Source of the DNA: Podarcis vaucheri | Taxonomy: Eukaryota | DNA length: 64,000 nt | Strand: one strand, 5' to 3' | Assembly (NCBI GenBank): GCA_965113315.1 | Contig: OZ220373.1 | Shown: one piece after another, positions 1-64,000 of the stretch | How positions within the stretch are numbered: position 1 is the first letter of the stretch | Layout of the letters: each line of letters starts with the position of its first letter | Position numbers and translations under genes: made by a program | Notes under the pieces: model-generated | Told to the model about the DNA's origin: nothing | What the model saw: only the letters and a program-made list of their open reading frames with translations | Database searches by the model: none

Positions 1-310
1 GAGTTTGAGGCTTTCCCTTGACTTGGGGGAGGGGTAATCTGAGGACTGCTCCAGAGCACGGACAGTGTCATCCTTTAATATGTGGTTACTCAAAAATGAC
101 TGAGTTTAATGGGGTGTTAATAATAATTATAGTTATTATTTTATTTTGCCCAGCCTTCACCTGAAGGTCCCAGAGCAGGTTACAATTAAAACACGATGTT
201 TTAATTGGGGGGGGGGGAGAGAGAGGCTGGTTCCCAACAATCGTGTACATGATCTTAATTTTCACAAGTCAGGTTAAAGAGGTCCAAAATAAAGCTGCAT
301 ACTCACTATA

Positions 311-527
311 CAGTGGTACCTTGGATTACATGCGCTTCGGGTTACAGACTCCGCTAACCCAGAAATAGTACCTGGGTTAAGAACTTTGCTTCAGGATGAG
401 AACAGAAATCGTGCTCTGGCGGCAGTGGGAGGCCCCATTAGCTAAAATGGTGCTTCAGGTTAAGAACAGTTTCAGGTTAAGAATGGACTTCCAGAACAAA
501 TTAAGTTCTTAACCCAAGGTACCACTG
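311..527. mobile_element. Tc1/mariner (Tigger/pogo-like) MITE, main family
   Basis: TIR CAGTGGTACC(T)...GGTACCACTG, TA on both sides. Confidence 0.85.
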
Positions 528-673
528 TATATTTAAAACACCCGCTCCAAGAACCTTGGGAATTGTAGTTCACTCCTCACAGAACTATACTTCCCGGTAA
601 CTTTAACAAATTTGCAGCAACAGGTCCCAATAAATATATACTATGCATATTTATAACTCAGAGCAACACTTTA

Positions 674-902
674 CAGTGGTAACTCAGGTTAAGTAGTTAA
701 TTCGTTCCAGATGTCTGTTCCTAACCTGAAACTGTTCTTAACCTGAAGCACCACTTTATCTAATGGGGCCTCCTGCTGCTTCCACCGCGCTGCTGGAGCA
801 TGATTTCTGTTCTCCTCCTGAAGCAAAGTTCTTAACCTGAAGCACTATTTCTGGGTTAACTGAGTCTGTAACCTGAAGCGTATGTAACCTGAGATACCAC
901 TG
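674..902. mobile_element. Same MITE family, opposite orientation to 311-527
   Basis: TIRs, TA TSD. Confidence 0.85.
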
Positions 903-904
903 TA

Positions 905-1000
905 TAAGTCTGATGACATGGACTATAGTCCATAAAAGTTTATAGCATAATTTGTTTGTCTTTTACCGTATCGCAGAACTTTCTTGTTTTGCTGCAAAAC
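905..1000 (+). mobile_element. Degenerate Penelope-like terminal fragment with decayed hammerhead motif
   Basis: CTGATGA-c-ATGGACT/AGTCCAT-AAAAG, followed by a tail resembling reptile Penelope ends (recalled). Confidence 0.45.
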
Positions 1001-2104
1001 CTTTGCTGCAAATCTTTACCATGTTTACTCAGACTTTAACCCCCATTGATTTCAGTGGGCTTTACTTCCAAGAAAGCAGGTTTGGATTATATAGCTATAG
1101 GATTGTGGTTAGAACTGTAGTTTATCCCTAAGAGAGAAAGAGTTCCCAGCGACTTTTAACAAACTACAATTCCCATAATTTGTTGATAGAAGCCATGTCC
1201 CTTAAATCTATTATGTGGTATTTGTCCTGAGAGTAATAATGCATATAGCATTGGGCCACACAGCGGCAGTCCTTAGGCACACTGTCTTGAGAGTAACTCC
1301 CATTGGAAATGAAAATTCATTTGGAGTAAAGGCAGCACTCCTGCACATACTTACATGTGAGTAAGCCACATTGAACTGTGATTTACTTCCAAGTAAGCAT
1401 TGTTTGCTATAGCTCCTAAAGGCACTACTTCCTTGAATGCAAAAGTTGTTTAGAGTCAACATGGTTAGGGTGGGACTGTTAAGATTGTGGTCTTTCTGGT
1501 GTAGTTCTGATTGATAGGTGGCAAACATTCAACAGGTGGAGCTCTCCCTTACTATTGCCCAGGAAAAGGCTGCATCGGTTGAATTTCCATGTGCTTCACA
1601 GATAGAGGAGCCCTGTCAGACAAAAAAGGTGGCAGCGCTGTGCTTAGCAACAGAAGCTTTATTTAGGAGCAGAGGTGAGTTGGGAAGATCAGCTGGAGTG
1701 TTGGCGAGATCAGGGAACATTTGCAGGTGCTAATTAACTCCAGTTTTCAAGTTGCTTGTTACACACAAAACATTTTCAGACGCAGTAGATTGTGGGAAGA
1801 AGAGGTGCTGTGCTCTGAAGGAAGAATGGTTTCTGGCAAGGGTATGCAGTTAAGAGAAACCAGAAGCCTGTGATTTTCACAATTGCTTATCCCAGAATAA
1901 AAAGAGAAAAAGTCTTTTTAAAAAAACCATGCCGACCTTACTAGCCAGGTGGCCAAATGCAAAAGAGCAAATGATTCCATCCCACCCCTTTTAAAATTCT
2001 GGAAGAAACACAATTTGAACCAGTCTAGCTTCTCAGGCAAGGCTCATAAAAGCTGCCCTTGCTTATTTTTCCTCTTTTTCAATCATATTTAGTGTATTTT
2101 TTTT

Positions 2105-2305
2105 AATCCCACCCACCTTTCCTCCAAGCATGAAGTAGCACACATAGTTCTCCTCTACATGTTAACCTCACAATAACCCTGTGAGGTACAATGGCCTGTG
2201 AGATGAGCAGCAAAGGTCTGCCCGTGAATGCCATGGCTGAGTGGAGATTTGAATCCAGGGCTCCCTGGTCGTTGTTTGAGACTCTTAACTGCTACATAAC
2301 CACCC
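2105..2305 (-). mobile_element. Old tRNA/CORE-type SINE; similar remnants near 35975-36075 and 48160-48385
   Basis: cacaataaccctgtgaggta core and ggatttgaacc-like B-box complement. Confidence 0.5.
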
Positions 2306-2309
2306 CCAT

Positions 2310-2878
2310 CGTTCAGCCCGGACATTGAGGTCCGGCGCTGAGGGCCTTCTGGTGGTTCCCTCACTGCGAGAAGCCAAGTTACAGGGAACCAGGCAGAGGG
2401 CCTTCTCGGTAGTGGCACCCGCCCTGTGGAACGCCCTCCCACCAGATGTCAAAGAGGAAAAAAACTACAGTGGTACCTCTGGATGTGAACGGGATCCATT
2501 CCCGGAGCCCCATACGCACCCTGAAGAGAACGCAACCGTGTCTGTGCGTGCGCAGGTCGCGATTCGCCGCTTCTGCGCATGTGCATGATGTCATTTTGAG
2601 CATCTGTGCATGCACGAGTGGCGAAACCCAGAAGTAATGTATTCCGTTACTTCCGGGTCGCCACGGAGTGCGACCCAAAAACGCTCAGCCTGAAGCAACT
2701 TTAACCCAAGGTATGACTGTACCAGACTTTTAGAAGACACCTGAAGGCAGCCCTGTTTAGGGAAGCTTTTAATGCTTAATAGGTTATTGTATTTTAATAT
2801 TCTGTTGGAAGCCACCCAGAGTGGCTGGGGAAACCCAGCCAGATGGGCGGGGTATAAATAATAAATTATTATTATTTA
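2310..2878 (+). mobile_element. L2-like LINE 3' fragment interrupted by a MITE
   Basis: AFSVVAPALWNALP...TFRRHLKAALF and tail ...gatgggcggggtataaataataa; the same tail recurs at 27270-27385 (-) and about 33010-33215. Confidence 0.7.
2468..2719. mobile_element. MITE subfamily CAGTGGTACCTC...GGTATGACTG
   Basis: TIRs, TA TSD, inserted inside the L2 fragment. Confidence 0.85.
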
Positions 2879-3257
2879 CTTAACAAAAGTATTTAATAAC
2901 TGAGGGGGGTGGGAGCGTTCTTAATTTAAGAGCACGAGAAGAGTTTGCTGGAGCCGACAAGTGAGCTGCCTCGTTCTGGATCTGGTTCTCGCAGTGGCCA
3001 ACCAGATGCCCGTGGTTAATCCCAAAAGCAGAGTCTGAGCATAACAGCAGTCTCCCCGCCTGTGATGCCCAGCCACTGGTATTCCAAAGCATTACTGCCT
3101 CTAGCAATGTGGTAAATCACAGTCATCAGCTTTAGCAGCCAACGACAGTCTCATCCTGCACAAATTTGTCTAATCCTCTTTGAAAGCCATCCTCATTCGT
3201 GGCCGTCTCCTGTGGAAGTGAGTTCCAGAGTTTAACACTGCAGGATGAAGACCTGTA

Positions 3258-3483
3258 CAGTGGTACCTCTGCTTACAAACGCTTCAGGTTACACACTCTG
3301 CTAACCCAGAAGTAGTACCTCAAGTTAAGAACTTTGCTTCAGGATGAGAACAGAAATCGTGCGGTGGTGGCACAGCGGCAGTGAGAGGCCCCATTAGCTA
3401 AAGTGGTACCTCAGGTTAAGAACAGTTTCAGGTTAAGAACGGACCTCCAGAATGAATGAAGTTCTTAACCCGAGGTACCACTG
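3258..3483. mobile_element. Main-family MITE
   Basis: TIRs, TA TSD. Confidence 0.85.
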
Positions 3484-3668
3484 TAAAGTGCCCAGATGTC
3501 CCCCCCTTCCCCCCCTTTTAAGTAAAAGCTGAAAACTTTGCGATGGTGAAGTTTCGTCTTGAGAAATGGTAGCTCCTGAATAGATAGAAGTATTTTTAAG
3601 GCTGCCTTTCGTGGCATAAAACCCTCACAAAGCAGCTCACGAGACGTCAAAATATAAAACGATTGTGC

Positions 3669-3707
<39 letters not shown>

Positions 3708-3756
3708 GGTTTTGGTGTCTTCGGGTGTCTTCCCGTGTAAGAATCGGGGTGTCTGT

Positions 3757-3794
3757 GCGACGTTTCGACGAGGTCTCACTCGTCATCTTCAGGC
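3757..3794 (-). ncRNA. Minimal hammerhead ribozyme motif, copy 1
   Basis: GC-CUGAAGA-U-GACGAG(UGAGAC)CUCGUC-GAAA-CGUC-GC. Confidence 0.65.
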
Positions 3795-3987
3795 TGGTGC
3801 TTTCGGCTTCTTGTTACTGGAAACGTCGCACAGACACCCCGATTCTTACACGGGAAGACACCCGAAGACACCAAAACCTGCATTCCTGTACCCGTGAAAA
3901 TCTACGAAAGCATATATATATATATATATATATATGCAGGTTTTGGTGTCTTCGGGTGTCTTCCCGTGTAAGAGTCGGGGTGTCTGT

Positions 3988-4025
3988 GCGACGTTTCGAC
4001 GAGGTCTCACTCGTCATCTTCAGGC
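3988..4025 (-). ncRNA. Minimal hammerhead ribozyme motif, copy 2
   Basis: Identical core, 231 nt from copy 1. Confidence 0.65.
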
Positions 4026-5029
4026 TGGTGCTTTCGGCTTCTTGTTACTGGAACAGAGCAGAGTCTGGTGTTTGAGTTCCTATAAATACTGTTGAGGGGT
4101 GTGGTGTATAGCCTCCAACGTTCTGGGCAGAGAGGAAGTTCCTAGATTAGTGTGCCTTTTCTTCTTTTGTTCCTTAATTACTTGAGGGATATCTTGGGTG
4201 ATTTCATGAGTGATATTCTGAATACCACTGGGTGGGTCATTAAGTGTAGATTAGTTGCTAAAGCTTTCGTGTCTTGACCTCTTGAGCTTGTGAAGAGTTT
4301 TTCTGAGAAGATGGCTGTGCTGCATTTAGTTGTGCTCTGGCTTGGCTTCGTGTATAGGGGCGAGCTGTGGTTTTGTGCCTTGTGCCAGCCAGATCTGTGT
4401 AGGGATTTTCTCATATATATATATATGAGAAAAAGCAGCTCACGAGACATCAAAATATAAAACGATTGTGCGCATATATATATACATATGAGAAAACAAC
4501 TGTTCAAAGCACCACAAGCTGACAGCAGATAAAATGATTAAAGTCTGTATTTGCAAGTACCGGTAAACCACCCACCACTGGAACATGGAAATTACAGGAG
4601 CATTTCTTATGCAAAGTTTGCAACGAGAGGCATTGCAATCCACAACGTGTCAGATGCTGTTGGCACAGAATGAAGACTCCACCTGTTCTCCCGGTTTGCC
4701 TGGCCTGACAAGAGTTACTAAAAATACGGCTGAACAATGAGGAAGGTCGGATAGGACAATCGCCTAGTTTGTTTCCAGGTTATGACAGTAAGAATGCATA
4801 CAAGAGGAAGTCCCAAGCGCACAAACACACCCTCTCTGTTGCCGATAACTCAACCTCAGGAGGAATGCTTCCAAAGAGGGGTCAGCAACTAGAAGCCCTC
4901 AAGACTAATCCGTCCTCCCACAAGGGATGGGCACTTCACTTTACCACATTGCCAGCCCAGAAGCCAAAGAGGGTTCTGTAGTAAGTGCTGTCCTTTTCCA
5001 TCAGAAGTTGTCTGCAGAAAGGTGAAGTA

Positions 5030-5271
5030 CAGTGGTACCTCGGGTTAAGTACTTAATTCGTTCCAGAGGTCCGTTCTTAACCTGAAACTGTTCTTAACCT
5101 GAAGCACCACTTTAGCTAATGCGGCCTCCCACTGCCGTCGCGCCACCAGAGCACGATTTCTGTTCTCATCCTGAAGCAAAGTTCTTAACCCGAGGTACTA
5201 TTTCTGGGTTAGCGGAGTCTGTAACCTGAAGCGTCTGTAACCTGAAGCGTATGTAACCCGAGGTACCACTG
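5030..5271. mobile_element. Main-family MITE
   Basis: Perfect TIR CAGTGGTACCTCGGGTTA, TA TSD. Confidence 0.9.
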
Positions 5272-5910
5272 TAAAAGGGTGTTAAGGCAAGTTCCCATGA
5301 CCCACCACACAGCTACCCCCAGGTAATCTTGTTCCTGATCAGGCCACTAATATTTTGCTAGCTAAGGGCAGGGAGGCAGATTTCACATGGCTGTAAGCGA
5401 ATAAGGGGTTTGGTGGCAAACAGCCTGCAAGCTGTGCTTTACTCCTACTTCGTGTGTGTATGCATGTGTGAACAGGGGGCAAATAAAGGTCAGAAAGCTG
5501 CTTGCATACCAGTGTCTAAGAGACTGAACTATGAGTCAGGATGTTCCTTGCTGCAAAAGGCCCGATCCTACCCTAAACCAGCGACAGTCTGAAAGCACCC
5601 CTAGACAATCACAACAGGCTAACATGAAGCTAATTTATGAAGACACAGACTGCTGGAATGCTCTGGCCGGCAGCATCTCACAGCAGCCCAGGTTGGATAT
5701 TTAACATTATGAGATGGCAGAATGGACTGCACAAATCAAACTGCAAGGGAAGAGACCATTTTTATTGGTCCCTTGAGTAAAAACAACTAGAAGCAGAAAA
5801 CGAGCCATTTGGGAGAAGCAATTTGCTCTCCCTGCTGTCTCTACACTATTTTATCTTTTACAGCATTTGTAAATTTGATCCGCAACTGCATCGGAACTGT
5901 TCATTCTACC

Positions 5911-6294
5911 AGAACTTTGTAGCCCAAAAAATGGAAATTACCAACAATAGAGGAGTGGCAGACGAAGATGGTTGATTATGTGGAACTAGCAAAACTGACC
6001 TGTACGATCCAAAATCAGGAGGAAACAAAATTCCAAAAAGATTGGAGTAAATTTATGGAGTACATAAAATAATAGCTGTAGAAATTTGAAGACTCTGAAA
6101 TAAATCTTACGATGTAGACAGGATTGGATACAATAAGAAACTGTGGAAAAGTAACTGACATAAGAAAACCTGTTGAAGGGAGGGAAGGAAGTCAAGAGTG
6201 TGGGGAAAGAATGTGGGTAAATGACTGTTGAATTTTACTGTATTTTGTTTGTATTAAATGAAACACCAATAAAAAGCATTTACAAAAAAAAAAA
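5911..6294 (+). mobile_element. 5'-truncated L1-clade LINE
   Basis: ORF2 C-terminus WKLPTIEEWQTKM..LAKLT..FQKDWSKFMEYIK*, AATAAA, poly(A); perfect 18-bp TSD GGAACTGTTCATTCTACC at 5893-5910 and 6295-6312. Confidence 0.85.
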
Positions 6295-7550
6295 GGAACT
6301 GTTCATTCTACCCTGAATCAGGAGTCTACCACCCCATTCTTCTGCATGTTAGATCCAGCCTCAAGCTACGATCTTTCCTGCTGCCTGATCTTTTCCGTTG
6401 CCTGAGCCAGGGATTAAATCTGGGCGGTTGTCTGCCTGCAAAGGATGTGCTTGTCACTAGATTGAAATGCTTTTGCCCAGTCCCTGGAAAATGTCCAAGA
6501 TAATCCATGTAAGCCCCAAAGGACCTCTAAGCCAGAACTCAGAAGAAAGATTGAATACTTCTTCCAAAATCACCTCTGCTTCCTTTCCCTTTCCAACCAT
6601 CGCTTTCTTACCTCCTTTGGCAGAGATGTTTCTTTGAAGAGCGTTCTTTCCACTGTAGAAAAGGTATTCCATATTAAATCCATGAGCCTTTCTGTCCTCT
6701 TTTCCTTTCTGTCTCTCCTGCACCCAAGAAGGTTGCCTTGCTGTAATGCGCGACTGAGTGTAAGGAACAGACCTGAATGAAACTGGGTGTCCTGGGAGGA
6801 TTCACCCGCAAGCATCATATTACAGCAAGGAAGTCTGTGGAGCAAGACTATGGAGGTGGGGAAAACACCAGCAGGAAGGTGTACTTTCCTGGAAAGTGTC
6901 TCCAGGAAGCTGCACAATTATTGGATTAGTGACATCCCTAAATCCAGGTGCAACGTGGGGATGAACACACAAAATGATACCATGGTGGTGGCTGTTATCC
7001 CTCTGCTTGAAGAGACAATGGAGTGTGCCTCCAGGGGTGAAGACAAACCGTTGGTTTAACAGCACCAAAGTGACCTCCCTGGGTTAAAAAAAAGTAAAGG
7101 ACCCCTTTATGGTTTAGTCCAGTCAAAGGACTATGGGGTGCAGCGTTAATCTTGCTTCAAGGCCAAGATTAGACCTGTTTAGACCACAGTTTCACTCACG
7201 TCCCTGGGACACAAGCCTGGGCAGTGGCTATGGAGGTTCTGGGTTCCCCAGATGAGAAGACCCCCTCTTGGCCATGCTGATGTGGTCCAAAGGAAAGCAG
7301 AAGAAGACTTTTGGCACCAGCTTGGCCACAGGAGTTGCCAGAAGAGAACAAGGCACCATACAACTGTCTCAGGGACTCCACTCCAGATTCGCGTAGGGTT
7401 TACTCCTTAGCTTTTTCTTCTTCCAAAGATATCCCACAAGGCAGTGGAGGTTTAGCAGGGGCAAAACTAGGCTTTCTTTCACCCAGGGCAAAGACCCAGT
7501 TTGGCACACACAAACCCATGCTCATTTGCATACATACACGCACAGGCTGG

Positions 7551-8319
7551 TGTTAGGATATTGATGTTCCGTTCCACCTAAACAGATGTGTAGAGCTGTT
7601 GTATGTCTGTTTAAATTCCAGCACAGCTTGCTGGGAAGTTCCATTTGTGAATAGCTTTTGCTTTATGCTTCTTGCTCTTGGACATGAAAGAGAGCAGACA
7701 TGTTTTCTTTGTCCTGATCTATGCTGAATAAACTGCTTGTAAATATGCTTTATGGGATGCGGGTGGCGCTGTGGGTTAAACCACAGAAGCTAGGACTTGC
7801 CGATTAGAAGGTCGGCGGTTCGAATCCCCTCAACGGTGTGAGCTCCCGTTGCTCGGACCCTGCTGCTGCCAACCTAGCAATTCAAAAGCACGTCAAAGTG
7901 CAAGTAGATAAATAGGTACCGCTCCAGCGGGAAGGTAAACGGCGTTTCTGTGCGCTGCTCTGGTTCGCCAGAAGTGGCTTAGTCATGCTGGCCACATGAC
8001 CCGGAAGCTGTACGCTGACTCCCTCGGCCAATAAAGCAAGATGAGCACTGCAACCCCAGAGTCGGCCACGACTGGACCTAATGGTCAGGGGTCCCTTTAC
8101 CTTTAAATATGCTTTACATACGCCTCTGTCCGCCCTTCCGTCGCGAAGTTTTGTTATTTCTGCTGGCTTGCGTGCTCAGCTTCTGAAAGGCTTCTGAAGC
8201 TCTGAGTCACATTTTTTGATGCAGAACTGAGGACTGGAGTTCGACAGGCTGCCGGCCGGTGGGCTGGAGCCAGCTAGGAGTCTGCCAATTGCCCCCGTTC
8301 CCTTGGACGCATCGCAACA
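7551..8319 (+). mobile_element. Solo LTR (about 405 bp without the nested SINE)
   Basis: TGTT...AACA ends, 5-bp TSD GCTGG/GTTGG (one mismatch), AATAAA at 7727-7732. Confidence 0.65.
7754..8103 (+). mobile_element. Sauria SINE (Squam1), full length
   Basis: tRNA-like head (GGTGGCGCTGTGGG, GGTTCGAATCC), (ACCTTT)n tail, 13-bp TSD TAAATATGCTTTA. Confidence 0.92.
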
Positions 8320-8825
8320 GTTGGGAACCTTAATGGCGCCCCTCTGGAGGCTCTGTCGGGGCAAAAAAAAAACCCCCCGCTAGCCCCCCGTAGGTACAGC
8401 ACTGGTTTAGGACCAGAATTTTCCTTCTCCAGGTTGACGAGTCCCAGGTGCCCCTCACTACAGCACGTGCAGAAACCGCCTTCTTAACTGCTGGACCCAC
8501 TATTGGTCTCGTCTGTTCAATCCACCAGAGCCTGTCTTCACATGCAGGTGAAGTCCTTAACTCACAGAGGATTTGAGACCCATCGGCTACCCTCACCTGG
8601 TTTAGCCAGCCAGTCAGAGCCATTCCTGGGGTGCAGCCGCTGTTTCATGCTGACAGCTTCTAGAAGTCACAGGTGAGAGCCGAGTGCATGGTAGGGACCA
8701 AAGGTGGACAAACTACCCCAGAAGGAGCGCATCATGTCCCTCACCAGAGGTACTACTACTCCCCTAACACCCCATGGCATGGCAAAGCAGTTGTTTTTCT
8801 CTTAACACCAGGAGCAACTCCACAG

Positions 8826-9047
8826 TAGTGGTACCTTGGTTTAAGAACAGTCCGGTTTAAGAATGATTTGGTTTACAAATTCTGCAAAACCGGAAAGTGT
8901 CCTGGTTTGAGAACTTTACCTTGGTATAAGAACGGAATCAGAACGGTAGAAGGGCACCGGCGGCGGGAGGCCTCATTAGTGAAAGCGCACCTCGGTTTAA
9001 GAACGGACTTCTGGAACAGATTAAGTTTGTAAACCGAGGTACCACTG
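8826..9047. mobile_element. Related MITE (GTGGTACCTYGGTTTA subfamily)
   Basis: TIR-like ends, TA. Confidence 0.75.
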
Positions 9048-9553
9048 TACAATGAAATGTTTTATTTGGCCCCGTGCGGGGAGGGGGATACCTACCCCCT
9101 CTTCCAACAAGATCCAAGGGTTAGTGGACGACGCTTTGGGTCAATCACATATCTGCGATCTGAACCCTCAGTGTTGGCTTAAAATATATTACAATGTATG
9201 AAGTCAGGGGTTTCAAAAAGGGAGCTGGAAATGTGTGCTCTGGTTGTGCAAGCCACAGCACAGGTGAACAAGATGGAGCACTGGCCTTCCGTCACATACG
9301 CGACTTCTGATGGAAGAGGGAAAAGCCATGGGCTAGGAAGGAAACTTTGACTGCTGGGAAATGGAATGTACGTGTCAGGTTTCTTTGCAGGGTGGATGAA
9401 CTCTGGGGCTTTTCCATGTGTGACTCCTCTAATCTTGTGCCTCTTGATCATCTCCAAAGTTGCTCAAACTGGAGACCTTAAAGCCATTATTTGACTCTCA
9501 CATACCCAATACACCGTGCACACATGCTGAGAGGTATGGATTTAATCTCTAGG

Positions 9554-9850
9554 CAGGGGTTCCCAAAACATGGCTCACAGGCTTCATTCACCTGGTCTGC
9601 AGTGTGCCATTGGATTTGTGGCTTGAGAGGGAATATCTATCACCTTAAATACTCTTAAATTGTAATTGTATTGCTTCTTTTATTTCTTATATTGCATCTG
9701 ATATTGAATGTTATGGAATTGTAAAACAATAAAATACAATTACAAATCATCTAGCAATGACTAGGACAGAAAAATCACTAGGTGGTCCGTAAAGACCTTT
9801 AGCAATTTTCAAGTGGTCCATGGGGTGAGGAGAACGTCTAGTCACCATTG
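9554..9850. mobile_element. Degenerate hAT non-autonomous element
   Basis: CAGGGGTTCCCAAA left end, CTCTA(A)GG-like flanks. Confidence 0.5.
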
Positions 9851-9874
9851 CTCTAAGGCCTCATTTGCACATTA

Positions 9875-10083
9875 CAGTAGTACCTCGGGTTAAGTACTTA
9901 ATTTGTTCCGGAGGTCCGTTCTTAACCTGAAGCACCACTTTAGCTAATGGGGCCTCCTGCTGCTGCCACGCCACTGGAGCACGATTTCTGTTCTCATCCT
10001 GAAGCAAAGTTCTTAACCCGAGGTAATATTTCTGGGTTAGCGGAGTCTGAAACCTGAAGCGTCTGTAACCTGAGGTACCACTG
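9875..10083. mobile_element. Main-family MITE
   Basis: TIRs, TA TSD. Confidence 0.85.
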
Positions 10084-11804
10084 TACTGGCAGAGGGCTGT
10101 TGCATGGGAGATTCAAAACTCTTCTGGTCACGTTGTTGGCGAGTAGGGGAGACTGCTGTCTTAGAACAAGTGTGGGGAACCTGTGGCCCTAGATACATGG
10201 GTGAACTGCAATTTCCATTATCCTATGCTGACTGAGGTTGATGGGAGTTGGGGGTACAGCAACACCAGGATGCAAAAGGTTGCCCATCACTGACTTATGA
10301 GTTCCCATAGCAGCACATTCCCAGAAAGGCAGGGAGGCTAAGCAAGAAGATCTAGAGTGAGCATGGCAATCATTTATGGTCAGGAAACTCACAGGTCCAG
10401 AGTCATGACCTTCCCATTGCCTAGTGCTCTCCAGTTTTGAACTTTGTAATTCCCACCATTCCTGACCATTGGCTACAGTACCTAGGATTGATGGGAGTTG
10501 TAGCCCAAAATACCTAGAATGCATCTGGTTGGGTAAAGTCAAAATAGGAAAAAGGTTGAATTGCGGGGTGTTAAGGAATAGGAAAGGCTAGAAAGAGGTG
10601 GTGAAGGAGGAAACAAGTTCTGAGGGAGTATATTATCTAAGTTCTAGGAAAGGGCTGGGTGCTATGAACTACAAGGCAGTGGAGAAGGACAGCAGCTTGG
10701 GAAGCTGGGCAGTTGGTTTCAAGGAGTCAAATGAGCACAGCAAAAGCAGCAGGCATGTTCATGTAACACAATGCTTTCATGTATTTTATTGCACAGCGCC
10801 CTAGGGTTTATTTTCTGTACATGTGCTGCCCTCTACTGGTCCATACATTTAATGTACTGGTTCTGCTGGCTAGGGGTGATGGAAATTGTAGTCCAAAACA
10901 GCTGGAGGCCAAAGTTTGTGAAACTCTGTTCCAGAGTCAAAGGAAAAGCACCTCCCAGTCAAACAAGCCGTGTAATCCTAAATGTGCAAACTGGAGAACG
11001 ACGTCTCTCCCCCACCCTCCAGCTAAGGGCAGTTTTAGGTGCTTGAAAACATGCCAGAAAGTGTTGGATGTGATGTCTCATTGAGGGATGAAGTTAGAAG
11101 CAAAGTTTCAAGGTGCAGTAGATGCCACCAACCTGTTTGCACATAGGCCTGAATACACACATAGGAAAAAATATAGCTGTGTTGAGATGTTTGTGCACCT
11201 ATGTGTTTTAGAGAAGTAGCTTGTGTTTCTTTCCAATACTTCCTCCCCCCCTACAAGGCCAAAACATTTCTAAAAGGGGTGAGACTAGTTTTCTGGCAAT
11301 GTGTCGGCAGGCAATGTGCTTCCTGGAGGCTGATGTGCCACCTAAGATGGTTCCTTCATGAATGGACTGTCTCTGATTAGTGGTGTGGACAATGAAATGA
11401 AGAAAAGGCTGTTCAAAACTTGTGGTTTTGGCCACCTGAGTAAACCCCTTTTAGAACAGGGCAGGGCTACAGTTTGGCCTGTAGAAGCAGCTTGTACAAT
11501 GGATTAAAACTCTGCTGCCCATTTTGAAGCTACCCAAACCCACCTTCCCATCCTACTATTCCAACCATCTAACCCCCCTCAGATCTTTAGCACTAATTTT
11601 ACATGTGTAGCAAAACCACATTATCAACCCCAGGTTAGAAAGTCTGAGCAGTACGGCAAAGAGGCAAAGCAACTCTCCCACATGTGTGTTTAAGGGCAAA
11701 CAGCCTTTAAAAGAAAGCTTTTGTTCTTTAATTGATAGTGTGCAATGTTTGCACTGAGTCTTAAAAGTATTACCCTAACGAAAAATCAGTATGGTTTGCA
11801 AGAT

Positions 11805-11935
11805 TTTATTTGCCATGTACACACCTATGTCGGTTGCCAGCAGGTCACTATCGCAGCGAGCACTATGGCGACAAGACTTCTTTACATGGAACTTTTAATG
11901 AGATCTGTACATTCAACTCACACATACCTTTTATT
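11805..11935 (-). terminator. ATP5F1A polyadenylation signal candidates (AATAAA at 11930-11935 and 11805-11810)
   Basis: tttatt on the + strand about 85 and 210 nt past the stop codon. Confidence 0.6.
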
Positions 11936-12018
11936 AAGCCTCTGGTAAAAAAATGGAACCAGAGTGCTACCACCGTTCAGTGACAAAATTTGCCTTGTAT
12001 AGAGAACTGTCAAAGAGT

Positions 12019-20710
<8,692 letters not shown>

Positions 20711-20956
20711 CGCGGCGGGAGAGGGCGGCGGAGAACCAAGGGAGAGAAGGAGACGCCGCTACTGCCGCTGCCGCTTCTTCTTGCTTCTCTTGCAGCCGCC
20801 TCACGTCAGGGACCCGCGGACAAAATGGCCGCCACGCAGCGCCGCCCCCTTTTTGCCGGAAGAGGCCACGCCCCCTTTCCTTCAGCCTGGCGGAGAGGAG
20901 AAAGTCATGACCCGGAAGCGCTTCTGCTGCCTTTCGCCACCTTTTACCTCAGTTCA

Positions 20957-21038
<82 letters not shown>
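20957..21038. repeat. (AAT)n microsatellite
   Basis: About 27 perfect units next to an assembly gap. Confidence 0.98.
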
Positions 21039-21052
21039 GATTTTATTATTAC

Positions 21053-21189
21053 NNNNNNNNNNNNNNNNNNNNNNNNNNNNNNNNNNNNNNNNNNNNNNNN
21101 NNNNNNNNNNNNNNNNNNNNNNNNNNNNNNNNNNNNNNNNNNNNNNNNNNNNNNNNNNNNNNNNNNNNNNNNNNNNNNNNNNNNNNNNN
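21053..21189. other. Assembly gap (N run)
   Basis: Ns. Confidence 1.
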
Positions 21190-21229
21190 TTTATCTTCAG
21201 TTATGCCTGAAATTTCTCTTCATGTGTGC

Positions 21230-21780
21230 GTTTAAGGGGGAGAGAGCGCTGTTGGACTCCAACTCCCAGAGGTCCCCCTCCGACACGGCCGGTTGCTAGG
21301 CATGCTGGGAGTTGGAGTCCAGTCGGGTCGTCTGGCGTCCCGACGGTCTCCCTCGCGAGAGCAGACCACGCCCACCCAGACGCGAAGGTCGTCCAAGGGG
21401 GAGGCGCGATCCAAACGGACTAACCCCACCCCTTTGGTGTAAACTGCCGGCGAAGGGGGCGTGTCCGACGCCCTGACCACGCCCCTTCCAAACTGCCCCG
21501 GATCCACGTGGCTCGCTGCTCAGTGCTGTGTTGTCAGCTGCACTGGAGCAGCCGCTTGATTTGAGCCTCTGCACAATAACCCTGGTTTCCCTCTGCCTTG
21601 CATGATCAGGGCTTTTGCCTTAGTGAGCGAAGCTCCTCTGAGCATGTGCAGAGTGCTTATCGCTCCTGACACTAAAATCGCTGCGCTCCGAATCCCAAAT
21701 GCCTGAGAATAACCCCATTTCAAGTCATTGGAAGTTACTCCTGAGTAAACGCGGCCAGGACGTCGGCCCTCATTGCCAGT
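21230..21780. promoter_or_regulatory. Upstream CpG-rich segment between ATP5F1A and HAUS1
   Basis: CpG-rich. Inverted SBS/ZNF143-like pair at 21253-21321, E-box CACGTG at 21505-21510, GC-box-like motifs. Confidence 0.5.
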
Positions 21781-22334
21781 TACCTATTTCTTAGGGAGGG
21801 AGGGAGGGAGGGAGGGAGGACGGGTGCGTTTTCTGTTTATAATAATATTTGGAAAAACACATTAAGTAGGCACACCTCAAATGCGACAAAAATATATTCT
21901 CTTCATAATACTGTTACGTACTACGGTATGTATTACTGTGCGTTTATTCAGTAAACCACCCTCGGATGGATGATGATAATAAAATAATAATTCGTAATAA
22001 TAATATTGAAAAGATAGGCATCTTCAATAAATATGATGGAAGCACTGTATAAGCACGCACCTTTTGTTATTTGTTTTTCAAAAGAAACATGTAAAGTTTG
22101 GGATTCCCCATCCGACAAGGCCCCCTCCTCACCCTCTAAGCACAGGTTGCTATGGGAAAACGTTCCAGAGTTCCGGGTGCGAGTCCAGCAGGTGCCCAAT
22201 GTACATGACGTTCTGCTGAGTGTGCGATAAGAGAGTACCACAGTGCAGCGGTGCAATAGTGCTGCAATATATTTGTTCCACTGTGGACCATGAAATTCTT
22301 GATGCACCAGTTCGATAGCGGCCTTTGTCTTATC

Positions 22335-23853
22335 CATGGGTAGGCAAACTAAGGCCCGGGGGCCAGGTCTGGCCCAATCACCTTCTAAATCCAGCCCGCG
22401 GACAGTCCAGGAATCAGGGTGTTTTTACATGAGTAGAATGTGTCCTTCTTTTTAAAAATGCATCTCTGAGTTATTTGTGGGGTCTGCCTGGTGTTTTTAC
22501 AAGAGTAGAATGTGTGCTTTTATTTAAAATGCATTTCTGGGTTATTTGTGGGGCATAGGAATTTGTTCACCCCCCCCCCCCCGTTGCAGGAATTTATGTA
22601 TAGGTTGGGGGAAGTTGCCCCTCCAGCAGATATCATGCACATGCAGCCCACTACCAAAACCAGCACAATCACTTTTGTGACTTTTGTGATTTGTCCCCAC
22701 AAAACACTTCATCACAGTTGCTTCCTATCTATTCAAAGGGCCTTTGCTCCTCAATACCAAATGTAACAATTCACTGATAAATGTATCTATGTAGTGGTTC
22801 ACTGGGAAAACTTCAGAAATTCATATGGACATGTGAGCACAGCTACTCAGCAGCCCCTCTGCCTGAGTGATAATCCCTGGCATCCAGCTACCCAAGTGCC
22901 AGACAGGTAGCCATTCCAGAAATAAACCCAGATGAAGACAAAAGGGTGTGATTAACTTGGCTGGGAAACAGGGAAATGTAAATATCTTTTTGTTACACTT
23001 GATGGGTGTTTGGTGGAGGGCAAGGGGGAACCAAGGGGCAGGGTCCAGGATGCTCAGATTCCTGCCACCAGACCCCCCCCCTTTCATGATGTAACCATGA
23101 TGTAGTTTTGACAACAAAGGTCCGTATAGTTAAAGCCATGGTTTTCCCAGTAGTGATGTATGGAAGTGAGAGCTGGACCATAAAGAAGGCTGATCGCCAA
23201 AGAATTGATGCTTTTGAATTATGGTGCTGGAGGAGACTCTTGAGAGTTCCATGGACTGCAAGATCATCAAACCTGTCCATTCTTAAGGAAATCAGCCCCG
23301 AGTGCTCACTGGAAGGACAGGTCCTGAAGCTGAGGCTCCAATACTTTGGCCACCTCATGAGAAGAGAAGACTCCCTCGAAAAGACCCTGATGTTGGGAAA
23401 GATGGAGGGCACAAGGAGAAGGGGACGACAGAGGACGAGATGGTTGGACCGTGTTCTCGAAGCTACGAACATGAGTTTGACCAAACTGCGGGAGGCAGTG
23501 GACGACAGAAGTGCCTGGCGTGCTCTGGTCCATGGGGTCACGAAGAGTCGGACACGACTAAACGACTAAACAACAACATGGGGATTAGCAGCTAATAAAA
23601 GTTTAGGGGCTCTTTTGTACAGGGTTTCCATCTTGTTCCACCTGGTGGCAGGTGGGAGTCCTGTCGCGACAGTCTTCAATAAAGACCAAGCCTACTGGCT
23701 GCTGTTTTGCTCTGGTATTCCTGTCCTTGTTTTTTGTCCAAGGGAGCGCTCAGATTTCTCCGTTAACACCCCCCTTCAAAATATAGCCCGGCCCGCGACA
23801 AGGTCTGAGGGACAGTGGACCGGCCCCTTGCTGAAAAAGTTTGCTGACCCCTG
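22335..23853. mobile_element. hAT-Charlie-type non-autonomous element with a nested BovB fragment
   Basis: Ends CATGGGTAGGCAAACTAAGGCCCG and AAAAAGTTTGCTGACCCCTG; shares segments with 26777-27221 and 35553-35848. Confidence 0.65.
23108..23577 (+). mobile_element. BovB (RTE) LINE 3' fragment
   Basis: TKVRIVKAMVFPVVMYGSESWTIKK...GVTKSRTRLND*, (CAA)n tail. Confidence 0.95.
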
Positions 23854-23899
23854 ATTTATCTCTGCGCGGATAGATCTATGCACGGATATCTATGCATTT

Positions 23900-24420
23900 T
23901 CCCATTGACTAGCAATGCGGCTGCCTTTGCTCTTCCGCCCCCCCCCCCGGCTTTTCCCGGCCCCTTCCCGGGTGATCCAAGGTCGCTCGTCCTTCCCTAA
24001 GCAGCTTCCTCCCCCCTTGCGCGCCCTTGAGCTCTGCAGCCGGGCGGAGGGAGTTACAGCGCCTCCCCAGCATGGGCTGGGCTTTAATTCTTAGGCTAGG
24101 CCCCCTGCGAACTACAACTCCCAAGAGGCACATCGCCCGGTGACGCCATCGTTCCGCGACGGGGGGAGTCGCCGAGGAAGAGCGACGCGGGAGGTTTGCA
24201 ATGCAAGAGGAGCTGGCAGGGATGGAGGCGAAGCTGGAGAAGGTGAGCGGCTGTGGAAGCGACCCGCCCCGCCCCCCCGGATCTTTCCTGCAGATGGGAA
24301 GGGCGAATTGAAGAGCGAGAAGGCAGTGCTGCAGGAGAGTAAAGGGCGAGTGGTCAGGGGAAAGCCGAGCAAACGAGGATTTTTTTTACTAAGCAGTAGA
24401 AGCGCCCACCTTAATAACAC
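23900..24420 (+). promoter_or_regulatory. HAUS1 CpG-island promoter with ZNF143/SBS-type motif
   Basis: GC-rich; GAACTACAACTCCCAAGAGGCA at 24109-24130 lies just upstream of exon 1. Confidence 0.75.
24201..24242 (+). CDS. HAUS1: HAUS1 coding exon 1 (MQEELAGMEAKLEK); alternative in-frame ATG at 24222
   Basis: Donor AAG|GTGAGC; phase 0 matches exon 2. Confidence 0.85.
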
Positions 24421-27235
24421 GGGGGGGGGTTGTTGTTTAGTCGTTTAGTCGTGTCCCGACTCTTCGTGACCCCCTGGACCAGAGCACGCCAGGCACTCCT
24501 GTCTTCCACTGCCTCCCGCAGTTTGGTCAGGCTCATGTTAGTAGCTTCAAGAACACTATCTCGTCTTCTGTCATCCCCTTCTCCTTGGGCCCTCCATCTT
24601 TCCCAACATCAGGGTCTTTTCCAGGGAGTCTTCTCTTCTCATGAGGTGGCCAAAGTCTTGGAGCCTCAGCTTCACGATCTGTCCTTCCAGTGAGCGCTCA
24701 GGGCTGATTTCCTTCAGAATGGAGAGGTTTGATCTTCTTGCAGTCCATGGCACTCTCAAGAGTCTCCTCTAGCGCCATAATTCAAATGCATCAATTCTTC
24801 AGCGATCAGCCTTCTTGATGGTCCAGCTCTCACTTCCATACATCACTACTGGGAAAACCATGGCTTTAACTATACGGACCTTTGTTGGCAAGGTGCCGGA
24901 TTTACTTATAAGCTAAACAAGCTATAGCTTAGGGCCCCATTCTCTTGGGGGCCCCAAAAAAATTTAAAGGGAAAAAACCTGGATGTACATTTCCAAAATA
25001 TAAGATGAAAAACAAATAAAATAAAACCTACATACAGCAACTGTGTTTTCTGTTGTGTAGGCTCCTGTGATGTAAATAATGGGCCCAGCCTGCTAGCCTG
25101 CTCCCTAAAATAATCACTGGTTTGCTCATGTCTATATATAGGGTGCCTACATTTTGCTGTTTATAATTATTAGCAGTTTGCATCGTATATTTGCACCTAT
25201 TACTATTTCATATTATAGCAAGTTTCTGGAGACTAGATTATGAGTCTTTGTAAAGTGTGTTGCTAAAGAAAATTTTGTTATTGCCAAATGCCAATGTGTT
25301 TGCATTATTAAGTTTGTTATGAGTAAAAAAATAATTTTAAGTTAGAGCTTAATAATTATTTCACTATTACAGTGGTACCTCGGGTTACATACGCTTCAGG
25401 TTACAGACACTTCAGGTTACAGACGCTTCAGGTTACAGACTCTGCTAACCCAGTAATATTACCTCAGGTTAAGAGCTTTGCTTCAGGAGGAGAACAGAAA
25501 TCGTACAGCGACGGCGCAGCTGCAGCAGGAGGCCCCATTAGCTAAAGTGGTGCTTCAGGTTAAGAACAGTTTCACTTTAAGAATGGACCTCCGGAATGAA
25601 TTGAGTACTTAACCCGAGGTACCACTGTAATCTACTTCTTAATTGTATTTGAGTTCAACAATTACTTTGACAAAAGGCATATTTTGTTATGTCCAAATGG
25701 CTTTAGATACCTATTAGGTCCATAAATTACCATGTAGCATATATTCAACACAAAAAAGCGACAGTTTTGTGGTTGACAAAGGACAGCTGGACTTATAAAG
25801 AGCCCCATTGCCTTCAGTAGCTTAGGACGTCATCAAACCTACATCCAACCCTGCATGGGGGGGGAGGGCATTTCAGAGAGTAGGGGCCACCCCAGAGAAG
25901 GCCCTGCTGCCAGATGACACTCAGGAGGTCTTGTCTTTATCAGCAAGGCCTCTTCTGGTGATCTTGATGATCTACACGCCTGTATAAGGAAAGGCGGTCC
26001 TTTAACATCCTAGCCACCAGCAATGTTTAACCTTAGGTAAAGATAAAGGACCCCTGATAGTTCAATCGCGAGTGACTCTGAGGTTGCGGCATTCATCTCG
26101 CTTTACTGGCCGAGGGAGCCAGCGTTTGTCCACAGACAATTTTTCCAGGTCATGTGGCCAGCATGACCGAGCCGCTTCTGGCGAACCACAGCAGCGCACG
26201 GAAACACCGTTTACCTTTCCACCGGAGCAGTACCTATTTATCTACTTGCACTGTGCTTTTGAACTGCTAGGTTGGCAGGAGCTGGGACCGAGCAACGGGA
26301 GCTCACCCTGTCGCGGGGATTCGAACCGCCAACCTTCTGATCGGCAAGCCCAAGAGGCTCAGTGGTTTAGACCACAGCGCCACCAGTGTCCCACGTTTAT
26401 CCTTACAGTATTATATTATAATAATTAAATAACTGCAGCATCTTTTATAATGATGCAAGGCTGTAAATAACAACAAAAACAACAGTAATACAAATAAGTC
26501 ATTCGTCCTTGGTTTCTTCCCATTTTTCCCGTTAGGTTGCTTCGTGGCTGAAGAAGACCTTTGGGGATCAGTCCATCCCTCCATACGAAGCCGATGCGCG
26601 GACGGTGGATATTTTGTACGAGCTGGCAGAGTGCAATGAGTCCAGGGATGGGGACGTCCGCCTGTTAATCGAGGACATGAAGCAGAAGGCGGTAGAGTAC
26701 GAATCTGACGGTGAGACTGAAAGCTTAAATTCGAAGTTGCGGCGGGTAGCTGTTTCTTAAAACACATACTTTGGTACAGGGGTCAGCAAACTTTTTCAGC
26801 AGGGGGCCGGTCCACTGTCCCTCAGACCTTGGGGGGGACTATATATTTTTTTATTTAAAAAAATGACAGAAGAGTACCACGAGCCCTGGTGGCTGCTTAC
26901 CTGTGTCTTGCGAGTAGCAGGGGCTAGCGGCGGCGGAGAAATGATGAGTGGTGTGTGAAAGGGCTCCAGAGAGGGGCTGCTTAAAATGGCGGCCACTCAA
27001 GTGCTGCTGCTGGCACCAACAAAACCCAGCCCCCTTCCTCCTCTAGGCAAGGCGGGGAGAAGCCAGGAGGAGGGAGGGAGGAGGCACCGCCGCCGTGGGA
27101 GGGAGAGGGAAAGAACGTGTGCACTGGCAATCCATGCAGGGATTCCCTGACCATCCACGGGCCGGATCCAGAAGGCAATTGGGCCTTATCCAGCCCGTGC
27201 GTCTTAGCTTGCCTACTTATGCTTTAGAATAGTAA

Positions 27236-27267
<32 letters not shown>

Positions 27268-30200
27268 ATAATAATAATAATTTATTATTTATACCCCGCC
27301 CATCTGGCTGGGTTTCCCCAGCCACTCTGGGCGGCTTCCAACAGAACACTAAAATAAAATAACCCAACACTAAAATACAATAACCTCTCTCCTCCTTATT
27401 ATAGTTCTTTAAAACTGTACGTCAGGGATGGCCAACTCTCCTCAGTCCCAGCCAGCATGTCCCAAAGATTGGGGACTATAGGAGTTTGGAGTCCCAACAA
27501 CATCTGCAGGGCACTATATTGGCTATTCCTGTTGCACACAACAACTGTCTTAGGTGTAGTCTCTCCTCCAGTCAAGGCACCAATTTTTGAACTACCCAGA
27601 GTTCCTCTCTTCTGTGGCCTGCTTCATAGAAATGTGTTTTTTAATATATATATATATTTCCCCCCAGGCACCTACCTACAGGACCTTCTGACCGAGAGTC
27701 TGAATCTTTCTTTCAGCAACATGTCTAAGGGCAGCACCAGCTATCTGAACACATTGGTAGACACAGCTTTAGCCCTTGAAACAAAGGACACTTCCCTTGC
27801 AAGGTAATGTGTGCCTTTGGTTTTCTCTGTTATTGGATAAGCTTCTTTTGGGTGTTCAGTCTCATGCTCGATTTGCATGAAGAAGCGCTGCAGTTTCATG
27901 AACTTTTAGTGCCTTTTGCAACTACAGTCTTGCTGAGAGAGGGATATGAGAGAGAATCATGTCCTGTTTTTGTCTGAATGGTTTGTCTGTTTTTACAATC
28001 GGAATTGTTTTAGCCTGTGTTTATATCATATAGTTGCACACGGCAACCTGGGAGCTTACAGTGAAGGGCGGGTAAGAAATTCTAAAAATAAACAGAACAA
28101 ATAAATCTTCTACTACTCTGGAATGGGTTGTTTATACAAGCAGTTCAAGGCTGCAATTAGAAATACGCTTACTAGGGTGTAAGCCTCATTCCACCTTCCT
28201 GTGAATGAACTTTTTACAGACAGTGCGCTTTCATGAATGGATGGTCCAAAAAATAATAATCTTAAATCCTTTTAAAAAAAAATTGGTGTGTGTCCTGTGT
28301 TGTTATTAAAAGCTCATTCACCTGTTGGTGTAATGAATTTGTTTAAGAAATAAAATCTATTAATTGCGTATTTAATTGTATATACTTAATTAAATATATT
28401 GTGTATATTAAATAATATTGAATACAGTCATACATCGGGTTGAACATGCTTCAGGTTGAGCGCTTTCGGGTTGCGCTCCGCGGCAACCTGGAAGTAATGG
28501 AGCGTGTTATTTCCGGGTTTCGCCACTCGCGCATGCGCAGACGCTCAAAATTATGTCATGCACATGCGAGGAAGCGGCAAAACTCAACCTGCACACGCAC
28601 AGACGCACCATCGTGTCTTACGTTCTATTCAGGCTGCGAACGGGGCTCCAGAGTGGATCCTGTTCGCATCCCGAGGTACCACTGTACAGTGGTACCTCAG
28701 GTTACATACGTTTCAGGTTACATATGCTTCAGGCTACAGACTCCGCTAACCCAGAAATAGTGCTTCAGGTTAAGAACTTTGCTTCAGGATGAGAACAGAA
28801 ATCGTGCAGCAGCAAGAGGCCCCATTAGCTAAAGTGGTGCTTCAGGTTAAGAACAGTTTCAGCTTGAGAACGGACCTCTGGAACGAATTAAGTACTTAAC
28901 CTGAGGTACCACTGTATTAATTTACAATATGAAAATTTAATTTATTGTGTGGCCCATGAGTTCTGTGTTGCCATACTCTAGAGGGTCTTATTAGCAGTTT
29001 GTGTGAATGAGCCAAAAAGGTAAGTGGGGAGAGGGCCACAGCTTTGTGGAAGAGCATCTCCTTTGCATGCATAAGTTCCCAAGTCCAATCCTCACCACTT
29101 CCAGATAGGGCTGGGAATGTGCGCAGCCAGGACTCGTGCAGAGCTTCTGTCAGCTGGTGTAGACAACACTGAGCTAGATGGGTCCAATTGCAGCTTGCCA
29201 AGTCCTTCCTTGATGCACATAGGTGGCTGGTAGCTGAGCTTCTCCTTGCAGCCCTGAAATCCGGATACTGTTTGTTTGGTTGTTGTTGTTTTAAAAAATA
29301 ATTGTCATTACCAATTGTTTCTAGCTTCATTCCTGCTATCAATGATTTGACTTCAGAGCTGGATGCCGCAGAGTCCAAAAACAAAGAGATGGAGCTGGAA
29401 CTGAGCACTTTGAGGAAAAAGCTCACCTCGGCGCTGGTGCTGGAAAAACGGCTTCAAGAGTAAGAGCTGGACAGAAGTTTCCTTTATGCTTTAATTTTCT
29501 CCAGTGAGCTCAGCAGCTTCAGTAGGGATGCCGACACACTGGCAGCCAGCCAGTTAACAGCGTGGTGTTTTTTTATCTGTTAGCAGTTGAATTGCATCAT
29601 GTGCCTTTTGATCTCCTGACTTCTCCTCTTCCTCCTCCTCCTCCCTCTATATTTATTTATACCCCACCTTTTGCCAGTGAAGGTGGCTTGCAGATAAAAT
29701 AAGAATAGCTAAAAACTTAGGGGGGGGAAACCATTACAAAGCAATTAAGCATTAATAGAATGAAAACAGTACAGTCGTACCTTGGATCTCAAACGCCTTG
29801 GCTCCTGAACAAATTGGCTCCCGAATGATCAAAACCCGGAAGTGAGTGTTCCGATTTTCAAACGTTCTTTTGGAAGCCAAACGTCTGATGGGGATTCCGC
29901 GGCTTCTGATTCGCTGCAGTAAAGGGTCTTAAGCATATAACTTAATAAACATATAACATAATACAGTGGTACCTCGGGTTACATACGCTTCAGGTTACAG
30001 ACTCCGCTAACCCAGAAATAGTACCTCGGGTTAAGAGCTTTGCTTCGGGATGAGAACGGAAATCGTGCTCTGGTGGCGCAGCGGCAGCAGGAGGCCCCGT
30101 TAGCTAAAGTGGTGCTTCAGGTTAAGAGCAGTTTCAGGTTAAGAACAGACCTCCGGAAGGAATTAAGTACTTAACCCAAGGTACCACTGTAGAAGCCCTC

Positions 30201-33200
30201 CAGATGTCCACACAAAATTGATGTCTATATGAAAAAAGTTCAAATGTAGCTGGTGCTGTTAGGTGCACAGACCGTTGTTTTTAATGGGCAGTGGGTATTT
30301 ATCCTTCCAGGATCTTAAGTCTAAGCTTCTTAGCAACCACAGGGAATCGCTAGGTCCACTTCTGTTGACTTGCTGTTAACCTCCATACTGCAGGATTTTA
30401 TGAACATTTACATTTGGTTTTACATTTGGCCACCAAACCTGAGGTCTCCCCACAACTGCCTTCAGGGAAAATATTCCATATTGCAGTCCTTGTTGTGCCT
30501 CTGCAAATCCCAGTCTCATGGCAGGCAGGTTTGCCAGGGTACGTTTGGGTCTTTTACTTGAATTTTGTTAACTGCATTGGAAATGTCAGCTGCTATAGCG
30601 TGAGCCTTTATTTTCCCCTTTCCTTCTCGCCTTCCGAAAGAGAAACCTTCCTTATTGCAAAATGCACATGCTTTGTGATCCTGATGACTCAGCTAACCAC
30701 AATCCGAATACTATGGGGCATTAGGGGGTTGGGTAGGGTTCACCCCAGGGTTGTAGATTCCAGATCCTACTAGCCCTGTTCAATGGAAGTTGTACATGGA
30801 GTTTCTTGAGCTGTTCTGCGAGCAGACAAGCAGTTTGGTTTCTGGCCTCCTTGGAGATGATGTAGGCATTTAGCAAAGGAGTTCTGCCACTGATAAGAAG
30901 TCTTTGCTGTTTTTGTTGTTGTAGTGACCTTAAGAAAACCGAAGAACTACTGGTAGTGGAAAAAGCGAAAGCTGATAACCGGACCCAGAACATGAAGTTC
31001 CTGAAGGACAAAGTGGAAGATTTCAAATTCAGAATCAAGGCAGCAGAGGTTAACACAAAGAACCCTTTATTGGTGTTGCTGTAGGGGAGACTCACTGAAA
31101 TAGGAAGCTTGCTTTTACTAATGCTTTCTATAGTGCTATCTTTGCAGCTTTGCAGAGTGGAGTAATAAAAGCCCCTGCCCCAAGGAGCTTGCAATCTGAA
31201 TTTGTCAGAGGGGGAGGCAGATGGAGAGGTGTGGGTAACAAAGGAAGAATGGCTGCCTCTGAAGATGGTTCAAAAGCTCCACCTGGTGCAGAATTTGGCG
31301 GCCGTTTAGCTCACCGGGTTTAGCAAGACGGTTTGAGCATATAATGCTAATCCTGGTTTGACTGCACGGGCTGTCAATTAGCTTCTGGGCCCCATACAAA
31401 ATAATGTTTTTGACCTATAAAGCCTCAGACAGCTTAGGACCGCAATACCTCAAAGAATGCTTCTCCCCATATAAACCCTGAGATCATCCTCTGAGCCTTT
31501 TCTGTGTGTGCCTCCTGCCTTTGAGGTCCAGAGGGTGGTAGCATGAGAAGGGGCACGATTTCTGTTCTCATTCTGAAGCAAAGTTCTTAACTCGAGGTAC
31601 TATTTCTGGGTTAGCGGAGTCTGTAACCTGAAGCGTCTGTAACCCGAGGTACCACTGTACTCTTGAACCAGGCCTCGAAGGGCTGATTAAAATTCCACTG
31701 CCTTTTAAATGTGTTGGGGAGGGGGTTATTGTTTCATTGTTTTCATTTTAACTATTTGTGCTTGTACAGTATACAGCGGTACCTTGTACAGTGGTACCTC
31801 TGGATGTGAACGGGATCCATTCCGGAGCCCCGTTCGCATACTGAGTAGAACGTAACACGCGTGTGCAGGTCACGTTTTACTGCTTCTGTGCATGCGCGTG
31901 ATGTCATTTTGAGCGTCTGCGCATGCGCGAGCGGCAAAACCCGGAAGCAGCGCGTTCCGTTACTTCTGGGTCACCGCGGAGTGTAACCTGAAAACGTTCA
32001 ACCTGAAGCATATTTAACCCGAGGTATGACTGTATTTTTATCTTCTGAACTGCCCTGAGATCTTGTGATGAAGGGCGCTACAATCATACCTTGCTACCCA
32101 AACGCCTTGGTACTCTGACGTTTCGGCTCCCAAACGCCGCAAACCCGGAAGTGAGTGTTTCGGTTTGCGAACGTTCTTTGGAACCCGAACGGCCGCCGGG
32201 GCTTCCATGGCTTCCAATTGGCTGTGGGAGCTTCCTGCAGCCAACCAGAAGCCGCGCCTCGGTTTCCGAACGTTTTGGAAGTCGGACAGACTTCTGGAAC
32301 GGATTCTATTTGACTTCCGAGGTACCACTGTATATCAATTTAATAAATAATAAAATGATGATAATTTAGCTCAGTGGGGGAGCGCCTGGCTTCCATGCGA
32401 AAGGTCTCAAATTCAACCCCTGGCATGTCCAAGTAGGACTGTGAAAGTCTCCTGTCAGTGTAGACTATACTGAATTAGGAGGACCAACAATTAGGAGGAA
32501 GACTCAGTGCAAAGCATATGTTCATGAAGCAGAATGGCATTTTTGCTATTTTTAATTATATGGGAACTAGCAAAATGACGTTTTCATCTCTGTCTTTTTC
32601 CTGAGGGTAATCCTGCAATGCATACCGTCTGTTTTCATTGCTGAACAGAAGTCATTGCTTGTCCCCTTATCCTGGGTTTCTTTCTTTGTATCTCTTGGCA
32701 GGAACAATTATCTATGTGTGGGATGGATGCTTCACTGACTCACGAGTCTCTGGTGAATCTCTCAGAGGTGGGTGTTCCGCCTTGAGTGCTGACGGTGTTT
32801 GAAAATGACACACGCTGGTTGGCATTCAACCTGGATGATAGGCAGGAAATGCCATTTACCCAGATGGCAGTTGGCTGTGAGCTTGCTAGAGATGGTGAGA
32901 TCGGCTCCAAATGCCTCTGTGATGCGTGTTTCAGAGAATGCAAAGGGATTCACATTTGACATCAAACGGCGGGCCCCTAGTGCTAACTGAAATACTGCAA
33001 GAGATAAATAATAATAATAATAACCTATTACTTATACCCCGCCCATCTGAGTTCTTGACACACAAGCTATGAAAAACACAAACAAATATAGGGTGTTTTG
33101 TATTGGGAGGTGGGAAGCCATAGGCTGTAATTGTAAATAATAATCATACTGTTGTCAACATCTTCATTCATTCATTCCCCGCCCATCTGGCTGGGTTTCC

Positions 33201-33855
33201 CCAGCCATTCCGGGCGTCTCCTATTCCCATTTCATCTAATTTCTTCTGCCTGTCCTCCACCCCTCCTGCAATTTCAATACAGATTAAGACGGGGGATTTT
33301 GGCCACTTAGATATTGCTAGACTACATTTCTCACCAGCCCTGATAAGAAACTCTGAACCAAACTCTTCAGTCCATTCTTCCCAAAATATGGAAATTAAGT
33401 GTGTAGATAAAAAAGGTAAAGGACCCCTGACAGTTCAGTCCAGTCATGAACGACTCTGGGGTTGTGGCGCTCATCTCGCTTTACTGGCCCAGGGAGCGGA
33501 CGTTTGTCCGCAGACAGTTTTTCCGGGTCATGTGGCCAGCATGACTAAGCCGCTTCTGGCGAACCAGAGCAGCACACGGAAACGCCGTTTACCTTCCTGC
33601 CAGAGCAGTACCTATTTATCTACTTGCACTTTGACGTGCTTTTGAACTGCTAGGTTGGCAGGAGCAGGGACTGAGCAATGGGAGCTTATCCCGTCGCGGG
33701 GATTCGAACCACCAACCTTCTGATCGGCAAGCCCTAGGCTCAGTAGTTTAGACCTGCGTCTCATGTGTAGATAGGCATGCATATTTTGCTGATGGCTTTG
33801 AAGTGTCGTTTATTGCAGATCGTGAGGCTAAAAAGCACCCACCCAAACCCTGCAT

Positions 33856-33906
<51 letters not shown>

Positions 33907-36565
33907 TTTCTGGGGGGAGAAAGACAGAGTCACCGTGTGAATCGTTTGTTTTGTGTTTCCATCCACAGAATCTAGCGGAATTAAAGAAGCAGGCGGTACC
34001 TTTGAAGAAGAAACTGGAATCGTATCTGGACCTGACCCCTGTAATCTCCCGTACCCTGCTTCTCTTAGAACTGTAGAATCCTAGCATTGTAGCTCAACTT
34101 CCAGCAGAGTTCCCCAATATGGTGCCAATTGACAAGTCTGCTGGCTGCTGCGGCCCCAAATGCCAGATTGCCCAAGGGCTAGTTTAAAATATTGGCATGT
34201 ATCCCTTGGCTCAGTGTGCTTTTGGAAGTTTGGCTTGACATGAGGGTTATGGGTTAGCAGACATGTGAAAGGAGCTTAAAACATGATTGCGGAGCTTTCT
34301 TTGCTGCCAAGGCTATAGAATTGCTATTATTTCTACAGCACTTGCACATACCGCATTTTTCACTCTATAGGACGCACCGGACCATGGGGGGGGGAGAACG
34401 GGGGGGAATTCTCCCCCTCTCTGCTCAGCGCCCCTTCAGCGAAGCGGCAGGAGAAACGGAGCCCCTTCCATTTCTCATCCCGCTTTGCTGAAGGGGCGCT
34501 GCGCAGAGGGGGAAAACTGTGCAGCGCCTCTCCAGCGAAGCGAAGCCTGGAGAGCAAGAGGGATCGGTGTGCACTGACCCTTCTCGCTCTCCAGGCTTCA
34601 GGTGGCTATCCGCAAGCCTTCGGAGCGCAGCGGGAACTACTGCTGTGCTCCGAAGGCTTGCGGGTAGCGGCCTGAAGCCCCCGGCGTGCAGCGGGGGTTC
34701 CCGCTGCGCTCCGGGGGCTTCAGGTGGCTTCAGCGAAAGCAACGCGAAGCCTCCGGAGCACGGGGGGAGCACTCCCTCTGTGCTTCAGAGGCTTCGCGTT
34801 GCTATCGCTGAAGCCAAGCAGCCTGCATTCGCTCCATAAGACGCACACACATTTCCCCTTAATTTTTGAAGGGGAAAAAGTGCGTCTTATAGAGCGAAAA
34901 ATATGGTGTATGCACGCTATTATTCCTGTTTTTAAATAAATAAATGTCCGCAAATGTTGCTCCAGTTAACAGTTGCGGCCATTCTGGTGGTCAGTTGCAG
35001 ACATAAGTGGCAAGAAGGAAGAGGGCTAGGGTTGTTTGAGGGGTCAAGAAACCTTCAGATTGCTGCTGGACACTGAAGTGTCTTTGTTCCAAACTCACTC
35101 TTCTTCATTGCCTATCCGTCTACATTTCATGGAATGATTTTTGGTGGCACCGGAGTGTGTGCTGAACAAATGTACTTTAAAAACTCTCTTTTTAAAGTTT
35201 TTTTTGGGCAGCAATACCTCCATAGACTTTTTGCTTGATTTCAAAAATTCAGACGGGAGCGTGAAAAAACCCCTACATCTGCCTAAATGTCTTTCTACTG
35301 CTCTTTTCAGAGTCCTTCTCTCGCACGAGTGAAGATTGAAGAAGCAAAGAGGGAGCTGGTAGGTGCTTTTGTTGGTATTAATATGTTCTCTTAGTTGTAC
35401 CGGTGGACAAGCTGATCTTCTGGGCTATTTTGGTGCATTTTTCTTGTGCGGGGATATTTTGGAGGGGTGGAGAAACTGGGTAGGGTGGGCCGGACCTCTT
35501 CTGTCCTAAAGGCAGCATGAGAAATTGACACCTCCCTACATAAGCTCAAGCCTAGGGGTCAAGTCCACTGTCCCTCAGACCTTGTGGGGGGCCAGACTAT
35601 ATTTTGAAAAAAAGTGAATGAATTCCTATGCCCCACAAATAACCCAGAGATGCATTTTAAATAAAAGCATACATTCTACTCATGGAAAAACACCAGGCAG
35701 GCCCCACAAATAACCCAGAGGTGCATTTTCAATAAAAGGACACATTCTACTCATGTAAAGACATGCTGATTCCCAAACAGTCCGTGGGCCAGATTTAGAA
35801 GGCAATTGGGTTGGATCCGGCCGCCGGGCCTTAGTTTGCCTACCCCTGCTCAAGCCATTGCCCATCTCTGCCTTCCCCTAAAGTGCTTTGTGCTGATCTC
35901 TGCACATCAAGCAATGGAGAGAGAGGTTCAAGTGCAAATCTAAGCCTGTCAACCATTCCTCCTTTTCACATTTACTTGTTAAATTTATAACCCACCTTTT
36001 TCTCCAAGAAGCTCAAGGTGGCGTACATGGTTCTCCCCCTCCTCATTTAATCCCCACAAAAACCCTATAAGGTGTTGTGGACTATATCATCCCTGACCAG
36101 TGGCCATGCTGCGTGGAGATTATAGCTCCACAACATCTAAAATCTTTTCATTCTGACCTATTCTGTTTCCTTCACTACGTTGGCTTGACCGTACTGTCTC
36201 TGTTAAGGGTTTTGAATGTCTTGAGTATTTGTTATCGTATTGTTGGTTGGTGTTTGCTTTGCGTATCATGTTTGCCGCTTTGTGAGAACACGCTCTTAAA
36301 AAGTGGGATATAAATCTGTTGGATTAATGATACCTGTCGTCCCAATTTCCTTTTTGGTCGGTTTCAGCTTGTGGGAAGCATCTTTATGGTACGTTGCCAT
36401 ACCATACCATGTTTGTGTATTGGGGAGGGTGTCTTAACTATCATCCAAATATTGGTGCTGACTTTTCTCTCCCTTTTCTAGGAAGCTCTTGAGGCCGAGG
36501 TTTCAGCAAAGGTGGATATGACAGCACTTTCGGTCCCTTTATCTACCAAACGTCACTTTTCCTAA
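24201..36565 (+). CDS. HAUS1: HAUS augmin-like complex subunit 1, complete 9-exon CDS (293 aa from the first ATG)
   Basis: Exons 24201-24242, 26536-26710, 27668-27803, 29325-29459, 30925-31048, 32702-32767, 33969-34040, 35311-35358, 36482-36565 sum to 882 nt, in frame, GT-AG. Peptides VASWLKKTFGDQSIPPYE, ALETKDTSLASFIPAINDLTS and PLKKKLESYLDLTPSPSLARVKIEEAKREL match HAUS1. Head-to-head with ATP5F1A, as in mammals. Confidence 0.97.
24429..24894 (-). mobile_element. BovB 3' fragment in HAUS1 intron 1
   Basis: Reverse-complement homolog of 23108-23577. Confidence 0.95.
24892..25853. mobile_element. Probable DNA transposon (CAGGGCCGGATTTA-type ends) with a nested MITE
   Basis: gccggattta..gcttagggcccc on the left; gcttaggacgtc..acatccaaccctg on the right. 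Confidence 0.45.
25370..25627. mobile_element. Main-family MITE
   Basis: TIRs, TA TSD, extra internal ~18-bp units. Confidence 0.9.
26036..26392 (-). mobile_element. Sauria SINE
   Basis: Reverse complement of 7754-8103; degenerate TSD GTTTA(A/T)CCTTA. Confidence 0.9.
26536..26710 (+). CDS. HAUS1: HAUS1 exon 2
   Basis: 175 nt, VASWLKKTFG...AVEYESD. Confidence 0.96.
26777..27221. mobile_element. hAT-Charlie-type MITE
   Basis: CAGGGGTCAGCAAACTTTTT end; 8-bp TSD CTTTGGTA/CTTTAGAA. Confidence 0.75.
27229..27280. repeat. (TAG)n(TAA)n microsatellite, the tail of an L2-like end
   Basis: Seen directly. Confidence 0.9.
27668..27803 (+). CDS. HAUS1: HAUS1 exon 3
   Basis: 136 nt, TYLQDLLTESLN...KDTSLA. 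Confidence 0.96.
28425..28684. mobile_element. MITE (CAGTCATAC.../...GGTACCACTG subfamily)
   Basis: TA TSD; abuts the next MITE. Confidence 0.85.
28687..28914. mobile_element. Main-family MITE
   Basis: TIRs; shares the TA at 28685-28686 with the previous element. Confidence 0.88.
29032..29215 (+). mobile_element. tRNA(Ala)-like-head SINE; other copies near 32367-32525, 59545-59712 and 63942-64000
   Basis: gagcatct..tttgcatgca..ag.tccc..gttcaat head and gtgtagacaa.actgagctagatgg tail. Confidence 0.6.
29325..29459 (+). CDS. HAUS1: HAUS1 exon 4
   Basis: 135 nt, FIPAINDLTSEL...LVLEKRLQ. Confidence 0.96.
29772..29918. mobile_element. Truncated MITE (CAGTCGTACCTTGG subfamily)
   Basis: Homologous to 32081-32330. 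Confidence 0.65.
29964..30189. mobile_element. Main-family MITE
   Basis: TIRs, TA TSD. Confidence 0.9.
30925..31048 (+). CDS. HAUS1: HAUS1 exon 5
   Basis: 124 nt, DLKKTEELL...FKFRIKAAE. Confidence 0.96.
31553..31657. mobile_element. Half MITE within an L2-like fragment (about 31400-31760)
   Basis: One TIR only. Confidence 0.7.
31789..32032. mobile_element. MITE (same subfamily as 2468-2719)
   Basis: TIRs, TA TSD. Confidence 0.85.
32081..32330. mobile_element. MITE (CAATCATACC.../...GGTACCACTG) inside an L2-like tail
   Basis: TA TSD. Confidence 0.8.
32702..32767 (+). CDS. HAUS1: HAUS1 exon 6
   Basis: 66 nt, EQLSMCGMDASLTHESLVNLSE. Confidence 0.95.
33410..33762 (-). mobile_element. Sauria SINE
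   Basis: 10-bp TSD TGTGTAGATA. Confidence 0.9.
33855..33908. repeat. (TTTA)n microsatellite upstream of HAUS1 exon 7
   Basis: Seen directly. Confidence 0.95.
33969..34040 (+). CDS. HAUS1: HAUS1 exon 7
   Basis: 72 nt, NLAELKKQAVPLKKKLESYLDLTP. Confidence 0.95.
34351..34906. mobile_element. TcMar-Tc2-like element, CpG-rich
   Basis: CCGCATTTTTCACTCTATAGGACGCAC...GTGCGTCTTATAGAGCGAAAAATATGG. Confidence 0.8.
35311..35358 (+). CDS. HAUS1: HAUS1 exon 8
   Basis: 48 nt, SPSLARVKIEEAKREL. Confidence 0.95.
35553..35848. mobile_element. hAT-Charlie-type MITE
   Basis: Perfect 8-bp TSD CTCAAGCC; AGTTTGCCTACCCCTG end. Confidence 0.88.
36482..36565 (+). CDS. HAUS1: HAUS1 exon 9 coding part
   Basis: EALEAEVSAKVDMTALSVPLSTKRHFS*. 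Confidence 0.93.
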   Translation, partial: EALEAEVSAKVDMTALSVPLSTKRHFS

Positions 36566-36754
36566 TGACCTTGGTGCAGAAACAAAAGGGCAGTTCTATA
36601 TTGTAAATTCTGTGGCTTTTGGTATATCTTTCTTATGTTCATGTGGCCTTTGTCCTCTCTTTTACTTCCCTTTCTCCACTTTTTTTTATTCTAAAAAAAT
36701 GTACAGCTTTGTGTTTTGCATACATTTCTCTCTATTTCCCCCATGAGAATGAAC

Positions 36755-36760
36755 AATAAA
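36755..36760 (+). terminator. HAUS1 polyadenylation signal AATAAA
   Basis: AATAAA 190 nt after the stop codon. Confidence 0.7.
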
Positions 36761-36892
36761 ACAGTGTTTCTGAAGCATCCTTTACAATCAGTATGTGTAG
36801 CAATCTGATTTGACTGCTGCCCTGAAGGCGGTACTCTTATTGTATACAGGAGCAGAAACCATTTAAGGTTTGATTAACTTTAGGAAGCTTTA

Positions 36893-37572
36893 GGAAAATC
36901 CGAAACCAGTGTGATCAAGCTTTCCGAAAAGACTGGGGTAAATTTATACAATACTTGAAGGACAATTGTAAACATATAGCAACACTAGCAGGATCGACTT
37001 AAGAAGACTTGTAATGTTGATGATTCTACCTTTTTACATTTTATTTAAATAATATGACAATGGTAATGGGAAAAGTAATTAGGAAAAAGTACAAATGTGA
37101 TGATATAGTAAAGAATTAAGGTAACCATGAATCAGGGGGGGGGGGGTGTCGATCAGCTCAAATGAGCAAAAAGCAATGTGAGTAATGAGGATGTATCTAT
37201 ATATTCACTACTGTCTAGGTTTGTCATTTGCAGTGATCATGGTCTTCTGCATATCTGAGGTTGTTGATATTTCTTCCGGCAATCTTAATTCCGGCTTGGG
37301 ATTCATCCAGCCCAGCCTTTCGCATGATGAATTCTGCATATAAGTTAAAAAAGCAGGAATATCATCATTTCCACTGGCAGTGCTTTCTAAGGCCCATTTG
37401 ACTTCACTCTCCAGGATGTCTGGCTCAAGGTTAGCAACCACACTACCTGGGGTGTACGAGATATCCATATCTTTCTGGTATAATTCCTCTGTGTATTCTT
37501 GCCACCTCTTCTTGATGTCTTCTGCCTCTGTTAGGTCTATATATTATAAAATGGAAACTTAATAAAATATTT
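36893..37572 (+). mobile_element. L1-clade 3' fragment interrupted by an inverted BovB piece
   Basis: KIRNQCDQAFRKDWGKFIQYLK; AATAAA at 37561-37566. Confidence 0.65.
37206..37535 (-). mobile_element. Internally deleted BovB ORF fragment
   Basis: DLTEAEDIKKRWQEYTEELY..LEPDILESEVKWAL // FNLYAEFIMRKAGL..NINNLRYA // MTNLDS; flanked by TCTATATATT direct repeats. Confidence 0.85.
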
Positions 37573-38027
37573 AAGGTCCGTATAGTAAAAGCCATGGTTT
37601 TCCCAGTAGTGATGTATGGAAGTGAGAGCTGGACCATCAAGAAGGCTGATCGCCGAAGAATTGATGCTTTTGAATTATGGCGCTGGAGGAGACTCTTGAG
37701 AGTCCCATGGACTGCAAGAAGATCAAACCTCTCCATTCTGAAGGAAATCAGCCCTGGAAGGACAGATCATGAAGCTGAGGCTCCAATACTTTGGCCACCT
37801 CATGAGAAGAGAAGACTCCCTGGAAAAGACCCTGATGTTGGGAAAGATGGAGGGCAGAAGGAGAAGGGGACGACAGAGGACGAGATGGTTGGACAGTGTT
37901 CTTGAAGCTACCAGCATGAGTTTGACCAAACTGCGGGAGGCAGTGGAAGACAGGAGTGCCTGGCGTGCTCTGGTCCATGGGGTCACGAAGAGTCGGACAC
38001 GACTAAACGACTAAACAACAACAACAA
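37573..38027 (+). mobile_element. BovB 3' fragment
   Basis: KVRIVKAMVFPVVMYG...SRTRLND*, (CAA)n tail. Confidence 0.95.
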
Positions 38028-38307
38028 AATGTGATAATTGAGTTGCTCCAATGTATTGCGGGAAATTTAAATGGCAGCACCCCATTTTTGGCACATGAGA
38101 GCTGTCAGAAGCTGCTAGTTTTGTGCACAGCTCCCTTGTGTGGTCTTCATATAGGCCTGTGAGAGTTGTTTGGTTTGCCTGTTTTGTTTCTTTGCAGGTC
38201 ATTTTGTGTTGCCGCGGCAAGGAGAAAAGTGGCTGCTAAGTTTAATAACATATATAACATTACATGCAATTGTATTGCATTATTTGCTTGTTATAATGAT
38301 AAATAAC

Positions 38308-38577
38308 NNNNNNNNNNNNNNNNNNNNNNNNNNNNNNNNNNNNNNNNNNNNNNNNNNNNNNNNNNNNNNNNNNNNNNNNNNNNNNNNNNNNNNNNNNNNN
38401 NNNNNNNNNNNNNNNNNNNNNNNNNNNNNNNNNNNNNNNNNNNNNNNNNNNNNNNNNNNNNNNNNNNNNNNNNNNNNNNNNNNNNNNNNNNNNNNNNNNN
38501 NNNNNNNNNNNNNNNNNNNNNNNNNNNNNNNNNNNNNNNNNNNNNNNNNNNNNNNNNNNNNNNNNNNNNNNNNNNNN
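38308..38577. other. Assembly gap (N run)
   Basis: Ns. Confidence 1.
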
Positions 38578-38679
38578 GATATTTTTTTTTTCCATTTGCG
38601 GAACCTTGTGATTCATGTTCGGTGTGCTTTTGTAACGTTTGACGTGCGTTATCTTATTTTATTTCGTTTGTGTTGCGCT

Positions 38680-39540
38680 TAGCGAGGAACCTTCCCGCTC
38701 CTCCTGTCAGCGGCCGTGGGGAGAAGCGCGCCCATTTCGCCCTCCCTGAGGGAAACTCGTGGGAGGCGCGCGAGGGGCTCCGCTTTCCCGCCCAATGCGT
38801 GCGCACTCCCGGGAGCCGCTAGGCGGCGCTGCCGCGGCGCGCGCGCCCTCGCGTCAGCCGCTCTTCCCTCCCGCCGCCTCCCTCTTCGCCTTTCCCCCTC
38901 CGTCGACGAAGCCGCCGCTGCCGCCGCCGCCGGAAGTGACGCCGAAGGGAGCCGGAGCCGAGGCGAGCCCAGCGGCCTCTCTCCTTCCCTCCCTGCGGTG
39001 ACATTTCCGCTCCCTCCCCGCTGGGCCGAGGAGGAGGAGGAGGAGAGGGCGAGGGCGAGCCGGTGGTGACGGAGGGAGGACACCCGGCCCCTCATGCTCG
39101 AGCTGCTCCCTTCCGCGGGGCCTGAGGCCGGGAGGAGCCTCGGCGGCGGCGGCGGCGGCCCTAGTGGTGAGTGGCCCCCTTTCCCAAGCGGCCCTCCTCG
39201 AGAATCCAGGCCCCACAGTCGGGGGGGGGACCCCCGCTAGCCGCCCCCTCGACCCATAGGAAGGCTGGGGGGGGGGAGTTGGGTTCGAGAGCGCGCACGG
39301 CGGCAAGTTTTGAGGCTCTCGACCTTGGTCGGCCTCCGTTTTCGCCTTGTCGCCTGGCAACGCTTCATCCGAGCCCCCCCCCCGCGCCTCAAATCTTGAG
39401 GCTTAAAGAGAGGGGGCAGGTGGAGAGGAGGGCTGCTCTCTTTCAAACCCTCCCCCCCCACCCGCACACTATTCGTTCCTTTGCCCCCCCTCACCACCTC
39501 AAAAGAAACCAGCGCTTCTCCCCGGGGCGTGTAGCTGTTT
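38680..39540 (+). promoter_or_regulatory. ARK2N CpG-island promoter
   Basis: Very CpG-rich. CCAAT at 38792-38796, NRF1-like TGCGTGCGCA at 38796-38805, ETS CCGGAAGTG at 38930-38938. Confidence 0.8.
38930..39166 (+). other. ARK2N: ARK2N putative non-coding first exon (5' end approximate)
   Basis: Strong donor GTG|GTGAGT at 39166/39167 within the CpG island; the next recognisable exon starts at 61686. Confidence 0.7.
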
Positions 39541-39851
39541 ATTGAGTGGGGGGGGTGCAAGGGGGTCAGGAGGCAGAGACCCACCCCCCCCTTAAGGAAA
39601 GCTGCCCTGTCAGTTTTCCTTAAGAGGAGCTGGTTGGCATGGCCCTGTAATTCTTCGCAGGGTTGAGAAATGAGGGGATGGGGAAGGTTCGGGCCAGGGG
39701 TTTTTATTTTTGAGGGGGGGAGGGCTGCACCAGATGTAGAATTAACTAGCCATGGCTCTGCTGCTTCTCATCTGCTCCATGCCTAACCTTGAAATAGTGA
39801 AATGTGGAGGAAATAGTCCCATCTCCTCTCTTTTGTGTTTTCGCGGAAACT

Positions 39852-40149
39852 TAGAATCATAGAATCATAGAGTTGGAAGAGACCACAAGGGCCATCGAGT
39901 CCAACCCCCTGCCAAGCAGGAAACACCATCAGAGCACTCCTGACATATGGTTGTCAAGCCTCCGCTTAAAGACCTCCAAAGAAGGAGACTCCATCACACT
40001 CCTTGGCAGCAAATTCCACTGTCGAACAGCTCTTACTGTCAGGAAGTTCTTCCTTATGTTTAGGTGGAATCTTCTTTCTTGTAGTTTGGATCCATTGCTC
40101 CGTGTCCGCTTCTCTGGAGCAGCAGAAAACAACCTTTCTCCCTCCTCTA
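39852..40149 (-). mobile_element. CR1 LINE 3' fragment
   Basis: RTRSNGSKLQERRFHLNIRKNFLTVRAVRQWNLLP..SPSLEVFKRRLD; (ATTCTATG)n tail. Confidence 0.93.
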
Positions 40150-43144
40150 TAAGAAAGAAGGGGATGAGCGGCTTTTCCTTGAGTCAGTGCTTCTTTGGGG
40201 GTGATGGTTTTCTCACCTGTAGCACATCACACCCACCCGCTCTTTTTTGCTTACCACCATGGACACACTGGCTGCCTCTGTCAGCCTCCCCAACTTAAGT
40301 CTGTGCCTAAGGGACATCATCTCAGAAGTTTATTCCTTTGGTTCCAATGGGATCCTTTAGTATATGTGTTTAACATGTATGATAAAGAAGTTCTTCTTGG
40401 TGGAAAGAGAGGGCCTAATAGAATAGCTGTGAGAGATCAGAGGGGTGAAGTGTAGATGGGGAACCTGGGCCTCTGAATGTTGTGACTTCAACTCCCATCA
40501 CTTCCAATTAGTATGGCTAGTGGTCAAGGGTGATAAGAGCTGTAGTCGAACAATACCACAGAACCCTCACTCCTGTGGTAAATGAAAACCATGAGCCTCC
40601 TTCTATGTGGGTAACTTTGTAATCTTTCTTTCATTTTGGAAAGAAGCGGGAATGCCTCCTTTTCTATTCACTAATGGAGTTTAATGTACTAGAGTGCACT
40701 TTCCCCCAGAAACAAGATTGCCGTGATATGTGTATGTAGTGGCAAGGGTGGTAGAGTTTGCTTAGAAACTTAATATGGCTCTCCCTTGGGGCAAGTTCAA
40801 ATGTAGATATATTGGCCAGGTTGGTACGACACTGTAAGCCATAGTTTAATTTATACTGTGAATAGGCTGAATGGCCAACCTGCTGGTGTTTGCTGTTGAA
40901 ATTACAGGCACTTTGTGCCTCCCCAATCCTGCCTGTCCAGAGCCAGCTTGGCTTCATGGTACAAGTTTTCCAGTCAAACAATGAGTGGCAAGGCAAACAA
41001 ATGGTGGTTGGTTTGGAGAAAGCAAATTATGAGTATGGGCTCGCACATGATGTGAAGCCTGCTTCTGCTTTGTTTCCTCCCTGGTGCACTGAAGGAAAGA
41101 GCTGGGGAGCAGTCAAGTGTGATCTTCGGAGCAGCAGGCATTAGCTTGCTGCTTGCTCATCGTAAACCGTTGTATATTTTAAACTCCGTTTTTAAGTGAC
41201 ATGCAATCCAGGACATTCTTGTTAATCTATCCTAATCCACCTTTTTCAATTGAAAATTATTCCAGATTGGTTGTTAGTTAATATTTCCTTTGCGGCATGG
41301 TGATCTGATCTGTACTGACCTCCTATCCCTCTATAAGGCTGCAAAGATATTAGGTGTTAAACCTTTTCCCCTTGCCCTCTTCTCTCCCTCCCTCTCCCCA
41401 TTCCTTTGAATATTTTATCTGCCATGGTTAGCAAAGGTGGAAACAAGCCAGAGGTGTAATTGTAATACAACTGTCTGGCTTCAAGTAAAGAATTCTTTTC
41501 AGCTGGGTTAATGACAGTAAATGATAAATATAGCTGCTTTGAATTTCTGTGACCTGACACATTGCTCTAGTGAAGTTTAATTTGTAGATTTAGCAACTAT
41601 TTTTACAAGCCCTGTGGGCTGTTGAGTAATAATAGTGACTGCTGTAGGTCACTTAATAAGAATAATTTATAATGTTGGAGGACATCATTTTTTATTCTTA
41701 GAGCAAAATGTATGATGTTATTGATGAGCCCATAATTCAGCATCAACAAATCATTCAAAGCAAATGTTCTTCCCGCAATAGCCAGAGGACCACTACATGC
41801 TTCTGTTTGTAGAATGCACACAAATTCAAAGGAGAGTTTACTATTTTGCAAGTGACAACAAGCCAGATGTCCATGGACATGATGGGTTTTTTAACATTGG
41901 TGAGAGCTTTGATGTAACAGGACAGCAGGAATAGAGTGTGGATGGGCTTTTCTTGCAATAATTGTGGAAACCCAAATGTTACCTTTGTTTGATTATTATT
42001 TCTATATACTTAGCTCATTTTAAATTAGTTCAGAATTTAGATAGCATTCTAACATTTGTTGCTTTTCATTCGCAAAGTGTAACATTCCAGATTAAAGGGG
42101 CAAAATGTGCATACTTCAACAATGCCATTTTTTGCATCAAGTGTTGTCTAGAGTAGGGCGGTCCAACTTTTCATACCAAGTGGACCTACAGGACTTGCGG
42201 GCCACACACTGGCCTGTTGCGGGGGTGGGGTGGGGTGGGAGGCCAAAATTTGATAACCCCACTTGTGCTGCCTTCCAAAAGCTGGCTGATGAGGTGTTGG
42301 ACTTTGGGAAGGAGGTGTGAGGATTCTGACAGGGTCCTACAGTCCTCCCATCTGCTTCCTAAAGCTGAGAAATTGCTAACCAGGCAGGAGCACTCTAGGA
42401 CCTTGTTAGAGTCCTCATTCCTTCTTCCCAAAACCAAGAGCCTTGCTTGACTTTCAGGAGCAATTCTTTGGAGAATGTGAGGAGCTGTTGTGGGAAGGAA
42501 GCCTGAACTATCTCTTCTGTATGAGTGGGACACCATGTGCAGTGCTTCATATTCTGATCTGTGACTACAGAATGTGGGTTAGAATCCCAAACACAAATGA
42601 AGAGCCTTCATGTTTCATTTATACACATTTTCTCTTTCTGTTGGATTGACAGTCCCTAAGCTGTCACTTTCCCCTATGTGGATAGGACTACAGCAACAGT
42701 TAGTATGAAATGTTGTCTGATAGTGCTGTTTCTACTATCCCCTAGCGCTTGAATGGTACTGGTTCATTTTCTCAAAAGTATTGCTGTTGCTTTTTTAAAA
42801 ACGCACATGTAGGTATGAATGTTGTTAATTTGCAAATGCTGTAGAGAAGGGGTAGTAGTAATCTGCTGCCCTGCAGATGTTGCTGAACTACAACTCATCA
42901 TCAATATCATCTCTTTATTTGCAGCCATCTGACCATTTAAATGTTTTATAACAACTAACAATTGACAATTAATAACATTAACAAAGATGCACATGAATGC
43001 AACTAAAAACACAGAATTATAATGCTAGCAGTTTGTGTGTGTATATATAGCCATCATAAGTGGTCTAATATGGATGGCCACATTCAAAAACTTTGCCGCT
43101 TGCCCTATGACTGACTTATTGGAGCCCTCAAGCAGACTGTAGAT

Positions 43145-43280
43145 CAGGCACCCCCAAACTCTGCCCTCCAGATGTTTTGGGAGTACAATTCCCATCATCC
43201 CTGACCAGTGGTCCTGTTAACTAGGGATGATGGGAGTTGTAGTCCAAAAACAGCTGGAACCCCAAGTTTGGGGATGCCTG
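43145..43280. mobile_element. Palindromic hAT MITE (136 bp)
   Basis: CAGGCACCCCCAAACT...AGTTTGGGGATGCCTG, perfect 8-bp TSD CTGTAGAT; many degenerate relatives in the window. Confidence 0.9.
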
Positions 43281-44708
43281 CTGTAGATCCTTCCTAGCTT
43301 CTTGTTACAAGGGCAGCATTTATTGTTCATTTGTGGTTTTATTGTTTCTGCCTTCTAAAAAATTGAAAGGAATAGCACGAAACCTTTCTGAAGTATTGCG
43401 ACTCTGGGGGATCCAGTTTATGAGGACATTTTGAGTTCATTTGCTGTTGATAACAGGCTCTGAATAAAATAAGCTGCATAAAGGACAAATATATCTTGTT
43501 CTAATTGTGAGGTTCTTTCCTTTGTACTTTAGTCTTCCCTAAAAGCAGCAGTAATATTTTTCTGTCTCAAGAGGGGAGTTCTCAACTGATATACTGAGAA
43601 TGACTGAGCAATAAACTTGAGGAATACTCTCATGGTTCTTCCATAGCTGGAGGAGTTAATTAGTGTCTGTGTTTGGCTAGGTATAAGGATCAAAGAATTA
43701 ACACTGAAATATAGAAGGCTCCTCAAATGTGTTAAACATAGCTGCAAAATTAGATCTGTATCATTGATTATGATAATAACTATGTTTTAATATTTTACCA
43801 AGATCGGTGGTGATGGATGTTGGATAACATGATCTGCAAAGCGCCTGTACTGTGTTGGAAGCACTTACGGAAATGTTTCAAAGTACATGTTTACTCTAGC
43901 CAATAAAATTGAAAAATATATTAAAGGTAAAGAGAAGATCAAGCTTTTTGGTGTCTTAGAGAATGTAAGCATTGCAAATAATGCTTCTTAAATGGTTTTG
44001 AAACCTGACAATTTTCGTCTTTGAATTATTTAAACCTCTGTCTCTTCAGGTTCTAATTATGGGACGCCTCATCCCACGCTGGCTAGTGAAATAAAAGAGA
44101 GAGGAACAGAATAGGTGTACCTTTAACCATCACTGCGAAAGTAGTTAACTGAAATGCTAAAAGTGGCATCTGAGGAAATGCAATTACACCTCAGTCCCTT
44201 CCTCCTTTTGTGGTGTTTCATTTTGCTTTTTTTTTAAAGAGAATAAACATGTAAAGGCAATTTCCTTCCAAATGCCCACTTTTCTTTGCAAATATATGCC
44301 TTAGTTGCTATTTCTCAGAGCTGCTTGTAGAATGTGAACTTTTGAAGCAGAGAGACCAAGTATATGGCAAAAGGTCTTAGATATTCTGAGCAATATAACT
44401 GACGTGCTTGTGATATGTTGTTTATCTGTGGTCAATGATATGAGGAAGTTGTGTACCGAAAAGAGAAACTGATCCAGAGTGGATTTTTATTACTTGGCGA
44501 CTTCAAGTGTAATTTTATCAGCTCTTGTTAATGGTGCTAATTTCCTAGTAGTGTGTGTGCATGTGCTTTTTGGAGGATGGGATGAAGTGTGAAAAAGACA
44601 TAGAGAAGAAGAAAAAGTGGGATAATTGGCTATACTTATCTATTCACCTAGTTACGCTATTCAGAAGTCCCCAATTGCCCTTGTAATGTAGTTTTTATTA
44701 CTTTAGAT

Positions 44709-45205
44709 CAGAGGATTTCAATTTTTGGGGGTCCACGGCTCCCTTGACCAACTACATTCTTTTTGCAGCACCCCTGTGGGGCTCAGGAGCCCAGTTATGT
44801 CACCCCTTGCCTGCAGAGCTGGTAGCCCCTCACCTTTTTCGAACGCCCTCCCTTGTGGAGTGTGCCTTCACCCTCCTCTCCTGTCCTTGGGAGTGCTTTG
44901 GGCAGCTACTGTCGCTGTCCCTGGTCTCTGAGCTGCCTCCCCTGCCCCAAAGAGAGGTGCCTCCCACTGCTCCACAGGGGCCTGGGAAGCACCCCCTGGC
45001 TAGCCCCAGAGCCACCATTTTTCTGGAGAGCCGGAGAGCCAGGGCTGCTGGAACAAACAGCTGTGCAAGCCTTTTGGAGGCAGAGACATGAGAGGGCATC
45101 AGAGGAGGGAAGGAAAGAGGGACAGAGGCCAGTGTTGCCCACAGCACCCCTGACCATCATTCAAGGCACCCCAGGGTGCCACGGCACACTGGTTGGAAAC
45201 CACTT
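44709..45205. mobile_element. Degenerate hAT non-autonomous element
   Basis: Right end GTGCCACGGCACACTGGTTGGAAACCACT; left end degenerate. Confidence 0.55.
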
Positions 45206-45421
45206 TTTTATTTATAAACATCCCTGTTTTTTATAGACTGGCATATAGCACTCAGTTTTCTGTTTAAAGGGTCCACATTTAGGAAGGTATTAAACTAAGC
45301 TTTACTCAGAACAGACCTGTTGAATTTCATGGCACTAGTTTAATCATGGGCTACTTTGAGTAAAACTTAGCTGACTGCCACCCCTAATTATTTAAGTGTA
45401 ATTGCAAAAATAAATGACAGC

Positions 45422-46178
45422 TGTCAGAGCTGCTTCCAGATCCTAGCTCACAGAGGATCACGCTAGCCAGCAATCACTTTGTAAAAGTCTTTATTGAGTT
45501 ACAGTTTCCATTCTCCAGCTGCTGCGTGCAACTCTACGTCTTATGGGTTAGACCAGCGAAGCTCCGTCTGAGTCTCCGCCCCCTGTACACCAGCTAAGTA
45601 CCCTAGCCTTACTCCACCTTTTCCGCCTGACCGTTCTTCTCTGGGTCCCTCTGCCCCCCGTGGTCTCTTCCTTTCTGGACGCTTCTGACGCTGACCCCCC
45701 GGACCCTTCTGTCTCCTTGCGTCGGGCTTTAGGACCTGGCTCCCTTTCCGGGCTGCTTACTGCACCACCTTCCTGTGTATTTGAACTTGGCGCGCGCGCC
45801 CAACCTTCCACTTGCCGCCTGACCGTTTCCTCGCTCCCTGATGGAGGTGTGGCCACTCCTGACTCATGCCCTCCCTCCTGCTGCGAGCTGCCAGAGCTCG
45901 GTACCTGGCGCCCTTCCTCTCCACTGCGTTCTGTTGGTGATGCTGGCCCCGATTTCCAACTGCTGCTCTCTGAGCCCCCTCTGGACCCTTCTTCCTGGGG
46001 TGTCCCCCTAAGCTTCCCCCTTGCTCTGGCCACTGGCGCTCCTTCCTGTGAATCTTCTGATTCACTGGAAAGACTCGGAGATCTCGGGTCGTCCTCATCA
46101 CTCATCTTTTCTTCTGCCTCCTCCCCCTCGCTCTCTGTTTCCTCCCTTGCCCTCGCCTCTGCTCCTGAACCCCTGACA
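45422..46178 (-). mobile_element. Solo LTR (Gypsy- or ERV-type), 757 bp, antisense in ARK2N intron 1
   Basis: TGTCAG...CTGACA inverted ends, perfect 5-bp TSD ACAGC, AATAAA on the - strand at 45490-45495. Confidence 0.85.
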
Positions 46179-49100
46179 ACAGCGTTTAGGATTTCTTCCC
46201 TTCTTGTCTTTGGATAGTGTTCAGTGTAGGGGAATAGGCAAAGTGGTTGATTTGGATATACCAGACCCAATTTCAGTTGTTTGCTATGTCATTAATTTCA
46301 CTGGCGCCATTAGCTACCTCATAGCCAAGCGTACCTCAAGTGGTTGTGAAGATAATGAAAATTCTAGCTGTGCCACCTTGAGCTGAAAGAAAAGTGGGAT
46401 AGATTTGTAACAAATTTGGGTGTAGGAAGAGTTAATGAACTTTCAGTTTTGGGTCCCCCCCCCCCATATAGCAAACAGTAAAAAAAACACAACAACCACA
46501 AAGCAAGTGTGACAAGTCTTTGTGCAAAACTATAAAGTTGAAGGAATTAATGGAAACCTGCATTAAATGAATGGGTAAAAAATGGGGGGGGGGATTGACA
46601 AATTTGCAGTACAGCGGCATTTGTGAATTGGCAGCTTTCACTCTTACCGGTGCTGATTCCTGTGCTTTCCTGAAATGTCTAAATCAAGGGTGGTAACTGG
46701 GGTAACAGCTGGCAGAGGAACAGTTAAGCAACCCCCTCCCTTTCCCCCCAAGTCGGCTCCCCTGTGGATGCCTTCCTCCACTTTGCACATCAGCAGCAAA
46801 CACAGGATTGGGAATCCTGCAGTTACCACCAAACCTCTAGTTTAACAGAGCTTAATCAATAATATGCTTTTTCACCCATGCAACCCAACCCTGTGCATGC
46901 TTATGCAAGAGTAAGTCACAGAGTTCAGTGGGACTTTCCCTTTGAATAACTGTATTTGGCTTAAGAGTTCAGCCCTAGAAAGGAAAGATAGTTGAAGTTG
47001 GGGTTGTTTTTTTTAAAAAAGGTTCATCTCCACTTCAGCAACCCCTCTGCCCACTTCAATTTAAGATAGAGCTTTAGTATTGCTCTTTAGGGCTTAGATA
47101 AAACTAAGAATTAGAGTTGCTTGACTCCGTGGGTATCACTGCTATGAAATATCATCCCCAAGTATATTTATAGTATGCTTTCAAAAGTGAACTAACGAAA
47201 CCAGGTGATAAAAAAAACGTGCTAATGTCACTACTTATCTATATTATTTATATTAGTATGGCTTCTTTTAAAGAGTTCCACTACAGAAGCGCTATTTTTA
47301 ATAGAATTATTCTCCGTGGTGACGATGAGCTTCTGCTACAAATGTGATAGCAATAAATACCTAGCACCGTAAACATTGTCTGTCTTAGAAGCAATCCAAG
47401 ATACAATTTATTTTGGGATTAATAAATAAGATGATGCCTCTCATATCTGTTCCAGCATAAACAGAGTCACTATGCTAGCTTTAAGGTTTAGATTGTGAAT
47501 TTACAATACACATTTTCCTACGTCAGATACAGACTGCAGCCTACCATTATAATCAAAAACTTCTAGACAATCTGTTGTATTCAGTAACTTGTTTTCAGGC
47601 ATGTCTTCTAAAGATTAGTATGGCTTTCCTTTTTGAGAGGAAGTGGTCAAGTACGGTGAATCCCCACATGTGTTTCTGTCTATTGTCATTTGCATTTGTT
47701 GCTTTGTAGATACTGTGACTTTGGCTCGGTCCAATGTATTGTTTGAAATAGGAAAGATTTTCTTTAAAATCTTTCTTTACATTGAAAAAATGTTGCAGAC
47801 CGCTTTGTCTTGAAGTCAAGGTTAGCTGCCTTTAAGGTCTGTATAAGAGTTACCAGTATGTGTCAGTGGAAAGCTTGTGTGCTTCTTAATTTGATTGTCT
47901 CAGAATAACATGACAAAGACACTCTTATCAATTTTATTATACTAGCTCAGCAACAATAATCAAACTGATCTCCATAGAAATGTTGTTTTGTAATATTAAA
48001 AAATACATACTGAAATTGTAAGTGGTGCAATTTGGGTATTTCTTTACAAAACATCTAAACTTCAGGGAACCTATTAATTCAAGATGTTACAGCAGGACTC
48101 GTTCTTGCACAATTGCAGTTGTTGCCCAAAGCATACAGAAATGAAGTAATATGTGTGAATTTATTTTATAGCATTTGTGTTTCACCTTTCCTCCAAGGAG
48201 CACAGGGCAACATGCATAGGGTAATCTCGTATCACAGCATCTCAGTCCATATTGGTGATCTATGTCATTTCAGCCTGTAGCAGTAAATTAGGCTGAAAGC
48301 TAGTGTCTTGCCCAGAGTCACCCACTGAACTTCATGGTTGAGTTTGCACATGGGCCTTCCTGATCTAATTCCCAGCACACTGGGCCCCATTTAAGTTGCA
48401 TGTTGAATTAAATGTCTATTTCCAAGGTTATTTGACTTTCCCTTTCTTAAAGGTTCGTTGCTAGTTGCCATACACACTCCTAACTCAGGGATTTTTTAGG
48501 TGATGTTATCTACAGAGTTCTTTATCCAGGTCTGTGGTTAATTCTAATTTATGTAAAATGCTTGCATAAATCTCACCAGTTTTCAATCCAAATTTTAGTG
48601 ACCCAAAAGATAGAAAGCTTGTCTTTCCTCAGATGTTAGGGCCCTGAAGGTTTTTTTATTTTTATTTCCAGCGCAGCATCTTTTAGATTTTAGTTGATTT
48701 TCCTTTACTTACTGTGATAAGAAAAATCAAGGCAAGAGCCTCTGAGACATCTGTTTCTAAATGCTTACAAGCTTCTAATATGGAGGCTTACAAAGTAACC
48801 AGGGCCCCCTTTGCAGAAAATGTATTAGCCCCCTTTGGCATTTTTATTTGTTTGTTCCAACCAAGCAGTCTGTTCTTACCTGGCTGTGTTTCAAATGTAT
48901 TCTTCCCAATTTTGTGTGTGTGTACTGCTTTGATACTACCCAGTTTGAAATGGCATTGTCTTGGGTGCTAGTGCAGCCGTCCTTCGTTGGAACAAAAAGT
49001 GCATATTTCTCTATACTTTACTGATGGGAAGAGATAAGTGTATTTGTTTTGGAAGACTTTCGTCTTGTTTTGTATCTGGGACTTACGTAATGGCTTTACC

Positions 49101-52100
49101 AGATGACTGACTGTGGGCTTGTAATTGAGTTTCATTTTATTTTATTAATGTTTTGCCAGTCCAGGGGGAAAGGGGTGGATGGGCAGTATAGTCTATGTTT
49201 TATGGGTGGAGAGACGATCATTGTTGTTACTGAAGGGTTGCTTTATGATACTGTTATTGTTCAAGTTCAAATAGTGAAGGTTAGTGTTATAGGAAGCTCT
49301 GAAATAACTCCTGGAGCCTGGTCCTAAGGAGTCCATCTGAGAAAATGATTTGGTATTTTCTGCCTCATACTGGTCAGAGGGGAAAAGTACCCAGTATAGT
49401 GTGGCACCTGCAGTAATTGCAGGAGGACAACTTTGCAGGTAAGAGCCTAAGTTGACCATTTCCTCAGTGTTCGAAAGTGGTCAGAATTATCCATGTTTTG
49501 GATAGTAAGTGGCCTGAAACCTGAACCAAGGAACTTTGGCTGAATCTACTGTGTTGTCTCAAACAGCTAAGAAATCTGTTCTTGCTTCTACAAACATCTT
49601 TTAGTTTTACGAGACTATGGAATTATAGAATGCAGTGGTGATACTTGTTTACATTTAGCAGGACTTCAGCAAAGTCTTGACAGTTCAGTTTCAGTGAGGA
49701 TTTTAAAATCACCTGTCAGTTTTCAATCCACCCCCTTGATTTGCCAGTTTTGCCTAGCTTTTTCAATAATGTGTTCCCAGGAATAGCAGAGCCTGTGCTA
49801 TAGGAAGAATTATTAAAGTCTCTGTTTTAATGTAGCCAGTGTGATGAAAGGGGAAAGGGTATGGTTTTTCGTGTGTTGTTTGAGAACAGAGTTTAATGCA
49901 AGTCAGCTCAATGCAGTCACCTCCATTAACTGCTGAAATTCAAAATGTCAGTTCTTTGAGGATGTTTAAGGCCATGGGGTTGAACTAGATCTTCTGTTTA
50001 CATGAAGGACTTCTCTCACTTTTGATGGCAGTTGATGAGTGCTTAATGCTGCGCCATAGAATAAAAGCTGTAACTTTAAAAGTCTCCAATAGAAATTGTA
50101 GAAACACCGTGCAGTATGATTAAAGACACCTTTAAAAAAATCTGTAGCCTGAAGAAACATCATGCATCACCTGTTGAATTGCTTATACAATTGTTCTTTG
50201 GACAAAATGCACCAACTGGTTTTGATCTTTCAGCACTCTACAAATTAAACTTGATTTAGAATTTTGAATTCAGGGATGTCCAGTTTTGAAAATAAACCTT
50301 GACTAGGTACTAGGCCACTGTTAGTGAAATTGTTATATCAGCTCAGTGATAAGGGTAAACAGTGCTGAACCCTCTGAACTTTTAAAAATAGACTTTGAAG
50401 GTGTAATTTCTACTTCATTCACCTCATTGACTGTAACCCTTACCCTAATGGTGAGCATGTTTGGAATTATGTGACAGATTTTTTTCTTGTATCGTATTAT
50501 CAAATTTCAGGTTTTTTTAAAAAAAGGAAAGGATAGATTTTAACAAGATCATGAGAACTGAAGCCAGAAATAAGCCTTCAGAGAGAGCCTGTGGCCCTCT
50601 AGGTTTTGCTGGCTGATAACTCCCAGCATTCCTGATCATTTGCCATGCTATCTGGGACTAATGGGAGTCGTAGTCCAAGAACAATGGAGAGCCACAGGTT
50701 CTGCATCCATGACATGGGTTATATTTGGCTTGATTCTGTAATCCCATTGCTCTGGGTGGAATTCAACAATGCGCTATGTTGAATGCTCTGTCTGAGCAAG
50801 CTTACCAGATGGAGTAATCCCTCTCCATGCACTGTTCCAGGAGGTTTCCAAAGCCAGTTTTGGAGTGGGCATGGGGAGGAAAGGAGGGAAAACCTAATTG
50901 TGTAAGTAGAAGCCCTTACACAGGGCTTCTCTCGGGACTGATGAATCCCACCCTCTGTTAGGTTGCTTTCTGTGGTTTGCTGATCCGATGATCCTCCCTT
51001 CCTGGCCCGTATATCTTCTCCAATGGGGATTTAGAAGCCATCAAGATCATAACTGGAAACCAAAGAGAAATGACAGCTCCTTTTTTTTGCTTCAACAAAG
51101 GCTCAAAGATTAGAATATAATAAGAATGAGCACATTGATTCACCATTCAGTTATCAGTAGGTGCAGTAATTTTGTAACATGCAATGAAATGCACCAGTTG
51201 AATGACTACCAGTTTGACACTTGGTTTACGAAAGCAGTTTATTTTCCTGAATCATCAGGAAAAACTTGTACTATCTTAAAGGATGTATGTGTGAAAAAAC
51301 TGTGGAGCTGTTTATTCTTAACACACACAAAGGCCCTGAACTGACAACCTACAACTGCAAGACACATGCAGTTATTTGTAGTATCTTTATACTGACAGGC
51401 AAATGTTTACTTATTTTATATTGCATATATTTACGTAAGTGTTTACCTGTCAGTTAGTAGCGTTTCAGCTGTCAGAATTTCATGAGAATAATCCAGCACA
51501 AAGATACATAATTGCCCAATGCCATTCATTGAGACTTAACAGCATGCAGATAAAATCTTAATAGTTTACAGCAGAAGGATTAGTATCATCAGGTATTGCC
51601 CTGAGGTGAAAGCGTATGCCATGCAACCCTGCTGCCACTTCAACTTAACAAGTCAAATACAATATCGGTAGGATATGATATCTACTAGCTGTAACCTTGC
51701 AAATGATCTCTCCAAATCTATGAATGCTACTTGTTGGAAATATTGAGCAGAATTCCTAAAATGTTGATTGAGGTATTGATTCCAGGAATGTAGACAGAGA
51801 TGCTCAAATACCATTTTAGCAATATTTGGTGTCCTTAAAAGAGAACTGTTTCTTACCCCAGAGATCTTAATAGTTTAATTGTCTAGACACTGAAGTTGGG
51901 AGGGAGATGTCTTATGTTGCAATGCTAATATTTCAGAATTGTTCACGAGTTGGTTATTTGTAATACAGGAAATGCTTCATTTCATAGCTTCTGTAACAAA
52001 GGGCAAATAAATGCGCCTCCCTATCACTGCATTTTCCCTCTTGAAGCTGCGCTGCTTTTCCAGCCACAAAGTGGAATGTCTCCATTGCATTGGTGTGATG

Positions 52101-54700
52101 TACTACATAGAATGCTTAACTTGGGCCAGGGAGATATGATTGATTGATTTTGATATGTTTGTGTGGCACAGAACACCCCAAGTTGACACAGAAAAAATAA
52201 GGAGTTATCAATGGCCACTTGTGTTCTATGTGGTGATTCAAGGCTTAAATTCCACCCTAAATGACATTTATCAAACACAGATGTGTCAGCAGTTCCAAGA
52301 ACAGGATTCCTTTCTTGCTTACCTTCATCCTTATTTGTGTACCTCCTAAGCCCAAGGTAGATTGTCATATTGTGAGCTCTGTTGGATCAGTCTGATGGTT
52401 CAGCTAGTCTAGCATTTTGTTTCTGGGAGGTGTGCCGGCAAGATGTGAAGGCATTGACCCTCTCCTCCTGTATTGATCCCAGCATCTCTTACTCAGAGGT
52501 GTACATTCTGACATCCCATTTAGCTGTTATGGCTGATATCTGTTGATAGACTCTTTACTCCTTGATGCTAAGCAGTTGAATGGAAAAAACAAAACAAGAA
52601 GTACTATTTCACACTACAGACTCATAAGCAACTTACAATTTCACTGCCATGATATGTGGTAATGACCACAAGCTTAGATGGCTTCACATTAGAAATTAGA
52701 AATTCATCAAGAAGCGAAGGGGCTCCTGAGTTATTTTAAGAGGTCCCCCCCCCCATCCACTCTCTCCATGTTGTTTGTCATTTAAAAACAAAAAACCAAC
52801 AAATGTCCCCCTACATTTTTGTTTTTCTAGATTTAAAAACCCCCAGGAAATATTGTCAAGTCTTTCCACATGGGTAAAACTCTCCAGACTCTTGATTATT
52901 TTAATTACCCCTTTCCTCACCTTTTCCAGTTGTATGATCTCTTTTTTGAGATGAAATAACTAAAATTGCTCACTGTGTTGCAAATGCAGTTGCATCATAC
53001 CTTTTTTCCTCAGCCTGTATTGAGTGTTTGACTAGCTTGGCATAGTAGCTTGGGCTTTGAGCTTTTTATATTGTGCCCAAACCTTTTAGATTTTGATGGG
53101 CAACACCCTATGCCATGCCAATGGATGTGATGGAACTTCCTTTTCTCCTGTTTTCTCCATGTTTGGGAGCATCCCTCAACCCCCCAGTGCAGATTAGAGG
53201 GGTTGCAAGAGTGAGGAGAGGAAGAGTTAAGTCTGTTTTAGCAAGTGGAAATCGGTTGATCCGAATGTGGTGTCCCATTTACATTACTACCCTATGTTTC
53301 CACCTTCTTAAACTTTTATTAAATATGTTGTAGCTTTCAAAATGCACAGGATGTTCTACAGACAGTAATAAATATACTTCCCCTCCTCTTAGTGCTGGCT
53401 TGGGTATATTGTCTGCTGAGCACTAAATAGAAGCAGTCTGTTTTCTTAACCCTCATTTGTTTATGCAAAGCTTGCTGAAACAGTGCTCTAATTTCATCCT
53501 TTCATCTCTTGTTTCACTCATCATCTAGTTGGACAGAGTAGACCCCACTGCGTCTAGGGTGGCTGCTCAGGCTAATTTATTAATTGTCTGGTGAAGTGCC
53601 AGAGTAATTTCCCAGAGCCTTTGGTAGAATGGGGGCAAAACATTTCCTTCCATAAAAACTTGATTTCTAAACTTAGTCTTCCTTAAACTAAAAACTCGTG
53701 AATTATTTTTTTTTGAATGCGTGAAATGCTCTACTTGCACAGCATGTTCAGTGTGCCTTCTATAATAATCTTCAATCTACAGCATCAGAGAATTCTAATT
53801 GTAAGATATATGTAGCATAAGTAATAGATCTATTAAAATTATAAGGCATATGCAATATTATTAATAGATCTGTTAATACTATCTATTAATCCTGTGACTG
53901 GGACTGTTTTCTGCCCATTTGTTGTGCTTGTTAATGAACAATCAATCAATCAAGGCAGCTTACAACACAGAAAAAAATTACATTATTACAGACATAAGTA
54001 CTCATAAACAATAAATAAAACATCAAAAGGTACACAGCCAAATTGAACAATTTCCACATAAATCATAAGATCTAAGATAAAGATACAAAATAATAATAAT
54101 AATATCAGTAACAGTAACACCCCCCCCCCCAACAATACTGCAGCTCAATAATAGTCTGTTCAGCAACCTTAGCTTTTGAAGCTGGAGTCAGTTAGGGCAC
54201 CACCCTCCCAGGCCAGGTGAATAAAAAGACCTGCAAGGCCGGGAGCAGGTCTTCCAGGACTCATGGCCAAGATGAAGCATTGCTCTCTGAATTAGTTTTG
54301 TTTGCCTTCAATGACAACATATAGCTAAATGACATCAAATAAATAATGTTGATGAAGCAGTGATCAATGGGAAATGCAGATGGCAGTGAAGTGGTTAAGA
54401 TTCGGGTAGGTGGTTTGATTGGGGAACTCAACCTTCCAAAAGGTCGTCTTCCACACCAACTTGACTCAACCTTAGTTTTTGAAGAAAAGAGGCTAGCTTT
54501 TAGGTTTCTTTGTGTTGCAAATAATTTTAACTAGATATGAGCGAAAGTATATACCCAGGTGATTTTGCTAGAATCCTAGCTTTGCAGCTGTGGCTGTAAA
54601 GAAAATTGAGGAAGAAAATGTGATGGAAGTATAGAATGGAGTGGAGTGGAGATGCATCATTTTTGCTGCACCCCCCTTATTGCAGGGATAATAGAACCTA

Positions 54701-55440
54701 CCGTATTTTTCACCCTATAGGACGCACCGGCCCATAGGACGCACCTAGTTTTTTGGGGGGGAAATCAAGGGAAAATTTTTATTTCCCCCCCAGGTTTGCA
54801 CAGCCATCCACAAGCTAGAAGAGGGAGACGGAGTGCTAGGTCTCCCCCTTCTGCCTTCAGGGACAGCCTCCCTAGCCTCTGCGGGGCAGCGCAACCATCC
54901 CCAAGCTAGAAGAGAGAGACGAGCGCTCCGTCTCCCTTTTCTGCCTTCAGGGACAGCTTGCCCCGCTGTCCCCGGAGTTTGTGGGGCTGGCGGGGGGAGA
55001 AGCAAGCTTGCTTCTCCCCCCCCAAGCCTCCAGATCAGGTCGGGGAATAGCGGGGTGGCGGCGCTCCGCCACCCCACTATCCCCCGAGCTTGTGGGGCTG
55101 GCGGGGGGGGGGAGAAGCAGGCTTGTTTCTCCCCCCCCCGCCAGCCTCCAGATCAGGTCGGGGAATAGCGGGGTGGCGGCGCTGCGCCTCCCCGCTGTCC
55201 CCCAGCTTTTGGGCTGCAGGCTGCTGCCCGCAAGCCTTGCGAGCCCGCGGGACATCCCACCGGGCTTGCAAGACTTGCGGATAGCTTCCTGAAGCCTGGA
55301 GAGCGAGAGGGGTCATGCGCACCGACCCCTCTCGCTCTCCAGGCTTCAGCGAAAGCCTGCATTCGCCCCATAGGACGCACACACATTTCCCCTTCATTTT
55401 TGGAGGGAAAAAAGTGTGTCCTATAGGGCGTAAAATACGG
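54701..55440. mobile_element. TcMar-Tc2-like element with internal tandem duplications
   Basis: CCGTATTTT...AAAATACGG, TA TSD; ~115-bp unit repeated (about 54969-55198) and ~60-bp unit repeated (about 54808 and 54899). Confidence 0.85.
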
Positions 55441-56296
55441 TATGTCCTTCCAGATGTGGTTGAATTCCAGTTCCTCCCATCACTCTTAGCCAACATGGCC
55501 AGTAGTTGGGGATGAGCAAAATTATAAGGATATGGACCACTGGACAACTGTTCAGCATGGTGAAATAATTATTTGCAGGAAGGTACTCTTTAATTTCCTC
55601 AGGATTGGGGGGGGGACCCCACACACATAACCTACCCTACTTGAACTAGTCATATCCTTACCATTTTTGCTGTTCAGCATCAAGTAATGCAGATGTAGCT
55701 TGTCATCAAAACTCAGTGAAGCCTACTTGGAGAAGCTTGACAAGAAAACTCTTCTTACAGCATTCCAATTCCAGCCCAGTACAGTACTTAAATTAGCACT
55801 CCTGTTGTAACTCTCAAAACATTTAGTAAGTGCTAGACTTCAACTGAAATGTCTGGTTTCCTTCAAAGTTATGACCTAAAAAACAACACTATGAGCCTTT
55901 TTACCAGCTTAAGCCTGCAGAAATACATTGAAAGAAAAATGAAGCCTTCGCTAACCATGGTCTGGTGCATCATTGTAATATATTTACATCTTGTTTGGAG
56001 TTAATTGTAGCCTTGCACAGGAGTTGACTGATTATCATCACGTGAGGTTGCTTGCTTTCGACCTTCCTCCGCCCAACATGTACATAGTGGGGTTTGTGAG
56101 AGAGGATGCAAGCACTGTCCTGTTCTTTCCTTCATGAGGAGTGAATGGCTTTATATGAGTGAGAATGTTGGTTTTACAGTCATAATGAAGCCTCTCAAAA
56201 TTGGATGATTATTATTTACTTCCCATGAGGCATATTGATGTGATTTACAATATTGCATGTTGCATTTAGAAAAACAATTAAAAACTCTTAATTATA

Positions 56297-56324
56297 CATC
56301 CATCCATCCATCCATCCATCCATC
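56297..56324. repeat. (ATCC)n microsatellite
   Basis: Seen directly. Confidence 0.9.
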
Positions 56325-59237
56325 CATAACATTAATTCAGATCCAGGACAAAAACCAACTGGGATAAAGATTGATGACAAATTACAGCAGTTGGTTTTAA
56401 TTTGGAACCCTATTAGACATCCACTCATATAGTGACCAGAAGGTAAGAGAATGTTATCTGAAAATAGCAAAGATAGGTCTCAATACAAAGTTCAGTGACC
56501 ACTGGTGTAAGAAAAATACATGGGTATGCCATTGTCTAAAGTTCATGCACTTGTCTTTTCTGCATTCAAGAATTTGGCTGGACACATGTGAAAAGGCTGA
56601 CTTTTGATTAAACACGTGCAGGGTTAAGTAGTGAATCTTGCAAAATTTCAGTCTGTGGTTGGTTACTGATGTGTCAGCAAAGAGAGCTGGTCAGGCAGGC
56701 ATTTACCACTGTCCCTTGTTAAATAAAATGACTAGACTTAAAAAAATATGGAGTGCTTTCCCTCATGTTTAAATGTACAAACGGTTGTTGTAATTGCAAT
56801 TGTAATTCTAATGCAGCATACTCATAACCCAGAGAGAAGGTTAACTGTCGGCTTATGAGTAAGGAAAATGCATTTGTGTTCCTGCGCAATGTACAGGCTA
56901 TGCAAAGGAGATAATCTTTAGGAGTATTGGCCATGCTTGTGGATATATACATACAGATAGGGAATTCTATATAAGGAGAAGAACCTACTAATTCGATTTC
57001 ACCTTTCTTGAAAACTTGTTGAATGATAAGAACCTGCTAAACTTTTGCTGGTTTTGTTTGTTTGTTTGTTTCGCTGCGTTTAAAAAAAAGTTTTTTTACA
57101 TGTGAGTTTTTGTTTGCTTTTGTAGTGAGTTTGGTGGTCAAAAACAGCCAGAATGACAACTTTGGGCACTCAAGTCTTCTGTCCACAGAACAGGTACAGC
57201 AGTGACAGCAGTAGCTGAAGGGTGAGTCCTTATCTTATACTCTTCATGTACAACAGCTCTTTTCATCATCTGAGCATGAGAAATAACAAGACAATCCATA
57301 ATGTATCAATTTTATTAACTGTCATAGATAAGAGGCAGTTATCGCATCAAATAACTACGCAGCAAAAAACTGAGCTTGTAAGTGGTAATTTCTCTCCTAT
57401 TGCATATTAACTGATAGATTGGATGGGTTGTATCCACATTGATACTCACAGTCATACTCAGAGTAGACCCACTGAAAGTAATGGACATAAGTAACTTAGG
57501 TATGTTTATTCATATGGCTCTACTCAGAGTAGAACATTGTTAACTACAACTCCATGAGTGCGAATTTAGCCTGAGGCAACTGCTGCTTTGGTAGCCACTA
57601 GAAACAGAAGTTGCTAAATTAACTACCCACTCTCAAGTAGTTGAACTCTTCTGTGTGTTCTTTGACTAAATATTGTATAGAATCTTTTAAACTGTCTTAG
57701 CTTATTTATGTCTGTCCAGTGTATGTGTTTTGCTGTAATTCATTGGTACAGCATGTGTTTTGCATGCAGCAGGTCAGAGTTCAAGAGCTGGGGAAATATA
57801 TCTGAAGCATTAAAAAGCGTTAAAAAGCTAACGTCAGTCAGGGCAGACCATGGGTCAGAAAACCTCAGGCCAAGGGCCTGAAGTTTATTTGTGGAGAACC
57901 TTCTGTGGGCTGCATGCAGTGGCAGGTGTTACCAGAGGCAAAATGGGTAGAGTAGTGGCTGTGACTTGCTATTTTTGCATTCCAGCCTTGCAAAAGTCAT
58001 GGGTTTTACACTTGCACGCAACTCTCTATCCTCCACTTAGGCTCCAGATGTGTGGGATTGTGACATGTCACATGTCTTTGTTTACATTCTAGCACTGATT
58101 GCTGGAGTCTTGTGAGCAGAAATTGAGATACGCTGTTCCGTTCTGTGTAGCTATCGCTTTTGCAGTTCTCTCTCCGAGGAAGAAAGACGCAGAGAGAAGC
58201 CATATTTTCTTTGTTTTGTTACTTTGGATTTTGTGCGCAATAAATTAGGGTTAGATGTTACACCTCAAGGCTCAGTTTCTGTTTGGACTCTGCTAGTCAT
58301 GTGCTCATGTCCTTGGAGATGGGTCACATCAGCCTGGAGTGATGATGGGCAACGCTGCGTTGTAGGGAGGCACTGGCCTTGGCGTTATCACCCAAAAACA
58401 TAGTCACAGTTCAAGCACACAGTCCACTCAGGCAAAAACAATTTAGGAGGATGCAGAACAGGGGGGGGGGGTCAGGAGTGTGTGGCCTGAGAGATTCCTG
58501 GAGTACCTCATTTGAACCCTGGGCCAGAGGTTTCTCCAACCAGTACAGACAATACTGACCTAGTTAAATCAGTGGTCTGACTTTATATAAGGCACATTCC
58601 AGGGTTCCTAAATAAGCCGGAAACAGCTAGAGGTCAGAATGTTGCATTGAAGAGAAAAAATGCTTAGATAAGCATTTATTTCTTTTATAAAATGTATTTA
58701 TTTCATCAAATCTGTTTTAGATAAACATGAAGCATAAGATTCCTTTTCATAAAGGGTGTGGATGCTGGGCTAATGAATTCCTAAATATACTACTCTCTAT
58801 TAACCGGAGCTTGAATTAAAAAGATAACATTGTGGCTGAATTTTTTCAGGGATAGAAATAAACGTTTTCTCGTATTCAGTTGCCTCTTCTTATACTGTTT
58901 CCTCTGCCACATCTCACAAGTTTATCTGGGTCAGTCTAGGCCAGTACTTGTAAACGAGACCTTAAAGAAGAACCTGAATGTTGCATGAAGTAATGATATC
59001 AGTGCACCGTGAGCGGCACGTTTACTTCTAAGCAAGTACTTAGCTTGTCTTCTTGTATAGTAAGCCAGCAGCATACTTCTGTTTATAAATGAGAAGTCTG
59101 AAGAACATGGCCCTTAATACTTTTTATAGTTAATGGTTAAGTAAATACTGAAAGTTATTTTTGTTTCATATTCTCTCTATATTTCTCTTTCACTCTGTGA
59201 TGAAGTGATCCTTTCCATGTAGCTAGTTTTAGAAATA

Positions 59238-59463
59238 CAGTGGTACCTCTGGTTACGTACTTAATTCGTTCCGGAGGTCTGTTCTTAACTTTAAACTGTT
59301 CATAACCTGAAGCACCACTTTAGCTAATGGGGCCTCCCGCTGCTGCTGTGCCGCCGCCGTGTGATTTCTTTTCTCATCCTGAAGCAAAGTTCTTAACCCG
59401 AGGTATTATTTCTAGGTTAGCGGAGTCTGTAACCTGAAGCGTATTTAACCCGAGGTACCACTG
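59238..59463. mobile_element. Main-family MITE
   Basis: TIRs, TA TSD. Confidence 0.88.
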
Positions 59464-61778
59464 TAATTGTAAAATAATTTACAATTGGCATCCTCAGTGA
59501 AGTAAATTTGTAGCTTTCCTGTGTGTATTTTTCTTATACTGTTGCTAAGTGTAAAACAGCTGATTTTCATGCCAAAGGCCCCCTTTCAATCCCTGCTATC
59601 TTGAGGTACAGCTAGGTGAGACTTCTGTCTGAAACATTGCAGAGTTGATGCCAGTTATATACTGAGGTAGATGAACTAATGGTCTGACTTGGTATAAAGC
59701 CTTTTCCTAGGTCGGTTCAGACTTGTGTAAGAGGTAGGCAGCCTTGCCCCTCTTTCCAGCTCAACCTTTAAACTTGTTTATGTCCCACGAAAACCAGAGG
59801 GGCTTCTGTGTAATGTTTAAGCATCTCTAGATAGTGACATTTGCCATTTCCCACCTATGAATCACCTCTAGTCTGGTTTAAATACCTATCCCTAGTAAGC
59901 ACATATAGTATAAATATAACTGAAGCACTTTCATTCAGCATAGCTGTGCATGAGTACATCTGGAGAGTCATATAGCCACACATGACATGCAGAATCCTAA
60001 GAATCGCTTCACATTTTTTCACATGTTTTGTTTTTAAAGTAGGCTGCTGTCTACTTTAAAACACCTTTCCTGTGGAATTTCCCTGTATCTTAAGGTGATC
60101 GTTTCTATAGCACTTCTCATTGTTTAAAGTGATTCCTGTCCTCTATGTTTATCATCTCAGAACTTTAAACTCCCACCCAGCCAGGGAAGGTGACTACAAT
60201 TTTAGTGTCCCACAACCAGGACTTTGTCCACTGAGCAACTAATGTTGGAAGAGCAGTGCGTTTGTTTGAGACTGGGGGACAGGACAGGGGACATGTGGAC
60301 AGAATTATTTAGCATTGTTCCACTTCTCTCTGAAAAAAAGTACCCGTATTGCTTTGTAAGCATTACATTTTTCTGCACCCGATTTTAAACTGTAAGAAGC
60401 ACCCTTGACCATTTTAAAGAGCACAGTCATTGTGGAGAAACATTTTATCAAGTGGGCAGTACTGGCATAGAAGGCTCAAAATCCAGAAGGTGGTCCCCAA
60501 ACCAGTGGACATTTCTTTGGACAGAAATGATACTCACAGTAAAACTGTACGGTATTAAAGCCTATGAAATCTGACCATGGAAGCCAAATATCTAAAAGGT
60601 TAGCTAAAGAAATAGATAAATAGATAAAGAAAAATATTAATGTAGCCACAGAAAGACATGAGTCGGGATGCAGACCCATGTTAACTATTTGATAGAATAT
60701 GAAGATTAAGTCCTGATATGGTCTAAATAGGATATAGTCTAAATTTGTCTGCCGTATACACATTTTGAAGCCCTACTTAACCTCCCGCCGTCATTATTAT
60801 TGTGAATGTGAGCAACTGGCATCAACCCTTGAAACAGAGTAATAATAATTTAGGCTGAGATAACATTCCATATACTGAGTTATATGTTTGAGCAGTTGGG
60901 TACAGTTCTGAGTCATTCTGCTTCTGGCCTTCTGTCAGGCTCCAGTTCTTTTTCCTAGTACTGCTATTGTCCATACTTGGCTTGGTAGTGATGGAATGAG
61001 GGAGATCAACCTTCATGGCACCTGGAAGTTTGTGGTCTCACTTTAATGAGGAAAGGGGAACTGATCTATTTGCTTACTATTGTGCGCTGATCTGAAAGCC
61101 TTGCAAGAAGGAGGCCTTTGCTTCTTACTGCTGTTGATGGAGAGGAATTTGGATCAGCTCCCAGACTTCAATATCAGTGGGAGGTGTGTGTGTGCCCAAA
61201 CTACTTGAGTGAATGGTCATTTCTGCCACTGTTCTGATTCCTGATAAATGGGAAGAATTTTCCCTCCTGGGCCCAGTGCTGCTTCACACCACTGGTACAT
61301 CACTAAATTGCTAGCAAGAAACCTTGGGCTGGAACTCCGTAGTGTACCCAAATGTGCTCTTTAGTTGGACCTTATGTTTGAAGCAAAGCATGTCTTAACA
61401 GAAGTCCCCAAGAGGCTAATTTCTTGACTCTTCAGCACAGCTTGACCCTCTCTGGGAAGTATTGTGTGGGGGGGGGGAGCCTGAAATTTGTTGGGAAAGT
61501 GTTACGCCCCAACTGAGTTGCCAGTTTAAAATAAAGGGGTTCAGTAAACTTATTGATTTCTTCTATATAACCAGCAAGATCCTTTGCACTCTCCCATGGT
61601 TGTTTCAAATTCTCCATAAAGTACCGTAATTTTGCTACTATGTCACTGCCAAACCTGTTCATTTGTTCTGTGTGTTCTCCTGCAGGTTGCTTTCCTCCTG
61701 AAGCCCTTGGCTAATTTGCGCTGTCCGCTAGACTCTGTGATCCATGCTTTGAGACCAGGAGAGACTTAGAATTTTGAA

Positions 61779-62502
61779 ATGAAGATGGAGGCAGCAGACA
61801 AAGTAGAAGAACTCATTGACCCAGAGGTTCCATCAAAACTCCCAGAAAAACAAGAAGCAGCTCTGTGTGAAGAGGGACCTGTAGAACTAGAAATGCGTGC
61901 CCAGAAAGAGAGCGGAGCTGCTGTGGAGGATTCGACAGTGCTTGCCTCAATGCCATGCTTGCTGATGGAACTGAGACGAGACTCGTCAGAATCTCAGCTA
62001 GCATCAACAGAGAGTGACAAACCAACAGCTGGCCGTGTTTATGAGAGTGACTCTTCCAACCATTGCATGCTGTCCCCTTCTTCCAGTGGGCACTTGGCTG
62101 ATTCAGACACTCTGTCTTCCGCAGAAGAGAACGAGCCCAGCCAAGCTGAAGCAACTATAGAAGGAGATGCTTCTGCGGTATCAGGGTCTACTGTTGGGAG
62201 GAAATCCAGGCGGTCAAGGTCGGAGAGTGAAACCTCAACAATGGCTGCAAAGAAAAACCGGCAGTCTAGTGATAAGCAGAATGGTCGTGTCGCTAAGGTC
62301 AAAGGTCATCGGAGCCAAAAGCACAAAGAGAGAATTCGGTTATTGAGGCAGAAACGGGAGGCAGCTGCCCGCAAGAAATACAACCTGCTGCAGGACAGCA
62401 GTACCAGTGATAGTGACCTGACCTGTGACTCAAGCACGAGTTCATCAGATGATGATGAAGAAGTTTCAGGGAGCAGCAAGACAATCACTGCAGAGATACC
62501 AG
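61779..62502 (+). CDS. ARK2N: ARK2N / C18orf25 (Arkadia N-terminal-like) first coding exon; exon 61686-62502; gene continues beyond the window
   Basis: [12 protein letters not shown]...[25 protein letters not shown]...[32 protein letters not shown]...TITAEIP closely matches mammalian C18orf25. Acceptor CAG ends at 61685; donor CAG|GTAGA at 62502. Synteny fits. Confidence 0.97.
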
Positions 62503-64000
62503 GTAGAGGATGTTTTTTAAACTGAACTGGTAAAGCTCCTACCGTCATTTCTCAGCTGTCCTGCTAAATTTAGAGGAGCGACACTTGAGAAAATAGAAAT
62601 AATAAACTAGGAGAACTGCAACTCTATGTAAATTTGAGGGCTGCAGTATGTGAAATGTTTTAAAGTTGGGTCCTGGGGTTTTTGAATGTTCTTATTTGCA
62701 GAATTGAAAATTTAAAAAACTGGTAATGGTGAGTTGAGTTCCAGACCCTGCTTTTCTGCCCCCACTAGTTAACATCAGTGTGGCTTAGACAGATATATTT
62801 AAAACAGCCTAGTTTGAAGCTATTTTATTACAAATGGATTATTCTTTTAAAATGCTGCAACTGTTCCTGTATCTGCATCTGAAACACCATGGGGCATAGT
62901 TTTGCTGTTGGAGAAGGCCACGTTCTCTCCAATACTGAATTTAACGGTGCACTTTCCAACTTCATTTTAGTGCATGATAAACTGGTTCAGCTTCGTTGTG
63001 TGTTACAATTAGGTGAGCTGGTTACTTCAGAACCTATATGAGGAATATTTTGCACATTGATTGCAAATTAATAGCCTCCGCACTACCCCTCAGTTTCAGA
63101 AGCCAGAGGGTTTCAATGTCCTCTGTTGCATGGATTGCACAATTACTAATATCATTTTTCCTGCTGCATCCATATTGTGTGACTGAGAGGTGAAATATCT
63201 TGGCCATTCTTACGATCAAATACTGGAAGGTGCATTTTGGACAGCTTTCCATTTGTTTAAGGCCTGCATTATTCCTTTATCCCAAATAGCATGAGGAGGA
63301 ATATGTATCTTCTACTTGACATATGGTAATCAAAATAACTGCATTTTATAGCAACCTTAAAATAAAATACTATTTAAAAAGCTTTTGGTTTGCCGATCTT
63401 TTATGGGTGAACATAACATTTGTTTCTTTGCATGAGAGAGATAAGTTTTGTAATTAAAACCTGTGTCCTCAGTAAAGCTATTTATGTATGATGTGGGAAG
63501 ACTTAAAAGGAAAACTACAATGCTGTGTGTGCAGCTTGACCCTTCAAGTATTCTTTCTGCCAGTGGTAACCTTTTAAAGTTTGATGGATTCTGCCTTTGC
63601 ACAGCACTTTGGGTTTTACAGTTGCTTATGGATGTAGTCTGCCAGGGCTTTTAGTTGCCCAGCCTCCATGGATATCATGAGCTTTCTGCCCAAACCCGTT
63701 AAAATAAATGGAAGTTGCACTGCAGCAGTGCCTAGTGAGATGCCATATCAGTGAACAAACTAAGGCTTTGCTCTGGACATAGCGTTTTTTTAAAAAAAGA
63801 TTGTTTACAATCTTAGGTGTAAGGGACTAATCCCAAGCAGACTGGCTCTGTTGCTGGACTGTACCATTTCATACTATGGACATGGCATAGTTTTCCACAT
63901 AAAATGCTGGCTACATATAAAAAACCGGCATACTGGGAAGAAGGGCCATAGCTCATGGGTAGAAGATCTGTTTTGCATGCAGAAGGTCCCAGATTCAATC

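What the first reader, a model, noticed from the sequence alone, without database searches (positions are those of the whole stretch)
3757..4025. Two tandem minimal hammerhead ribozyme motifs that could act as a dimer
Seen: the - strand carries two identical copies, 231 nt apart, of GC-CUGAAGA-U-GACGAG(UGAGAC)CUCGUC-GAAA-CGUC-GC. That is the CUGANGA and GAAA cores, a perfect 6-bp helix II and a GUC cleavage triplet. Helix III is reduced to the palindromic ACGU and helix I is only about 2 bp. Established: Penelope-like retroelements carry such minimal type I hammerheads in their pseudo-LTRs, and a loopless helix III points to cleavage as a dimer. Inference: this locus supplies both partners in cis on one transcript running in the same direction as ATP5F1A, so it could self-cleave read-through or upstream transcripts.
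Basis: partly seen in the sequence, partly recalled or inferred. Interest (0 to 1): 0.7.

Follow-up and report, generated by a model that had tools for sequence, protein, structure and literature searches.

The report
Nested Penelope stubs with locked hammerheads
The two identical hammerhead ribozyme motifs are real, but they are leftovers of a very abundant jumping gene that likely landed twice in one TA repeat, and a reversed fragment between them is predicted to block the paired self-cutting that was proposed, so this locus is ordinary.

Summary
Observation confirmed: two identical minimal type I hammerheads on the - strand, 231 nt apart. They are pLTR ends of a young Penelope/Poseidon retroelement. 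The 37-nt motif has 11,012 exact copies, and full copies encode a 906-aa RT plus GIY-YIG protein whose ATG lies inside the hammerhead. The pair is likely two separate 5'-truncated insertions in one (TA)n tract, inside a 58-nt target-site duplication; one other sample carries the empty site. It is predicted to pair the GAAACGUC half of one hammerhead in a 64-bp duplex (P about 1.0); the cis dimer costs 41.8 kcal/mol, against 15-23 for unblocked pairs. Close same-strand pairs are common (14 of the first 100 motifs), and this one lies 7.9 kb past the first ATP5F1A polyA signal. Cis cleavage of host RNA is unlikely. By-product: the two arms of inverted insertions share rare variants, neighbours across TA tracts do not, hinting at double priming on one template. 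The scan noted this family before at three other places in this genome.

The parts
3988..4025 (-). Minimal type I hammerhead, copy 1 (C3 at 4023; element ATG at 4017; predicted cut after 3990)
3757..3794 (-). Minimal type I hammerhead, copy 2 (C3 at 3792; predicted cut after 3759)
3935..4407 (-). Insertion B: 473-nt 5'-truncated end of the Penelope/Poseidon element, ending at site 1 (+83 from the ATG), no tail
   Evidence: 1 mismatch in 473 to full-length copy L033; pieces
3912..3935 (.). (TA)n tract, 24 nt, between the 3' ends of B and of the inverted arm of A
   Evidence: sequence
3820..3912 (+). Unit A, inverted arm: element +21 to +113 (from G12 of the hammerhead to the end of the tail, site 2); 3820-3883 is antisense to the 3' half of both hammerheads
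   Evidence: 0 mismatches to copy 2 and 1 to copy 1
3703..3822 (-). Unit A, sense arm: element -35 to +84, carries hammerhead copy 2, joined to the inverted arm over a 3-nt overlap (3820-3822)
   Evidence: differs from B only at 3743 versus 3974
3670..3704 (.). (TA)n tract, 35 nt, at the 3' end of unit A
3629..3686 (.). Target-site duplication, copy 1 (58 nt)
   Evidence: D12; single in the empty allele of run X4
4432..4489 (.). Target-site duplication, copy 2 (58 nt, 3 mismatches to copy 1)
4406..4433 (.). 28-nt palindromic filler at the 5' junction of B, resembling flank 4476-4496; likely templated repair
   Evidence: origin inferred
11930..12021 (-). Context: ATP5F1A stop codon (last base 12019) and first AATAAA (11935), 7.9 kb upstream of copy 1

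Best explanation
The two hammerheads are passive passengers in 5'-truncated ends of a young Penelope/Poseidon retroelement that likely inserted twice, independently, into one TA microsatellite, and an antisense fragment between them is predicted to keep them from forming a cis double hammerhead. Shown: identity to the family, the ends at +83/84 and +113, the inverted arm, the 58-nt duplication, the empty allele in one other sample. Inferred: the element's endonuclease nicked the (TA)n and reverse transcription began at the internal start sites described for the Anolis element; B went in with the target duplication and a templated filler; unit A went into the same TA tract as a mirror-image pair, both arms copied from one template. 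The order of A and B is not determined. Predicted: any - strand RNA through the locus folds a hairpin of 64 bp or more that buries GAAACGUCGC of one copy, so the other has no cis partner.
For: 11,012 exact motif copies. Full element with pLTR-ORF-pLTR and RVT_1 (E 6.7e-15) plus GIY-YIG (E 0.0011); 7 of 15 listed ATG-motif starts open a 906-aa frame. Genome-wide, 5,348 ends at site 1 and 6,233 at site 2 run into (TA)n, 494 run on into the ORF; site 2 matches the +111-118 start of PAc (PMC11167929). Both arms of A carry a variant found at only 16 places; B lacks it. Rare variants: 13 shared and 11 private within inverted units, 0 shared and 18 private across tracts (Fisher p 1e-4). Empty allele joins 3660 to 4467 in run X4. 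Folding: arm pairs copy 1 or copy 2 with P 0.99-1.0; dimer gap 41.8 kcal/mol, 14.2 with the arm removed in silico, 15-23 for 4 of 10 other non-array pairs and 16-18 in a direct array.
Against: Folding is nearest-neighbour only: it omits Mg2+, tertiary contacts and protein, and even unblocked pairs show a 15-23 kcal/mol gap, so only the excess (about 20-27) is informative. The PAc hammerhead cleaves only with its protein (PMC11167929), which could remodel RNA. In loci not picked for the T variant the sharing test is weak (6 shared and 8 private versus 0 and 9, p 0.048; by pairs p 0.09). 5 of 9 inverted units with the T variant are discordant. The two-event reading at this locus rests on one nucleotide plus the family pattern. 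The empty allele is one contig of one run, 13 and 6 letters different from the window flanks. GIY-YIG scored 19.7 bits, below Pfam's cut-off of 22.6.
Confidence: 0.88

Rival explanations
1. One reading: the two motifs form a cis double hammerhead that cuts ATP5F1A read-through or upstream transcripts.
For: Both cores are intact and identical; both lie on the ATP5F1A strand; dimeric min-HHR constructs showed low cleavage in vitro (PMC4209133); the residual hairpin would hold the two motifs close in the constrained fold.
Against: Dimer needs about 10 bp of a 64-bp duplex unzipped: 41.8 kcal/mol above the free ensemble, helix III probability about 1e-23. The locus is 7.9 kb past the first polyA signal and about 4.5 kb before the next gene's ATG. 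Empty in run X4. No RNA ends at the cut site were found for PAc in vivo (PMC11167929).
Confidence: 0.04
2. One hammerhead stays free and is cut in trans, with a partner from another element transcript or with help from the element's protein.
For: In each fold one copy is outside the long duplex; partners are abundant in the genome; PAc cleavage is protein-assisted (PMC11167929).
Against: The free copy 1 is predicted to misfold at equilibrium (stem II P 0.17). Needs transcription of an intergenic site and co-expression of the element. It would be a family property, not special to this locus.
Confidence: 0.1
3. A and B came from one complex insertion event rather than two.
For: One target-site duplication brackets both; partial tandems with an inverted copy are the described PLE insertion shape (PMC8557442).
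Against: A TA tract separates them; B lacks the variant both A arms share; neighbours across tracts shared 0 of 18 rare variants.
Confidence: 0.2
4. The tandem copy is an assembly artefact.
For: No listed contig spans both copies, and the junction test was inconclusive.
Against: The copies differ at one base, are separated by an inversion, and sit in a duplication that is single in the empty allele. A contig of run X1 covers 4378-4900 with 0 differences, 30 letters into the element, one short of the tool's bridging rule. The same junction type recurs with other flanks on C27.
Confidence: 0.02

Closest known systems
PAc (Poseidon_Ac) of Anolis carolinensis, Penelope/Poseidon clade (Frangieh et al. 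2024, PMC11167929)
   Same: One ORF with RT and C-terminal GIY-YIG; ATG at the start of hammerhead stem II; AT-rich targets; two 3' ends bounding a tail of about 30 nt, the outer one at +113 to +118 here and +111-118 there; tandem full-length arrays.
   Different: Another family in another genome; no sequence comparison with PAc was possible (its sequence file could not be read). Predicted cut is 25 nt after the start codon here, 26 there. The window holds only truncated ends.
Minimal hammerheads (min-HHR) of metazoan Penelope-like elements (Cervera and De la Pena 2014, PMC4209133)
   Same: Type I, no loop 3, palindromic 15.2-16.2 pair, extra base between 9 and 10.1, G10.1-C11.1, long helix II; thousands of copies per genome, often 100-700 nt apart on opposite strands.
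   Different: Helix I is 2 bp, as in the D. virilis variant, not 4-5 bp; copies are nearly invariant (11,012 exact of 11,588 descriptor matches), as for the recent D. virilis invasion.
Non-LTR retrozymes (Li et al. 2026, bioRxiv 10.64898/2026.07.22.740005)
   Same: Two consecutive same-strand type I hammerheads a few hundred nt apart, derived from a PLE pLTR, non-coding.
   Different: The window is not a head-to-tail repeat: the shared unit is 142 nt of a 231-nt spacing, the rest is an inversion, and Tandem Repeats Finder reports no such array. A true array of this family exists elsewhere (L065, 17 x 294 nt).

Membership tests
Penelope-like element, EN+ | Single ORF with RT and C-terminal GIY-YIG endonuclease in full copies | tested here: met
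   L033 906 aa: RVT_1 E 6.7e-15; GIY-YIG E 0.0011 at 705-744, below the curated cut-off but with GVY..C..C..YIG and two later His visible
Penelope-like element, EN+ | pLTR formed by partial tandem; head-to-tail arrays | tested here: met
   420-nt direct repeat before the ORF in L033; 2961-nt period arrays on C1
Penelope-like element, EN+ | Inverted 5'-truncated copies and a 30-40 nt tail at one end | tested here: met
   Unit A; 38 adjacent inverted units within 5 kb among the first 100 motifs; two end classes 30 nt apart
Penelope/Poseidon clade (versus Neptune, Nematis) | No extra CX2-5CxxC linker motif between RT and EN (criterion from PMC8557442) | tested here: met
   Only one Cys between the RT thumb region and the GVY motif, by inspection
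Penelope/Poseidon clade (versus Neptune, Nematis) | RT groups with Poseidon in a phylogeny | not tested
   No reference PLE proteins were fetched; PDB search gave only distant bacterial RTs
Minimal hammerhead of PLEs | CUGANGA, extra base, G10.1-C11.1 stem II, GAAA, palindromic loopless helix III, NUH | tested here: met
   stem II P 0.96-0.99 as a monomer
Minimal hammerhead of PLEs | Covariation in the helices across families | tested here: inconclusive
   Copies are almost invariant; no compensatory change among variants in the fetched loci
Minimal hammerhead of PLEs | Self-cleavage as a dimer or with protein | not testable with these tools
   Needs an in vitro assay
Rfam hammerhead families | Match to an Rfam hammerhead model | tested here: not met
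   No hammerhead family listed at E up to 10
Non-LTR retrozyme | Head-to-tail tandem repeat with a hammerhead in consecutive units | tested here: not met
   Inversion between the motifs; no 231-nt array. Met instead by L065
Non-LTR retrozyme | Dispersed copies of the same unit; circular RNA | tested here: not met
   The A junction occurs at 2 places only, with different flanks and a different variant; circular RNA not testable
Cis double hammerhead | Both ACGU palindromes free to pair with each other | tested here: not met
   Prediction only: one is buried in a 64-bp duplex, P 0.99-1.0

The most novel reading that the evidence does not exclude
The locus records how Penelope elements insert: the enzyme primes twice on one RNA, once from each internal start site and once on each DNA strand, giving mirror-image units whose overlapping arms share template variants, while later insertions stack up in the same TA tract. 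Neither arm of unit A contains the other, so both were copied from a longer template. With about 11,000 near-identical copies and empty alleles in other individuals, this family makes the open question of PLE integration testable from genomes alone.
Probability: 0.55. Interest if true: 0.45.

Novelty: new member of a known kind. Interest (0 to 1): 0.17.

Why it matters
The locus itself matters little: one of probably hundreds of close same-strand pairs (8 pairs within 500 nt among the first 100 of 11,012 motifs) and one of the poorer dimer candidates. It is a warning that tandem hammerheads in PLE debris must be folded with their spacer. The family is more useful: young, with intact ORFs, two exact end classes, polymorphic sites and a retrozyme-like array at a single locus, it offers material for two open questions, how inverted PLE insertions form and what PLE hammerheads do in vivo.

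Tried and rejected
Rfam scans found no hammerhead model; the miRNA hits at 3820-3997 reflect the long hairpin and are all below gathering scores. A DNA search of G000 with 3934-4400 returned nothing because common words are skipped. No RNA holder listed, so expression was not tested. Laying contigs on the A junction at 100% identity listed no piece that clearly spans it; inconclusive. Unit A as a mobile unit of its own: rejected, junction at 2 places only. Pfam FCH search showed no match beside the window among 13 matches, so the name PSTPIP2 for the next gene rests on a short exon and recalled synteny. Covariation could not be assessed. PDB search gave only distant RTs. Lunse et al. 2016 was not held; I saw only a review's passages on it (PMC6765202). 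The PAc sequence file could not be read and its Supplementary Figure 2 gave labels only; these may bear on how close this family is to PAc and on the one-template idea. No homolog search or tree was run for the ORF.

Full report
Observation. A descriptor scan of the whole window found the two motifs on the - strand at 4023-3994 and 3792-3763, each with a 6-bp stem II; the only other hit, at 33370, had a 3-bp stem and no NUH. The 38-nt motifs are identical. Rfam models gave no hammerhead match. The window has two N runs (21053-21189, 38308-38577), far from the finding.

Family. The 37-nt motif occurs 11,012 times exactly in G000, the reversed control 0 times; a looser descriptor gives 11,588 against 73 for its control. 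Locus L033 holds a full element: a 420-nt pLTR, an ORF and a second pLTR, period 2961 nt. [quoted passage not shown] In five loci, 7 of 15 listed starts open the same 906-aa frame; the others are broken, terminal or cut by the locus edge. There is no extra cysteine linker before the endonuclease, which by the criterion in PMC8557442 (passages read) points to the Penelope/Poseidon clade; no tree was built. Element ends fall in two classes: 5,348 end at +83 and 6,233 at +113 to +115, both running into (TA)n, while 494 run on into the ORF. This parallels the Anolis element PAc, where the ORF begins at stem II, reverse transcription starts at two internal sites including +111-118, and AT-rich DNA is cut on both strands (PMC11167929; abstract, main text and part of methods read). 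That the host is a lizard is my inference, also stated in earlier scan notes.

Anatomy. Reading the - strand: 58-nt repeat (4489-4432), palindromic filler (4433-4406), insertion B (4407-3935, 1 mismatch in 473 to L033), (TA)12, an inverted arm (+ 3820-3912, element +21 to +113), a sense arm (3822-3703, -35 to +84), (TA)17, and the second 58-nt repeat (3686-3629). Contigs of run X4, another sample with the same species label, include one 796-nt contig at depth 11.9 that goes from 3660 to 4467; it has 13 and 6 differences from the window flanks. So the 58-nt repeat is single in an empty allele and is a target-site duplication. X4 and X6 also lack or nearly lack the window's letter at 3987, which is the majority in X1 and X3, so the window's subfamily is likely younger than the split from those lineages.

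One event or two. Both arms of unit A carry a variant (3743) that B lacks. It occurs at 16 places in 12 loci. Of 9 inverted units where both arms cover the site, 4 are concordant, including the window, and 5 are discordant; 3 loci had no such partner. A wider test used 123 arms from 44 of the 81 fetched loci plus the window. Within 34 inverted units, rare variants were 13 shared and 11 private; across 25 neighbour pairs outside such units, 0 shared and 18 private; between different loci, 19 shared and 3,947 private. Fisher p is 1e-4 for all, 0.048 without the loci picked for the T variant, and 0.003 and 0.09 counted by pairs. Variants in one unit are not independent, and gene conversion inside palindromes could also give sharing. 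The reading is that A is one event from one template and B another. The A junction recurs once, on C27, with unrelated flanks and the common variant, which fits repeated use of a 3-nt microhomology.

Is the pair special? Among the first 100 of the 11,012 matches (C1, 1.1-13.7 Mb), 14 lie in 8 same-strand pairs within 500 nt, and 8 in 4 pairs within 300 nt. It is not.

Can the dimer form? In the RNA 4060-3815, present first during transcription, the inverted arm pairs G12-C17 of copy 1 with P 0.99-1.0. In 4060-3700 it pairs copy 2 instead, and copy 1 misfolds (stem II P 0.17). The ensemble constrained to the double hammerhead is 41.8 kcal/mol above the free one; with the arm removed in silico the gap is 14.2. 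Longer flanks and 25 C do not change this; helix III probability is about 1e-23. In 17 loci that I picked for having several motifs, 10 other non-array pairs had gaps of 15.1-270.3, 4 of them 23 or less, and 6 distinct pairs in a direct array had 16.4-18.2. The model omits Mg2+, tertiary contacts and protein, so only the excess of about 20-27 kcal/mol counts. Published activity is low anyway: monomers of a min-HHR did not cleave and dimers cleaved weakly (PMC4209133; abstract, results, discussion and part of methods read); the PAc hammerhead cleaved only with protein, was not needed for insertion in vitro, and no RNA-seq ends were found at its cut site. A review states that PLEs tend to insert into or next to existing copies (PMC6765202; passages).

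Context. ATP5F1A exons lie on the - strand, stop at 12019, AATAAA at 11935 and 11810. Copy 1 is 7.9 kb past the first signal. The next - strand gene starts about 700 nt beyond the window's first base (ATG at L049 9298); the name PSTPIP2 is recalled and was not confirmed. A cut here would fall in RNA already severed from the ATP5F1A message (established knowledge of polyadenylation) and upstream of the next gene. No RNA run was listed as holding the stretch, so transcription is untested.

Comparison and novelty. The motif belongs to the known min-HHR class and the element works like PAc. It is not a retrozyme: the preprint's definition needs consecutive tandem units (10.64898/2026.07.22.740005; abstract, introduction, part of methods, discussion and passages read). 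A true candidate is L065, 17 units of 294 nt with a hammerhead in each, whose unit junction occurs only at that locus. Three searches listed no paper, by title or abstract start, on variant sharing between arms of inverted PLE insertions; the library lacks most subscription journals and I could not see the PAc supplements. Earlier scan notes on three other places in this genome reach the same family assignment; they are not independent evidence.

Verdict. Real motif, known kind, ordinary locus; the cis-dimer function is unlikely (about 0.04). Interest 0.17, mostly for the family as material on the insertion mechanism.

Noticed in passing
L065 1595-6598 (G000:C10:113,361,594-113,366,597): Array of 17 units of 294 nt, 99% matches, one hammerhead per unit on the same strand, preceded by an inverted stretch with two more motifs and bounded by TA tracts; unit junction found only here. 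A retrozyme-like array born from this family, and a far better cis-dimer candidate (gap 16-18 kcal/mol).
   Followed up: partly
L066-L069 (G000:C1 about 24.106-24.115 Mb and 127.064-127.076 Mb): Head-to-tail arrays of full-length elements, period 2961 nt, several with intact 906-aa ORFs; likely source loci.
   Followed up: partly
Inverted units in L031-L081: Arms of one inverted unit share rare variants; neighbours across TA tracts do not. Suggests both arms come from one template.
   Followed up: yes
window 3987 and 3756: A subfamily-marking base right after the hammerhead: the window's letter is the majority in runs X1 and X3 but absent or nearly absent in X4 and X6, pointing to a lineage-specific burst.
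   Followed up: partly
L031 6142-6534 and 6909-7381: A related element family about 91% identical to the window's pLTR sits nested among copies of the main family.
   Followed up: no
window 306-537, 667-911, 3252-3493, 5025-5277, 8827-9057, 9856-10089 and elsewhere: An abundant short repeat with inverted ends (end motif at 21 places in the window); looks like a MITE.
   Followed up: no
window 4412-4501: The flank holds a short local duplication and a 28-nt palindrome at the 5' junction of B, resembling templated end-joining.
   Followed up: partly
L049 about 9270-9298, - strand: First coding exon of a gene following ATP5F1A on the same strand, recalled as PSTPIP2; not confirmed.
   Followed up: partly
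window 54961-55213 and 35630-35763: GC-rich 118-nt tandem repeat (2.2 copies) and a 71-nt tandem repeat (1.9 copies).
   Followed up: no
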